Shown in pieces: positions 1 through 64,000 of a stretch of DNA of 64,000 nucleotides. Each line of letters begins with the position of its first letter. Positions within the stretch are counted from its first letter, which is position 1. Where the stretch lies: assembly GCA_963708075.1 (NCBI GenBank), contig OY970194.1:7424001-7488000 (forward strand), given 5' to 3'. A program made the translations under genes and the position numbers. The DNA comes from Sedimentisphaerales bacterium (GTDB lineage: Bacteria > Planctomycetota > Phycisphaerae > Sedimentisphaerales > Anaerobacaceae). The notes under the pieces are model-generated. The model was not told the origin of the DNA. It saw only the letters and a program-made list of their open reading frames with translations, and did not search any database.

Positions 1-919
1 TATCTCTCCGGATCGCGTGTATGTGCTCGACACCAAAAAGCCCATTATCGACTGGTGGGCTTACTCCCGGTATGAATCCCTTGGATTGATGCCTCCGCAG
101 AAGGTGCTGGAGCTGATCCGGGAGCGGCTGAAGGACCCGAACAACCTGCCGGCCAAGATCGACATCCTCTGGACGGGCGAGACGGCGCAGGACCTTCGTG
201 ACAAGACGATGGAACTGGTCCGGCAGATGGGCGCGGCGGCGAAGACGGAGGTTGGCTTGTGGAAGAACGATTTCATCGGCTCCGGTGAAGCGCCGTTCTT
301 CCTCAGGCAGGGCAAGATCACGACCCTGTACCCGGTGCCCGTGGAGCGACCGGATGGGACCCCCGACAAAGCCCTCCGGACGGGCCCCGTTGAGCCGCAG
401 GATTTCGAGCAGCATATCCTGTGGCGCATCACGTTTGTTTGGAACCTCCCGTTCACATTTCGGATTGAACATGACCAGGCGAGTTCCGACCTGGCTCAGC
501 GCATCGCCGATCAGATCAAGACGATAGCGAATCGTCTAGGCGTCAGCGACCTGGTCGGTGTGCAGTCCGTTCTGGTGGAGCCGGTGCCTGAACAAGCCTT
601 CCTGGGGCAATGGTGGGTCGATGGCAAGAGCGAAATCCAGGCCCTCAACGTCCAGCCCGGGGGCAAGTGCTCGCTCACGTGGAGGCGGGATGCAAGATCG
701 AAGCGGGCCGGGACGACGGTCACCTACCCGTGGACGATAACGACCAAGGAGATCGTCATAGACCCCGGCGAGGACTCCAAGGCCGACTGGAATTGGTACA
801 CCTATCGTGGATACGTCAACGCGGACGGCCATCTCGCTCTGGAAAAGGGACTCATCTACCCCCAAGGCGCTTTCTATCGCGCCGGCGACCCGACCATGAC
901 TTTCCAGAAGGTGAAATAG
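1..919 (+). CDS. Hypothetical protein, 5' end outside window
   Basis: Frame open from the window start to TAG at 917-919; GC-rich coding-like codon pattern; no recognised motif. Confidence 0.7.
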   Translation, partial: ISPDRVYVLDTKKPIIDWWAYSRYESLGLMPPQKVLELIRERLKDPNNLPAKIDILWTGETAQDLRDKTMELVRQMGAAAKTEVGLWKNDFIGSGEAPFFLRQGKITTLYPVPVERPDGTPDKALRTGPVEPQDFEQHILWRITFVWNLPFTFRIEHDQASSDLAQRIADQIKTIANRLGVSDLVGVQSVLVEPVPEQAFLGQWWVDGKSEIQALNVQPGGKCSLTWRRDARSKRAGTTVTYPWTITTKEIVIDPGEDSKADWNWYTYRGYVNADGHLALEKGLIYPQGAFYRAGDPTMTFQKVK

Positions 920-932
920 GGCTGTAGTTCGA

Positions 933-2186
933 GTCACCGCGGAGGATCGCCGCCGGTGGGAAGACCATAGAGAGCACACCGGACATGCAGCCCGGACGTG
1001 GCGCATAGTCTCTATGCCTGTGCAGGAGCCGCAGCACGTTGAGACGTGTATCCGGAAGGCATTACTGGGAGGAATGGACATGAGAGCACTATCGTGTCCT
1101 ATGAATAGTCGAACGGTAAGATGGGGTGCTGTCGGAGTCCTTGTCGCATGTGCGGCTGCAGGGGTACATTCCCTTAATGGGGTCTCGACAGAAACCGTCA
1201 GGTTTCCGGAAATCATCCGGGCGATGAGGGAAACCCCGTGGGTGCACGGCTCAGCTTACGGATATGGACGGACCATGACGGACCTGACGGAGTTCTGGAT
1301 CGGTTTCAAGGAAGACATGTCCAGCGGCAGGATGCCCGATGGACAGGTGAGCTTCTGCAGTCTCGAAGAACTCCAAACCGCCGAATATGATCCGAACAGC
1401 AAAACTATCACTCTTTGGCCTATGGAAGAACGGGAATCCTCCCGACGTATGCTGTCACCGCTCCTGGTGGTGAGGAACATGCAGCAGATGCTCACTGACA
1501 ATGGCGGCAAGACCACAGTGTACATCGAGCGCTATCACGGCCGAGAGGTCCGGGTGCAGCAGACATCGCTTTCGACCCGGTGCCAAAGGATCAAGCGTTA
1601 TGTGATGAAGCTATACATCGATCCGCAATCCAGCCTGCTCCAAGCTGTGCAAGTGGTTGCTCGTGACGCCGCCGGGGCTGTTGTCATAGCGGGACACATT
1701 GCCTTCGACTATCCTCAGAGTGGCCCGCAGGACATCTACGATCTGGGCGTTCCGCCGGAGGCACGGATCGTGAACAATATGCCGGCAGACGATTGGCGAA
1801 CTGTGCGGGAACGGTATCGGAAAATCCTCGGCGAGGCGACGAAGGAATACGCTGCTGTGCCTGCATACCAGGATTCGGACGTTGGCGACATTGCGACAAC
1901 AATCGACGTCATCGACTGCGAGGATGGCACGCACTACCGTTGATGGCATCAAGGCAGGATCAGGTTATCGGCATTTGAAAGGAGTCCTTCAAAAGGGTCC
2001 ATGCTAAGGCATGGCACCTCTAGTGTGAGCCGGGGAATCCATCCCCGGCCCCTTTCTCTATGCGGTGTGCCGGGCATGGCGCGATGATTTGGAGGTGCAA
2101 GTCCTCTGGGGACCTTGATGACAGGAACCCCTGGCTCAACGCCAAGGCCTGCCGCCGCAAGACGGGGTCTGAAGGAAGCCGCAGGC
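933..2186 (+). repeat. Copy 1 of an approx. 1.3-kb diverged direct repeat (copy 2 at 5703-7010)
   Basis: Shared blocks by eye, e.g. GGACGTGGCGCATAGTC, AAGCGTTATGTGATGAAGCTATACATCGATCC, AAAGGAGTCCTTCAAAAGGGTCCATGCTA, GAAGCCGCAGGC; ends approximate. Confidence 0.9.
1080..1943 (+). pseudogene. Membrane-anchored protein resembling a planctomycete anti-sigma periplasmic domain; probably truncated
   Basis: N-terminal hydrophobic segment, 'PWVH', 'IAFDYPQSGPQDIYDLGVP'; homology with copy 2 continues past the stop codon. Confidence 0.55.
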
Positions 2187-2542
2187 AAAGCCTCGCTCCG
2201 ATGAACAGCAGTCGCGTACAAGGCGATGCAAGATGGGCAAGAGGGCCGCAAGACTCCAAGCCAGATGTCAACCGGAATCGGGCGACGTAGACGCGCCGCC
2301 ATTTGCTGTTTGTCTACTAAAGAACATTGGAAACCGATGAAACATGCGGGTTAGGCCTGTACAAATCTCAGGGATAAACGTCCATACTATAGAAAGCCGT
2401 TATTAGCTCACCACTCCACCGCCAGTGCAAGGTGCATTCTATCTGAGTCATGCTGTGTTGGCGCGAACGAGACAAACGGTCCGGAGTGATGGTCGAAAGA
2501 GAGGTCATAGAGGACCAAGACCCCCAGGCGGAGGTAGAAACT

Positions 2543-5500
2543 ATGAGTAATAGTAGATCAAATACTGCGTCCATTCACGCCCGTGCATCCGTCGTTCTTG
2601 CCCTGATTGCTTTCTCTATGGCTGTGCCGCCATCTGCGGTGTGGGCAGCGACCTATTACGTGGATGGAGACAATCCCAAAGCCAGCGATGCCAGTCGTGG
2701 GACGGAAGCACGGCCTTGGAAGACGATTTTCAGAAGCGTCGGCCAACTACAACCGGGGGACACGCTGCTGGTAAAGGCGGGCACCTACCGGGAGACCGTG
2801 ATTCTGACCACGAGTGGTACGGCGGACCAGCCGATCACGATCCAGGCGTATCCCGGGCATGAAGGCAAGGTCGTCATTGACGCAGCGGAACCCGTGGCCG
2901 AATGGCGCCGGTGCACCGGGCCCGAGGAGTGCAGCGGAAATCCGAACTGGAGCCACATCTACTATGCGGACGTGGCCGGCTTTGTGAGCAAACACCCGGA
3001 CAAGACCTTCGCCGTCCGGCAGGTCTTTCAGCACGGTCGGTTGCTGCTGCGCTCACGATATCCCGACGCCGGATGGAGATATCCCACTTCCGTTGCTGAC
3101 CCCTGGAAAGTGTTCAGCGACGGTTCTCTCATCCAGCCGGAGGGCTATTTTGCCGGGGCGGTGTGCCATATCAAGACCAGAGTGTGGCTACTGGACGCTA
3201 TCCCCGTTACGGCGTTCTCCCGTGGGACAATCACCCTTGAAACCAGTCCCCAGGCCGACATCTCGACGGACTTCGGGTACTTCATCACCAGCATCGTGGG
3301 CGAGATCAATGCGGAAGGCGAATGGGCCTACGATCCGGCTCAGAAGAAGATCTTCTTATGGCCCAGGGGCGATGCGGCGGAGGATATCGAGTTCACCTAC
3401 CGGGAATGCTGTCTGCGAACCAACGAGGGGGTCTCGTTCAATACTGTGCTCGGATTGACGATGCGGAATGCCTGGGTGTACGGGATTCTGGTCTGCCGGT
3501 CGCACGACATCACGATTGAGAACAACACCGTGGAATACTGCTTCGACCGCAGCATCCGGTTGCAGACTGAGGGCGGCACCTGCGACAACAATCAAATCCT
3601 ACGCAACACGGTCAAGTACTCCGGCTCCTGCGGGATCAACGTGGATGGCGGGGCCGCGCACTACAATATCGAGGGCAATTACGTCTACGCCACGGGCGTA
3701 GAGCATTTCGGCGACGATATGCTCAACGGGATCGGCGAAGGCCTGTTCATCTGGGGCCCGTATGGGCGCGTGTACAACAACCGGGTCGACCGCACGGCCA
3801 GGGCCGCCCTGTACATCGCCGGCCAGCCGAGCTATCGCGAGATCTGCTTCAACCATGTCACCCACACCGGCCTGGCCCTGTCGGACGGCGGTGCCGGCCT
3901 CTATACAGCCGGCTATCACCCCGGACCGGAAACAGACCATATCCACCACAATATCTTCGCCGATGCCATCGGGTGCAACACGATGAACAAGGCGTACGAG
4001 GCCGGGCTTCCCGTGACCATTGAGAAATATGGCGGCGACAGCCCCGGCCTCTACGTGGATGAGGAGGGCAACAATCGCATCATCGAGCACAATACGATCA
4101 TCAATTCCCGTTCGCACGGCATCTACTTCCATTGGGCGCCCGGGAATGTCGTCCAGCACAATACTCTCTATGGCAACGGAGAGTATCAGGTGAAGTTCAA
4201 CGGCAACGACAGTGACCGGCAGAGGCTCATCGACGATGTCCTGCTGGACAATATTCTGTTCTCGACCGCGCCACAACAATACACGCTGTGGGTGGGTATG
4301 AACTACGATGATGTCCGGTTTGGCCAGTCCGACCGGAACTACTTCTACAATCCGTACGCCGACACACATATTCACGTGATTCGGTATCTGACCCCGTACA
4401 GTGGAGAGCACCACGACTTTTTGACCCTGAGTGGCTGGCAGGCGCTGTCCGGATACGACCGCAACTCGAAGGAATTCTCCTCTCTGAATCAACTCCCCCA
4501 GGTGACTGTGGCCAGTCCCGTGAAATCGAGGATCGTTTACAACGCATCGCTCGACGTCAACACGGTCGATCTGGGACCGGACCTCTATTGCGACGTGCAG
4601 GGCAATGGAATCCGTGGAGAGCTAGTGTTGCGGCCCTTCGAATCGAAGATCCTGATCGCCGCAGTGGATGCGGTGGTGACCCAGCAGGCGACGAATCCGG
4701 TGCCGGCCGATAGGGGACAGGTAGGGGTTGGGCCCATGTTGGAATGGACGGCGGCCGCCAGGGCGGCCTCCCACCACGTGTATCTCGGCACGGATAAGGA
4801 CGCCGTGTCAGCCGGTGATACGGCCTCGCCACTCTTCCGGGGGCGGCAAAGCGGCACAAGCTTCTCCCTGCAAGGGCTCGTGCAGCCCGGTACCCGGTAC
4901 TTCTGGCGGGTCGACGAAGTGGAGACTGACGGCAGGACCATTCACAAGGGCGTCGTCTGGACCTTCACCGTATCCGACTATCTCGTCATCGACGACTTCG
5001 AGAACTACACAGATACTGAAGGCAGCCGCATCGAGGAGACCTGGAGCGACGGCTCCCTCAACGGCACCGGCGCACAGGTGAGCCGCGGGAGCAATCTCCC
5101 CGCCGGGTGGGCGGACGATACCCACGGCAAGGGGTCCATGTCTCTGGCCTATGACAGCGTCAAGCCGCCGCACGTCAGCGAGGTCGAGCGGGAATTTGCC
5201 CGCGAACAGGACTGGACGGCTGCCGGCATGGACACCCTGAGCCTGTGGTATCGGGGCGACCGCGTGTCCTTTGGGGAGACCGCGCCAGGCAATTTTGTCA
5301 TGAGTGCGGCCGGAGCGGACATTTGGTACGCCCAAGATGAGTTCCGCTATGCCTATAAGCGTCTCGACGGAGATGGCGAGATTGTGGCCAAAGTCGTGGA
5401 TTTGGCGGGGGTCGACCACCCGGGCAACGCTCCGGATGACTTCTATGTGACTGTAGAAGACAGCGAAGGCAAGACAGCTACCGTGGTCAACCCGGATCCG

Positions 5501-5674
5501 GCGGCTGTGAACACAATGGCTTGGAAGGAATGGAGAATTCCCCTGCACAGCTTCAACGGCGTGGACCTGAGCCGGGTCAGGAGGATGTCCATCGGCGTAG
5601 GTAATCCCGAGGTCGCCACTGTGGCCGGAGACGGGCACATTTGCATCGACGATATCAGAGTGTGGAAGCCGTGA
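2543..5674 (+). CDS. Secreted right-handed parallel beta-helix protein (DUF1565/pectin-lyase-like) with C-terminal modules shared with the LamG proteins
   Basis: GGAGG RBS before ATG 2543; signal peptide ending AVWA; 'ATYYVDG..G.EARPWKTI..LQPGDTLLVKAGTYRE'; Asn/Ile-rich PbH repeats; 'YFWRVDE..KGVVWTFT', 'LVIDDFENY', 'IDDIR'. Confidence 0.85.
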   Translation: MSNSRSNTASIHARASVVLALIAFSMAVPPSAVWAATYYVDGDNPKASDASRGTEARPWKTIFRSVGQLQPGDTLLVKAGTYRETVILTTSGTADQPITIQAYPGHEGKVVIDAAEPVAEWRRCTGPEECSGNPNWSHIYYADVAGFVSKHPDKTFAVRQVFQHGRLLLRSRYPDAGWRYPTSVADPWKVFSDGSLIQPEGYFAGAVCHIKTRVWLLDAIPVTAFSRGTITLETSPQADISTDFGYFITSIVGEINAEGEWAYDPAQKKIFLWPRGDAAEDIEFTYRECCLRTNEGVSFNTVLGLTMRNAWVYGILVCRSHDITIENNTVEYCFDRSIRLQTEGGTCDNNQILRNTVKYSGSCGINVDGGAAHYNIEGNYVYATGVEHFGDDMLNGIGEGLFIWGPYGRVYNNRVDRTARAALYIAGQPSYREICFNHVTHTGLALSDGGAGLYTAGYHPGPETDHIHHNIFADAIGCNTMNKAYEAGLPVTIEKYGGDSPGLYVDEEGNNRIIEHNTIINSRSHGIYFHWAPGNVVQHNTLYGNGEYQVKFNGNDSDRQRLIDDVLLDNILFSTAPQQYTLWVGMNYDDVRFGQSDRNYFYNPYADTHIHVIRYLTPYSGEHHDFLTLSGWQALSGYDRNSKEFSSLNQLPQVTVASPVKSRIVYNASLDVNTVDLGPDLYCDVQGNGIRGELVLRPFESKILIAAVDAVVTQQATNPVPADRGQVGVGPMLEWTAAARAASHHVYLGTDKDAVSAGDTASPLFRGRQSGTSFSLQGLVQPGTRYFWRVDEVETDGRTIHKGVVWTFTVSDYLVIDDFENYTDTEGSRIEETWSDGSLNGTGAQVSRGSNLPAGWADDTHGKGSMSLAYDSVKPPHVSEVEREFAREQDWTAAGMDTLSLWYRGDRVSFGETAPGNFVMSAAGADIWYAQDEFRYAYKRLDGDGEIVAKVVDLAGVDHPGNAPDDFYVTVEDSEGKTATVVNPDPAAVNTMAWKEWRIPLHSFNGVDLSRVRRMSIGVGNPEVATVAGDGHICIDDIRVWKP

Positions 5675-5702
5675 TTGCGGATCCGCCCTGTGTAGGTCGT
5701 GC

Positions 5703-7010
5703 GTCCCCGCGGAGGGTCTGCTTCGCCGTCGGTGAGAAGATCATGTAAAGCACACCGAACGGGCAGCTCGGACGTGGCGCATAGTCCCTGCGCCTGCGAA
5801 GGAGCTGCGGCACGTTGAGACGTGTGTCCGCAAGGCATGGCTGAGAGGAACAAACATGAGATCGATACTGTGTCTTATGAATAGCCGAAGAGCAGAATGG
5901 GGCGCTCTCGGCATCCTGTTCGCAGGTGTGGCTGCGATAGTGTATTTCCTCAATATGGCGCCATCGATAGAGACCGTCAGGTTTCCGGAAATCACGCGCG
6001 CCATGAAGGAAACCCCGTGGGTACACGCGTCGGCCTATGGATATGGGCGGAGCATGACAGGCCTGACAGAGTTCTGGATCGGTTTCAGGGAAGACATCTT
6101 CAGCGGCAGGACGCCCGATGGACGGGTGAGCTTCTGCCGCCTCGAAGAGCTCCAAACCGCCCAATACGATCCGGACAGCAAGACGATCGCTCTTTGGCCT
6201 CTGGAAGAGCAGGAATGCTCCACCTCTATATTGTCGCCGCTCCTGGCCGTGAGGAACATGCAGCAGATGCTCACTGACAATGGCGGCAAGACCGCGGTGT
6301 ATATTGATCGCTATCATGGACGAGAGGTCCTCGTACAGCAGACATCGCTTTCCACCCGGTGCCAAAGGCTCAAGCGTTATGTGATGAAGCTATACATCGA
6401 TCCACAATCCAGTCTGCTTCAGGCTGTGCAAGTGGTCGCCCGTGACGCTGCCGGTGCTATTGTCACGGCAGGACACATTGCCTTCGACTATCCTCAGAGT
6501 GGTCCGCAGGACATCTACGCTCTGGGCGTCCCGCGGGAGACACGGATCGTGAACCATATGCCCGCAGACGATTGGCGGACCGTGCGGGACCGGTATCGGA
6601 AAATCCTTGGCGACGAAGGAATACACTGCTGTGGATGCACACCAGGATTCGATCTTGGGGACATTGTGACACTGATCAACGAAGGCCACAAATCCGGACC
6701 GGCGCAGCGTCACGAACGAGGCCTTATCTTCGGCCAAAGTCGATCCGGGAGTGGGACAGATTCTCCACAGCCTGTGGATTGCCATGCTCTCTGTGCCAAT
6801 GTCTAAAGGAGTCCTTCAAAAGGGTCCATGCTACGGCGTGGAACCTTAGTGCGGGCCGGGGAATCCATCCCCGGCCCCTTTTCTGTGCGGTGTGCCGGGC
6901 ATGGCACGATGATTTGGAGGTGCAAGTCCTCTGGGGATCTGATGACGGAAACCCCTGGCTCAACAGCAAGGGCTGACGCCGCAAGGCGGGATCTGAAAGA
7001 AGCCGCAGGC
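5703..7010 (+). repeat. Copy 2 of the approx. 1.3-kb direct repeat
   Basis: Colinear similarity to 933-2186. Confidence 0.9.
5856..6806 (+). pseudogene. Paralog of 1080-1943; frame diverges near 6615
   Basis: Near-identical protein up to 'RYRKILG', then a small deletion relative to copy 1 changes the frame. Confidence 0.55.
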
Positions 7011-7124
7011 GGATTCACTGCGCCGCATATTGCCTCCGTGCCGGCGATCCTGTATCGTACAACGCGACGATTGGCGTGATCGTCGCGTTACGGAATGGCC
7101 GGAAAGGACGTTGGAGGACATGGC

Positions 7125-8567
7125 ATGGCGAGCACAGGTCCGATTTCGAGACGGCACACGCTTCAGGGGGCAGGCGTGCTGGGAGCGGCGGCACTACTCG
7201 GGGGCAAGCCGGGCGGTGGGGAGGTCGTGGCGGCGGGGCAGGGGGGCGGTATGTCGGCGCGGGGGAACCCGGCGATTGTCGAGAAGGTGTTCAAGACGCC
7301 GCTGATCGACACGCACGAGCATCTGATCGAGGAGAAGGAACGGCTGGCGGCCTCGCACCCGCGCGTCCAGGCGGATGACTGGAGCCTGCTGCTGAACCAT
7401 TACCTCAATTCCGACCTGCTTGTGGCTGGGATGCCCAAAGCGGCCTACGACAAGTTCTTTGCGAAAGAGACCGACCCCGTCGAGAAGTGGCGGCTCCTGG
7501 AGCCGTACTGGCCCGCCGTGAAGAACACGGGATACGGGCAGGCCGTGCGAATCGCCATGCAGCAACTCTACGAGGTGGAGGATTTGTCCGCGGCAACCGT
7601 CAAGAAGGTGCAAACGGCGTACGAGCAAACGCGGCGGGCGGGCTTCTATCGGCGCATCCTGTGCGATCTGGCCAAGATCGAGTCGTGTCAGGTGAACTAC
7701 CTGGGCCGGCCGTTCGGCGAGTCGGACATGCCCACGCTGCTGATGCAGGATATCAGTATCGTCGGGATGTTCGCCGGCCCGGACCTCAACGGCTTCGGCA
7801 AGCCCACCGGCATCGACGTGACTTCACTATCCGATTGGCACCGCGTCATCGACTGGTGGTTCGATAAGTACGCGAAATACGCTGTCGCCGTCAAATCGCA
7901 AAACGCCTATAGCCGGGACATCGACTACGAGCAGGTCCCTGCAGAGAAGGTTGAGGCCATCTTCAAAAAGCGACTCGCGAACGACTCACTGACGGCCCAG
8001 GAGAAGAAGGACCTCGAAGATCACCTCTTCTGGTACGCCGTCCGAAAAGCCACCGAACACAAGCTCCCTGTCAAGTTGCACACGGGCTACTACGCCGGCC
8101 AGAATGGCATGCCCCTCGGCCGGCTGATCAACAATCCGGCCTCCGCCACGGACCTGTGCCGCGAGGCCCCGGAGACTCGGTTCGTCTTCATGCACATCTG
8201 TTACCCGTACTACGAAGAGCTGCTCGCGGCGGCCAAGCACTACGCGAACGCGTACGTCGATATGTGCTGGTCCTGGATCATCAATCCGGTCGCGGCCAAG
8301 GACTTTCTCAAGAAGTTCCTGGTGACCGTCCCAGCCAACAAAATCCTCACCTTTGGCGGCGACTACATCCCCGTCGAGCCCGTCCTCGGCCACGCGACAA
8401 TCGCCCGTCGCGGCATTGCCCTGGCCCTGAGCGAACTGGTCGAAGAAGGCTGGCTTACCCTCCCCGACGCGATGGACCTGATCGACCCCATCATGCACGC
8501 CAACGCCCGCCAACTCTTCAACGTCCCCGAAAAGACCCGAGCCCTTGAGAATGTGAAGTGGACCTGA
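7125..8567 (+). CDS. Amidohydrolase-superfamily protein with Tat signal (uronate-isomerase-like N-terminus)
   Basis: 'ISRRHTL' twin-arginine; 'TPLIDTHEH' HxH; 'KLHTGY'; 'FVFMH'; 'KILTFGGDY'. Confidence 0.85.
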   Translation: MASTGPISRRHTLQGAGVLGAAALLGGKPGGGEVVAAGQGGGMSARGNPAIVEKVFKTPLIDTHEHLIEEKERLAASHPRVQADDWSLLLNHYLNSDLLVAGMPKAAYDKFFAKETDPVEKWRLLEPYWPAVKNTGYGQAVRIAMQQLYEVEDLSAATVKKVQTAYEQTRRAGFYRRILCDLAKIESCQVNYLGRPFGESDMPTLLMQDISIVGMFAGPDLNGFGKPTGIDVTSLSDWHRVIDWWFDKYAKYAVAVKSQNAYSRDIDYEQVPAEKVEAIFKKRLANDSLTAQEKKDLEDHLFWYAVRKATEHKLPVKLHTGYYAGQNGMPLGRLINNPASATDLCREAPETRFVFMHICYPYYEELLAAAKHYANAYVDMCWSWIINPVAAKDFLKKFLVTVPANKILTFGGDYIPVEPVLGHATIARRGIALALSELVEEGWLTLPDAMDLIDPIMHANARQLFNVPEKTRALENVKWT

Positions 8568-8573
8568 TGCGCA

Positions 8574-8597
8574 TAGGGTGGGGCAAGCTCCACCCTA
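8574..8597. repeat. REP-like palindrome or terminator after the amidohydrolase
   Basis: TAGGGTGG-ggcaagct-CCACCCTA inverted repeat. Confidence 0.6.
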
Positions 8598-8703
8598 CAA
8601 ACTCTATTGCACTCATGCATATGCCGTGCTATCCTTTTGATTGCGCGTGACGATCTGCGTCCCCAATATGACTTAATGACTCAGTGTTGTGTTAGGCGCG
8701 GTA

Positions 8704-9234
8704 ATGTACTGCTTCATACGCTGGAAACACACGGAAGAAGGCTATAGACCTGATATACTAGAAGGAATGGGTTTTCTTCTGCTTGCAGAACCTGGCCGAG
8801 CGTGTGACGGGACTGAGTTCGCGTTGTTTCAGTGTGATCTGCCGGATGACTGCGAGATGCCTGAGAGTGTATATCCGGTCTGCGATGAGCTTGCCACATT
8901 GCTTGAGTCTGCCGAGGACTACCCACCTGCTCTAGCACTCGTCCGAGACGATTTGGACGGCGATGGCAGCCCGTCTGAGGCTGAGTTTTCAGAGAAGCTC
9001 ATCGAGCGATTGACATTCTATCTTCACGGGCAGGTCCATTCTCCTTTCTTCATGGCTAGAGCAAAAAAGACAGAGATTGGCTATAAACAAGCCGGCGGCT
9101 ATTACTGGATCGTCGGGTACAAAGACAAATCGGTCTTGTGGGTATCGAGAGACTACTTTGTATATAAGGATCCCCTTGGCGATTTTGAGCTTGAGGCAAG
9201 TGAGGTTCGACACAAGTTTCGTCGAAGGAAGTGA
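8704..9234 (+). CDS. Hypothetical acidic protein, lower GC
   Basis: ORF in an AT-richer stretch with no long competing frame; start uncertain. Confidence 0.6.
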   Translation: MYCFIRWKHTEEGYRPDILEGMGFLLLAEPGRACDGTEFALFQCDLPDDCEMPESVYPVCDELATLLESAEDYPPALALVRDDLDGDGSPSEAEFSEKLIERLTFYLHGQVHSPFFMARAKKTEIGYKQAGGYYWIVGYKDKSVLWVSRDYFVYKDPLGDFELEASEVRHKFRRRK

Positions 9235-9267
9235 TGCTCAAGACCCTTTGGAGGAATAGCGGCCTAC

Positions 9268-9340
9268 TCATTACCACTGCGAAAGCAGGGACCAGGAACG
9301 CCGTAGCGTAAGTGGATTCCCGCCTTCGCGGGAACGGCAT
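9268..9340. repeat. TTCCCGC-N4-GCGGGAA palindromic repeat (dRS3-like doublet) between convergent genes
   Basis: GGATTCCCGCCTTCGCGGGAA with degenerate partner CCACTGCGAAAGCAGGG; related copy at 36623-36674. Confidence 0.6.
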
Positions 9341-9399
9341 GCGGGCAACCGCGCGCTGCACTTCCACAGTGTTACAGGCTCTCGCGGTGTCGTTGTCCA

Positions 9400-10389
9400 C
9401 TATGAATCGAGTTTCGCGTACTCGGCCAGGAGGCGGAGGTAGAGGCGGTAGTCGTCGAGGGAGACGCCGGGCGGAGTCTGGTGATCGACGCTGGGGATGA
9501 AGCCACCGGTTTTCATGAGCGGGACCAGACGCTCGAATTCGGCGCGGATCGCCGCTTCGCCTTTGTTCAAGACCATTTTGTCGTAGTGGCCGATCATTCG
9601 GAGGTTGGGGAAACTTCGGCGTAGCTCCATCCCGTGCACGCCTGCCTGGCGTTCCAACGGCAGCACGCCCCAGATGCCCACGTCCTGCAGCCACGGCACC
9701 ATGCGCGTCACGTCGCCGTCGGTGTCCACGATCGGGATGATGTCCAGCTCGCGGACCATCGGGATGAACTGCCGGTAGTAGGGGGCGAGGAACTCGTCGA
9801 AGATCCCGCGGGAGATCATAGGCCCGTGGTTGTACGACATGTCCTCGGCGAACGTCATGAACGTCGGCACGCAGACCTTCGCGATCTTGCGCAGCGTGCG
9901 GATGTGGAAGTCGGTGAGGTCCTGGTTGATCCTGTGAATCAGCTCGGGCTGATCGTAGAAGGCGTACATCTGCCGTTCGATGTTCATCAGGGTTCGCGGG
10001 AACCAGAACCAGCCCTCGAACGTAATCCACACCACGGCCTCGCCCCGGCTCTGTTGCTCAGCCCATGGCCGCATCGATTCGATCGCCGCGTCATGTTGCG
10101 GGTAGAGTCGGGGGAGAACGGCGAGGTAATCGTCCATGTTCGCGACGATGCCCTCGACGTGGTGCTGCGTGGCCTCGATGGTCGCCTCTGTCGTGCTGAA
10201 CCAGAACTGCATGTAGGGGTCCAGCCCGAAGTACTGCGAGATGTCGAAGACGCTCCGGCACTGCTGGGGCAGCCCCTCGGCTCGCCATCGCTCGATCGTC
10301 TGGTCCCACCACATGGCCCACTCCCATCGAGGGAGCCGGTCCACGCTTTGGAAACCCATCACCGCTCGGAAACGCTCGACGTGGTTCAT
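9400..10389 (-). CDS. Uroporphyrinogen decarboxylase (URO-D/CIMS)-family protein
   Basis: 'MNHVERFRAVM', 'FAEDMSYNHGPMIS', 'VDTDGD', 'GGFIPSVDHQTPPGVSL'. Confidence 0.85.
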   Translation of the reverse strand: MNHVERFRAVMGFQSVDRLPRWEWAMWWDQTIERWRAEGLPQQCRSVFDISQYFGLDPYMQFWFSTTEATIEATQHHVEGIVANMDDYLAVLPRLYPQHDAAIESMRPWAEQQSRGEAVVWITFEGWFWFPRTLMNIERQMYAFYDQPELIHRINQDLTDFHIRTLRKIAKVCVPTFMTFAEDMSYNHGPMISRGIFDEFLAPYYRQFIPMVRELDIIPIVDTDGDVTRMVPWLQDVGIWGVLPLERQAGVHGMELRRSFPNLRMIGHYDKMVLNKGEAAIRAEFERLVPLMKTGGFIPSVDHQTPPGVSLDDYRLYLRLLAEYAKLDS

Positions 10390-10452
10390 GTGGGTAACCT
10401 GCTGGCTCGCCACAAGGGCAATTCGCTCTCGCTCACGGTCGTCCGGTACGCG

Positions 10453-11100
10453 TTATCTGATCTTGTAGCTGATGGACATGCCGTCGTTTTTCTCCATGGA
10501 GGCTCGGATGATGACGGTATCGTAGTCGGGGCTAGTCTGGACGTAATCGAGATAGTCCTTCATCGCCCGGGCCGACTGAATCACGTTGTCGGCTACGACC
10601 ACAGCTCCTACTTTGAGCTTGGGCTCCAGGATTTTCAGGTACTTGAGATAGTCCTGCTTCAGGGCGTCGATGAAGACGAAGTCGACCGGGCCTTCAATAT
10701 TGGGCAGCGTCTTGAGGGCGTCACCTTCCACGACCGTGACGACATTTTCCATGCCGACCTTCGCCAGGTTCTCACGGGTTTCTTTGACGGCGGCCGGATT
10801 GATATCGTGGGTCCAGAGATGGCCGCCGGTCCGCTCGAAGGCGATCCCCATGTTGATCGCGCCGAACCCGGCGGCGGAGCCGACCTCGACGCCTCGCTTG
10901 GCGCCGGACGCCTCGACGAGGATGCGAAGCATCATTGCGTCGCCGGGGGCGGTGCTGAGGCTCGTTCGCTGGAAGTTGTCGAGGAATTGCTTCCTGAATT
11001 CAGGGCTTGTCTTATTCTGATCGGCGGCATAGACCATAATGCTGGCAAAGGACACTACGGCGATACACAGCATTGCGACAGCAAGGTGACGGTATTTCAT
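10453..11100 (-). CDS. Class I SAM-dependent O-methyltransferase (COMT/CCoAOMT-like) with signal peptide
   Basis: 'VEVGSAAGFG', 'GDAL', 'DFVFIDALK', 'VVVADNV'. Confidence 0.9.
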   Translation of the reverse strand: MKYRHLAVAMLCIAVVSFASIMVYAADQNKTSPEFRKQFLDNFQRTSLSTAPGDAMMLRILVEASGAKRGVEVGSAAGFGAINMGIAFERTGGHLWTHDINPAAVKETRENLAKVGMENVVTVVEGDALKTLPNIEGPVDFVFIDALKQDYLKYLKILEPKLKVGAVVVADNVIQSARAMKDYLDYVQTSPDYDTVIIRASMEKNDGMSISYKIR

Positions 11101-11197
11101 TGTGAGCTCCAGGGCAATTTTTGATTTACGATGTTTGATTTACGATTGTGGCGAAGCACGCTTTACGCTTCGCACTTCACACCTCAAACTGCTTGCC

Positions 11198-12106
11198 TCA
11201 TGCCATCTCCACCAGGGCACTGTTGATTCGTTGGATGGCCTCGTCGATCTCGGCGGTGCTCTTGAAGCCGATCGTGACGGCATCGATCAAGCCGGACTGC
11301 ATGGCGAAGCGGATGGATTTCTCGCGATCTTCCGGCTTGGTGAAGCGGCCCTCGCCGATGATCTTCATGCCGATGACGCCCCGGCCCTTCTCATGCATCC
11401 GCTTGATCTGCTCCATAACAGGCGCCACGTGCGACGCATTACTCTCGGCGTTCCAGGACTTCGCATCCGCCGTATCCATCAGCGCGCCCTGTGGGTTGAC
11501 GCGGACCAGATGGACATCGACCCAGTCGAGCTCGACGCCCCGTGCCAGCGCAGGCAGACTGTGACAGGAGACGCCGTGCGCCCGAATGATCTTCTTTTCT
11601 TTGGCCTCCTGCATCGCGTCCATCACCCGCTTGCGTTCCTCTTCCCAGTTCGGCGTGATGGTGCAGTGGACGAGCAGGCTATCGATATAGTCGACGCCGT
11701 AGGTCTTGCGGTAGTTGTCGATCTCCTCCAGAGGTTTCTCCGGGTTGCCGCCCATCTTGGTCTGAATGAAGAGCTTCTCGCGTGGCAGCCCTTTGATGGC
11801 CTCCCCGAGCATTGTATGTGTCCGATATGACCGGGCGATATCGATGAACGTGATACCCTGGTCGTAGGCGTACCGGACGAGCTTGTTGAAGCCCTCCTGG
11901 CCAAGCTCCTGCTGGACCCGGCCGCTGCTGGTGCCGCAGCCAATCCCAAGCCGGCTGAGCTTCAGCCCCGTCTTGCCCAACGGCACCTGATCGATCGCAG
12001 TCTTCTTCCCGGCCGCCCGCGCCACCAGCGGTGACAGCAGGATCCCGCCCGCCACCGCAGCCGTCCTCTCGATGAATTGTCGTCTCGTGAATTCTCTTCT
12101 ATGCAT
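11198..12106 (-). CDS. Aldo/keto reductase with Tat signal
   Basis: 'TRRQFIE'; 'LGKTGLKLSRLGIG'; 'GITFIDIARSY'; 'FIQTK'; 'DYIDSLLVH'; 'GVIGMK'. Confidence 0.9.
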   Translation of the reverse strand: MHRREFTRRQFIERTAAVAGGILLSPLVARAAGKKTAIDQVPLGKTGLKLSRLGIGCGTSSGRVQQELGQEGFNKLVRYAYDQGITFIDIARSYRTHTMLGEAIKGLPREKLFIQTKMGGNPEKPLEEIDNYRKTYGVDYIDSLLVHCTITPNWEEERKRVMDAMQEAKEKKIIRAHGVSCHSLPALARGVELDWVDVHLVRVNPQGALMDTADAKSWNAESNASHVAPVMEQIKRMHEKGRGVIGMKIIGEGRFTKPEDREKSIRFAMQSGLIDAVTIGFKSTAEIDEAIQRINSALVEMA

Positions 12107-12500
12107 GAGTGACTCCTCTTAACGTCATGGCTCTTTCACCACTCCGACCCGTGGCTTGTGCAAGTCGTACACGGCGCCGGCCAAACCCGGCACACCCTCC
12201 ATGCTGCCAAAACCGCCCCCAAAACGCAATCTTTTTGTCGCCCCACGCTTGATTGGGTGCGGTCGGCTTCCCGTGGCGGATTTGGACTCGGCGTAGGGCG
12301 AGCGTCCCCGCTCGTCCCCCCTCGGCTGTAGCCATGCACAATATCCCATCCGTTGCAAGGGCCGGGAATGGTCGTGCGGGGACGCACGATCTACGAAGAG
12401 GCTCGCCGATTGCCACCGTATTCCGACCACACCCCCTTGATTCGCTGCCACAGGCCATGCTATCATCTCCAGGTGTCAAACAAACGAAAAGGAGGCCACT

Positions 12501-12977
12501 ATGACGAATAGCGATACTGTAGAATGTTGTCCGCGATTCAACCCTGAGCCCTGGGACGGAAAGGAGTTGTCCTGGAAGGACCGCAAGTTCGTGAAAGACC
12601 GGGTCCGCAGCTTCCTGCACATCCCCCTCAACTTCGGCTCGGTGATGGTACGCAACATGCAGCGGATCGAGGCGGCCGGCGCGAAGGCGGACGAGATGAT
12701 CGTGCTTTCCGACGAGAATTCGCTGTGGGGCGCGGACGTCTACATCAGCGTCAGCAAGGATGTCCCGAACGCGGACAACGTCACGATCTCCGGCACGTTT
12801 CTGAGCAAAGTGTTCGAAGGCCCGTACCAGCACGTGCACAAGTGGATCGAGGAGACGAAGAGCTTCGTCGCCTCCCGCGGCAAACAACTCAAGAAGCTGT
12901 ACTGCTACTACACCACCTGCCCCAAGTGCGCCAGGAAATACGGCAAGAATTATGTGGTGATCCTGGCTCAGGTATGA
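12501..12977 (+). CDS. GyrI-like / bacterial hydrolase-2 family protein
   Basis: AGGAGG RBS; 'CCPRFNPEPWDGK', 'FLSKVFEGPY', 'YYTTCPKCARKYGKNYVVI'. Confidence 0.8.
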   Translation: MTNSDTVECCPRFNPEPWDGKELSWKDRKFVKDRVRSFLHIPLNFGSVMVRNMQRIEAAGAKADEMIVLSDENSLWGADVYISVSKDVPNADNVTISGTFLSKVFEGPYQHVHKWIEETKSFVASRGKQLKKLYCYYTTCPKCARKYGKNYVVILAQV

Positions 12978-13131
12978 GTGGCCTTTTGCCGCACTGCGCC
13001 TTGATTTGCCCGGCGAACTGTGGTATCATGCCATCAGTTGTAGAAGGGGGGGCAGGCGTCGACGTTGAGGATGTCTGAGACGATAAACCGACAAACGCCG
13101 CAGGGTGCGCAAGAGAGTACTGGAGGCTATA

Positions 13132-13320
13132 GTGAATACAGCGAAAGACGAAGTTCAATCCTTGCTCCAGAAGCTGCCTGATGACTGCACGTTGGAGGAC
13201 GTTCAATATCACCTCTATGTGATTGAGAAGATACGCAAAGGCATTGAAAGAGCCGAGACCGAGGGAGCAGTCCCCCAGGAGGAAGTCGAAAGGCGGCTCA
13301 GCAAATGGATTTCAAAGTAA
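13132..13320 (+). CDS. Putative type II antitoxin
   Basis: GGAGG-N5-GTG; 'LPDDCTLEDVQYHLYV..KIRKGIE..G..PQEEV'; overlaps the toxin start. Confidence 0.8.
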   Translation: MNTAKDEVQSLLQKLPDDCTLEDVQYHLYVIEKIRKGIERAETEGAVPQEEVERRLSKWISK

Positions 13321-13619
13321 CCTGGTCCCCTGAAGCTATCGAAGACTTGGAGTCGATCACGGAGTATATCGGTCGGGACTCTGAGTTCTACGCTCGGGCG
13401 GTTGCGACCAGAATCGTGGAGATGGCTCGTGGCATCGGGAGTTTTCCTTGGATTGGGCGCGTGGTGCCGGAACTGGGGGATGAGAAGATCAGAGAACGCT
13501 TGGTCTACAGCTATCGGGTCGTATATCGGGTGGAGGAGAACCGAATCCTCGTTGTGGCGGTGATCCATGGAAAGCGGCTGATCGAGAATATCGCGGACAG
13601 GTTTGGAGGCGACGAGTGA
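13305..13619 (+). CDS. RelE/ParE family toxin
   Basis: 'VTWSPEAIEDLESITEYI', 'FPWIGRVVPE', 'IRE..YSYRVVYRV..ILVVAVIHGKR'. Confidence 0.9.
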   Translation: MDFKVTWSPEAIEDLESITEYIGRDSEFYARAVATRIVEMARGIGSFPWIGRVVPELGDEKIRERLVYSYRVVYRVEENRILVVAVIHGKRLIENIADRFGGDE

Positions 13620-13658
13620 CAACCGCCGGCGAACTGAGTGAGGTGGGGGCTTGTGCCG

Positions 13659-13952
13659 ATGATTCATGACGTCATTGCAGCCGTTTACAGAGGCGACTAC
13701 CGCATCGAACTCGAATTTGACGATGGTCAGCGGGGAGTCGTGGACTTCGCCAGGTACGTCGAACAAGGCGGCGTCATTGAACGGCTCAGGGATATGGATT
13801 TCTTCCGGAGTTTCTCGGTCAATAAGGAGCTTGGCGTCCTGACTTGGGCAGATGAAATCGACATCGCTCCCGAAACGCTCTATGCAGAAGTGACCGGCAG
13901 TGCTCTGCCCGAGTGGATGGAGTCCAAGGACAGCGGCAACGCGAGCTGCTGA
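13659..13952 (+). CDS. DUF2442-family protein
   Basis: 'YRIELEFDDG..GVVDF', 'GVLTWADEIDIAPETLY'. Confidence 0.8.
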   Translation: MIHDVIAAVYRGDYRIELEFDDGQRGVVDFARYVEQGGVIERLRDMDFFRSFSVNKELGVLTWADEIDIAPETLYAEVTGSALPEWMESKDSGNASC

Positions 13953-14003
13953 TCATACTGAGGCTGCTAAAGACAGTAGAGTTTTGATTGAGGGGATAGG
14001 CAT

Positions 14004-14561
14004 ATGAAGCCATTCTACACAGTTGACGCGGGCGAGTTTCTTATCGGCTCAATGATTGAGAGGGAATGCCCCGGTGTATCCCTGTGGTTTCCAGCCAAGG
14101 ACGAAGGCGATGATCTGCTTCTGCTCAATCCGCAAGCCGAGGCATACTGCACCGTCCAAATCAAAGTGTCCCGAGACTACTTGGCCACGCATATGGACAC
14201 GATGTTCCATCCCTGTCTTGAGTGCTGTGGATGGTTCACGCCCAGACGCAGTAAGATCGAGAAGAGCACATCACATCTCTGGATTCTTGGACTTCACTCC
14301 TATGGACATCGGCGACTTAGTGTTCTGGTAATCCCCCCTCAAGAACTGCTCAGACGATATGACATCATTCATGGGCGCCGTGAGAGCCTTCAGAGCTATT
14401 TCTGGCTCACTAAGAACGGACGAGTCTATGAGACTCGGGGGCTCTCAAAGGAAGATCAGGTGCGGATTGCTGAAGGCCGGTATGAGTCGCCACCCGAAAG
14501 AGACTTCACGGGCTTCTTGGGCAGTTGGTCGAAGTTGAAGAGAAGACTCAAGATGAAATAA
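14004..14561 (+). CDS. Putative PD-(D/E)XK nuclease-fold protein
   Basis: 'AGEFLIG', 'KDEGDDLLL', 'TVQIKVSR' match the E..D..(Q/E)xK arrangement; lower GC. Confidence 0.6.
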   Translation: MKPFYTVDAGEFLIGSMIERECPGVSLWFPAKDEGDDLLLLNPQAEAYCTVQIKVSRDYLATHMDTMFHPCLECCGWFTPRRSKIEKSTSHLWILGLHSYGHRRLSVLVIPPQELLRRYDIIHGRRESLQSYFWLTKNGRVYETRGLSKEDQVRIAEGRYESPPERDFTGFLGSWSKLKRRLKMK

Positions 14562-14594
14562 GTGGCAAGGAACCCGCATGGCCTGGGTGATGAG

Positions 14595-15759
14595 TCACGA
14601 TTCGCGCGAGGTTCGGGTGAGGCGCTTGAGGGCGGAGTCTTTGTCGGTAGGGGCCATGTGGCTGTGGCGGACGGCTTCGGCTAAGGTCGTAATCGTTTGG
14701 TCGTAGGTGCGGCGGTCTACGGGGTAGGGGGTTCTCGTCTTTGCCGCCGTGGGCGAAGGAGTAGCGGGCGGGATCCTCGTAGGAGGGCTTGGCGCCGTAG
14801 ATCACTTCGCCGACCAGGGACAGGGCGCGGACGGTCTTGGGACCGACGCCTTCGGTGGCGATCAGTTGCTCGTAGTTCTTCGGGCGAGTGTCACAGAGCA
14901 GGCGAAGGATTTTCTCCAGGTACCGGCTTTTTGAGAAGTCCTCGGTCAGGACCGGGTGCCGGGTGAACTCGGTGTTCTCCAGTTGCAGGAAGGTCAGTTG
15001 TTCGCCTTCTCTTTGGATGCTGATCATCTTGCTCAGCGGCGAGGCGTGGGCGCGGAGGATTTCGATGTCCTTCATCAGCGGCCGATAGCCGGCGTCCACC
15101 ATCTCGACGCTGAGCTGCCGGGACGATTCGCTGCCGCGGGCGGTCAGGTTAAGCAAGTGCTGCCGGCGGCTCGGGGCGACGATACCGGTGTGCGGCTCGC
15201 AGACCAGGTCGTGGACGTTCTCGGAGAACCAGTGATACCGGCGGGCGGAGGCGTCGGCCTCATTCATACCCTGCTGCACGACGGCCCAGGCGCCGTTGCG
15301 GGAGAAGAAGAACGCGTGATGGTAGATCTGGTAGCCGTCCTGGACCAGCGAGTTGTCCACTTTGGCTGCCATGCGTGAGTTGTAGACGAGATTATTGACG
15401 GAGCCGTCGGGCAGGCTGAGTTGATCGCCCCAGGCGGCGATTTCGTCGGGGGTCTTGCGTGAGGTCTTGCCCTTACCGCCGCAGATAAACAGGCCGAGGT
15501 CCTTCTCCTCGTGTCGGATGGCCTCCTTCAGGGCCGCGGTCAGGATGGTGGTCAGGCCGGAGGCGTTCCAGTCGAAGGCCAGCACCGTGCCGAGCGATTG
15601 GAACCACACCGGGTCTGCGATCCGGCGGACGAACTCATCCGGCCCGTACTCGGCCACCAGGACCCGCACCATCTCCCGGCCCAGCTTGACCATCCGCTGG
15701 AACAGCCACGGCGGGCACCGGCCGGTGTCCAACGTGAATGTGGCAATGCCTCTACGCAT
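14595..15759 (-). CDS. DUF763 family protein (1-bp frameshift near 14735)
   Basis: 'CPPWLFQRMVKL', 'DPVWFQSLG..FDWNASGLTT', 'GGKGKTSRKTP', 'SFAHGGKD'; continuation 'PYPVDRRTYDQTI' is in another frame ending at 14595. Confidence 0.85.
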
Positions 15760-15908
15760 GTGGATATCCTATCGGCAGCGAGCCCATCCTTCCCCTTTTA
15801 TCTGTCTACACGAAACGCTTCCACGGAATACTATCCACTTTCTGGCATGGGAGTTCAGTGCGGATGCGGAAATGAAGTGTTACTGCAAGATAGTTGCGAC
15901 TGAAGTAG

Positions 15909-16760
15909 TTAGTAGTCCTTGAATTTCCTCATCCATTCGGGCCATTCGGTGGGTTGGACGCCGCCGCTTCGGGTCAAGCGGCCCCGCGGATCGAACTGCT
16001 TGTGCCACTTGACGGTCCACAACTCTTTGAGATCCACCGAACGGACGGACCAGTCAAGGAACAGGTGGTTGGTCGAGCCGCTGTGCCGGTCGATACAGAA
16101 GTGTCTCATCTCAGAGTTGGCGTTGACCCACTCGCCGTTATAAGTCGGCGGGTCAATTCGATTGCTGTCTTTGTAAGTGGGCGCACCGCCGCGCCACATG
16201 GTGTCGGCGAAGACGGGGATGCTGTTCAGACTGCCCTTGGTGTTTATGTTTCGCCAATAGCATTCGGATGGGCGGCCTTGGATAATGGCCACGCCCGAAG
16301 GCGGATTGAACAGCCAACTGTTCTGCCCGTAGCTACATTCCTCTTGGAGGTTTCCTGGTCCGCCGGCCCCCATGACGTAGGTGTTGAAGGGACCGCCGTG
16401 GGCTTCGCCGCTTGGCAGACGCTTGGTCGCCACGGGGCAGCGGAGGATTTCCGATCTCGTCTCGTACAGTGACCGCAGCGCGAGTATCCATTCGCCGCGC
16501 GTCCAATCCACGTCATCGAGGTTCCCGCTGGGGAAAGAGCCCTCGTTGTCGTTGCAGTACATGTACCAGATGGGGCCCCATTGCTTGAGGGTGGCCCGGC
16601 AGGCGACGGCGCGGGCCTGCTTCTTGACTCGGGACAGGGCGGGCATCAGGATCCCCATCAGCAACGCAATAATGGCGATGACGACAAGCAGCTCGATCAA
16701 GGTGAAGGCGTTGCGTTTGCTCACGGCGAAGCTCCTGAATACGAGCGTGTTCGATTCCAT
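15909..16760 (-). CDS. Prepilin-type N-terminal cleavage/methylation domain protein (DUF1559-like)
   Basis: 'AFTLIELLVVIAIIALLMGILMPAL..ARAVAC'; C-terminal 'RHSGSTNHLFLDWS', an H-X9-DG variant. Confidence 0.9.
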   Translation of the reverse strand: MESNTLVFRSFAVSKRNAFTLIELLVVIAIIALLMGILMPALSRVKKQARAVACRATLKQWGPIWYMYCNDNEGSFPSGNLDDVDWTRGEWILALRSLYETRSEILRCPVATKRLPSGEAHGGPFNTYVMGAGGPGNLQEECSYGQNSWLFNPPSGVAIIQGRPSECYWRNINTKGSLNSIPVFADTMWRGGAPTYKDSNRIDPPTYNGEWVNANSEMRHFCIDRHSGSTNHLFLDWSVRSVDLKELWTVKWHKQFDPRGRLTRSGGVQPTEWPEWMRKFKDY

Positions 16761-17457
16761 GCCGCACATGTGCCCGCACGGCAGCCAAGGCACTACCCGT
16801 GCTACCGACAGCGTTGCATCGCAGTTGTGATAAACCCAGTATAAACGGTGGGGGGCCGCGACGCAATAGATGACCAGCCACAAACGTCCTGTAAATGCAT
16901 TATTATGCGCCCCAGCGGTTATCTTCCCACAAGAGAATACGAAAGAGTCCGCCAGGCTGAACAAGGGTATCGCTGTTAAGTCCTTTTCTGTAAGGAATTT
17001 ATATTCTCAGGCTCGATGGTTTGGCGTTCATTCAATCCGTCTCTTGAATTAGTCTTGGCACGTGTCGGCCGATGTGATATGATCGGGAACGAATGGGGAC
17101 CGGGCGAATCAGGGTTCATTATCGTCCCGGGCCTCGGCAGCATCTCGGAACAGGAGGCAACGGTGACGCACGCCATGACACAAATGGGTACGGCTGCTAC
17201 ATGCGATAATTGTCTCCCTATAAACACTCGGAATCTCTTCAGTCAACACCCTGGCAATAAGATCGCGCAGACGCTCTGTGGCCTGCGCCGGTTTGAGGCG
17301 CTGTAGAAGCCGACACAGAGACAGGATGTGCCTGCGGTGTCACACGGCAGGCAGAGTATACTGCAGAGCCAAGGGCTCTGTTGATGGACGCAAACGTATC
17401 TGGTTGTGACTGTGTAAGAGGCGCACTTGTGAACCGTCGGCAAGAAGGAGGACGACC

Positions 17458-20320
17458 GTGTGTAAGACGCGAGCGATGATGACAACAGTGATGCTGATTG
17501 TCGGGCTCATCGGCCCGGCAGCGATTGGACAGGGTGATCCAAACCTCATGGGCTGGTGGAAATTCGACGGTGACGCATCGGACGCGTCGGGGAACGGGCG
17601 TGACGGTACGCTGGTTGGAGACGCCACGTTCTCGCCCGGCCTGCTTGGCCAGGCGCTCGTCCTGGACGGCACCGGGGATTATGTCAACGTCGTCGGTTAC
17701 AAGGGCGTTCTGGGCGCGAACGCCTTCAGCGTTGCGCTGTGGATCAACACGACGGGCAGCGGCACGATGATCAACTGGGGCACTCAGGCCGCCGCCCAGC
17801 GTGTGGACTTCCGCGTGGACGTGGGCCGGCTTCGCATGGAGCACGGCAACGGTAACGTGCAGGGCAACACCGTGCTGAACGACGGCCAATGGCATCATGT
17901 CGCGTTGACGGTCGTGGCGGGGGCCACCATGACTTATCCGAATGTCACGGTCTATGTGGACGGCGTGGACGACAGCAAGCCGATGATTGCCGGTCCCGCG
18001 TTCGACCTTGTGGCCAACGCGGATTTCACAATCGGCCGTCGCCAGACGAATAGCGACCGGGCATTCATGGGTTGGCTGGATGATGTTCGCCTCTACAATA
18101 GAGTTCTGACGGCCGCCGAGGTTCAGGCACTGGCCGCGCGTCCGAGGGCCTATAACCCCAATCCCCCCTCAGGGGCTGAGGGGGTCGTTTTTCCCCTCCT
18201 CAGTTGGCAGCCTCGCAAGACGGCCATCTGGCATGATGTCTATCTCGGCACTAGCCCCGAGCTGGGACCGGGCGATCTTGTTGCGCCTCACTGGAGGTCT
18301 GCCACATATATCTACCCCGGTCTGATTCCTGGAATGACCTACTACTGGAAAGTGGACGAGATCGAACAGGATGGAACGGTGTATCCGGGCGACGTGTGGA
18401 GCTTCACGTTTGCCTCCTTCCAGGCGTGGAAGCCCGCGCCGGCGGATGGCGAGTCGGCCACGGACCCGAACCTGACGCTCACATGGATGCCGGGATTGAG
18501 CGGCCTTTATCACGAAGTGTACTTCGGTACCGACAAGGCAGCCGTCACCGACGGCGCCGCAGATACGTTCAAAGGCCGGCAGGACGTCATGACTTATGCC
18601 ACCGGCCTGCTGCCGCCCAAGACGACCTACTACTGGCGGGTCGATGAAGTCAATGAGGCGGGCGGGAAGATCAAAGGTCTGGTCTGGACTTTCACCACGC
18701 TGCCTGCGATTTCCATCGCCGATCCGAATCTGGTGGGCTGGTGGACGTTTGATGAGGGCCAGGGCACGCGCACCGTGGACTGGTCGGGTCATGGCCACCA
18801 CGGTACACTGAATGGCACGCCGACCTGGATGGACGGATACGATGGGGCGGCGCTGGCCTTCGATGGAGCGCGGTCCGGTGATTACATCGAGGTACACGAT
18901 TATCCCGGTGTGCTCGGCAAGCGCGATCGCACGGTTGCCGCCTGGATTCAGACGATCACCACCGGCGATATCATGGCCTGGGGCATGGCCACTGCCAACT
19001 CGCAGAAGTGGACTTTCCGCGTGCAGGACGAGAATGGGAACCGTGGGACCATCCGTGTCGAGTGCCAGGGCGGGCGTATCGTTGGCTGGACGGACCTGCG
19101 CGATGGGGAATGGCATCACGTCGCCGCCATACTGAGAAGCGCCGGCGAGCCCACGATCCTGGATGTCGGACTTTACGTCGACGGCGTGCAGGAAGCGGTC
19201 AGCGACTCGCTGTCGATGGCCATCGATACAGTCGGCGGTGATCGCAACGTGCGGATCGGCGATAGCCATCAGAACCGACCAGTCACCGGCCTGCTTGATG
19301 ATGTCCGTATTTATGACAGGGCGCTGAGCGAGGAGGAACTGGATGCGGTCATGAGGATCGACCCGCAGCGGGCCTGGAGGCCGTATCCGGCTACCGGTTC
19401 TATTGTGGATATTCGGATGGCGACACCGCTGACATGGTCCGCCGGCGATAGTGCCACGAAGCACGATGTGTATCTTGGCACGGACGCGGCGGCGGTGGCG
19501 GACGCTAATCAGCGCCGCCACGACGGGGATCTACCAGGGGCAGACCAACGTGACCAGCCTTGCCCCCGCGGGAGACCTTCAATGGGGACAGAAGTACTTC
19601 TGGCGAGTGGATGAGATCGCCGCGGACGGCACTGTCACGACCGGGAGAGTCTGGAGCTTCACGGTGGCGGCCTACCTGATCGTCGATGATTTCGAGAGCT
19701 ACACGAATGACAGTCCCAACCGTGTCTTCCAGGCATGGATCGACGGCATGGGCTTCTCGGCGGACGAGTACTTCCCGCAGGCTAATTCGGGCAACGGCAG
19801 CAATGCCGCCGTGGGCTACGACATCTGGAGCCCCACCAGCCCGTACTACAATGGACGAATCATGGAGCGGGCAAACGTTTACAGCGGCTCACAAGCGATG
19901 CCGATGGACTACAACAACACCGTTCCCCTGTACTTTTCCGAGGCCGAGCGGACGTGGGCGACGCCGCAGAACTGGTTGTTCAATGATGTCAACACGCTCG
20001 TGTTGCACTTCCGTGGCGAGCCGACGAACTCCCTGCCGGTAGCGCCGGGCGGCCTCTACATTGCCGTGCGGGACTCCTCGAACCGAACCGCTGTCGCAGT
20101 CCATCCGGATCCGGCGGCGGTGACGAGTGCCGCCTGGCAGCGGTGGACGATCGATCTGGCGGAATTGAAGTCGGCCGGCGTGAACCTCAAGGCGGTCGAG
20201 AAGATGTATGTCGGCGTAGGGGATCGGAGCAATCCCCAACCCGGTGGCGCCGGTCGGTTGTACATCGATGATATCCGCATCTCCAACGGTGTTCCGGTGG
20301 AGCCAAATGCAGTGCCCTAG
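17458..20320 (+). CDS. Secreted LamG/concanavalin-like multidomain protein (1-bp frameshift near 19508)
   Basis: GAAGGAGG RBS, signal peptide, two LamG domains ('GWWKFDG', 'WHHVA', 'LDDVRLY'); ORFs 17458-19614 and 19451-20320 together are colinear with paralog 20397-23828. Confidence 0.85.
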
Positions 20321-20396
20321 ACCTCCTGGTATGGGCGTTTCTGGTTGTGAGCGGGTGACGGCGACCCGCGCGAACTGTCTTTGAAGGAGGACGACC

Positions 20397-23300
20397 ATGG
20401 GTAAGAGACTTGCGACAGTGACAATGGGGATGCTGCTCGTCGGGCTCATCGGCCCGGCGGCTATCGGCCAGGGCGATCCAAGCCTGATGGGTTGGTGGAA
20501 GTTCGACGGCGATGCGCTGGATTCCTCCGGCAACAATCGCAGCGGGACGCTGGTCGGCGACGCCGCGTACCGGCCGGGCCTGTTCGGCCAGGCACTCATG
20601 CTGGATGGCACCGGGGACTTCGTTAACATCACCGGCTACAAGGGGATCCTGGGCGCTAATCCCTTCAGTGTTTCGCTGTGGGTCAACACGACCAGTAGCG
20701 GCGGCACGATGGTCAACTGGGGGGCCCAAGTGAATAATCAGCGCGTGGACTTGCGCCTGGACCAGAGCCGGCTCCGCATCGAGACCGGCGGCGGAAACCT
20801 GCAGGGCAAGACTGTGCTGAACGACGGTCTATGGCACCACGTAGTGCTGACGGTCGCGGCAGGGGCTTCCATCTCCTATCCGGAGGTCGTTCTCTATCTG
20901 GACGGCAAGGATGACAGCCAGACCACGACAGACCCTGACAAGTTCAATATCACGGCCAACGTGGATCTCACGTTGGGCCGTCGCCAGACGAACACCGACC
21001 GGGCGATCCCCGCTCTGATCGATGATGTCCGTATCTATGACAGAGTCCTGACGGCCGCCGAGGTCCAGACGCTGTCGCTGTTGCCCAAAGCCATGGTTCC
21101 GAACCCCGCCGACAAGGCGCAGGGCGTGGCTATCCCCGTACTCACATGGAAACCTCGTCAAACGGCGGTGTGGCACGATGTGTATCTGGGCACGAGTCCA
21201 GAACTTGGGCCGGCCGACCTGGTTGCGTCGCATCAGCGCGATCCGAGCTACTTGCATATCGCCGGGATGATTCCCGGGACAACGTATTACTGGAAGGTCG
21301 ATGAGATCGAACTCGATGGAACGGTGTATCCCGGTGATGTGTGGAGCTTTACGTTTGCCTCGTTCCAGGCGTGGAAGCCGGTGCCGGCGGATGGCGAGCC
21401 GTGTACGGACCCGAACCTGACGCTCACCTGGATGTCAGGGCTGACCGGCATCTCTCACGACTTGTACTTCGGCACCGACCAGACGGCCGTAGCTGACGGG
21501 ACCGGAGATACCTCCAAAGGCAACCTGCCGCTCCCGAACTATGCTACCGGCCTGCTGCAGTCAGGCACGACCTACTATTGGCGGGTCGATGAGGTCAATA
21601 GCGCAGGAGGCAAGATCAAAGGTCCCGTCTGGACGTTCACGACACTGCCGGTCATCCCCATCAACGATCCGAATCTGATGGGATGGTGGACATTCGATGA
21701 GGGACGGGGCAGCCGCGTGGTTGACTGGTCGGGTCACGGCCGCCACGGCACACTCCATGGAGCACCGGCATGGGTAGACGGTTATGATGCAGGCGCGATG
21801 GCCTTTCACGGGCCGCTGTCCGGGGATTACGTCGAGATCGCCGGCTATCCCGGCATCCTGGGCAAGCACGATCGCACCGTCGCCGCCTGGATTCAGACGA
21901 CCACAACCGGTGACATCATGGGCTGGGGCCTGGGAACCGACACGCAGAAGTGGACCCTCCGTGTGCAGACGGACAACGGCAACCCGGGGAGTCTTCGCCT
22001 GGAAGTCCAGGGCGGACGCATTTGCGGCTGGACGGACCTGCGCGATGGGGAATGGCACCATGTGGCTGCCGTGCTGGAAAGCACCGGGGCGCCCACGATT
22101 GCGAACATCAGGCTTTACGTGGATGGCGTACAGGAAGCGATCAGCGACTCGCTGGTCGGAGACGTCAACACGGTCCCCGGCACGCGGAGCGTACGGATCG
22201 GCGACGCCCACCAGCTCCGCCCGATGCTGGGGCCGCTCGACGATGTCCGGATCTATGATAAGGCGCTGACCCAGGAAGAGTTGGATGCGGTCATGAGAAT
22301 CGACCCGCTGCGCGCCTGGCGGCCCTACCCAGTCACCGGCTCAATCATGGACATTCGAGTGGCGACGCCGCTCACGTGGACGGCCGGCGACAGTGCGTCC
22401 AAGCACGATGTCTACCTCGGTACGGATGCTGCGGCGGTGGCGGCTGCGGCCAACTCCGATACAACCGGGATCTACCAGGAGCAGACCGGCGCAACCAGCT
22501 TCACTCCCGCTACGGCGATTGTGTGGGGACAGAAGTATTTCTGGCGCGTCGATGAGATCAACGCCGACGGCACCGTGACCAAAGGAACGGTCTGGAGCTT
22601 CAGCATCGCGGACTATCTGATCGTCGATGACTTGGAGAGCTACACGAACGATAGTCCTGACCGGGTCTTCCAGACGTGGATCGACGGCATAGGCTTCTCA
22701 GCAGACGAGTTCTTCCCGCAGGATAATCCGGGCAACGGCAGCAATGCCGCCGCCGGCTACGACATCTGGACCCCTACCAGCCCGTACTACAATGGGCGAA
22801 TCATGGAGCGGGCGAACGTCTACAGCGGCTCACAGGCGATGCCGATGGATTACAACAACACCTTGTCCCCGTATTACTCCGAGGTCGAGCGAACGTGGGC
22901 GACGCCGCAGAACTGGCTGTTCAACGACGTCAACACGCTCGTGCTGCACTTCCGCGGCCGGCCGGCGAGCTACACAGAGGTAGCGCCTGATCATATCATC
23001 ATGAGCGCCGCCGGCTGGGACATCTGGCACAGCGCCGCATTGGATCGGTTCGATGAGTTCCGTTTCGTGTACAAGCGCCTCACCGGCGACGGCACGATCA
23101 TCGCTCGCGTGGACAGCATCGACAACACCAACGTATGGGCGAAGGGCGGCGTGATGATCCGTGAGAGTCTCGACTGGGGCTCTCGGCATGCGTCGGTCTT
23201 CGTCACCCCCGGCCAGGGCGTGGCCTTCCAGCGACGCTTGACGGCCAATGATGCCGGTCTGAGCACTCAACAGGCAGGCGTCGTGGCGCCAATGTGGGTC

Positions 23301-23828
23301 AAGCTGACCCGCACGGGTGATCTGGTCACCGCCCAGCACTCGGTCGACGGCAAGACGTGGAGCGATGTCGTCAACGCGACCAATCCGACGTCCGACACGG
23401 TGGTGATGGGCGGAACCATCTACATCGGCCTGGCGCTGACCAGCCATGCTGCGAACGTCGCCTGCACCGCAGAATTCTCCGGAATCCAGACGACCGGCAA
23501 TGTCACCGGCTCCTGGCAGATGGCGGAGATCGGCGTCGATCATCCGGACAACTCGCCCGGTCCCCTCTACGTGGTTGTCCAGGACGCTTCCAAGACCGCC
23601 GTCGTGACCCATCCGGATCCCGAAGCGGCGTTGCAGGCCGAATGGCAGCAATGGACGGTGGACATGGCACAACTGAAGTCGGCAGGCGTGAACCTCAAGG
23701 CGGTCAAGAAGATGCTCATTGGCGTGGGCGACCGGAGCAAGGCCCAACTCGACGGCGCGGGCCGGATCTACATCGACGACATCCGGCTCACCAAGGGCGT
23801 CCCCGTCGAGCCGAACGCCGTGCCGTAG
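20397..23828 (+). CDS. Secreted LamG multidomain protein, tandem paralog with an extra lectin-like insert
   Basis: Same architecture and identical C-terminus GVPVEPNAVP; extra 'AKGGVMIRESL..WVKLTRTG..IYIGLALTSH' domain. Confidence 0.9.
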   Translation: MGKRLATVTMGMLLVGLIGPAAIGQGDPSLMGWWKFDGDALDSSGNNRSGTLVGDAAYRPGLFGQALMLDGTGDFVNITGYKGILGANPFSVSLWVNTTSSGGTMVNWGAQVNNQRVDLRLDQSRLRIETGGGNLQGKTVLNDGLWHHVVLTVAAGASISYPEVVLYLDGKDDSQTTTDPDKFNITANVDLTLGRRQTNTDRAIPALIDDVRIYDRVLTAAEVQTLSLLPKAMVPNPADKAQGVAIPVLTWKPRQTAVWHDVYLGTSPELGPADLVASHQRDPSYLHIAGMIPGTTYYWKVDEIELDGTVYPGDVWSFTFASFQAWKPVPADGEPCTDPNLTLTWMSGLTGISHDLYFGTDQTAVADGTGDTSKGNLPLPNYATGLLQSGTTYYWRVDEVNSAGGKIKGPVWTFTTLPVIPINDPNLMGWWTFDEGRGSRVVDWSGHGRHGTLHGAPAWVDGYDAGAMAFHGPLSGDYVEIAGYPGILGKHDRTVAAWIQTTTTGDIMGWGLGTDTQKWTLRVQTDNGNPGSLRLEVQGGRICGWTDLRDGEWHHVAAVLESTGAPTIANIRLYVDGVQEAISDSLVGDVNTVPGTRSVRIGDAHQLRPMLGPLDDVRIYDKALTQEELDAVMRIDPLRAWRPYPVTGSIMDIRVATPLTWTAGDSASKHDVYLGTDAAAVAAAANSDTTGIYQEQTGATSFTPATAIVWGQKYFWRVDEINADGTVTKGTVWSFSIADYLIVDDLESYTNDSPDRVFQTWIDGIGFSADEFFPQDNPGNGSNAAAGYDIWTPTSPYYNGRIMERANVYSGSQAMPMDYNNTLSPYYSEVERTWATPQNWLFNDVNTLVLHFRGRPASYTEVAPDHIIMSAAGWDIWHSAALDRFDEFRFVYKRLTGDGTIIARVDSIDNTNVWAKGGVMIRESLDWGSRHASVFVTPGQGVAFQRRLTANDAGLSTQQAGVVAPMWVKLTRTGDLVTAQHSVDGKTWSDVVNATNPTSDTVVMGGTIYIGLALTSHAANVACTAEFSGIQTTGNVTGSWQMAEIGVDHPDNSPGPLYVVVQDASKTAVVTHPDPEAALQAEWQQWTVDMAQLKSAGVNLKAVKKMLIGVGDRSKAQLDGAGRIYIDDIRLTKGVPVEPNAVP

Positions 23829-23869
23829 ACTGCTCGGCCCGACCCGGGCAGCACATAGTTGTAGAACGA

Positions 23870-23905
23870 GGCCCCGGCAGAGAGTCGCCGGGGCCTTGGT
23901 TTTTT
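23870..23905 (+). terminator. Intrinsic terminator for the LamG genes
   Basis: GGCCCCGGC-8nt-GCCGGGGCC followed by TTGGTTTTTT. Confidence 0.8.
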
Positions 23906-23942
23906 GCAGGGCTTCCGAATCATCATGGCTTCTCGGATCATC

Positions 23943-23980
23943 AAAAAAAGGAGGGCCGGGTATGGATGGTCCCGGCCCTC
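23943..23980 (-). terminator. Intrinsic terminator for ECF cassette 1
   Basis: A7 then GAGGGCCGGG..CCCGGCCCTC on the plus strand. Confidence 0.8.
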
Positions 23981-24006
23981 AGGAGAATCACCACGCGCTC
24001 ATGTGG

Positions 24007-25416
24007 CTATTTTGGCAAGTTCTTTTCGAGATCAGCCAGTTTCTCCGGGGAGACCGTCTCCGTGCGCAGATCGCCGAAGATGACTTGGTATTCGTTATCT
24101 GAGACCTTCCACCGCATCAGGACCTTCTCCGCGTCTTTCGGGGTTACGGTCTTTCCATAGTATGCGCGATCCTTCTTGTACCACTGGAGCCTCATGTAGA
24201 ACAGATCGAGCCCCCGTATGGGCATCAGGAAATCCACAAGTTTGTTGCCTATCTCTTTGTCCGTAAGCCCTTTCATCTCCTCCTTGAATCGCAGGGCGGC
24301 GGGGGTTTCACTCTTTTCTGCTAACCGTAGAACTGTGTCACCGACATCAGCGAAATCGGCTTCAATGGGGCTTTTCTCTGGATACTTGCCGAGCAACTCG
24401 CCCCATACCTTTAGACCCTGGATGGCGGTCTCCTCCGTGATGTGGGCGGGATACTTGATCACTATACCGGTATAGTCATCGGGTATGACCGGCTCAAAGT
24501 CGGCCGCCGCAACGGGGACATCCCACTGGAACTCGTGCACCACAAAGTGCTCGTACTTCTTCTTGTTTTCCCTCTGGTAAAAGAGAACACACGTGAAATC
24601 GTATCGCACAGGCAACTGTGTCTTCGCATCCACCCATATCTTCCAGTCGCCCTGTACTTCAGATTCTCCCCGATTAATTCTGATTCCATGGTTGGGATCC
24701 GTCGTCCGGAACCCTTCGACTTCGATGCCGTCAATCGTTGACCTGCCCAGGCTCTCGTGTTTGCATTCCAGCATTCGTTTGACCAGCCTGTCCGGACTGT
24801 CCTGAAACTGTTCAGCCCAACGATCGTCAAATTCTGTGCGCCGGTACTTCTTCTGCTTTGGCTCGATGCTAATCAGGGTCCTCTTAGCTGGCAAATAATA
24901 GGATTCGTCGGTCTTGCTCCATCCGCCAGTGGGGTCGAGTTCTTCACCGGTTACTTTCCGGCCATATTCTTGTGATACCAAAGAGGTGTAGTGTTCTTCT
25001 TTGAAATTGTACGGTTTGTTAGGATCCTCGCCGGTCACCTTCGTACTCCAGAATTGCGCACTCGTTGTGGACCTGTAGGCCTTGACCTGTTCGATGCGGG
25101 CCAGCACGTCCGCCAGGGCAATCCCTGACCCGGTGGTCTTCCAGAGAGATAGACCGATCAAACACGCGATCATAACAGCCGCGGCGACGGCAAGTGTGGC
25201 TATTCGACGTTTCATGATCATACTCCCTAATGCTGCGATGCGAATCGACTTCGGTGTGTTCGTAGATCCATCTGGCGCACCGGCTGTGAACTCTCTTGCG
25301 GAGCGTTCTCGTAGCTGTTTCATAAACTCCTGGTCAGGTGCGACTGCTTGTCTGTCCATCGCAGACAGCAACGAAGTGAAGTTTTCATCTGAGTCTTTGT
25401 TCTTACGCATTCTCAT
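24007..25416 (-). CDS. Putative anti-sigma factor 1: cytoplasmic N-terminus, TM helix, LolA-like periplasmic domain
   Basis: Overlaps the sigma stop; TM 'LAVAAAVMIACLIGL'; 'SGIALADVL'; 'IWVDAKTQLPVR'; C-terminal 'YYGKTVTPKDA.KVLMRWKVSD'. Confidence 0.8.
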   Translation of the reverse strand: MRMRKNKDSDENFTSLLSAMDRQAVAPDQEFMKQLRERSAREFTAGAPDGSTNTPKSIRIAALGSMIMKRRIATLAVAAAVMIACLIGLSLWKTTGSGIALADVLARIEQVKAYRSTTSAQFWSTKVTGEDPNKPYNFKEEHYTSLVSQEYGRKVTGEELDPTGGWSKTDESYYLPAKRTLISIEPKQKKYRRTEFDDRWAEQFQDSPDRLVKRMLECKHESLGRSTIDGIEVEGFRTTDPNHGIRINRGESEVQGDWKIWVDAKTQLPVRYDFTCVLFYQRENKKKYEHFVVHEFQWDVPVAAADFEPVIPDDYTGIVIKYPAHITEETAIQGLKVWGELLGKYPEKSPIEADFADVGDTVLRLAEKSETPAALRFKEEMKGLTDKEIGNKLVDFLMPIRGLDLFYMRLQWYKKDRAYYGKTVTPKDAEKVLMRWKVSDNEYQVIFGDLRTETVSPEKLADLEKNLPK

Positions 25417-26027
25417 AATGCCACCTCTTGCATCCCGGACGCACGATGAGTCAGCCGCTCAAAAACTCCACGAAAGGCCTTTCTTGCTCGAGCCAACTTT
25501 GACCGGACCGCTATGGATGAGCCATTGACCTGATCTGCAATCTCTTGGACCGCAGCGCCGTCAACGTACTTTGCCATCAATAGTACCTGATATTCTGCCG
25601 GCAGCTCTTCGATGGTGCATCTGACCAGCTCTGCCAGTTCACGGGATTCGAGCACCTCGGCTGGCGGCTTTTCAACGCCCTGGAGCCAATCGTCCTTCTG
25701 GCCATTCAGAGACGTCCACCACGTTTGGGCCTGGACGAGCGCCGATCTTTGCCGACATTTTCGGTAGTGTAGAGCTACCTGGCGTTTTGCTATCGTCCAA
25801 AGCCAGACCCACAGGCTGCCGCGCCGAGGATTGAAGTTGCCCGCTGAGCGTGCCGCCGCCAGGAATGTCTCCTGCACGATATCGGCGACAGACGCTGGGT
25901 CACCGCCCATCAGCCGGGCGACATTGCGCCAGACCTTCTCTGCATACAGGTCGTACAGCGTCAACCAGGCATCGCGATTGCCTTGTCGCAGGCCCTCGGC
26001 GATTTCCGTCTCGGTCTGCTTATCCAT
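25413..26027 (-). CDS. ECF RNA polymerase sigma factor 1
   Basis: 'DIVQETFL', 'WLWTIAKR', region 4 'EIADQVNGSSIAVRSKLARARK'. Confidence 0.92.
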   Translation of the reverse strand: MDKQTETEIAEGLRQGNRDAWLTLYDLYAEKVWRNVARLMGGDPASVADIVQETFLAAARSAGNFNPRRGSLWVWLWTIAKRQVALHYRKCRQRSALVQAQTWWTSLNGQKDDWLQGVEKPPAEVLESRELAELVRCTIEELPAEYQVLLMAKYVDGAAVQEIADQVNGSSIAVRSKLARARKAFRGVFERLTHRASGMQEVAL

Positions 26028-26157
26028 ATCTGTCAGCTTTCAGTCACTTTCTTGAACCATCGACGGCTCGGTCTTCATCGTATAGTTTGCGCACCACCTG
26101 AAAAATGTGTCGAGGAAAATGCCAATCGTGGCAGCAGCGCAAAAAAAGGCCGGGCTA

Positions 26158-27303
26158 AGTAGGTAGCCAAAAGTCTTCACACAAAAGCCTTGAGCCAGAA
26201 ATCCGCCGACAAGACACCGGCTTTGCGGAGGCCCTGGGTCGCAGTTAGTCCCAAGAGCCACTGTTCCGCGTAGGCCGCCTCATCATCAATCGTTTGGAAC
26301 TGGCGATTGGCCGCAATCAACCGTTTCAACTCCTTCCAGAGATGATCCTGAGAGTTCAGTTCCGGGCACTGCTTCGGCAACCACAAGAGGGTCACCTCCA
26401 AGTGGGTGGCCAGTCGTTGGCTTTTGATCGCCTGATGAAAAGAGGCCTTGTCCAGCAACAGCCAAATCGGGCGTCCGGGATACCGTCGCCGCAACTCCCG
26501 CAGGAAGGCTTGAAAGTCCTCTTGCCGCTGGCGGGGCCGACGCAGGACCACCCGGTGTCCGGTTCGTGGATTGATCGTGCCGAACAGAACCCGTTTGTCG
26601 TTTTGACCCGTGATCTTGACCTGCGCCTGTTCGCCGCGAAACGCCCACACATAGCGCAAGGGCGGAAACCAGCGGAGGATGGTCGCATCCGAAAACAACA
26701 GCACCGCCAGCGCCGGCATCCGTTTCAGGCGGCGAACCAGGCCCCCTTTTTCTGGGCTCGGTTCGGGTCCTTGGTCGCATAGACATACCGGGGACGTTTC
26801 CACCGCAGATCCAAGTCCCGCATCCGCCGCCGCAGGGTACGAGGCGAGATTGCACACCCGTACCTTTGCTGGAGGTGATCTGCCAGCAAGGACACCGTCC
26901 AACCCGTGGCGCGATAGCCCAAACGCATCGGGTCCCGGCGGAACTCGCGTACCAGACGGGCGTCCGTGATCGGCGTGGCGACCGGAGGCCGTCCGGAACG
27001 CGGTGCGTCCTGCAGGCGGTCTGGACAATGGGTGTGCAGATAGGCCCGCACCCAGCGATAGACGCTCCACGGCCGGGTCCCGGTGATCTGCGCTGCTTCC
27101 GGAACCGTCCGACCCTGGGCCACCAACAGGATCGCTCCGATACGCCGGTAGGTGCGAATGTCAGCGACCCCCTGTAAGGCCCGCGTAAGACGATGTTTAT
27201 CATATCGATCGAAACCACGTTCTGAGGCGCTCTTCGTTCTTCGCATGTACCCCATCATACACGCGAAGAGAATCGTTCCTGTGAAAACTTTTGGCTACCT
27301 ACT
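26158..27303 (-). mobile_element. IS630-family element, copy 1 (1146 bp)
   Basis: Terminal inverted repeat AGTAGGTAGCCAAAAGT; TA duplicated at 26156-57 and 27304-05; ORFs identical to those of 40105-41250. Confidence 0.95.
26177..27258 (-). CDS. IS630 transposase in two ORFs joined by a predicted -1 frameshift
   Basis: orfA HTH ('APRSGRP', 'WKRPR'); orfB catalytic ('FSDAT', 'LLDKASFH', 'LPKQCPELN'); A5G5 slippery run at the junction. Confidence 0.9.
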
Positions 27304-27346
27304 TAGATATGCCCGGCCTTGGTCACAGATGCACAAGACAGTCAAC

Positions 27347-28680
27347 CTACTTGGGCAGGGCCTTTTCGAGCTCGGCCAGTCTCTCCGGGGAGACCGTCTC
27401 GGCGTGCAGATCGCCGAAGATGACACGGTACTCCTTGTCGGAGACCTTCCACCGCATCAGGACCTTATCCGCGTCTTTCGGGGTCACGGTCTTTCCATAA
27501 TACGCGGGGTCCTTCCCGTCCTGCGCGAGCATATCGTAGAACCTACCGAGTCCCCGTATGGGCATCCAGAAATCCACAAGTTTGTTGTCTATCTGTTCGT
27601 CTGTAAACCCTTTTATCTCTTCCTTCAATCGCATGGCTGCGGGGGTTTCGCTCGTTTCTGCTAACCGTAGAACTGTTTTCCCATCGATATCGATGATATT
27701 CTCTGGATACTTGCCGAGCAATTCGACAAGTACCTTTAGACCCTGGATGACGGTCTCCTCAGTGATGTGGGCGGGATACTTGACCACCCTACCTGTATAG
27801 TCATCTGGTATGACGGGCTCAAATTCGGCCGCATCAACGGGGATATCCCACTGGAAATCGTGCATCACAATGTGCCCGCGCTCGATAATCTTGGTTCCCA
27901 TCTGGTCAAAGTTAGGCCATGTGAAATCGTATCGCACAAGCAACCGTGTCTTCGCATCCACCCATACCTTGGCATCGATTTGAATTCCACCTCCAATTAG
28001 AAAGAAGTAGGGGTCGGTGGTTTGAAACCCTTCGACCTCAATGCCGTCAATGGTTGCTCTGCCCAAGCTCTCGTATTTGCATTCCAGGATTGCTTTGAGA
28101 TACGTGCGAGGATCGTTCATCTGCCACAGACGTTCAGCGGTAACATCGTCAAATTCTACGCGCCAGTACTTCTTCTGCTTGGGCGTGATTCTAATAATGG
28201 TCTTCTTATCTGGGAAAGTATAGGCTTCTGAGAACCGTGCTCTCTCCGCCCTTGGGGTCGAGGCTTTCAGTTCTACTTTTCTTGCCATATTCTTGTGATA
28301 CCAAAGTGGTGACGTGTGATTCTGAACTGTAAGGCTTGTTCGGATCCTCGCCGGTTATCTTCACGTTCCATTGGTACCTGAAGGCCTTGACCTGCTCAAC
28401 GCGGGCGAGCACGTCCGCTAAGGCGATCCCTGAGCCGGTGGTCCGCCAGAAAGATAGGCCGATCACACACGCGATTACGACAGCCGCCACGGCGGCAAGT
28501 CTGGTCGTTGGACTCTTCATAACGAATCTCCACGTACTCGGCCCTCGCTGCGCCGATTTGCGTTCTACTGTCCTTGTGTACGCTGTCTTGATCGTCTCGA
28601 AGACAGCATCGTCAGGGGCGGCGTTGGCTTGCACCGCCGCACTGTTGAACAATCGCCTCATCTTGTCTGCGGGTTCTCAT
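27347..28680 (-). CDS. Putative anti-sigma factor 2 (two 1-bp frameshifts, near 28674 and 28236)
   Basis: ATGA overlap with sigma 2; ORFs 28206-28661 and 27347-28288 together are colinear with anti-sigma 1 and 3. Confidence 0.8.
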
Positions 28681-29222
28681 TCTTCTACCTCACTATTGAG
28701 CAATGACCGCAGTTTCTCCATGCCGTACCGGTATCGGCCTTGCACCGTATTGATCGATGCATTCTGAATTCTGGCAATCTGTCGAAATTCCAGGCCCCCT
28801 TCAAACCGCAGCGTCACGACTTCCCGCTGCTCCACGGGCAGTCCCACCATCGCCTTGCTGATCCGCTGCATCTGTTCATTCACGACGGCCCATTGATCGG
28901 GAGAACTGACCCGGGTCGTCTCTATCGCTGCCCCGTCGAGTTGGGCCGTTTGGTGACGTTGACTGTCGCGTCTGAGGGTGCGAATCCGGTTCATTAGACA
29001 CGTGATCAGGAAGTTCTTCAGATTCCCGTGATCGCTGATCCTGTCGTAGGACTCGGCCAGCTTGAGGAACACATCCTGAACCACGTCCTCGGATTGACAG
29101 GCATCTCCCGTCAGGAGGATCGCCAATTTGAGCAGGTCCAGCTTGTACTTGTCATAGATCTGGCGCAGAGCATCGACATTGCCCCGGTGAAGTCTCCAGA
29201 TAAGCCGCTTATCGTGCAACAT
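28677..29222 (-). CDS. ECF sigma factor 2
   Basis: 'ALRQIYDKYK', 'EDVVQDVF', 'LPVEQREVV', 'SINTVQGRYRYGMEKLRS'. Confidence 0.92.
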   Translation of the reverse strand: MLHDKRLIWRLHRGNVDALRQIYDKYKLDLLKLAILLTGDACQSEDVVQDVFLKLAESYDRISDHGNLKNFLITCLMNRIRTLRRDSQRHQTAQLDGAAIETTRVSSPDQWAVVNEQMQRISKAMVGLPVEQREVVTLRFEGGLEFRQIARIQNASINTVQGRYRYGMEKLRSLLNSEVEE

Positions 29223-29256
29223 GGCGCCCAACCTGCTCAAGAATCGCGATCCTTTG

Positions 29257-29291
29257 CCCTATTACACTCCGAAACAGGGCAGTTGCGTATA
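29257..29291 (-). promoter_or_regulatory. Candidate ECF autoregulatory promoter
   Basis: Minus strand TATACGCAAC-N14-GTGTAATAGGG; same motif and spacing upstream of sigma 3. Confidence 0.7.
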
Positions 29292-29361
29292 GGAGAGACA
29301 AGAAAATCTGTACAAATCAGGGAGGAAACAGAACCTGCAGGTCTCGCAAGGGGGCCGGCGC

Positions 29362-29390
29362 AAAGAAAAGGGCCGGGGTGCCCCGGCCCT
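29362..29390 (-). terminator. Intrinsic terminator for ECF cassette 3
   Basis: AAAGAAA then AGGGCCGGGG-tg-CCCCGGCCCT; homologous to 23943-23980. Confidence 0.75.
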
Positions 29391-29417
29391 CAGGAGGATT
29401 GTCATGTGTTCAGGTGG

Positions 29418-30743
29418 CTACTTTGGCAAGTTCTTTTCGAGCTCGGCCAGCGTATCGGCGCTGACGGTCTCCGCGTGCAGGCTGCCGAAGAGGACTCGAT
29501 ATTCCTTATCGGAGACCTTCCACCGCAGCAGGACCTTATCGGCATCCTGCGGCGTCACGACGCTGCCGTAGTAGGCCGGGTCCTTCTTTTCCTGCGTGAG
29601 CATCATGTAGAACATTCCCGCGCCCTGGATCGGCATCATGATGTCCACAACCTTCTTGGCCTGCTCTTGGGCCGACAGATTCTTGTCGCCCTCGAACAGC
29701 TTCTTGAGAACAGGGTTATTCGGGTCGGGGCTGCCCTGCGCGAGCTTGCCAAACTGCGTCATGAGGCTCATGAGGTCGAGCTTCTCCGGATACCGGCCGG
29801 TCAGGTCGGCGTACAGCTTCAGGCCCGCGATGGCGCCCCCTTCATCCATCGCCGGCATCTTCATGGGGCCGCCGGGCAAGGTTTTGTAGTCCGGCGGGAT
29901 GACCGGCGTGAAATCGGCAGCCGTTGCTGGGCAATCCCACTGGAAGTTGTGAACCACGCCGTGTATCCGCATGCCGCTCACTTCCATGTCCATCTCCGAC
30001 CGCACCGGAAGCTGCGTCTTGACATCGACCCAGATCTTCACATCCACCTGGCCCGTCATCCCGGCCAGGTAGTTCGGATCGGTCGTCTGGAATCCTTCGA
30101 CTTCCACTCCGTCCACCGTGGACCGACCCAGACTCTCATACTTGCAGTCCAGAATCTGCTTGAGCATAGTGCTGGGATCGTTGTTCTGCTGTCGGGTCTT
30201 TTCGAACAGTGTCTCGTCGAGGTCCACGCGGACGTACTGCTTCTCATTCGACATGAGCATGATCATGGCCTTTTCCTGGGGCAGCATGTACATCTCTTGA
30301 TGCGAGAGCTTTCCACCGTTGGGGTCCACCGTGTCCACCGTCGCTTTCATGCCGCGGTCCTGTGCGATCAGGATGGTAGCCTCCATGTTCTGATTGATGG
30401 CCGGCCCGGTGGGGATTTGGCCGCTGATGGTCATGGTCATCTGATACATGTAGGCGGTGATCTGCTGGACCTGGGCCAGCACGTTGGCCAGGGCGATCCC
30501 CGAGCCTGTGCCCGTCCACATGACGATACCTGCGATGCCTGCGACCGCGATGACCGCGGCGGCGGCGAGTTTCATGATTGGATTCCTCATAGTCATTCTC
30601 CATCGACTCCATGTGAGCGTTGAATTCTCGTTGGTTTTCCGCCGAGCCTGGAGCACGTCCTGAAAGACCTGCTCGTCCGCATCCGGCCGGATGCTCAGCT
30701 CAGCCCTCTTGAACAATTTCCGAATGTCATCCGCGGGGTTCAT
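29418..30743 (-). CDS. Putative anti-sigma factor 3
   Basis: ATGA overlap with sigma 3; TM helix; 'SGIALANVL'; same conserved C-terminus. Confidence 0.82.
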   Translation of the reverse strand: MNPADDIRKLFKRAELSIRPDADEQVFQDVLQARRKTNENSTLTWSRWRMTMRNPIMKLAAAAVIAVAGIAGIVMWTGTGSGIALANVLAQVQQITAYMYQMTMTISGQIPTGPAINQNMEATILIAQDRGMKATVDTVDPNGGKLSHQEMYMLPQEKAMIMLMSNEKQYVRVDLDETLFEKTRQQNNDPSTMLKQILDCKYESLGRSTVDGVEVEGFQTTDPNYLAGMTGQVDVKIWVDVKTQLPVRSEMDMEVSGMRIHGVVHNFQWDCPATAADFTPVIPPDYKTLPGGPMKMPAMDEGGAIAGLKLYADLTGRYPEKLDLMSLMTQFGKLAQGSPDPNNPVLKKLFEGDKNLSAQEQAKKVVDIMMPIQGAGMFYMMLTQEKKDPAYYGSVVTPQDADKVLLRWKVSDKEYRVLFGSLHAETVSADTLAELEKNLPK

Positions 30744-31288
30744 TCGTGTACCTTGCCGTTTAGCACAGACCGTAACTTCTCGACTCCATACCGGTATCGG
30801 CCTTTGACCGTATTCAGTGATGCCTTCTGCAGCACTGCTATCTGCGAAAAGGTCAGATCCATTTCCATGTGAGAGCAGATCACTTCGCGCTGCTCGTACG
30901 GCAGCTCCTGCAGGGCCTTGCTCAGCAGCGACAGCTCTTCACTGAGAATCGCCCACTGCTGTGGCCCCGGCTCGCGGCAGGGCAGCAGGTCCGCCTCATC
31001 GAGAAGCAGGCCCTCGCCGCGCCGGCTGCCGTCCCGCACGTGATTGCGAACGCGGTTGAGCACGCTGGTGACCAGGTAGCCCTTGAGACTGCCGGTCAGC
31101 CCGATGCGGTCGGCCGACTGCGCGAAGCTGACAAACACATCGTGAACGATGTCTTCCGCCGTGTGCAGATTGCCGACCAGCGTCATGGCGTACCGCAGCA
31201 GCTCGACTTTGTACTTGTCGTAGATCTGCCGCAGGGCCTCCGGACGGCCCCGCTTGAACCCGAGTATAAGCAGCTTGTCTTCGATCAT
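30740..31288 (-). CDS. ECF sigma factor 3
   Basis: 'ALRQIYDKYK', 'AEDIVHDVF', 'LPYEQREVI', 'SLNTVKGRYRYGVEKLRS'. Confidence 0.92.
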   Translation of the reverse strand: MIEDKLLILGFKRGRPEALRQIYDKYKVELLRYAMTLVGNLHTAEDIVHDVFVSFAQSADRIGLTGSLKGYLVTSVLNRVRNHVRDGSRRGEGLLLDEADLLPCREPGPQQWAILSEELSLLSKALQELPYEQREVICSHMEMDLTFSQIAVLQKASLNTVKGRYRYGVEKLRSVLNGKVHE

Positions 31289-31322
31289 CGTGCACGTTTA
31301 CCAGAAGAATGTTCACTCTTCA

Positions 31323-31357
31323 CCCTATTACACACCCAAACCCCGCCGTTGGGTATA
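31323..31357 (-). promoter_or_regulatory. Candidate ECF autoregulatory promoter
   Basis: Minus strand TATACCCAAC-N14-GTGTAATAGGG. Confidence 0.7.
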
Positions 31358-31409
31358 TGCAGGGGCAAGGATTTTTCGCAGGTACACGGGTCTGGAGTCT
31401 TTACACATA

Positions 31410-31500
31410 CGGGTGGCAGCGTCAAGGCCGAAGGCCTTGGCGATGGCTGTATCGCATCAGGGGAAGACCATCGCCAAGCTGCGCTTGACGCTGCCACCCG
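31410..31500. repeat. Approx. 90-bp palindromic element, family A (GGGTGGCAGCG...CGCTGCCACCC)
   Basis: Long outer stem with internal hairpins; near-identical copy at 58199-58287. Confidence 0.9.
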
Positions 31501-31575
31501 TGCAGGGACTTCCTCTGAGACACTGATTTATGGTAACATGGTGCTGGTGACAAGAAACTGCTGCCGAGGCGTGCG

Positions 31576-33141
31576 ATGGATTACCAATTGATAGGATTGG
31601 CAATTGCGATTCTGCTGCTCACGGGCGTTGGCCTCGTGCTCGCCAGGCGGTTCAGAGATCCATTGAGAGAGCGGAATGATCGCGGTCTGGCCTGCCTCAA
31701 TGACGGGCGCTACGATGAAGCCGTTGAGGAATTTACAAAAGTCACCGACCTGGACCCGATGGAACCCTGCGGCTACCACAACCGCGGCCTGGCCTACGAG
31801 CGCAAAGGGGAATACGATAAAGCAGTCGCGGATTTCTATCGCGCACTCGACATCAACCCGCGATATGCCAGTGCTTACTTCGGTCGTGGTCTCGCGTTCG
31901 GCGGGAAGCGAGACTATGATCGAGCCATAGCAGAGTACACCAAGGCTATTGAGATAGACCCTGGCCGCGCTGACGCGTACAACAACCGAGCAGTCGCCCA
32001 TGGCCTCAAGGGCGAGTACGATCTGGCAATTGCGGATTCTACGAAGGCCATTGAGATAGCTCCTGACGACGCGAAGGCATACTATGGCCGCGGATTGGCC
32101 TACAGCTTCAAGGGCGATCATGGCCGAGCGATACCAGAGTTCACCAAAGCGATTGAATTGGACCCAGAGTTCGCTAGTGCGTACAGTTGGCGAGCGTGGA
32201 GCCACTGCGAAAAAGGCAACTATGACGTAGCGATCTCGGACTGCACTAAAGCGATTGAGTTAGACCCGCATGACTCGTTCGCTTATTATCGCCGCGGCGT
32301 GGCGTACGGCCGGAGTGGCCAAGTTGACCGAGCCATTGCTGACTTCGACAGAGTGCTTGAGATGGACCCAGCCGCCGACGATGCCCTTTACAGTCGGGCC
32401 GTGATCTATCAGCACAAGGGGGACTTGGATTCTGCACTGCGTGGCTATACGGCGGTAATCAAGATACATCCCGAATCCGCCGATGCCCATTTCGGTCGCG
32501 GCAATGTCCACGGTGCCAGGGGCGAGTACGCTGAGGCGATTTCCGCCTACACGAAGGCTCTGGAGATCAATCCGCGTTATGCAGACATCTACGGGGCCCG
32601 TGGCTTCGCCTACCTTCAGCAGGGCAACTACGAGTGTGCGATTTCGGATTACTCGAAAGCCATTGAATCGAATCCGCTGGACGCCGCAAGCTGGCACAAT
32701 CGTGCCTTCGCATATGGCCAGATAGGGCGGCATGATGAATCTATTGCTGATCTCGACAGAGTGCTCGAGATCGAACCAGAAGACGTTAGTGCCCTTCAGA
32801 GTCGAGCCGTGGCCTACCAGCGCAAGGGGGACTTGGATTCTGCGCTACGTGACTTCACAGCAGCGATCAGAATACACCCCGAGCACGCCGAGGCACATTG
32901 GGGACAGGGCTGTATCTATGAGGCCAAGGGGCAATACAACGAGGCGGTTTTCGCCTATACCAAAGCGCGTGAGATCAATCCGCAGATTGCCGAGGTCTAT
33001 GGCAACCGCGCGGGAGTCTACTACGAGCTGCATGAGTACGACAAGGCCTGGGCCGATGTGCACAAGGCTGAGAGCTTGAGGTTGACGATACCCTCGAAGT
33101 TCCTCGATGAACTCCGCAAAGCATCGGGCAGGAACGAATAA
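31576..33141 (+). CDS. Membrane-anchored tetratricopeptide repeat protein (approx. 13 TPRs)
   Basis: N-terminal TM helix then 34-aa repeats 'AY..RG.AY..KG.YD.AIAD.TKAIE.DP'. Confidence 0.95.
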   Translation: MDYQLIGLAIAILLLTGVGLVLARRFRDPLRERNDRGLACLNDGRYDEAVEEFTKVTDLDPMEPCGYHNRGLAYERKGEYDKAVADFYRALDINPRYASAYFGRGLAFGGKRDYDRAIAEYTKAIEIDPGRADAYNNRAVAHGLKGEYDLAIADSTKAIEIAPDDAKAYYGRGLAYSFKGDHGRAIPEFTKAIELDPEFASAYSWRAWSHCEKGNYDVAISDCTKAIELDPHDSFAYYRRGVAYGRSGQVDRAIADFDRVLEMDPAADDALYSRAVIYQHKGDLDSALRGYTAVIKIHPESADAHFGRGNVHGARGEYAEAISAYTKALEINPRYADIYGARGFAYLQQGNYECAISDYSKAIESNPLDAASWHNRAFAYGQIGRHDESIADLDRVLEIEPEDVSALQSRAVAYQRKGDLDSALRDFTAAIRIHPEHAEAHWGQGCIYEAKGQYNEAVFAYTKAREINPQIAEVYGNRAGVYYELHEYDKAWADVHKAESLRLTIPSKFLDELRKASGRNE

Positions 33142-33295
33142 CCAGCCTGTTCCATCACAACGTACCCGTAGTCCGAAAAACTGCCTGCTGATGGAGGAGA
33201 CACCCCGCCTAAAATCTGCGCCTTCACTCCGGAATTTGGCTCCACGGGGCGGAAAATGGCGCATTGTTTAAGTGGGGAGAGGCTGGGGGTGAACG

Positions 33296-33553
33296 ATGAG
33301 CCAAATGACGAAGAGTGTGTGCGAGGGCGTGTGTGCCACCGAAGGCGAAGTACGTGTGCTATGCCCCAATGGTGATGTTTCCCGGACTCTGGCGTGGCAG
33401 TACATCCTGAACCTGGTATTGCCGGCGCTTGCCCTGGTGTCCATGGCCGTGCTGACTATCGTCATGATCGTCCTGCTTGTGACGACGGTCGCCAACGCCG
33501 GCTGGCACCTGGGTCCGTCCTATGTGAGCGTCGATCCCTGGTCAGGCTGGTAA
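33296..33553 (+). CDS. Small hypothetical membrane protein
   Basis: 85-aa ORF with one long hydrophobic segment. Confidence 0.4.
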   Translation: MSQMTKSVCEGVCATEGEVRVLCPNGDVSRTLAWQYILNLVLPALALVSMAVLTIVMIVLLVTTVANAGWHLGPSYVSVDPWSGW

Positions 33554-33620
33554 ATCCGCCGGCCACTTCAGCCTGGGTGGACTCACCTTGCGCATCATTC
33601 TCCTGGCACAGGCGGCGCTG

Positions 33621-35492
33621 CTACCGGATGACCGCCTCGGCGCCTAAGCGGGCGCACCGGCGGCGCTGGCCTTCCTTGAGCAGGCGCTTGCGGAGGCGCA
33701 AGGAGTTCGGGCAGATCTCGACCAGCTCGTCCTGCTGCACGTACTCCAGCATCCCTTCGAGGCTCATGATCCGCGCCGGGCGGATGCGGGCGGCCTCGTC
33801 CTTCGAGGACGTCCGCATGTTCGACAACTGCTTGGCCTTGGCCGCGTTGACGACGATGTCATTGTCCTTGCAGTGCTCGCCGACGATCTGCCCCTCGTAG
33901 ATCTTGTCGCCCGGCTGGACGAAGAACACGCCGCGGTCGTACAGAGCATCGAGCGCGTACGCGGTGACCGTGCCCGTCTCGCTCTGGATGAGCACACCGG
34001 CCTGCCGGTCGGGGATCGAGCCCCGCAGAGGCTCGTACTTCTCGAACGTGTGGTGCATGATCGCCCGGCCCTGCGTCGCCGTCAGCAGGCGGGCGTTGAG
34101 GCCGAAGAGTCCGCGCGACGGGATCATGAACTCCATGTGCACGTAATCGCTGGCGCTGCTCTTCGTGTCCATTTTGAGCAGCTCGCTGCGGCGGGTGCCG
34201 ATCAGGCTCATCACGGCGCTCTGGCAGTCGCCGGGGCACTCGATGACCAGCCGCTCGATGGGCTCCTGGCGGACGCCTTCCTTCTCGCGAATGATGACCT
34301 GCGGCTTGCCCACGCAGACCTCGTAACGCTCGCGGCGCATGTTTTCCAGGAGAATGCCCAGGTGCATCAGCCCCCGCCCCGAGACGATGAACTCGTCGGC
34401 CGACTGTCCCGACTCCATGCGAAGCGCCACGTTCGTCTGCAGCTCCTTTTCCAGCCGGTCGCGGATCTGCAACGACGTGACGTACTTGCCGTCCCGGCCC
34501 GCAAAGGGGCCATTGTTGACCTGGAATGTCATGCTCATCGTCGGCTCGTCGATCGCCACGATGGGCAGAGCGCTGGGCTCGTCCGGGCAGGCGATCGTGT
34601 TGCCGATGTCCACCGGATCGAGGCCGGCCACGGCGCAGATGTCGCCGGCCTGCACCTCGGCGGCGCGCTTCTTGGCGAGCCCTTCGAATTCATACAGTTG
34701 AATCACCTTCTGCTGCGTGTGATGACCCTCTCGGTCGATCACCGTCACCGGCTGGGCCTGCGTCAGCTTGCCCGCGAAGATCTTGCCGACGGCGACGCGC
34801 CCGACGTAGTCGGAGTATTCCAGGGAAGTGACGAGCATCTGCAGGGGCTTGTCCGGGTCGGCCTTCGGCGCCGGGATCGAGCGGATGATCGCCTCATAGA
34901 CCGGCTTGAGGTTCTTGTTGGGTTTCGACAGGTCCGTCGTTGCCCAGCCTTCCTTGGCGGAGGCGAAGATCACCGGGAAATCCAGAGCATCGTCGCTGGC
35001 CTCGAGCTCGACGAACAGGTCGAAGACCTCGTTGACGACGTCGTTGGGCCGGGAGTCCGGGCGGTCCACCTTGTTGACCACGAGGATCGGCTTGAGCTTG
35101 TGGTGCAGGGCCTTGCTCAGCACGAATCGCGTCTGCGGCATGGGCCCGTCGAAGGCATCGACGACGAGCAGCACGCCGTCGGTCATCTTGAGCACGCGCT
35201 CGACCTCGCCTCCGAAATCGGCGTGGCCGGGGGTATCCACGATGTTGATCTTGTACTCGCGGCCGCCCCGGGCGGTGTACTGGATCGAGCAGTTCTTGCT
35301 CAGGATCGTGATGCCTCGCTCGCGTTCGAGCGGGTTGGAATCCATGATCAGGTCATGGTGGCTGCCGGCCAGCTTGTCCAGCTCTTCCGTGCGGAACGAG
35401 CCCGACTGATATAGAAGCTGGTCCACCAGCGTCGTCTTGCCATGGTCTACATGGGCGATGATCGCTACATTGCGTACATTTTCTGCGTACAT
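33621..35492 (-). CDS. typA: Translational GTPase TypA/BipA
   Basis: '[18 protein letters not shown]', '[13 protein letters not shown]', '[14 protein letters not shown]', 'NKVD', 'YEGQIVGE', 'LRLRK'. Confidence 0.98.
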
Positions 35493-35676
35493 GTATCCTG
35501 TCCAAATCCAAGAGTCGTTCCGTTCCGCAGCAAAAAGCGAAACGGGGTATACTTATCGGGGGAGCCGTGAGTCCTGCAACCACGCATACGCTATACTGGA
35601 TGCGGCATTGCCGTGTTCACCTGCCTTGAGGGGCCGCGTGTCCCCAGCCGATTCTAAACCCAGTTACAAGCTCAGT

Positions 35677-35705
35677 ATTCTACCACACCCCCGCCCCGAA
35701 TGCAA
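35677..35705 (-). promoter_or_regulatory. Candidate sigma70 promoter for typA
   Basis: Minus strand TTGCAT-N17-TAGAAT with a TGn extended -10. Confidence 0.6.
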
Positions 35706-35737
35706 TGCCCATCCCGCCATTACCGGGACCGCCCCCG

Positions 35738-36332
35738 CAAATTGGCTTCGTTTTCACAATTGCCCGCGTAGCTCCCTCCTGTCCACCGCCTCCTGCTCGC
35801 TCTGCAAATTGGCTTTGTTTCGCACGGCAGCTCCTTCGCCATCGGGTAGAGTGGGCTGTGCCCACCATCCGCCCGGCAGGGCCAATTGGCTTTGTTTCGG
35901 ATCATCGCAGGATCGATCATAACTCCATTCCTGCAAAGGACTTCGCGTTGATCCCGGCCAGCCCGATTGGCTTTGTCCCGCAGAATCATCCGTACGGTCT
36001 CCTCCAGCCTGCCGCCTCTCGCCTGCCGTCCTCTCCGCTCAAATTGGCTTTGTTCTGCACGGCCACCCATGTCCGTCATTGCCGGCATCCGTCCTTCAAT
36101 CCGTACTCCGCAATCGGCAATCCGTAATCCCATGGCCCCGGCCCCGTAATTGGCTTTGTTTCGCACGGCAGGTTCTCCGATCTTGTAGGGTGGGCTCTGC
36201 CCACCGCTCGTCCGGCCGGGAAATTGGCTTTGTTTCGCGCGACAGACCCGGTTCATAGTGACGCCGTAAGGCGTTCCGTGGCGAGGCCTCCCGCCCTTGT
36301 CTTCTTCCGGAGATTGGCTTTGTTTCGCACGC
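35738..36332. repeat. Orphan repeat-spacer array: 8 copies of approx. AAATTGGCTTTGTTTCGCAC
   Basis: ATTGGCTT cores start at 35741, 35808, 35885, 35966, 36043, 36149, 36223, 36313; periods 67, 77, 81, 77, 106, 74, 90. Confidence 0.92.
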
Positions 36333-36498
36333 ACGAGGATATTTGTCATGGCAGGCGTCCGTCCTCCACTCCGCAATCCCAGGGTCCCCGCATCTCCTGG
36401 CATTTCTCGTTTCTCGCCAATGGCGTGATCGTAGGCCAAGCCGTCGCTGCCAAAGGAGTCATGCCATCCTCTCCTATTCGCTATTGAGTTGTACAAAC

Positions 36499-36527
36499 AT
36501 CCTACAAATGCAGGAGTTGTTCGTCAA
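36499..36527 (-). promoter_or_regulatory. Candidate sigma70 promoter facing into the array
   Basis: Minus strand TTGACG-N17-TAGGAT within an AT-richer leader. Confidence 0.6.
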
Positions 36528-36622
36528 GCAAAATCATGACAATAAAGCGGCTTTCTTCCGGAAGTCTCGTAAGCCGTTGTGACATAAGAGGTTACATGTA
36601 ATTCAGAGAGCCCCCCATCCAT

Positions 36623-36674
36623 GTCATTCCCGCGAAGAGCCTGCCCTGAGCGAAGTCGAATGGGCGGGAATCTA
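36623..36674. repeat. dRS3-like palindrome carrying a nested insert
   Basis: GTCATTCCCGCGAAG-[AGCCTGCCCTGAGCGAAGTCGAATGG]-GCGGGAATC. Confidence 0.65.
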
Positions 36675-36754
36675 GGTTTGGGCCCCACGAAGAGATTCGA
36701 CTATCAACCAGCAACGAACAACTGCCTACCAGATTGAACCGCGGATGAACGCCG

Positions 36755-36795
36755 ATGAACGCAGATAAACCCATGTGCAATAGGGACTTATAGCC
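36755..36795 (+). repeat. 41-bp direct repeat, left copy
   Basis: 34/41 identical to 38816-38856 by manual alignment. Confidence 0.8.
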
Positions 36796-36948
36796 GGTGG
36801 CACACCCAGGGATGCCGTGTCGCGGTCCGCACGAATGCGAGTAATGTGTTGCCCGGATTACGCCGAAATAGGGAAGGCAGCCGCGGAGTTGCCAGGGCCC
36901 GGAACAGCGAAACGGCGCGGTTCATCCGCCCATTGGAGTGCATCCAAG

Positions 36949-37291
36949 GTGATCAGGCAGGAGCTTATCGAACAGATTGACCGGCATCGCAAACGTGGGA
37001 CTCGCTGGATCGTCCTCTGGCTGGTTCTCGTTCTTCGCCCTGTTTGGTCTGGGGGCACTCGTCGCCGAGGGCATTCCGCCTGCAACGGAAACAGTCCTGG
37101 AAGCGGTGCTCATCGTCCTTATGCTGGCGGCCGTACTCGCGCTGATGTTCGGCCTGCTGAGGTCCATGCGGCGCTCGGGGCTGGCCTGTCCTCACTGTCG
37201 CGCGCTGCTCACCAATGTCCTCGCGCCGGTCGCTGTGGCCTCTGGTCGCTGCGGAAAATGCGGCAAACAGATTGTGGAGTCCGACCGGTGA
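36949..37291 (+). CDS. Small two-TM protein with C-terminal zinc ribbon (probable 1-bp frameshift near 37030)
   Basis: 'IRQELIEQIDRHRKRGTRWIVLWLVL' joins 'FFALFGLGAL..CPHC..CGKCG' if one base is removed. Confidence 0.6.
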
Positions 37292-37851
37292 GTTGTCAGA
37301 AGATAACCTGGATGCAGCCGCGCGGGCTTATCTGCCTCATGGCCAGAATGAGGGCAGGGCACGCCTGGCGCGAAGTCAAGATCTGCGTTTTCGCCGTGAC
37401 ACTCAGCTTCATGGCCATCTGGCTCATCTTCAGCCTGCTGGCAATATTCAACCATGACATAGAGACGATGGATCCCATCGAGGCTCTGGTGTTCTCCATG
37501 CTATGCGGCTTCATATTCGCTTGCCTCTACCAGTTGCATTGGCTGGAGCCCTCGCAGGTCATTCTTGACGACGCGGCCATAGTGGTTGCGGGGCGATTTC
37601 GAAGGCGGTATCGCTATGATCAGATTGCAGGAGTTCGCTTCGACACAGTGCGATGGGGGGCAAGCTCGATTCGGATAATGTTGATCGCCCGCCACAACGG
37701 CCGCGACTTCACCCTTGGCGTTCCGCATGGTCTGGACCTGTCGGAAGTGGTTGATTTCCTCAAGAGCAGGGGTGTGGAAGCGACGAATGCAACGGAGGCG
37801 GCTGACGACCTCGCCGGGACACATGCCGCACCTGGGACTGCCGCACGTTGA
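37288..37851 (+). CDS. Membrane protein, two TM helices plus PH-like C-terminal domain
   Basis: GTGA overlap with the previous gene; 'RYRYDQIAGVRF..TLGVP..EVVDFLKSRGVE'. Confidence 0.65.
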   Translation: MSCQKITWMQPRGLICLMARMRAGHAWREVKICVFAVTLSFMAIWLIFSLLAIFNHDIETMDPIEALVFSMLCGFIFACLYQLHWLEPSQVILDDAAIVVAGRFRRRYRYDQIAGVRFDTVRWGASSIRIMLIARHNGRDFTLGVPHGLDLSEVVDFLKSRGVEATNATEAADDLAGTHAAPGTAAR

Positions 37852-37862
37852 GGTTTGAGAAG

Positions 37863-38759
37863 ATGGAAAGCCAGGAGGCAAGCAGGACTGTCATCACCTA
37901 CTCCGGCGATACTCGCTGGTCGTATCTGTGGGTCTTCTCGCTCCTTCCCGTCATGGGTGTGAGCGTGTGGATAGCCGACGTGACGGAGCATGCTTCCTCC
38001 ACGATCATCCAGCTCATTCCTTTGATTGTATTCATTCTTGGGGCCGTAGCCTGGGGTGCAGCGGGGGTGGTCCTGCAGGTAAGGTCGCGGCGGTATCTCA
38101 GGGTCGTGTTCACAATTCCCTGGACTGAGCCAAAGAGCACCTGGGGCTCCCTCATGCGGCTGGAGTGCAGAAAGAAGGGCATCGCGGCGTGGCTCTGGCC
38201 GGGCCTCCGCGTGGGCCTGGTCGTCTCCGGTATCTTCACTGTGCTCTGGTTGTTGCGGTGAGTTGCCTCCTGGCTGAATCATAGCGTGCCCGTGCTTGAC
38301 CCTGCCTGGGCTTTGATCATGGTGCCGCTCTTAACCATCACCATCGCGGGCCTGCTTTACCTGCTCAGCTATGTCGATGTAGTGACGTCGCGCAGGACCA
38401 TCGGCCTGGGCCGCGAATGGATGGGATACCTTCAGGGACGCCCGGGCAGAACGCTCTGGCCCTACGAGCAGGTTGCGGGCGTACGGTTTGAGTCAGCGCC
38501 GATGCGCGAGCAGGAGTGCAGGTTCATGATCGTGACTCCGCACAAAGGCCGTGAGGTTGCCTTTGGCCTGTCGGACGAGGTGGACGTGTGCGAGGTCGCC
38601 GCCTTCCTCGCCGACAAAGGAGTAGAGGTTCTCGAAAGTCTGATCGTTGGCAGAGGCACGAAGCCTTCGGCGAACAACGAGGAACCAGCAACTGCCTTTT
38701 TTGCCACAGAGAGCTTGCCCTCGCGAAGGCGGGGGGCACCGAGGACACAGAGGAATTAG
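37863..38759 (+). pseudogene. Membrane protein paralog with an in-frame TGA at 38259-38261
   Basis: ORFs 37848-38261 and 38286-38759 share a frame and are separated by a single stop; C-terminus 'PYEQVAGVRF..AFGL..EVAAFLADKGVE' resembles 37288-37851. Confidence 0.6.
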
Positions 38760-38815
38760 CAGGATGGGCTCGTAGTCCACGCGGACTCGTTCCGGCGACG
38801 ATGTTGGAACTGCCC

Positions 38816-38856
38816 ATGAACGCTGATAAACTCTTGTGAAACAGGGATTTACAGCC
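38816..38856 (+). repeat. 41-bp direct repeat, right copy
   Basis: Matches 36755-36795. Confidence 0.8.
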
Positions 38857-40104
38857 CACATCCGACGACTGGGTATCTGCAACCGTTCGGTGCCCCCTTG
38901 CCTTCCCGCCCGGCTGGGCCTATGATAAGGGTATGGACTCGGAGACCGATGTAGTGTGTGTCACGCGGAAAAGGTTGCGGTTAATGATTTGTTTCTCGCC
39001 GTTTGCTGAATTGGATCTATCAAAAGCACCGACCATATATAGAGGAACCACTTCCGGGAAGCAGAGAGTGGTATTGTCCACCTATGGATTCCAATGAAAG
39101 GCCTATCAATGGAGCTTGAGAAAGCAATTCAGATGGCGCTCGATGGACGCGCTGTTCTCTTTGTGGGTGCAGGTTTTTCTCGGGGCGCGGTGAACCTCAA
39201 TGGACAGCCATTCAAAAGCGGGCTTGAATTGGCTGCACATTTCGCGTCTCGGGCCTCGCTCCCATCGAGCAGCGGACTGGAGGACGCGTCCGAGGCTTTT
39301 GCAGAGGAACATGGGATAGATAAGTTAATAAGTGAGATACAGATTGAGTTTGGTGCAAGAGAGGTTGCGTCGTTTCATCGGGAGATAGTTGCGATCCCGT
39401 GGAAGCGAATATACACCACGAACTACGACAACGTCGTCGAGCTCGCGTCACGTCTTCAAGGCAAGAGACTCAGCGCTGTAACGCTTGGGACTGACATATA
39501 TAAGATGCCCAAGGATCACACGATCTGTATACATCTTAATGGGTATGCCGAGACCCTGGACCGCAATAAAATATGGACTGAACTCAAGCTTACGGAGAGC
39601 AGTTATGTCACTGCATCAATTGCAGATACTCAGTGGGCAATGCTTTTCAGACAGGACTTGCGGCTGGCGAGAGCCATCTTCTTTGTGGGCTACTCAATTT
39701 CTGATCTGGACATCAAACGAATCCTTTTCGCGTCAGACATCTTAAAGGAGAAATGCTTCTTCTGTGTTGGTCCAGACCCTGATGAGATCATGTTGCGGCG
39801 CGTGGCGAAGTTTGGAACAGTGATGCGTAAATCAGCAGAGGAGTTCGCTGCGGAAATGCACACAGTTGCAGCCACATATGTGCCGGTGGTCAGCGCAGGA
39901 TCATATCCTGTATCTCTTAAGGAATATCAGATAAGGACTCCGGGAACCCCAATTAGTGATAAAGCCTTTTTGGATCTTCTTCTATTGGGCGAGCGGACAG
40001 ATGATCTAATTGCGGAATCCCTACGATCAGGAAAGAGGTACCTCCTTGAGCGAAGCGCAGTCTCCGATGTGTTCCGGCACATCGACAAAGGGAAACGCGT
40101 ACTA

Positions 40105-41250
40105 AGTAGGTAGCCAAAAGTTTTCACAGGAACGATTCTCTTCGCGTGTATGATGGGGTACATGCGAAGAACGAAGAGCGCCTCAGAACGTGGTTTCGAT
40201 CGATATGATAAACATCGTCTTACGCGGGCCTTACAGGGGGTCGCTGACATTCGCACCTACCGGCGTATCGGAGCGATCCTGTTGGTGGCCCAGGGTCGGA
40301 CGGTTCCGGAAGCAGCGCAGATCACCGGGACCCGGCCGTGGAGCGTCTATCGCTGGGTGCGGGCCTATCTGCACACCCATTGTCCAGACCGCCTGCAGGA
40401 CGCACCGCGTTCCGGACGGCCTCCGGTCGCCACGCCGATCACGGACGCCCGTCTGGTACGCGAGTTCCGCCGGGACCCGATGCGTTTGGGCTATCGCGCC
40501 ACGGGTTGGACGGTGTCCTTGCTGGCAGATCACCTCCAGCAAAGGTACGGGTGTGCAATCTCGCCTCGTACCCTGCGGCGGCGGATGCGGGACTTGGATC
40601 TGCGGTGGAAACGTCCCCGGTATGTCTATGCGACCAAGGACCCGAACCGAGCCCAGAAAAAGGGGGCCTGGTTCGCCGCCTGAAACGGATGCCGGCGCTG
40701 GCGGTGCTGTTGTTTTCGGATGCGACCATCCTCCGCTGGTTTCCGCCCTTGCGCTATGTGTGGGCGTTTCGCGGCGAACAGGCGCAGGTCAAGATCACGG
40801 GTCAAAACGACAAACGGGTTCTGTTCGGCACGATCAATCCACGAACCGGACACCGGGTGGTCCTGCGTCGGCCCCGCCAGCGGCAAGAGGACTTTCAAGC
40901 CTTCCTGCGGGAGTTGCGGCGACGGTATCCCGGACGCCCGATTTGGCTGTTGCTGGACAAGGCCTCTTTTCATCAGGCGATCAAAAGCCAACGACTGGCC
41001 ACCCACTTGGAGGTGACCCTCTTGTGGTTGCCGAAGCAGTGCCCGGAACTGAACTCTCAGGATCATCTCTGGAAGGAGTTGAAACGGTTGATTGCGGCCA
41101 ATCGCCAGTTCCAAACGATTGATGATGAGGCGGCCTACGCGGAACAGTGGCTCTTGGGACTAACTGCGACCCAGGGCCTCCGCAAAGCCGGTGTCTTGTC
41201 GGCGGATTTCTGGCTCAAGGCTTTTGTGTGAAGACTTTTGGCTACCTACT
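40105..41250 (+). mobile_element. IS630-family element, copy 2 (1146 bp)
   Basis: Same inverted repeats; TA duplicated at 40103-04 and 41251-52; empty site CTAG. Confidence 0.95.
40150..41231 (+). CDS. IS630 transposase, predicted -1 frameshift at AAAAAGGGGG (40657-40666)
   Basis: orfA 40150-40683 and overlapping orfB ending 41231; same split in both copies. Confidence 0.9.
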
Positions 41251-42909
41251 TAGTAGTATGTTCCGATCTAGGAAATGGTAAGAGCATGGCCATAGAGGCT
41301 CTGCGCGTTCGCGCAGTTGAACGCGGCTACAAGGTCTTTGATGTCTCTGATCATGGGGAAGGACTCGATGCGGAACTCCAAGCCATTGCCAGTTCTGGCG
41401 AGAAGGTCATCGTCATTATGGAGGAGTACCACAACTGGCTTGACGAGATCCGCGTGTTTCGCACGAATGCAAGCGATCAGGCTGTTCTCGTGCTTACTGC
41501 TCGAAACGCGATACACGATGTGTTGATCGATGACTTGGCGACAATTTCCGGCGTTGACGAAGTATCTGAGGTGCCCGTTGACGTGCTCGACGAGCGGGAG
41601 ATCGCATGGATTGTGGACTCACTGAACGAGTACGGCCTCTGGGGGGATCGTGCAGGAGATAGCCGCTCTGAGAAAGTGAGGTTCATATCGGATGAGTGCA
41701 GAGGACAACTTCATGCTCTGTTGCTAAAGTTGCTTCATTCTCCGGATATTGGCAGACGCTTTAGCGCTCTCGTACAAGGTCTACAGAGCAAGGGTGAGAA
41801 CTACCAAGTGTTGCTAAGCGTCTTTATCATAACACTCCTTAATCACGGTCCGACACTGGACATCCTTGCCGATATATGGGGCGTCGACTTACTCAACAGC
41901 CCGCGATTCAAAAGAGATCCTGTCGTCAAGCAGTTGGTTGACTTCAACCAGTATGCAGTACTCGTTCGGTCTCCTACCGCGGCCGAGTACTTGCTCGGAC
42001 ATGCCGCTGATGCAGATGCCGTGGTCTCCGTGCTCACAAGGATGGTAGACCGTATGGCTAAAGGCGCAGGAGCTAGTCCAAGATATTACGAACTGTTCAA
42101 GAACCTGATGAGATATAGCAGCGTACAGACGCTCTTACCGGAACAAGGGCGGAATCATGCGGTTATTCGGTACTACGAATCCGTTAAGAACCTTAATAGG
42201 TGCAAGTTCAATCCACTCTTTTGGCTCCAATACGCCATAGCTTGTCTGGTCATGAACGATCTCCCGCGTGCGCAGACATATTTTGATACGGCCTATTCGC
42301 TCGGCGTGAACCAGAACTTCGATACATTCCAGATCGACAACCACTTTGCGCGTTTCTTGCTAGTTCAGGCAATTCAGGACCTTGGCGCGGGATGCCATGG
42401 AGAACTTCCGCCGCGCAAGGGCAATCATCAACAGGCAGATCCGCGATGAGCGGCGCCACTACCCATACCGTGTTGCTATTGCATATCAAAACATCATCGA
42501 CCGTTTTGGGCCAGAGCTTACACCGACAGAAGCAGTCGAGATTGCTCGGGCAGCCACGGATATCCTTGTCAGAATCGCGGGATTGCCTAGTGAACGCCGT
42601 CAACATCGCTATGTAGTGGAATGCGAGAAGTCACTAAAGTACGTTGTCGATAGATGTGGAGAACTCAGCAAGATCGACGGGTAGACATGGTCTGGTGGGA
42701 CTGCACGGGGTCACACGCACAGCCTTCACCACGTGGGGTCGGGGGGCGTGTGTTCATTGTTTTCTATTGTCGTTCGAGCCTATAGTCTCGTTCATCGCAG
42801 GGCCAATGGCGGGCCGAGCGCACAGGGTTCAGGGTTCAGAGGCGGTGCCCACCTTACGGCTGTCGCCCGTGCTATGGCCCCGTATGAAGTCACGTGCTGT
42901 GCACGGGGG

Positions 42910-45231
42910 CTATGTGGGTTTGGTGGTGAAGTCGCCGGGACGCTCGCCGGTTTCCTGGGGGGCGGTGCGGTTTCGATTTTGGAACATGCGCAGGGCGAGG
43001 TAAACTACTGGGACTATGCCGCCTATTATGAAGAGCAGGTCGCCGGGGAGGCGGAGCCATTCTAACGCGGTTACAAGACGCTGCTGGAAGAATTCGGGGG
43101 TGCGCGCGTGCCAGTAACCGTGCTCGAGACTGTCGTTGAATTGTAGGAAGCCGACCGGCACCAAATTAATGAAGACCATGGCGGCCAGGCCTATGTTCAG
43201 GCTCCAGAAAGAAATCTTCATGGCCCGGTCGCTGGCTCGGTCGCGCGGAATGAAATAGCGGGCGACGAACATGAAGAAGCCGATGGCGAGCATGCCGTAG
43301 ACGCCCATCAACGCGGCGTGGCCGTGATTCGCGGTGAACTGCGTGCCGATCTCGTAGTAGCTCACAATCGGCAGATTGATCAGGAAGCCGAAGACGCCTG
43401 CGCCTAGGAAATTCCAGAAGCCGACCGCGATCAGGAACATCACCGCCCATTTGTGCGGGAACTCTTCGCTTCGCGTGCCCAGCATGGATCGCTCCTCGGC
43501 GGGCGTGCCGAGTTGCATGAACCGCCAGGCCTCATAGGTCAGCAGGACCAGCGGGATCACCTCCATGGCGGAGAAGAACGCGCCGAGGGACATGTGCACG
43601 GCTGGGGCGCCGCTGAAGTACACGTGGTGCATCGTCCCGATCACGCCGCCCACGGAGTACAGGATCACGTCCAGGTAGATCACGACGGTCGCCACGGCTA
43701 TCGGCACGATGCCGAGCAGCACGAAGATGTAGGCGACCATGATGGTCGTGAACAGCTCCAGGAAGTCCTCGACCCACAGGTGCACGACCCAGAACCGCCA
43801 GAAATCGGCCACGGCGTACGTCTGGTCCTTGCCGATGGCCAGACTGACGGCGTAGAACAGGGGGATCGACAGGGCGCTGTACAGGAACAGGTACGGCATG
43901 TTGCCCGGATGCTCGCCGCGAAGGCTGGGCCGGATTCCGCGTACGACGATCACCAGCCACAGCACCATGCCGACGATGAGGAGGATCTGCCACAATCGGC
44001 CCAAATCCAGATATTCCCAGCCCTGATTGCCGAGCCAGAACCAGGGACCCTTAAGGCCGAAGTAACCTTTGATGCTGGCCGCCTCGCCGAGCAGGCTGGC
44101 GACCACGATGGCGACCAGGGCGATGAACATGATGAGGGCCAGGTTGCCCTGATGCTTCGGCTCTCGTTTGGAGATCATTGGGGCGATGAAGATGCCCATG
44201 GCGAGGAAGCTGGCCACGATGAAGAACAGGGCCAGTTGCACGTGCCAGGTGCGCGTGAGATTGTAGGGGAGCCATTGGGCGACGATGGTGCCGAACATCC
44301 CGCCGGCCTCGGCGTGGTAGTGGGCGTTCGCGCCGCCGAGCAGACCCTGGGCCAGGAACAGGCCGGCGACGACGAGGAAGTACCAGGCGGTCATGCGCTG
44401 GGAATGGGTCAGGGCCACGCGCTCCGGCGGGGCCAGCATCACCTTTCGCTGGTCCTCGATGGCCTCACGATGCCAGCCGAGCCAGTTGTAGCGGCCGAAG
44501 GCAAAGAATACGACGCCGCTGCCACAGAGCAGGGCCACGAGACTGATCGCGCTCCAGAGGATCGCCTGGCCGGTGGGAGCGTTGGCGACCATGGGCTCAT
44601 CCGGCCAGTTGTTCGTGTAGGAGTAGTCCGTGCCCGGCCGCGTTGCGGCGCAGACCCAGGCGGCCCACGAGAGGAAAGCGGTCAGGTCGTGGATTTCCTG
44701 CGGGTCGCGAATATGGGGCCTGCGAAGACCCTCTTGCTGACCGATCGGCCCAAACCAGTCACGATAGTAGTTCATCATGGCTTGATAGGCGTGCACCTGC
44801 CCGGGCGTGTAGGCGATTGTCTGGGCGGCGGCGTCCCAGGTGTTGTTTTTCCACTCCGTCCGGACCCTCTCCCGGACTTGCGGGGACACGCCGCCCGTCT
44901 GGCCCTGTGAATAAAACGCCAGCATCGCTTCACCGGCCTTGTGCAGGTACTCTGCGGTGAAATCGGGCCCGAGGTAAGCGCCGTGGCCGAAGATCGTGCC
45001 ATGTTGCATCAGGCCGTACTTGCGGAACACCTGCTGGCCCGATTGAATGTCGCGGCCGGTGAAGATCACCTCGCCCTTGTCGCCCACGACCCTCTCCGGG
45101 ACGGGCGGATGCTCCCTGTGGATCCTGTAGGCCATGATTCCCAGGACCGTGAACCCCACGAGGAATGTCAGGATCGCGATCTGGGCCCACCAATGAGAGA
45201 TGACCATGCGTCTGCGAGGCGTATCCATCAT
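42910..45231 (-). CDS. norB: Quinol-dependent nitric oxide reductase (qNOR, NorZ/long NorB)
   Basis: 'GHGAYLGPDFTAEYLH', 'YTNNWP', 'RTWHVQLA', 'NQGWEYLDLGR', 'FWVVHLWVE', 'GTMHH', 'NHGHAALMGVYG'. Confidence 0.95.
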   Translation of the reverse strand: MMDTPRRRMVISHWWAQIAILTFLVGFTVLGIMAYRIHREHPPVPERVVGDKGEVIFTGRDIQSGQQVFRKYGLMQHGTIFGHGAYLGPDFTAEYLHKAGEAMLAFYSQGQTGGVSPQVRERVRTEWKNNTWDAAAQTIAYTPGQVHAYQAMMNYYRDWFGPIGQQEGLRRPHIRDPQEIHDLTAFLSWAAWVCAATRPGTDYSYTNNWPDEPMVANAPTGQAILWSAISLVALLCGSGVVFFAFGRYNWLGWHREAIEDQRKVMLAPPERVALTHSQRMTAWYFLVVAGLFLAQGLLGGANAHYHAEAGGMFGTIVAQWLPYNLTRTWHVQLALFFIVASFLAMGIFIAPMISKREPKHQGNLALIMFIALVAIVVASLLGEAASIKGYFGLKGPWFWLGNQGWEYLDLGRLWQILLIVGMVLWLVIVVRGIRPSLRGEHPGNMPYLFLYSALSIPLFYAVSLAIGKDQTYAVADFWRFWVVHLWVEDFLELFTTIMVAYIFVLLGIVPIAVATVVIYLDVILYSVGGVIGTMHHVYFSGAPAVHMSLGAFFSAMEVIPLVLLTYEAWRFMQLGTPAEERSMLGTRSEEFPHKWAVMFLIAVGFWNFLGAGVFGFLINLPIVSYYEIGTQFTANHGHAALMGVYGMLAIGFFMFVARYFIPRDRASDRAMKISFWSLNIGLAAMVFINLVPVGFLQFNDSLEHGYWHARTPEFFQQRLVTALEWLRLPGDLLFIIGGIVPVVYLALRMFQNRNRTAPQETGERPGDFTTKPT

Positions 45232-45380
45232 CTATCTCCCCAAATTCCCTGCCCGGGCATTCTCGGGACAGGCAGCAGGTGAATTGACAGGGAATTCTAC
45301 AGTGTCCCGCTTAGGCGCAAATAAGCATTCTCCTTATTCTGCGGGTGCCTGGAACGCGTGATCCGCGTTGGAGCGGAGGA

Positions 45381-45656
45381 TCAGAACGCAACGCGGAAGT
45401 CCGTGAGCCGGCTGTTGCAGGGCACAGGCTCGATTTGGGTGTTGCGGATGTAGCCGGCGAAGTAGTCCTGGATCTCGGCGATGCAGGTGTCGATGTCCTG
45501 TTCGGGGCCCTGGGCGAGCATCTCGACGTCGCCATCGGGCAGGTTGCGCACGAAGCCGGTGAGATTGTAGCGCCGGGCGATGCGATGGGCGGTGTAGCGA
45601 AAGCCGACCCCCTGGACTTGGCCGCTGAAAAGGATGTGCCTTGCCGTTTGCTCCAT
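45381..45656 (-). CDS. acyP: Acylphosphatase
   Basis: 'SGQVQGVGFRY', 'LTGFVRNLPDGDVE'. Confidence 0.95.
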   Translation of the reverse strand: MEQTARHILFSGQVQGVGFRYTAHRIARRYNLTGFVRNLPDGDVEMLAQGPEQDIDTCIAEIQDYFAGYIRNTQIEPVPCNSRLTDFRVAF

Positions 45657-45848
45657 GTCCTATCGCCCGTTGCCTATTGACTAATTGCAGCCGGCCGCTA
45701 TGCTTGGGCCGTAGTGTGCCTGCTTCGTTATCCTACTGTATGTATAGTAGCCAAGCAAGCTGGGTGGCACAAAGGTGGGTTGTGCAGGCCGCAGGGGCGG
45801 TTCAGAGGATGGGACATCGTTTCCCGACGGAACGGGAGTCATTGAATC

Positions 45849-47864
45849 GTGAATAGGAGAAGAAACGCCGCCGTTGCTCAAGTAGGCGAGCCGAAGGCAG
45901 GCGGGGACGGCCGGGGTCTGAAGAAGGTAAGAGGTGAGGAAGGTAAGAAGGTAAGACCAGGGTTGTGCCTGGCTCACCTTCTTCCCTTCTTACATTCCTA
46001 CCTTCCAGCAACGCTGGGCTCCCGGCGGTGGCCGTTCATTCTAGCGTTGGCCGCCATCCTCGTGTCCCTCCCGGCAATCGGGGTCTTGCCGCTCAATGAC
46101 GATCTGATCCACCGCGCGATGCTGGTCGGGCCCTCGTCCTCCACGCGAGGATTGTCGCAGGTGGGGCTCGTGCCGCCCGGGTCGGGACGTCTGGGCTCCG
46201 CTCTCTCCGGGCTTTTCGTTGCCGTGGACCCGCAGGAGAATCTCGAACGTCTCCGGGCCTACGGCGCGCTGCCGTGGTGGACATGTGAGGATCATCGGGT
46301 CGCGTTCTGGCGGCCTGTGGCGAGCTTCACGCACTGGCTGGATTACCGGCTGTTCCCGGGGTCCTTCACGCTGATGCACGTTCACAGCATTCTGTGGTTC
46401 TCGGCGGTGGTGTTGGCCGTAACATTGCTGTATCGGCGTCTGATCGAGGTGAGCTGGGCGGCGGGTCTGGCGGGCCTGCTTTTCGTGCTCGACGACAGCG
46501 GCTATTTTCCCACGATGTGGGTCGCCAACCGCAATCTCCTGCTGTCCCTTTTCTTCGGCGTCCTGACGATCCTCGTCCACGACCGCTGGCGCAGGTTATC
46601 GCCTGCAAATTCGAAATTCGAGATTCGAGATTCGAGACTTGCCGGGGTTCTTGCTCCGTTGTGCTTGCTCGCTTCGGTTCTTTCGGCCGAAGCAGGGGTC
46701 GCGACGTTCGCTTACCTGTTCGCCTATGAGGTCGCCCTGCAGCGCGGGCCTCGCCTGCGGCGCGCCTTTGCCCTGGTTCCGTCGCTGGCCGTCATCGTGC
46801 TTTGGCGGCTGTCCTATAGTCTCCAGGGCTACGGGGCGGACGGCGGCGAGTTCTACTTCGATCCGGGCCGGGAGCCCGTGGCGTACGCCTTGGCGGTGCT
46901 GCAGCGAGCCCCATTCCTGCTGGCCGGGCAATGGACGACGGTGCCTCCCGATCTGTACGGCTTTCTCCCTTCCACAAGCAAGGGATTGGTGTGGCTTCTG
47001 CTGGCCGCCGTGACGGTTCTGATCCCGCTCGCATTGCTGCCGTTTCTTCGAGCCAGCCGGCGGGCACGGTTCTGGCTGATAGGCATGTACGTCGCCGTGC
47101 TGCCGTTCTGTGCGACGATTCCCATGAGCCGGTCACTGCTGTTTGTGGCCATCGGCGGGTTTGGCCTGATGGCCGAGGCCATCGCGGACTGGATCCGCCG
47201 GGCGGACTGGGTCCAGGGACTCGGCCGCAGCAGGGGGCTGGTGTATGCACTGATTCTTCTGGGTGCCGTGGCCAATCTGCCCTGGGCTGCCGTCACACGT
47301 GCATCGGCAGCGAGGGTCGCGGCTACTCTGGAGGAACGGGTGGTCCGCACCGCCGCCCTGGACGCCGCCGACTGCCGGCCGGACCAGGACCTGGTCATTG
47401 TGAACGCCCCGAACCCTGTCTCCTGCCTGTACGATCCATACAAGATCGCCTGCGACGGCGAACCGCTGCCTCGGGGCATCCGTATGCTCGCGCCGGGATA
47501 TGGCGCCGTCCGAGTGGTTCGGACCGGGCCTTGCCGGTTGATCGTCCGGGCTGTCTCCGATAGCCTGCTGGATTGTCAGCATGGGAAACGCATGGACTTT
47601 GTGTTCTTCTACCGTTATCTCAGCGATGTGCGCGGAGCGGGCCATCCGTTGCTCGCCGGCCGGCACATTGCCGTGCCGCGCATGGACGTGGAGATCCTGG
47701 CCGTGGACGAACGAGGCTTTCCCATGGAGATGGCCTGCGAATTCGATGTGCCCCTGGAGGATGCATCGCTGAAATGGCTCTTCTGGGACTGGGAGGAAGA
47801 ACGATACAAACCCTTCACCGTGCCGCCCATCGGAGGGATGCACGAGCTGGTAGGGCCTTTCTGA
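45849..47864 (+). CDS. Polytopic membrane protein, GT-C glycosyltransferase-like
   Basis: 'LNDD' after TM1, 'FWRPVAS.T..LDY.LF', 'H..SILW', 'WVANRN', about 10 TM segments; start uncertain. Confidence 0.7.
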   Translation: MNRRRNAAVAQVGEPKAGGDGRGLKKVRGEEGKKVRPGLCLAHLLPFLHSYLPATLGSRRWPFILALAAILVSLPAIGVLPLNDDLIHRAMLVGPSSSTRGLSQVGLVPPGSGRLGSALSGLFVAVDPQENLERLRAYGALPWWTCEDHRVAFWRPVASFTHWLDYRLFPGSFTLMHVHSILWFSAVVLAVTLLYRRLIEVSWAAGLAGLLFVLDDSGYFPTMWVANRNLLLSLFFGVLTILVHDRWRRLSPANSKFEIRDSRLAGVLAPLCLLASVLSAEAGVATFAYLFAYEVALQRGPRLRRAFALVPSLAVIVLWRLSYSLQGYGADGGEFYFDPGREPVAYALAVLQRAPFLLAGQWTTVPPDLYGFLPSTSKGLVWLLLAAVTVLIPLALLPFLRASRRARFWLIGMYVAVLPFCATIPMSRSLLFVAIGGFGLMAEAIADWIRRADWVQGLGRSRGLVYALILLGAVANLPWAAVTRASAARVAATLEERVVRTAALDAADCRPDQDLVIVNAPNPVSCLYDPYKIACDGEPLPRGIRMLAPGYGAVRVVRTGPCRLIVRAVSDSLLDCQHGKRMDFVFFYRYLSDVRGAGHPLLAGRHIAVPRMDVEILAVDERGFPMEMACEFDVPLEDASLKWLFWDWEEERYKPFTVPPIGGMHELVGPF

Positions 47865-47976
47865 CCATTCCTTCCGTTTCTCACAGATTGGCATTCACGG
47901 ATGACCTTGTAATCCTTATAATGCTTCATTTTGCAGAACTCGATTCCCAATGGGAGGAGATGAAAGACAGAACGTC

Positions 47977-49341
47977 ATGGACGAGCAGATCTATAATTTG
48001 AGCACGCTGGTGGCGGGCGATTTCTCGCTCCAGGAGGTGCTGGGCAAGCTGGCCGAGGCCGCCGTCAAGATTGTCGGCGCTCGGGCGTGCTCTCTTCGCC
48101 TGCTCAACGAAGAGACGGACGACCTGAAGATGCAGAGCACCTACGGGCTGAGCGAGGCCTACCGCAACAAGGGGGTCGTGACCAAGGACGACCCGGTGAT
48201 TATGGCGGCGTTCGCTGGCCAGGCCGTCCTCATCGACGATATGCGGGTCGATGACCGCATCCGCTTCAAGGAGGCCACGAACCGGGAGGGCCTGGTCAGC
48301 CAGTTGACGGTGGCCATGCAGTTCAGGGGCAAGGCGATTGGCGTGTTGCGGCTGTACAGTCCCAAGCCGCAGGCCTTCACCGAAAGCGATGTCACCGTCG
48401 CCCGGGCCGTCGCCTCCCAGTGTGCTGTCGCGATTACCAACGCCAAACTTTACGCTGAGGCCATCCAGGCCCAGCGTATCGCCGAGCAGATGCGCCTGGC
48501 CGGGCTCATCCAGCGGCGGATGATCCCCGAGAAGCCCCCGCGAATCCAGGGGCTCGATATCGCCGCCACCTACATTCCCTGCTTCGACGTCGGCGGCGAT
48601 TTCTACGATTTTCTGCCTATCAATGAGCATCGGCTGGTGATCACGATTGCCGACGTGATCGGCAAGGGTATGCCCGCGGCGATCATGATGAGCTGGTTCC
48701 GCGGGGCGGTCCAGGCGTACACGGAGAGCTTTCGCGAGGTCCTGCGCGATGCCGGCGCGGCGGGCGGCGACTCCAACAGCGGCCAGAAGACCGCGATCCG
48801 CACGAAGAACGCCGTCGAGAACTTCAACAAGATGGCCTGCCTCGAATGCAAGGACGGCGAGTTCATCACCCTCTTCTATGCGACGGTCGACGCGGCCGAG
48901 AAGACGATCACCTACTGCAACTGCGGGCACGAGCCGACCGTGCTCGTTCGCGGCGGGCAGACGTACGACCTGGCGAAAGGCGGCCTGGTGCTCGGCGTGG
49001 ACCCGCACGCCCATTACGAGATCGAGACGGTCGAGCTCCGGGATGGCGATTGCCTGCTGTTCTACACGGACGGCCTGGTCGACGCGATGGATTTCAACAA
49101 CGAGCTGTGGGGCCGGGACAGGATGTTGGAAGCGGCCAAGCGATTCATCGATTGTTCCGCCGATCACGTCGTGCGAAACGTCCTGGCGTTCCGCCGGCGC
49201 TTCTCCGGACTGGCTCGACAGGTCGACGACACGAGTCTGATCACGCTGAAGGTTGGAGAGCCTCGCAGGGACCAAAGCTCCTGCGAGTGCGGACTTGGCG
49301 AGCCTCGCAAGCCATCCGCGAAAGTGGCAGAAAGCCGATGA
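47977..49341 (+). CDS. GAF + SpoIIE/PP2C phosphatase (RsbU-like)
   Basis: GAF N-terminus; 'VGGDFYD', 'IADVIGKGMPAA', 'YCNCGHEP', 'LFYTDGLVD', 'DDTS'. Confidence 0.93.
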   Translation: MDEQIYNLSTLVAGDFSLQEVLGKLAEAAVKIVGARACSLRLLNEETDDLKMQSTYGLSEAYRNKGVVTKDDPVIMAAFAGQAVLIDDMRVDDRIRFKEATNREGLVSQLTVAMQFRGKAIGVLRLYSPKPQAFTESDVTVARAVASQCAVAITNAKLYAEAIQAQRIAEQMRLAGLIQRRMIPEKPPRIQGLDIAATYIPCFDVGGDFYDFLPINEHRLVITIADVIGKGMPAAIMMSWFRGAVQAYTESFREVLRDAGAAGGDSNSGQKTAIRTKNAVENFNKMACLECKDGEFITLFYATVDAAEKTITYCNCGHEPTVLVRGGQTYDLAKGGLVLGVDPHAHYEIETVELRDGDCLLFYTDGLVDAMDFNNELWGRDRMLEAAKRFIDCSADHVVRNVLAFRRRFSGLARQVDDTSLITLKVGEPRRDQSSCECGLGEPRKPSAKVAESR

Positions 49342-49351
49342 GTCTCCGTCC

Positions 49352-49383
49352 GGGTGGCAGCGGCAAGCGCAGCTTGCCGATGG
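49352..49383. repeat. Half copy of palindromic family A
   Basis: GGGTGGCAGCGGCAAGCGCAGCTTGCCGATGG, identical to the start of 56735-56828. Confidence 0.85.
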
Positions 49384-49417
49384 TTCGCCCGTGAGTTTCG
49401 CATGGATAGTCGTGGCT

Positions 49418-49496
49418 GGGTGCCATGCTTACGCTTTGCGTAAGCATGCCTTGCCCATCGAAAGGACATGTCTACGCGAGCGTAGACATGGCACCC
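49418..49496. repeat. 79-bp palindromic element, family B (GGGTGCCATG...ATGGCACCC)
   Basis: Outer stem plus two internal hairpins; close copy at 63099-63177. Confidence 0.9.
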
Positions 49497-49557
49497 GACT
49501 TGAGAGTGCCGGCCGATGTCTCGATGAGGAGTCTTTAGAGGAACGGACACGTTGGTA

Positions 49558-50241
49558 ATGACGCGACTTGTGGTCACAATCGATGGTCCTGCGGGCAGCG
49601 GCAAGAGCACGATGGCCCGGCTGCTGGCCAGTGCGCTCGATGCCATTTTTCTCGACACCGGGGCCATGTATCGGGCCGTCACTCTGGCGGCCGTGCAGGA
49701 TGGCGTCGATCTGAGTGACCAGCGTCAACTGATCGAGGTCATCGCCCGGCACCGCTTCGAGTTCGAAGCGTCCAAAGGCAAGATGCTCGTGCGGATCGAC
49801 GGCCAGGATGTCACGGACGCAATCCGGGACAATGAGCTCACGGCCAAGGTGCGCTACGCCGCCGCGGCGCCTCTCGTGCGCGGCAAACTGGTGGAGATGC
49901 AGCGGGCCTTTGCCGCCAGGTATAGCAGGATAGTAACGGAAGGACGCGACCAGGGCACAGTGGCTTTCCCCGACGCGGCGGTCAAGATCTACCTGACGGC
50001 GGACGTGGCTGAACGCGCCCGACGGCGAATGGAGGAACTCAAGGCAAGAGGCATGGATACGGACACCGGGCAGATCCGGCGGGAGATCGAGAGCCGGGAC
50101 CAGAGCGACGAGAATCGCGCCGTTGGACCGCTGAAGCCGGCGGCCGATGCGATCACCGTAGATACCACGGGCCTGAGTATCGAGCAGGCCGTCGAGCGGT
50201 TGTACCAGGTTGTGGAGGAACGATGCCCACGGAGATGCTGA
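49558..50241 (+). CDS. cmk: Cytidylate kinase
   Basis: 'TIDGPAGSGKST', 'LDTGAMYRAV', 'EGRDQGT', 'KIYLTA', 'RDQSDENR..PLKPA'. Confidence 0.97.
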   Translation: MTRLVVTIDGPAGSGKSTMARLLASALDAIFLDTGAMYRAVTLAAVQDGVDLSDQRQLIEVIARHRFEFEASKGKMLVRIDGQDVTDAIRDNELTAKVRYAAAAPLVRGKLVEMQRAFAARYSRIVTEGRDQGTVAFPDAAVKIYLTADVAERARRRMEELKARGMDTDTGQIRREIESRDQSDENRAVGPLKPAADAITVDTTGLSIEQAVERLYQVVEERCPRRC

Positions 50242-50882
50242 AGGCGGGTTGGTACTGGCTCGCCAGGCTGAGCTGCCGGATATTCTGCGCGGTCGTTTTT
50301 CGCTACCGGTCCTACGGCCGCGAGAACGTCCCGGCAACCGGTCCGGTCATCCTCGCCAGCAATCATCAGAGCTTTCTGGACCCGGTCTTCTGCGGCGTGG
50401 CCATGAAACGTCACCTGGTCTACGTCGCCCGCGACACCCTGTTCCGCTGGAGGCTCTTCGGCTTCCTGATCCACTCGGTCAACGCGATCCCTGTCTCGCG
50501 TGACAAGGCGGATATCGCCGCGATGCGAGCCATCATCGCCAGGCTCCAGGGAGGGGCCGCCGTGTGCTTGTACCCCGAAGGCACGCGGACGCACGATGGC
50601 CGGATCGTCCCGGTCAAAGCGGGCTTCGGCCTGCTCTGTCGCCGGGCCAAAGCGGTCGTTGTCCCCGTCCTCATCGACGGCGGCTTCGAAACCTGGCCCC
50701 GGCACAAGCGATTGTTCGAGCCCGGCGCCATCAACGTTCATTTCGGCGAGCCCCTGAGCCCCACCCAGATCGGCACGATGACCAACGAGGAATTAGCCGA
50801 TACTCTCACCCACACCCTGCGTCAAATGCAGCACGCCGCCCGCCTCAAGCAAGGCCGCAAGCCCTACGCCTACGAGGACTGA
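50235..50882 (+). CDS. plsC: 1-acyl-sn-glycerol-3-phosphate acyltransferase
   Basis: 'NHQSFLDP' (HX4D), 'YPEGTRT'; overlaps cmk. Confidence 0.92.
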   Translation: MLKAGWYWLARLSCRIFCAVVFRYRSYGRENVPATGPVILASNHQSFLDPVFCGVAMKRHLVYVARDTLFRWRLFGFLIHSVNAIPVSRDKADIAAMRAIIARLQGGAAVCLYPEGTRTHDGRIVPVKAGFGLLCRRAKAVVVPVLIDGGFETWPRHKRLFEPGAINVHFGEPLSPTQIGTMTNEELADTLTHTLRQMQHAARLKQGRKPYAYED

Positions 50883-50952
50883 TTCCGACACGGATTCAGC
50901 GATAGCATGCAGGATGGGCAGGTTTCCTGTCCACGCGGTCGGCAATTGGCGG

Positions 50953-53220
50953 TCAATGGTCCCCGGGCTTGTAGATGATGCGTCTGATCTGGTCGTACTT
51001 AGGCCTCCCAGTGGTCGAGACGGACCGGTTGACTCCAAGGAAGAATGTTGTGGTCCGGCTCAGTTGTCCGTCCTCGCTTACCACGAACATGTCCACGCCC
51101 AGCCTGGGATTCAGTATATCAGCCGAGCCCGTCGAGACGAAAACCTCGTGCCTGTCTGAAGCCGCCACATTGTCCGCAAGCGGTATATCCACATGCGAGA
51201 CGACCGTCCACGTCTTCATATCGATCACCGACAGACTACCGTCGGTTGATGCTGCGTTCCCCGCGCTGCCGACGACCACCCATTTGTCCACGAACGCGAC
51301 TTCTCCGGCGAAGTCATTCAGATACACAAACCCGCCGTCCACCGAGGCGAAAGTCGCAGCGTCATATACTCTCAACGCGCCACTGGCGGCATACGTAGAG
51401 ACGAGGATCAGACGACCGTCAGGACTCAAGGCAATATCGCTCAAGAAGTGGCCCCAGATGCCCGTATTCCTGACAGTGGGGGTCACCGTATTGACTTCGA
51501 CGATTTGGTCCTGACAGAGGATGTGCCGTCCATCGGCAGAGATCGCTGGGCCGCCTGCTGTGGCGGCTCCCTCATACTGCCAGATACCCGTGAGAATCGT
51601 GGCCGGGAGCTTTGTTGGAAGCGAGTTCGATTCCACCTCAATAGCCTCGTCTTGGGCGTAGAGACGCTGACCATCCGGCGAAACCACGAAACCGTTGCAT
51701 GGGATCGGGTGGCTGAAGTGCAAGGTGCGCAGGGGGAGATGGTTGCCCGTACTGACGACCGTGTTGTCATCCATGTAGACTTCGGACCCATTCGGTGAGA
51801 TGCCGCGGACACGTTGTCCCGGCAGAATCCCCAAGACGACCCCACCATCGATATCGATGACAATGGTGCCCTCAAGAACGGGGATCGCGCCGTCAACGGT
51901 AGTGACATCCACGTACAAGAGGCGTCGTCCTGCGGTGGGATAGCTCGGGTCATAATGGACGACCTTCTGCCCTTGGCGCAGGATTTCGCCGGTGTCGGCG
52001 GATTGGATCAGCACCTCTATCGCATTGTTCCCTTCATGGAGTGGGATGACGACTGCGAAGTGGCCGGCGTCATCAATACTCGCAGCCCACAGCCTGCTCC
52101 CGTTCACGATGACTTTCGTCTTTGGCCCTGCGAAGCCCGCGGCCAGGAAGTTGACGAGGTTAGTGGTCAGTGAGTCCGGCGGGCCAAAGAAGTCGATGAT
52201 TGGCTCGGATGGCGGACAGGGGCTCCGCCAATCCTCCGTCGTCACACCGTTGAAGACGGACTCCATGCCCGGTTTCAACGCCCCCGCGGAGGTCCACAGG
52301 CCCCAACAGGCTCCCTGTGGGCCCTCACCGGCCGCCTTCCAGGACTCATCGTAGGCCGAGAAGTAGAAGTACTCCACAGCATTAGCCCTCGCCCAGGAAA
52401 CGAAGGTCAGAAAATACTCAGCGGCGTTCTCCGGCGAAGGGATCGCGTCGCCTTGGGGATCCCCGCAACTCGGCCAGCCGGTTTCCGAGACTATCACCTG
52501 CTTTCCGTTTGCCACTGTCTTGAGTTGTTCGTGCCATTGATGAAGGTAAGCGAGGGCGCATCGAAGGCTCTTCTTCTCCCAGTAGGGATAGTAGTTCGCA
52601 AACACCACGTCCACTTCGGCCACTACATCAGGATGAGAAAGGAACTCGCCGTACACATCTCCTGTGGTGACAGGAATGGTCCGACCGGCTGCTCGGAGTC
52701 GACCCTTTACGTCCTGAATGTATGTGATCAGTTGCTCAGGTGTAACATCGTTGCGCAAGAGGGCTTCGCTACCCACGATGGCCATATCCACGCACCCTTG
52801 TTCGGCCAACTGAACCAGGGCGTCGATCTGCTTTCGGTTCTCTGTCTCGTCGCGTCCAAGCCAGGCTCCAATCGCCGTCTTCAATCCAAGGCCCTTCGCC
52901 ATGGCTCCAACAGGTCGAAGATCATCCGTGCAGCCGAAGGTTCTGATCCACTCGGTATAGGGCGAGATGACTTCGAGGCGGTTTCTCATTTCTTCCAGAG
53001 TGATTTGGCCCGGTCTGTTCAGATTGGGGTTTTCTCCGGGCTGCGCATAGGGACTGAAATTCAGGCCGTGGAGCCGATACGGATCGTCGCTCTGCACGCT
53101 AACGCCCGTGCGCGTCTCAAGTTGTTCCCCCACAATGCCGGCAACTGTTGTCATACAATTCGCGCCGAGTAGAGTGACAACTATCGCCACAGACTGCCGT
53201 AGTAGAAGTGCGTGTCTCAT
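50953..53220 (-). CDS. Secreted GH17-like glycoside hydrolase + Ig-like + YncE-like beta-propeller
   Basis: 'GLNFSPY', 'WIRTFG', 'IVGSEALLRND', 'NYYPYWE', 'VSETGWPS', 'YFSAYDESWK..EG..WGL'; repeated 'SPDG' blades. Confidence 0.85.
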   Translation of the reverse strand: MRHALLLRQSVAIVVTLLGANCMTTVAGIVGEQLETRTGVSVQSDDPYRLHGLNFSPYAQPGENPNLNRPGQITLEEMRNRLEVISPYTEWIRTFGCTDDLRPVGAMAKGLGLKTAIGAWLGRDETENRKQIDALVQLAEQGCVDMAIVGSEALLRNDVTPEQLITYIQDVKGRLRAAGRTIPVTTGDVYGEFLSHPDVVAEVDVVFANYYPYWEKKSLRCALAYLHQWHEQLKTVANGKQVIVSETGWPSCGDPQGDAIPSPENAAEYFLTFVSWARANAVEYFYFSAYDESWKAAGEGPQGACWGLWTSAGALKPGMESVFNGVTTEDWRSPCPPSEPIIDFFGPPDSLTTNLVNFLAAGFAGPKTKVIVNGSRLWAASIDDAGHFAVVIPLHEGNNAIEVLIQSADTGEILRQGQKVVHYDPSYPTAGRRLLYVDVTTVDGAIPVLEGTIVIDIDGGVVLGILPGQRVRGISPNGSEVYMDDNTVVSTGNHLPLRTLHFSHPIPCNGFVVSPDGQRLYAQDEAIEVESNSLPTKLPATILTGIWQYEGAATAGGPAISADGRHILCQDQIVEVNTVTPTVRNTGIWGHFLSDIALSPDGRLILVSTYAASGALRVYDAATFASVDGGFVYLNDFAGEVAFVDKWVVVGSAGNAASTDGSLSVIDMKTWTVVSHVDIPLADNVAASDRHEVFVSTGSADILNPRLGVDMFVVSEDGQLSRTTTFFLGVNRSVSTTGRPKYDQIRRIIYKPGDH

Positions 53221-53411
53221 GATCTGGTCCTCCTGAAGACCATTCCGTTCGTTTGGTTTCGGCCACAACCAAGCTTCTGAGAAGCCTTCAACCACAGGTG
53301 CAGATCAAAGATGCAATGCCCAGTATACCACCCTGTGGAATACTGGCAAGGAGAATGCGTGCGAGGCAGGCAAGATGTAGAATGTATGCGTCCCTGTCCG
53401 GCGTCATGCTG

Positions 53412-54390
53412 TCACGGCTGTTGCCTGGATGGCTGGGGAGCAATCTCGATTTCGTAGAGCTTGGGCCAGCATTTGCCGGTAATCAGAAGGTGGTTGGATT
53501 TGGGGAGCCAGGCGATGCCGTTGAGGACGAATTCGGTGGAAGGGCGGTCGGAGAGAGGCCAGAGGTGGGTCAGGTCGAGGCGGCCTGTCACCCGGCCGGT
53601 TCTCGGGGTCGATGACGACGATGGAATCGCTGGACCAGATGTTGGCGAAGATTTGTGGCCCAGCCGCCCTCGGCTGGGAATTCGAATCGACCACCCCCGG
53701 GGGCGGGGGTGCTACATACTCCAATTCATTGAGCAGGGAGACGTCATGATCGTCTTCACGGACGGTGACCCGGCGGGTTTCGGCGAGTGTGTTCGGGTCG
53801 AGGAATCGCAGCGTGGCGGTGCCATCGCTCATGATGAGCTGCTTGCCGTCGTGCGTGAGGCCCCAGCCCTCGCCGGGGTAGCTGAATTCCTTCAGCAGTC
53901 GGAACGTGCTCTTGTCGTAAACGAACCCGGTCTGTGACTGCCAGGTCAGTTGGATGATCTTGTCGCGAAAGACCGTGATGCCCTCGCCGAAGTACTTGCG
54001 GCCGAGCCGCTCGCGCTTGAGGACGTTGCCGCTTTCCAGGTCCCGCTTGACCAGGATGGACTGGCCGTAGAGGCCCGTGCCCTCGTAGAGGACGCCGTCC
54101 TCGTACACGAGACCCTGCGTGAACGCCTGCGGGTCGTGAGGGTAAGTCCGGACCACCTTGTAGCGGTAGTGGGCGACGGTTGCTGGCTGTTGGTTACTGG
54201 TTGCTGGCGGCTGGCCGGCGGTTGTGGGCGGTTGGTTGCTGTCTTGGGAAGCCTTGGAGGGACATCCGCCGGCACAGAGGAGCCACAGCCCGGCGAGGCA
54301 GGCGGAGAGGGCACGCGTGGTTGCACGGGGACTCTTGGGCCTCGTGGGCCCGTACGCACGCAATCGGCCTTTGTCATCGAATCCTGACAT
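53412..54390 (-). CDS. Glutaminyl-peptide cyclotransferase (type I), probable lipoprotein; 1-bp frameshift near 53600
   Basis: '[12 protein letters not shown]', 'YEGTGLYG', 'YFGEGIT', 'EGWGLT', 'LNELE', 'ANIW'; '[18 protein letters not shown]' continues in another frame. Confidence 0.9.
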
Positions 54391-54669
54391 GGTTTGTTTC
54401 AGCTCAAATAATGCCTGCATAAGCCAGCAATCTATTCGGCCATCATACTGCCCTGTCGTGAGGGAAATCAAGAACTGAGGGAGGGGAGGAAAGTGAGAAG
54501 GCAGGAGGGGAGGAACAGGCTTCCGACCTTCTTACCTTCCTCTCTTCCTACCTTCTCGTCTACGGTCATGCGCCGAGCTCTCGCGATCCGAACATTGCAC
54601 TTGACGGGGCCGGGGGGACGGGATAATTTGGCCTCCTGACATAGGACTATCGGAAACAGGAGGTGTGAT

Positions 54670-55338
54670 ATGTGCAGGATGAACGTGTGGTCGATTGGTC
54701 TTTTGTTGTCACTTACGCTTGGGGTTGGCTCCTGTTCACGGGTCTGGGTGCAGTCCGGGGACGCGAGCCTTCTGTCTACCGGCCTTGTCGGCTGGCAGCA
54801 GGTCGAGGGCGAGCGGGGCAGTTGGAAGCTGGAGAACGGCGTGTTATTCACGGAGGGCGGCGATGGCTGGCTGTCCACGGTGCGCCAGTACGACGACTTC
54901 GTTCTGTCCCTGGAGTTTCGCCTTCCGCCGGCAGGCAACAGCGGCATCTTTATTCGGGCGCCGCACGAGGGCGACCCGGCGTACCAGGGGCTGGAAATTC
55001 AGATTCTCGACGATTCGGCGGAGCAATGGAGCGGCTTGCGGCCGGACCAGTATACAGGGAGCATCTACGGAATTCAGGCCCCCTCCGAGCGGGCCGGGGG
55101 CAAGGCCGGCCAGTGGCAAAAGATGGTCATCGGGTGCAGCGGCTCGCGAGTGAAGGTGGTCGTCAACGGCAGGACGGTAGTCGATACGGACATGAGTTTC
55201 TATCCGTACAAGTTCGAGACGCATCCCGGCCTGACGCGGCGCAGCGGGTATATCGGCCTGCAGAGCCACGGCACCAAGATCGAGTTTCGCAATATCCGGC
55301 TGCGGCCGTTGCCGCGGGAGATGCCAAGGGAGCTATAG
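54670..55338 (+). CDS. DUF1080 (3-keto-glycoside lyase/hydrolase family) protein
   Basis: 'YDDFVLSLEF', 'GNSGIF', 'EIQILD', 'GYIGLQSHG..IEFRNIR'. Confidence 0.9.
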   Translation: MCRMNVWSIGLLLSLTLGVGSCSRVWVQSGDASLLSTGLVGWQQVEGERGSWKLENGVLFTEGGDGWLSTVRQYDDFVLSLEFRLPPAGNSGIFIRAPHEGDPAYQGLEIQILDDSAEQWSGLRPDQYTGSIYGIQAPSERAGGKAGQWQKMVIGCSGSRVKVVVNGRTVVDTDMSFYPYKFETHPGLTRRSGYIGLQSHGTKIEFRNIRLRPLPREMPREL

Positions 55339-55443
55339 GCATCATGGGACCAATAGGACCTATGATGCGATATCGTGGTTTACGGGCGGCATTCGTAAAT
55401 CGTAAATGGTAAATCGCAAATCGTAAATCATGCGGGAGCAACT

Positions 55444-56703
55444 ATGAGCAACAGCAGATTCTCACGTCGTGACTTCATCAAGACTTCGGCGGTGTCGCTG
55501 GCGGCGCTCGGCGCGACGGGCCGGGTGTTTGCGGCCGGGTCCGATACGGTTCGCGTCGGCATCATTGGCTGCGGCGGTCAGGGCACCCGCGACCTGGTCA
55601 GCCTCGTGAAAAGCTCGCCGGGCGTGGAGATTGTGGCCATGGGCGACCTGTTCAAGGACCGGCTCCAAGAGTCGCTCACCAAGCTCAAGAACGATATCCC
55701 CGCCGCCGTGAAGGTCACGCCGGAGAAATGCTTCATCGGCTTTGATGCGCACAAGAAGCTGCTGCAGACGGATGTGCAGATGGTGCTCCTGACGACCCCG
55801 CCGCACTGGCGTGCCCAGCATTTCCAGGCCGCCGTCGAGGCGGGCAAGCACGTGTTCATGGAGAAGCCCGCCGGTGTGGACCCCAAGGCCATTCGCTCGA
55901 TGATCGAGACTGGGGAACTTGCCAGGCAGAAGAAGCTCTCCGTCGTGGCCGGCACGCAGCGGCGGCATAGCAAAAAGTACCAGGAGATCATCCGGCGGAT
56001 TCACGACGGCCAAATCGGCCAGATCGTCTCCGGCCAGGGCTACTGGAACGGCGGCGATATGCTCGGATACTGGAAATGGTGGGACAAGGAGAAGCTCTCC
56101 GATATGGAGTGGCAGTGCCGGAGCTGGCCGTGGTTCACCTGGACCAGCGGCGACCACATCGTCGAGCAGCATGTGCACAACCTTGACGTCCTGAACTGGG
56201 CCTTGCAGGGACATCCCGACCAGTGCATGGGCATGGGCGGCCGGGCCGTCCGCACCCTGGGCAATATCTGGGACCATTTTGCCATCGAGTACGAGTACGC
56301 CAATGGCGTGCGGGTCGAGAGCCTGTGCCGCCAGATCAACGGGTGCACCGACCGGATCGCCGAGCGAGTGGTGGGGACCAAGGGCTTCGCCGACATCGAC
56401 CAGGGCGTCATCAACGGCGAGAAGCCTTACAAGTATGACGGCCCCGATCCGGATCACTACGTGCAGGAGATGGCCGACCTGATCAAGAGCATTCGCGACG
56501 GCGCGCCGATCAATGAGGCGAAGAACGTGGCCGAGAGCACGATGAACGCGATCATGGGCCGCATGAGCGCCTACACCGGCCGGGCCTTGAAATGGGACTG
56601 GGCGATGAAGGCCTCGAAGCTGGACCTGACGCCGCCCAAGTACGAGTTCGTCGATATGCCGACGGACCCTGTGGCCATCCCCGGTAAGACGCAACTCATC
56701 TGA
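55444..56703 (+). CDS. Tat-exported Gfo/Idh/MocA oxidoreductase
   Basis: 'SRRDFIK', 'GIIGCGGQG', 'GKHVFMEKP', 'EQHVHNLD'. Confidence 0.93.
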   Translation: MSNSRFSRRDFIKTSAVSLAALGATGRVFAAGSDTVRVGIIGCGGQGTRDLVSLVKSSPGVEIVAMGDLFKDRLQESLTKLKNDIPAAVKVTPEKCFIGFDAHKKLLQTDVQMVLLTTPPHWRAQHFQAAVEAGKHVFMEKPAGVDPKAIRSMIETGELARQKKLSVVAGTQRRHSKKYQEIIRRIHDGQIGQIVSGQGYWNGGDMLGYWKWWDKEKLSDMEWQCRSWPWFTWTSGDHIVEQHVHNLDVLNWALQGHPDQCMGMGGRAVRTLGNIWDHFAIEYEYANGVRVESLCRQINGCTDRIAERVVGTKGFADIDQGVINGEKPYKYDGPDPDHYVQEMADLIKSIRDGAPINEAKNVAESTMNAIMGRMSAYTGRALKWDWAMKASKLDLTPPKYEFVDMPTDPVAIPGKTQLI

Positions 56704-56734
56704 GATGAAGAATGATGGATGATTGATTATGGCT

Positions 56735-56828
56735 GGGTGGCAGCGGCAAGCGCAGCTTGCCGATGGCTCGCGGGAGACGTGTCACCACCATCGGCAAGCT
56801 CCGAAGACTCCGCTTGCCGCTGCCACCC
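56735..56828. repeat. Palindromic family A element
   Basis: GGGTGGCAGCGGCAAGCG...CGCTTGCCGCTGCCACCC. Confidence 0.9.
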
Positions 56829-56872
56829 GACGAAGTGATAGTATTCATTAACCTCCCGATTGAGGTGCTGCG

Positions 56873-58162
56873 ATGAACGATCAGAACAGGCATGCGGGGC
56901 TTTCAAGGCGGGAGTTTGTGGCGGGGGCGGCCGCGGTAACGGCGGCGTCGGTCCTGGGCTCGCGGGCGCACGCGGCGGGCAGCGACAAGATTCGCGTGGG
57001 ATTGATCGGCTGCGGCGGACGCGGGACGTTCGACGCGGGTAATTGCCTCAAGGCGGCCGAGGGGGTCGAGCTCGTCGCGATGGGCGACATGTTCAAGGAT
57101 CGTCTGGACAACTGTCGTCAAAGGCTCACGAAGGACCTGCCGGACAAGGTGAAAGTCACCGACGATATGTGTTTCGTTGGATGGGACGCCCACCAGAAAG
57201 TGCTGGCGACCGATGTGAACCTTGTGATCCTGACGCAGCCGCCGCACTTCCGGCCGTCGCACCTGAAAGCCGCGGTCGAGGCGGGCAAGCATGTGTTCAT
57301 GGAAAAGCCCGTGGCCGTGGACCCGGTCGGCGTTCGCTCCGTGATCCAGTCGTCGGAGCTGGCTGAGCGGAAGGGCCTGACGATCCTGGCCGGCACGCAG
57401 ATGCGGAGGATCTCGCACCTCGTGGAGACGGCTATGAGGATTCACGGTGGCGCGATCGGCGAGATTCTTGGCGGCCAGTGCGTCCGGCTTGGCGACGCCA
57501 TGCGAAGCTGGGGCCCGCAACAGCGTCAGGCCGGCTGGTCGGACATGGAATGGCAACTGCGCCGCTGGCTGTTTATGACCTGGCTCAGCGGTGACTTCAT
57601 CGTCGAGATGCACGTGCACAACCTGGACGTGATGAATTGGCTGATCGGGGCCCACCCGGTGCAATGCATGGGCATGGGCGGCCGGCAGCAGCGAACCGAG
57701 CCCGAGTTCGGGGATTCGTTCGACCACTTCGCGGTGGAGTACGAATATCCGAATGGCCTGCGCGTCGAGTACATGGGCACACAGATGGATAAGGTTGGCG
57801 AAGGTCGCTCCGATCAGCGGCTGGTCGGCACGAAGGGTTCGATGTATACGGATTCCGGGCGGGTCGTAATCCAAGGGCAGAATCCCTCTGAGATCGCCTG
57901 GGACAAGCAGGATCCATGCTTGAAACAACACGCAGATCAAATTGACGCGATTCGTCGGGACAAGCGGTTAAACGAGGGCCGGCGGATCGCGGAAAGCACC
58001 CTGACCTCGATCATGGGTCGGATGAGCGCATATACGGGCCGGGCTTTGAAGTGGGACTGGGCTATGAACGCATCGAAACTGGACCTGACGCCTCCGTTGC
58101 ACCAGTTCGGCGACCTGCCCATGCCCCCGGCGGCCATCCCCGGCAAGACGCAGTTGATTTGA
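56873..58162 (+). CDS. Tat-exported Gfo/Idh/MocA oxidoreductase, tandem paralog
   Basis: 'SRREFV', 'GLIGCGGRG', 'GKHVFMEKP'; same C-terminus AIPGKTQLI. Confidence 0.93.
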   Translation: MNDQNRHAGLSRREFVAGAAAVTAASVLGSRAHAAGSDKIRVGLIGCGGRGTFDAGNCLKAAEGVELVAMGDMFKDRLDNCRQRLTKDLPDKVKVTDDMCFVGWDAHQKVLATDVNLVILTQPPHFRPSHLKAAVEAGKHVFMEKPVAVDPVGVRSVIQSSELAERKGLTILAGTQMRRISHLVETAMRIHGGAIGEILGGQCVRLGDAMRSWGPQQRQAGWSDMEWQLRRWLFMTWLSGDFIVEMHVHNLDVMNWLIGAHPVQCMGMGGRQQRTEPEFGDSFDHFAVEYEYPNGLRVEYMGTQMDKVGEGRSDQRLVGTKGSMYTDSGRVVIQGQNPSEIAWDKQDPCLKQHADQIDAIRRDKRLNEGRRIAESTLTSIMGRMSAYTGRALKWDWAMNASKLDLTPPLHQFGDLPMPPAAIPGKTQLI

Positions 58163-58198
58163 GATTGATGATGGGCGATTGTTGATTGATGATTGTTC

Positions 58199-58287
58199 GG
58201 GTGGCAGCGTCAAGGCCGCAGGCCTTGGCGATGGCTGCATCGCATCCCAAGAAGACCATCGCCAAGCTACGCTTGACGCTGCCACCC
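58199..58287. repeat. Palindromic family A element
   Basis: Near-identical to 31410-31500. Confidence 0.9.
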
Positions 58288-58368
58288 ATCACCTTCACAC
58301 ATCAAGACAAGATGCGCATGAGCATGGATGAGACACCCGGCTAAATCCATGCAAGAAAAGGGGGACCT

Positions 58369-59043
58369 ATGAGACACCTGCTGATTGCTTCTGTGGCCAC
58401 ACTGTTCACTGCTTCGCTGCTGATTGTGCCGGTCATGGCTGGGGACTCTGCCGGACCGATTGTACCGCGAGAGAAGACCATCCTGTGGAACGGCAAGGAT
58501 TTCGCGGGCTGGCAACGGTTTCTGCCGGACCCGTCGAAGGACGTGGACAAGACCTGGTCTATCGAGAATGGGCTGCTGCGCTGCACAGGCGCTCCGGCCG
58601 GCTACATGCGGACCGAGAAATCGTATGCGGATTACCACCTGCACGTTGAATGGCGCTGGCCCGCCAAGCCCGGCAACAACGGTGTCCTCGTGCACATGAG
58701 CGGCGAAGACAAGGTTTGGCCGAGGAGCCTCGAGTGCCAGTTGGCGTCGGGCAATGCGGGCGACTTCTGGGTGATCGACGGCCTCGAATTCGCCGAGCAT
58801 GCCAAAGGCGGCAGCCGGGTCAAGGAACGCCGGACCATCAAGCTCCAGGAGAGCAGCGAGAAGCCGCCTGGCGAATGGAACCAGTACGATATCCTCTGCA
58901 AGGATGACTGGGTCGTCGTGCTCGTCAATGGCGTGCTGCAGAACGTGGCGACGAAATGCTCGGACAAGTCCGGCAAGATCTGCCTCCAGAGCGAGGGCGC
59001 CCCGATCGAATACCGCAACATCTGGATCGAGCCGCTGGAGTAG
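58369..59043 (+). CDS. DUF1080 family protein, secreted
   Basis: 'LWNGKDFAGW', 'YADYHLHVEWRW', 'EKPPGEWN', 'ICLQSEGAPIEYRNI'. Confidence 0.9.
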   Translation: MRHLLIASVATLFTASLLIVPVMAGDSAGPIVPREKTILWNGKDFAGWQRFLPDPSKDVDKTWSIENGLLRCTGAPAGYMRTEKSYADYHLHVEWRWPAKPGNNGVLVHMSGEDKVWPRSLECQLASGNAGDFWVIDGLEFAEHAKGGSRVKERRTIKLQESSEKPPGEWNQYDILCKDDWVVVLVNGVLQNVATKCSDKSGKICLQSEGAPIEYRNIWIEPLE

Positions 59044-59111
59044 TATTCTCTCCCGGATTCGTCGCACGCGGTCAATCGCGAGGCGTAAGAGCGTAAGAGA
59101 AATCCGTGGGG

Positions 59112-59135
59112 GCGGGCCTCGGCGCCCGCTTTTTT
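59112..59135 (+). terminator. Intrinsic terminator
   Basis: GCGGGC-6nt-GCCCGC-T6. Confidence 0.7.
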
Positions 59136-59139
59136 ATTG

Positions 59140-59823
59140 ATGAACGCCGTGCGGAGTGAAGTAGTGAAGCCTTCTGCGAGAATCCGCCGTTATCAGCCTG
59201 CCGACCGTCCGGCGGTCCGACAGATCGCCTGTGATACCGCCGACGCGGGCAAGCCGGTGGAGGGGTTCTTTCGCGACCGCGAGACTGTCGCCGACGTGGT
59301 TACTCGCTACTACACCGACTATGAGCCGGGGTCACTCTGGGTGGCCGAATGCGACGGTCAGATCGTCGGCTACCTGACCGGCTGCCTGGACACGCGAAAG
59401 CAGGAGCGAGTGACGAGAAAGCAGATTCTGCCGAAAGCGATCGTCGGCGCGATTGCCCGTGGGGTCTTGTGGCACACCGATGCATGGCATTTGCTGGCGG
59501 CATTTGCCGGAACGGTGATCCTCGGCGGCTTCCCGCATCCCATCGATCTGATTGCGTACCCGGCCCATCTTCACATCAATATCCGCGAGGGTTTTCGCGG
59601 CGGGGGGCTCGGGCCGCAGCTTGTGGAAGCCTTCCGGCAGCAGGCCAGCCGCGCCGGGGTCCGGGGCATTCATGTCGTTACGCGAGGCGACAATGCCGGC
59701 GGCCGGGGGTTCTTCGAGAAGATGGGGTTCAAGCTCTTGTGCGAGAAGCCGCTGATCATGCCGGCAGGGGCGCGGTTCAGGAGGATATCGACGGCCGTAT
59801 ACGGGTGGAGCCGGGAGAAATGA
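59140..59823 (+). CDS. GNAT family N-acetyltransferase
   Basis: 'IRRYQPADR', 'IVGYL', 'YPAHLHINI..FRGGGLG', 'FFEKMGF'. Confidence 0.88.
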   Translation: MNAVRSEVVKPSARIRRYQPADRPAVRQIACDTADAGKPVEGFFRDRETVADVVTRYYTDYEPGSLWVAECDGQIVGYLTGCLDTRKQERVTRKQILPKAIVGAIARGVLWHTDAWHLLAAFAGTVILGGFPHPIDLIAYPAHLHINIREGFRGGGLGPQLVEAFRQQASRAGVRGIHVVTRGDNAGGRGFFEKMGFKLLCEKPLIMPAGARFRRISTAVYGWSREK

Positions 59824-59824
59824 T

Positions 59825-61243
59825 ATGCGATACGGGAGTCTCGTTGGCGTGATCGTCGTGGCAGCGGTCGTGGCTGTACCGATCCTGTGGCTTGGCGGTC
59901 CCAAGAGGATCATGCAGACGAGCGAACTGCCCAAAGCCCGCGTGGCGTTGAACTCGCAGGACCGCGTGCTGGTCCTGGCGCCACACCCGGACGATGAAGT
60001 CCTGGGTTGCGGCGGGGTCATCCAGCAGGCGGTCGCCCTGGGCCTGCCCGTCCAGATCGCGTTCCTCACGTATGGGGACTTCTACGAGCACTCGTTCATC
60101 GTGTACAAGAAGCGGCCGGTCCTGACCGCCCGAGGCGTGCAGGGCATGGGGGAGATCCGCCACGATGAGGCGGTGGCCGCCGACTCCGTGCTGGGCGTTC
60201 CCAGGGACAATCTCCGCTTCTTCGGCTATCCGGACTTCGGAACCCTGCCAATGTTCGACACCGCCTGGGGCGACGCTCCGTCGGTCCGGGGCATCCTCTC
60301 GAGGGCCACGGCCGTCCCGTACGCCAACGCGGTCCGTCCCGGCGCGCCGTACAAAGGAGAGGAGGTCCTCAAGGACCTCACGGCGCTGCTGCGGGAATTC
60401 CGGCCGACCCAGGTCTTCATCTCGCATCCGGCGGACCATCACCCCGACCACAGGGCCATGTACGCATTCACCCGCGTATGCCTGTTCGATCTCGAGAAGG
60501 AGATGTCGCCGCAGGTGCACCCGTACCTTGTACACTACGCGAGCTGGCCGATTCCCCATGGCTATCATCCGGATAAGCCTCTGGCGCCGCCGGGATGGCT
60601 CTGCAAGGAAATCCCGTGGCGGATCGATCCGCTGGATCCGCCGATGGTCGGCGTGAAACTGGACGCGCTCAAAAAGCACCGAACGCAGTACGAGACCACG
60701 CCGGGGTTTCTCAGTGCGTTTGTCAGGTCCGACGAGCTCTTCGGCGATTTTCCCGATATCCTGCTTGATGTCAACGCTCCCTCTCACTCCACGTCGGAAA
60801 ACACGCTTGGCAAGGCCGCGGAGGTCGGGGTCGTAGAAGAGGAACCCGCGTATCTCGTCGGAATCGTCAAGCGAACGGTGAAGATCGAGAACGATGCCCT
60901 GGTGCTGTCGCTGGACTTGACGCACTCTCTGGCCAGGGAGGTCGGGTCGTCCGCGTATCTCTTCGGCTATCGCAGCGACCGGCCCTTTCCGGAGATGCCC
61001 AAGCTCCACATCAAACTGGGCGCAATCAGCCATGAGCTGTACGATGGGCGCCGGCGGATTCCCTGGGACCGAATCGCCGTCGCGCGCGCGGGGCGGCACA
61101 TCGATATCCGCGTGCCGCTGGACATGATGGGCAGCCCGCAGAGAATCCTGACCAGCGCCAAGACCTACGCGGGAGACATCCCCCTCGATTGGGCGGCATG
61201 GCGAATCCTGGACGTGCGCAACGTGCCGGCCGCAAAGCCATGA
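59825..61243 (+). CDS. PIG-L/LmbE family deacetylase, membrane-anchored or exported
   Basis: 'VLAPHPDDEVLGCGG', 'FLTYGD', 'FFGYPD', 'DHHPDH', 'HRTQ'. Confidence 0.9.
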   Translation: MRYGSLVGVIVVAAVVAVPILWLGGPKRIMQTSELPKARVALNSQDRVLVLAPHPDDEVLGCGGVIQQAVALGLPVQIAFLTYGDFYEHSFIVYKKRPVLTARGVQGMGEIRHDEAVAADSVLGVPRDNLRFFGYPDFGTLPMFDTAWGDAPSVRGILSRATAVPYANAVRPGAPYKGEEVLKDLTALLREFRPTQVFISHPADHHPDHRAMYAFTRVCLFDLEKEMSPQVHPYLVHYASWPIPHGYHPDKPLAPPGWLCKEIPWRIDPLDPPMVGVKLDALKKHRTQYETTPGFLSAFVRSDELFGDFPDILLDVNAPSHSTSENTLGKAAEVGVVEEEPAYLVGIVKRTVKIENDALVLSLDLTHSLAREVGSSAYLFGYRSDRPFPEMPKLHIKLGAISHELYDGRRRIPWDRIAVARAGRHIDIRVPLDMMGSPQRILTSAKTYAGDIPLDWAAWRILDVRNVPAAKP

Positions 61244-61513
61244 CGCGGTGCCCTGTCGCCGGAAGTCCCCGGGACGCACAGGGACCAGGAAGGCAGGGGG
61301 GACATTCTTTTTTGACACGGTTGATGCTCCGTGGCCGAACCTTTCGAACCACCCCTACGTACAATACCGCAATAGATGTCCCTCCGCAGCAGTGACAAGA
61401 TCGAAATGCTCTAAAGTCGCCTGCATTTCGTCCTGTCCAATGGGGGTGCTGTTCAAGTGGATTCCGTTGTGAGGATTGATTCAGGTGAACAAGAGCTGTC
61501 ATGGGAGGTTAAC

Positions 61514-62988
61514 ATGAGTCGGCGAAACAGAATGGTGGAGTCTGTACCCGGGACTGTGACATTTCTCGGTGTGTTGTTCGTCTCGATGCTGGTGACGGCG
61601 GGTCCTGCGCCGGCCCAGAGCCGCACGGAGGCGGCGAGAGAATTGTCGAAGGCGTTCTCGACAACTGCCAAGGCGGCGATGCCCGCCGTGGTGTCCATCC
61701 GGGTGGAGAAGGCGATCCAGACGAACCCGGAGGCTTACGGTCCCTTCGGCCGCAACGACCCGTTTGGCCAGTTCGACGATGAGTCTCTGCGCAGGTTCTT
61801 TGGCGGCAGGCTGCCCCAACGACAGGGGCCTCAGAAATACCTGGAGCGGGGACAGGGCTCCGGCTTCATCATCAGCGAAGATGGCTATATCCTGACGAAC
61901 AACCACGTGGTCGGGGACGTGGACAAGATCACGGTCGAGCTCCAGGACGGCCGCAAGTTCACCAATGCCAAGCTCATCGGGACCGACCCGGACTCGGAGG
62001 TGGCCCTGATCAAGATCGAGGGCAACAGCTTCCCCGTGCTGCCGATGGGCGATTCCGACAAGATCGAGATCGGCGATTGGGTGATCGCGATCGGCAATCC
62101 GTTCGGGCTCAATGAGACAGTCACGGTGGGCGTCGTCAGCGCCGTGGGCGCAGCAACATGCACATCGCCGCCTACGAGAATTTCATCCAGACGGACGCCG
62201 CCATCAACCCGGGCAACTCGGGAGGGCCGCTGATCGACCTCGACGGCAAAGTCATCGGCATCAATACGGCCATTGTCAGCCAAAGCGGCGGCTACATGGG
62301 AATCGGCTTTGCCATTCCCGTCAATATGGCCAGAACCATCGGAGAGCAGTTGAAGAGCGGCGGCAAGGTCAGTCGCGGCTTTCTGGGCGTCTATGGCCAG
62401 GATGTCACGCCCGATGTGGCGGAACTGCTGGGCCTGAAGGAGTCGGGCGGCGCGCTCGTCGCGCAGGTGGAAAAGGGCTCGCCCGCCGACAAGGCCGGAC
62501 TCAAGAGCCACGATGTGATTCTGGAGATGAACGGCAAGAAGATCCAGTCCTATGACGCGTTTCGCAACGAGATCGCCACGTTACGGCCGGGTAGCGCCAT
62601 TCATCTCAATGCCTCGCGTGACGGCAAACCGCTCGAACTCACTGTTACATTGGGCGAGCGGCCCGGAACCGCCGCACAGGCGCAGGAACCCGCCGAGGAG
62701 CCCGAACAAAGCCTCGGATTGCAGGTCCAGAATTTGACGAAGGAACTGGCCGACCAACTGGGCTATGAGTTGGGCGAAGGGGTCGTTGTCTCGGGGGTAG
62801 TGCCGGGCAGTCCGGCGGATGAGGAGGGAATTGAGCGCGGAGACCTCATCCTCTCGGTCAACCGAGGCAAGGTGACTGACGTCAATGAGTTTCTGAAGGC
62901 CGTCAGGCAGTCGCGAAAGAACGGCAAGGTGCTCCTGCTCGTCAAACGCGGGGATACCTCGCAGTTCGTAGTCGTTTCGTTCGAATAA
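61514..62988 (+). CDS. DegP/HtrA (Do family) serine protease with two PDZ domains; 1-bp deletion near 62149
   Basis: '[16 protein letters not shown]', 'AIGNPFGL', then '[17 protein letters not shown]' in the next frame. Confidence 0.92.
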
Positions 62989-63014
62989 CTCGCAACGCAT
63001 GGTCCTTGATCCGT

Positions 63015-63049
63015 GGCCGGGGGTGCTCGCTCTCGTGAGTGCCTCCGGC
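63015..63049 (+). terminator. Hairpin after the degP-like gene
   Basis: GGCCGGGGGTGCTCGC..GTGAGTGCCTCCGGCC with G-U pairs; weak U tract. Confidence 0.5.
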
Positions 63050-63098
63050 CCGATTCATTTCTGGACCTCCGGCACGAATTCTCGTAGAATCGGGCTTG

Positions 63099-63177
63099 GG
63101 GTGCCATGCTTACGCTTGCGTAAGCATGTTGTGCCCATCCCGACGAGCATGTCTACGCGAGCGTAGATATGGCACCC
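63099..63177. repeat. Palindromic family B element
   Basis: Close copy of 49418-49496. Confidence 0.9.
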
Positions 63178-63230
63178 TGGCAACGGGCCTCGAACAAGGA
63201 TCATAACGAAACAGTACTACTGAGGCATCT

Positions 63231-64000
63231 ATGAAGGTCCTGGTAGCAGAGAAATGCGGGTTTTGTCCCGGCGTGCGGAACGCGATCAGTACGGCGGAGA
63301 GGGTTCTGGCTCAGTCGGACGGGAGCGAGCCCGTGTATTGTCTCGGGCCGATCATTCACAACGAGGATGTCGTGGAGCGGCTGGCCAGCGCCGGTCTGCA
63401 CACGGTGGAATCGGTGGACGAGGTTGACTGCGGCACGGTGCTGATCCGCTCGCACGGCGTGGCGCCGAGAGAACTGGACCGACTTCGGCAGAAGGGCCTG
63501 CACATCGTGGACGCCACCTGCGTGCTGGTCAAACGCGTCCAGCAGATTGCCAAGCAGCTTGAGCAGGAGGGGTACGAGGTCGTCATCATCGGGGAGGAAA
63601 ACCACCCGGAGGTGCAGGGCGTGATGGGCTGCGTGAATGCCGTGGTCGTCGTGGCCGACGAGGGCGATCTGGACAGACTGCCGCGGGATGGCCGGCTCGG
63701 TATTGTCTGCCAGACGACGCAAAGCCCGGAGCACCTGGGCAAAATGCTCGGGATTATCGGCCGTGGCAGCTTCAGCGAGCTGAAAGTCATCAACACACTG
63801 TGCAAGGAGGCGATCAAGAGGCAGGAGTCGGCCATTGCCCTGTGCAAGACGGTCGATATCATGTTCGTCCTCGGCGGGCTTCACAGCGCCAATACCCGCC
63901 GGCTGGCCGAACTGTGCAAAAAACACAACAGTGCAACGTTTCACTTGCAAAATTGGGATGAGCTCGATAAAAATGTACTGTTTGGCAGGACTATCGCCGG
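63231..64000 (+). CDS. ispH: 4-hydroxy-3-methylbut-2-enyl diphosphate reductase, 3' end outside window (absent from the ORF track)
   Basis: Manual translation: MKVLVAEKCGFCPGV..LGPIIHN..IRSHGV..DATCVLV..HPEV..QTT..NTLC..GGLHSANT. Confidence 0.95.
   Translation, partial: MKVLVAEKCGFCPGVRNAISTAERVLAQSDGSEPVYCLGPIIHNEDVVERLASAGLHTVESVDEVDCGTVLIRSHGVAPRELDRLRQKGLHIVDATCVLVKRVQQIAKQLEQEGYEVVIIGEENHPEVQGVMGCVNAVVVVADEGDLDRLPRDGRLGIVCQTTQSPEHLGKMLGIIGRGSFSELKVINTLCKEAIKRQESAIALCKTVDIMFVLGGLHSANTRRLAELCKKHNSATFHLQNWDELDKNVLFGRTIA

Follow-up and report, generated by a model that had tools for sequence, protein, structure and literature searches.

A mosaic repeat array upstream of typA in a Sedimentisphaerales bacterium is probably a detached, non-coding copy of a repeat native to a multi-copy gene family

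The repeats of CRISPR arrays are approximately 23-55 nt long and often partly palindromic, and the spacers that separate them are unique and nearly uniform in length. Rickettsia palindromic elements (RPEs) are palindromic and occur as single insertions in many unrelated genes, without forming arrays. In the cdiA-CT and rhs systems, a conserved N-terminus and a short junction motif are followed by a variable C-terminus, and orphan C-terminal fragments are found elsewhere. Neisserial intergenic mosaic elements (NIMEs) are presented (PMC9778887, PMC3184786) as RS units flanked by dRS3 repeats which reach hundreds of copies per genome; the same sources place them at sites of genome plasticity and propose that they feed recombination into silent pilin cassettes.

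In this study, we report the in silico analysis of a repeat array located upstream of typA in a single-contig genome of 7.5 Mb. The window, that is, the whole stretch of DNA analysed, corresponds to C1:7424001-7488000 (64,000 nucleotides), and positions are given relative to it. An initial annotation had described eight copies, all in one orientation, of a non-palindromic motif with periods of 67, 77, 81, 77, 106, 74 and 90 bp. The scan of the window reproduced them as seven + strand matches to ATTGGCTTTGTTTCGCAC (at most 3 mismatches, between 35808 and 36330) plus a degenerate copy at 35741, the chance level in 100 shuffles being a mean of 0.07 matches and a maximum of 1. Every copy of the array lies on the + strand and the motif, with a conserved block of 17-18 nt, has no dyad symmetry, in agreement with that description. 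One further match in the window, at 55735 and with 3 mismatches, is unrelated to the typA array. The features of the locus are the following:

33621..35492, minus strand, typA/bipA GTPase gene, in the orientation of the reverse-complement motif
35546..35697, minus strand, non-coding typA upstream region of ~150 nt, conserved across the genus; the array starts just beyond it
35720..36496, minus strand, 258-aa ORF over the array (open frame present)
35741..35758, plus strand, motif copy 0, degenerate (ATTGGCTTCGTTTTCACA) and the closest to typA, found by sequence inspection
35808..35825, plus strand, motif copy 1, 0 mismatches (motif scan)
35885..35902, plus strand, motif copy 2, 2 mismatches (motif scan)
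35966..35983, plus strand, motif copy 3, 3 mismatches (motif scan)
36043..36060, plus strand, motif copy 4, 2 mismatches (motif scan)
36149..36166, plus strand, motif copy 5, 0 mismatches (motif scan)
36223..36240, plus strand, motif copy 6, 1 mismatch (motif scan)
36313..36330, plus strand, motif copy 7, 0 mismatches (motif scan), last unit, with no motif after it
36499..36527, minus strand, sigma-70-like hexamer pair TTGACG-N17-TAGGAT, 9 of 12 matches

The region 35546-35697 is probably the true typA promoter and leader. Each unit of the array consists of the 18-nt motif, at the 5' end of the unit, followed by a module. The unit of copy 1 includes a module with the hairpin GTGGGC-TGT-GCCCAC (35851-35865), has a counterpart in the related typA locus L315 and a decayed one in L260, and pairs with spacer A13_4 of another array. 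The module of copy 2, 'ATAAC...CTGCAAAGGACTTCG' at 35903-35965, is the best preserved among related typA arrays. Its reverse complement resembles, as judged by eye, a conserved 5' element of the gene family described below. The module of copy 4 is made of TCCGYAA heptamer repeats, a family present in 10 arrays of the genome, and the unit of copy 5 carries a second hairpin module, GGTGGGC-TCT-GCCCACC (36189-36205). Finally, the module of copy 6 contains GTGACGCCGTAAGGCGTT (36258-36275), whose opposite strand corresponds to TPxGVT in the gene family. The array of the window is built as the others in the genome are, with the same motif, the same unit polarity and modules common to other arrays.

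The 258-aa ORF crosses the motif in all three frames, as had been noticed, the order being 1, 1, 0, 1, 0, 0 and 2. Its translation mixes peptides of the gene family (AKQSQS, GTPYGVTMN and PCETKPI) with the out-of-frame readings VRNKAN and IRNKAN. No Pfam match was obtained for it and it was left uncalled by a custom gene caller based on codon usage. This ORF is not a gene, and the proposal that the motif is conserved at this locus as nucleotides and not as a fixed peptide is supported. With respect to the promoter that had been attributed to the array, the hexamer pair is indeed present at the indicated place, but chance alone predicts 0.7 such pairs over a region of that length, against the one observed, and the pair is not preserved in L259, the nearest relative whose upstream sequence is long enough. 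The covariance models of Rfam 15 gave no relevant match at E ≤ 1 between positions 33000 and 39000 of the window, and nothing relevant at four other arrays. In addition, the folding of the modules is only marginally better than that of shuffled sequence (mean z of -0.5 and -0.3 on the two strands). In the soil metatranscriptome X1, the sole RNA run found (0.05 of the sampled words), only conserved parts of typA were covered, from other organisms, and the array was uncovered, so that these data are uninformative on its expression.

The locus resembles a CRISPR array in its short repeats of the same orientation, in the variable segments between them and in the more AT-rich flank on one side. However, the repeat measures 18 nt, and the spacers range from 15 to 357 nt across arrays and are partly common to several of them. 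Cas1 (PF01867) was sought without a single match in the genome (7.5 Mb on one contig, completeness 92.8%), while it was detected in the control genomes. Neither the 50,697 phage records nor the 72,556 plasmid records compared by blastn contained a match to the typA array. Repeat length, spacers, Cas1 and mobile elements all agree with the initial statement that this is not a CRISPR. The idea of unique spacers did not hold, since 57 of 243 fall into 12 families under a strict threshold and 11 of these families span at least two arrays. They include a 69-nt module, heptamer-repeat modules and small hairpins, and modules are also present outside the arrays.

The array is not an orphan either. The exact 12-mer core of the motif occurs 241 times in the genome, as opposed to 1 for the reversed control, and 341 matches were found at up to 4 mismatches (23 for the reversed control). 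The motif is mainly clustered: 285 of the 341 matches fall in 42 clusters of 2-13 copies, the typA array being one of them, and each cluster has strictly a single orientation. In the aligned copies, positions 1-12 are almost invariant and the flanks are unconserved; the motif strand is pyrimidine-rich (C 33%, T 26%, G 25% and A 16%). The motif variants of one array are no closer to one another than to those of other arrays (mean difference of 2.27 in both cases; permutation p 0.48) and, therefore, local tandem duplication alone cannot explain the uniformity of the motif.

A recognisable module starts at 17 of the 42 distal array edges versus 4 of the 42 proximal ones. The distal flanks share many other small repeats, and the proximal flanks are unique except for a 150-nt block, which we name the 'head', at 7 arrays. 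A tRNA-like nature of this block was considered and discarded, ARAGORN finding no tRNA in it; another 12 sites with its first ~30 nt are not tRNA genes and correspond to the start of a second repeat family. The arrays designated A29 and A30 are a single array split by an insertion sequence. According to the crude custom gene caller, 31 of the 42 arrays have a divergent gene on their 5' side when taken in the ATTGGC orientation (binomial p 0.003), which means that, in most cases, the reverse complement of the array is directed toward the start of a gene. The arrays are flanked by housekeeping genes of unrelated kinds, typA, fusA, glyA, clpX, purF and a gene of the RNase II family among them, without any family in common. 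The GC skew situates the origin near 5.15 Mb and the terminus near 1.45 Mb, and there is no clear replication-strand bias, a hand count giving 25 arrays with the motif on the leading strand and 17 with it on the lagging one.

No gene family had been noticed beside the array. This is true of the typA locus; it is false for the genome as a whole, in which nine arrays are linked to the genes of an uncharacterised multi-copy family, named in this analysis the ANRxNA-STGP gene family. By means of tblastn with the genome's own copies, exactly 9 loci encoding its N-terminal domain were found, none of them near the window. In all nine, the domain is followed, at 0-203 nt, by the start of an array. The array occupies the opposite strand, and what the gene reads is therefore the reverse-complement motif. 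The open frame covers the whole array in eight of the genes and 81% of it in the other one. The motif is read as AKQSQ (frame 1) 37 times and as CETKP (frame 2) 9 times, and frame 0 is never used (0 of 46; chance 8e-9). Seven of the family ORFs (264-530 aa) share the C-terminal tail ...RPRPRVAYHxHDIARSY or a variant of it, and the probability that all seven are in frame by chance is 5e-4. The 150-nt block that codes for this tail has a sharp outer edge and is the 'head' of seven arrays, and the common 87-nt unit gives a protein repeat of 29 residues. An example of the peptide predicted from the frame through the gene-internal arrays is AKQSQFEEPQEDHR. Three of the ORFs are also called as proteins in the source annotation (P0002, P0003 and P0024). 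The paralogues are 50-92% identical and, therefore, they are not recently transposed copies.

The other 33 arrays, that of the window included, lie in interrupted ORFs, use the three frames 76, 57 and 46 times and have no N-domain nearby. At typA, the frames are mixed and the conserved 'head' sequence of the tail is absent, nor is there a family ORF upstream of the typA array in L259. The 'stand-alone' character that had been given to the array is not supported, as the repeat belongs to the 3' coding part of a nine-member gene family; this is precisely a family co-occurring with the arrays, as the initial annotation had suggested looking for.

The conserved domain of this family spans ~175-190 residues with the invariant pattern ANRxN..S.G....GK.....NA..HG (alignments A1 and A3), and AlphaFold predicts an all-helical structure of seven helices, two of them long (pLDDT 78.6). 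No match to it was found in Pfam, NCBIfam, PHROGs, PADLOC or the PDB sequences. A Foldseek search with the model gave nothing significant (best E 0.18), and VIA-align recovered only generic helical hairpins, with Z up to 7.4. The homologues in databases are labelled 'hypothetical protein', several of them coming from MAGs of Phycisphaerae, and the protein atlas gave only unnamed clusters, from Planctomycetota and Acidobacteriota. Likewise, the literature search, which was carried out mostly without subscription journals, found no description of the motif repeat or of the gene family.

The motif was present in all 23 other genomes of the genus (1-535 copies, the low counts of fragmented genomes possibly reflecting assembly gaps at repeats) and in 29 of the 36 genomes of the bacterial family. 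Hardly any copies occur in the remaining families of the order, and 8 of 301 genomes sampled evenly across the phylum contain the motif. The link with the gene is maintained in relatives: at all 11 gene loci, from 11 other genomes of which one belongs to a different family of the order, the 3' part of the ORF contains a reverse-complement motif or is immediately followed by one. The usual reading there is C-[EKQ]-T-[KN]-P-I, and the known variants of the motif correspond to residue changes. Among 37 relatives outside the genus, the protein was found in all 6 genomes with two or more copies of the motif and in 3 of the 31 with fewer than two, 28 being without it (Fisher 3.6e-5, although related genomes are not independent). 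The copy number of the gene roughly tracks that of the motif within the genus. In the phylum sample, the protein was detected in 23 of the 301 genomes, mostly as single, more distant copies, and only 3 of these genomes have the motif as well, which indicates that the family is wider than the motif.

In G048, a relative with lower GC, the motif occurs as a solo copy and also paired with its own complement in a hairpin, which shows compensatory changes and adjoins a family gene. Exact matches to the motif in other GTDB genomes include several Acidobacteriota, and four such genomes contained 11-29 copies versus 0-1 for the control. Seventeen stretches of an Acidobacteriaceae genome were retrieved, and in 8 of them the motif occupies the same conserved coding context. 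Translation of one ORF from this group (P0001) shows the motif read as IGFVSQ, that is, on the opposite strand with respect to the family genes studied here. P0001 had no match in Pfam or NCBIfam, while its residues 148-245 have nine homologues in the genome of the window (E 2.6e-10 to 2.8e-5), which are the nine loci described above.

The intergenic arrays change rapidly. Upstream of typA, the motif is absent in 18 of 18 other genomes of the genus (11 with the full 1500 nt available), and the same was found for glyA (21 of 21, 20 of them with the full 1500 nt) and for EF-G (19 of 19, 13 with the full 1500 nt). The exact borders of insertion were not located in the genus comparison because intergenic DNA fails to align between its species. 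Closer relatives, represented by metagenome loci, do carry the array:

L315, TypA identity 96% (first 182 residues), 8 motif copies upstream of typA
L259, TypA identity 93%, 7 motif copies upstream of typA
L270, TypA identity 89%, 3-4 motif copies upstream of typA
L260, TypA identity 92%, 2 decayed motif copies upstream of typA (4 and 2 changes in 13 nt)

A comparison of this locus for gain or loss of units and for polarity had been recommended: polarity turned out to be constant in these relatives, and it is the number and order of the units that vary. The typA array arose within the species group of the genome and changes by gain and loss of whole units. In matched units, the first 13 nt of the motif are identical at 76 of 78 positions (97%) as compared with 297 of 502 (59%) in the modules, a figure that is partly ascertained since the units were located through the motif and then matched across contigs by eye from module similarity. 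The third codon positions of typA are 0.80-0.82 identical among the compared loci. The difference between core and modules implies that the core is held by something other than recent common descent.

Taking the above into account, we consider it likely that the typA array is a non-coding, detached copy of a mosaic repeat which is native to the 3' coding region of the family. The native form would be that of the family genes, where the reverse-complement motif yields CETKPI or AKQSQ on translation. Nine arrays are in-frame gene tails, and the remaining 33 are frame-scrambled strays with unrelated housekeeping genes on either side. Preservation of the motif in two frames of the genes, in non-coding strays and on the opposite strand of homologous acidobacterial genes indicates conservation at the level of the nucleic acid, tied to the family. 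It may be a cis-acting signal for a sequence-specific factor, and the N-terminal domain of the family itself is a candidate for this role. Recognition of the motif would allow units to be copied or exchanged between arrays, and the strays would be by-products instead of a system with a job at typA. In this regard, the factor acting in trans which had been proposed as one of two explanations still seems the best account of the preservation of the motif.

The alternatives must be weighed against this reading. The other initial explanation, a stand-alone array transcribed from its own promoter at 36527-36499 into an RNA which is processed at the repeats into small RNAs, taken together with a variant in which this RNA acts whole as one long sponge, is consistent with the single orientation of the units, the bias of their reverse complement toward gene starts and the hexamer pair upstream. 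It is very unlikely in our opinion, given that this pair occurs at chance level and is lost in L259, that the modules are barely better folded than shuffled sequence and without Rfam match, that the typA array is missing from the other species of the genus and that nine sister arrays lie inside ORFs. According to a neutral explanation, the strays are old gene tails in decay whose motif is recognised by nothing, and its conservation reflects young copies or the selection made by the search. Stop codons and the use of all three frames in the 33 stray arrays, the decay of both L260 copies and the ascertainment of units through motif match are in line with it. Nevertheless, the core of matched units (97%) exceeds in identity not only the modules (59%) but also the synonymous sites of typA (~81%), motif variants are as alike between arrays as within them, and the motif is preserved in two reading frames within genes and on the opposite strand of homologous genes of Acidobacteriaceae; conservation in two frames and on either strand is explained neither at the level of the protein nor as a neutral outcome. 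We regard this second alternative as unlikely.

It must also be considered that the units could be REP- or PATE-like elements mobilised as single-stranded DNA by an IS200-type Y1 (HuH) transposase, insertion beside a target inside the motif giving rise to head-to-tail arrays. The genome contains 13 Y1_Tnp matches, plus one found by Pfam, and two of the three paralogues of one Y1 subtype have an array nearby, at 463 and 588 nt, with gene and array arranged alike in both cases; these two loci are not independent, however, because they have flanking homology in common, and only 2 of the 14 Y1 genes are within 1 kb of an array. The compensated hairpin of G048 and the rough increase of Y1 counts with motif counts within the genus point toward such a mechanism, but Y1 genes are common in relatives free of the motif (6 in G055, 4 in G046 and 3 in G043), the motif never adopts a hairpin form in the genome of the window, and the arrays show no leading-strand bias. 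Mobilisation by Y1 is highly unlikely with these data. As regards other mobile elements, the check extended to six multi-copy gene kinds beside arrays, namely four transposases, a small HTH protein and the Y1 subtype. Apart from the Y1 subtype, only 1-2 of 4-13 copies adjoin an array, so the arrays look like tolerated landing sites for IS elements. A link with IS110 or reverse transcriptase was likewise rejected, there being one of each in the genome and no wider association with arrays. The reverse transcriptase gene is beside a 16S rRNA gene, with a solo motif between them. Lastly, the array could be a group of operators by which a regulator or nucleoid protein of the host acts on typA and on further housekeeping genes; this would explain the strongly conserved core and the position of arrays upstream of, and co-oriented with, typA, fusA, glyA, clpX, purF and a 16S rRNA gene. 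We find it extremely unlikely, as none of the other species of the genus that were examined has arrays at these genes, the distance from array to gene start varies from 47 to more than 2000 nt and the genes have no common function. The resemblance of the motif to a sigma-54 site does not help this explanation. Sigma-54 promoters have -24 and -12 elements at GG-N10-GC spacing, while that of the motif is GG-N9-GC and does not correspond to such a promoter; it is the canonical spacing which is enriched in the genome, where rpoN is present and TGGCAC-N5-TTGC occurs 28 times versus 10-19 for other spacings.

Returning to the detached copy of a gene-family repeat as the preferred reading, we tentatively raise a further possibility, which we consider rather doubtful: that the gene family and its 17-18-nt motif form an undescribed self-propagating unit spread over at least Planctomycetota and Acidobacteriota. 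Putative recognition by the N-domain would drive the copying and exchange of modules, diversify the C-terminal tails and shed strays, which might serve as a silent reservoir of tails. Regardless of this, a false lead is removed, for the array is neither an orphan small-RNA system nor a CRISPR-like one. In exchange, a testable pairing is gained between a motif kept to the letter in two phyla, on either strand and in two frames of one uncharacterised family, and a candidate partner protein; as the same motif also punctuates dozens of fast-changing intergenic arrays, this partner opens the origin and spread of mosaic repeats, a kind observed repeatedly in Planctomycetota with no gene attached, to experiment. 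It also represents a warning for annotation, since a long ORF that spans such an array is a real gene at certain loci but an artefact elsewhere.

With respect to the known systems, the loci described here share with orphan cdiA-CT and rhs fragments a conserved N-terminal part, a junction motif, a variable C-terminal part and detached fragments. They differ from them in that neither toxin nor immunity domains were found, the strays have scrambled frames and are not exchangeable in their present form, and the junction motif is kept at DNA level and on either strand. As in RPEs, a repeat conserved as nucleotides adds peptide segments inside ORFs; here, however, it is confined to one gene family and to intergenic strays. 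The BIME and REP sequences of enterobacteria are also intergenic mosaic clusters of short repeats and linkers whose copy number varies between relatives (PMC3184786). Nevertheless, REP sequences of the REP/RAYT system are GC-rich palindromes of alternating orientation tied to a Y1 transposase, whereas the copies of the present, asymmetric motif all face the same way within an array and do not regularly have a Y1 gene beside them. The architecture of the array is closest to that of NIMEs. The dRS3 repeat is an inverted one (ATTCCC-N8-GGGAAT), unlike our motif, which is non-palindromic, only in direct orientation, unrelated in sequence and, moreover, translated inside genes. In both cases, a repeat of ~20 bp punctuates intergenic units of 50-150 bp drawn from a limited set of families (PMC9778887, PMC3184786), and the array upstream of typA displays this same arrangement, with recurring-family units of 50-150 bp and a ~20-bp repeat between them.

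A second repeat family was found at 12 loci of G000:C1, the single contig of the genome that holds the window (e.g., at positions 5399829, 933124 and 7512535). It starts with a sharp-edged sequence of 30-34 nt, GGGGTGCGGTCGGCATTCGGTGGCGGATTCGG, which is the same as at the 3' end of the ANRxNA-STGP family genes, and after this sequence it runs on into different tandem modules. In the lower-GC relative G048, low-GC versions of the mosaic of motif and modules were present (loci L346-L355), in which the 18-nt motif takes the form of a hairpin with a 14-bp stem and compensatory changes (T-A/C-G). The heptamer modules of this genome differ in sequence, being of the GTTCGTA, AGTATAC and CACAGAG types.

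The following features were identified close to a solo motif (L356) and to one family gene (L142):

L356 (G000:C1:1186000-1199000): RVT_1 reverse-transcriptase ORF of 519 aa, the sole RVT_1 ORF in the genome
L142:2670-2725, minus strand: match to the nhaA-I (sodium) riboswitch, 49.2 bits vs. a gathering score of 37

A 16S rRNA gene, co-oriented with the reverse complement of the solo motif, has the RVT_1 ORF upstream of it at a distance of about 1.3 kb; this motif and heptamer modules are located between the two genes. The riboswitch match is about 600 nt upstream of the family gene and on the opposite strand.

Single in-frame TAA, TGA or TAG stops were detected inside otherwise full-length matches to the family genes in the relatives G019 and G007, and to EF-G in G019, G007, G005, G018 and others. 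These stops may represent pseudogenes, sequencing errors or recoding.

The conserved element 5' of the nine family genes is promoter-like. By eye, a similar sequence was noted on the plus strand of the window (36556-36600, GGAAGTCTCGTAAGCC...GGTTACATGTAAT), preceding unannotated ORFs at 36817 and 36977. Genome-wide, TGGCAC-N5-TTGC occurred 28 times in G000 vs. 10-19 times at other spacings, and there is one rpoN gene, which suggests that this genome uses sigma-54 promoters of the canonical type.

Beside the typA array, a short tandem module has further copies elsewhere in the genome:

Window 36730-36770: short tandem module of the GATGAACGC type (cgcggatgaacgccgatgaacgcagataaac)

An inverted repeat was also observed at 36620-36680 (GTCATTCCCGCGAAG...GGCGGGAATCTAG), pieces of which recur at about 12 further genome sites. 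It resembles the Neisserial dRS3, the inverted repeat delimiting NIME units, and contains an insert.
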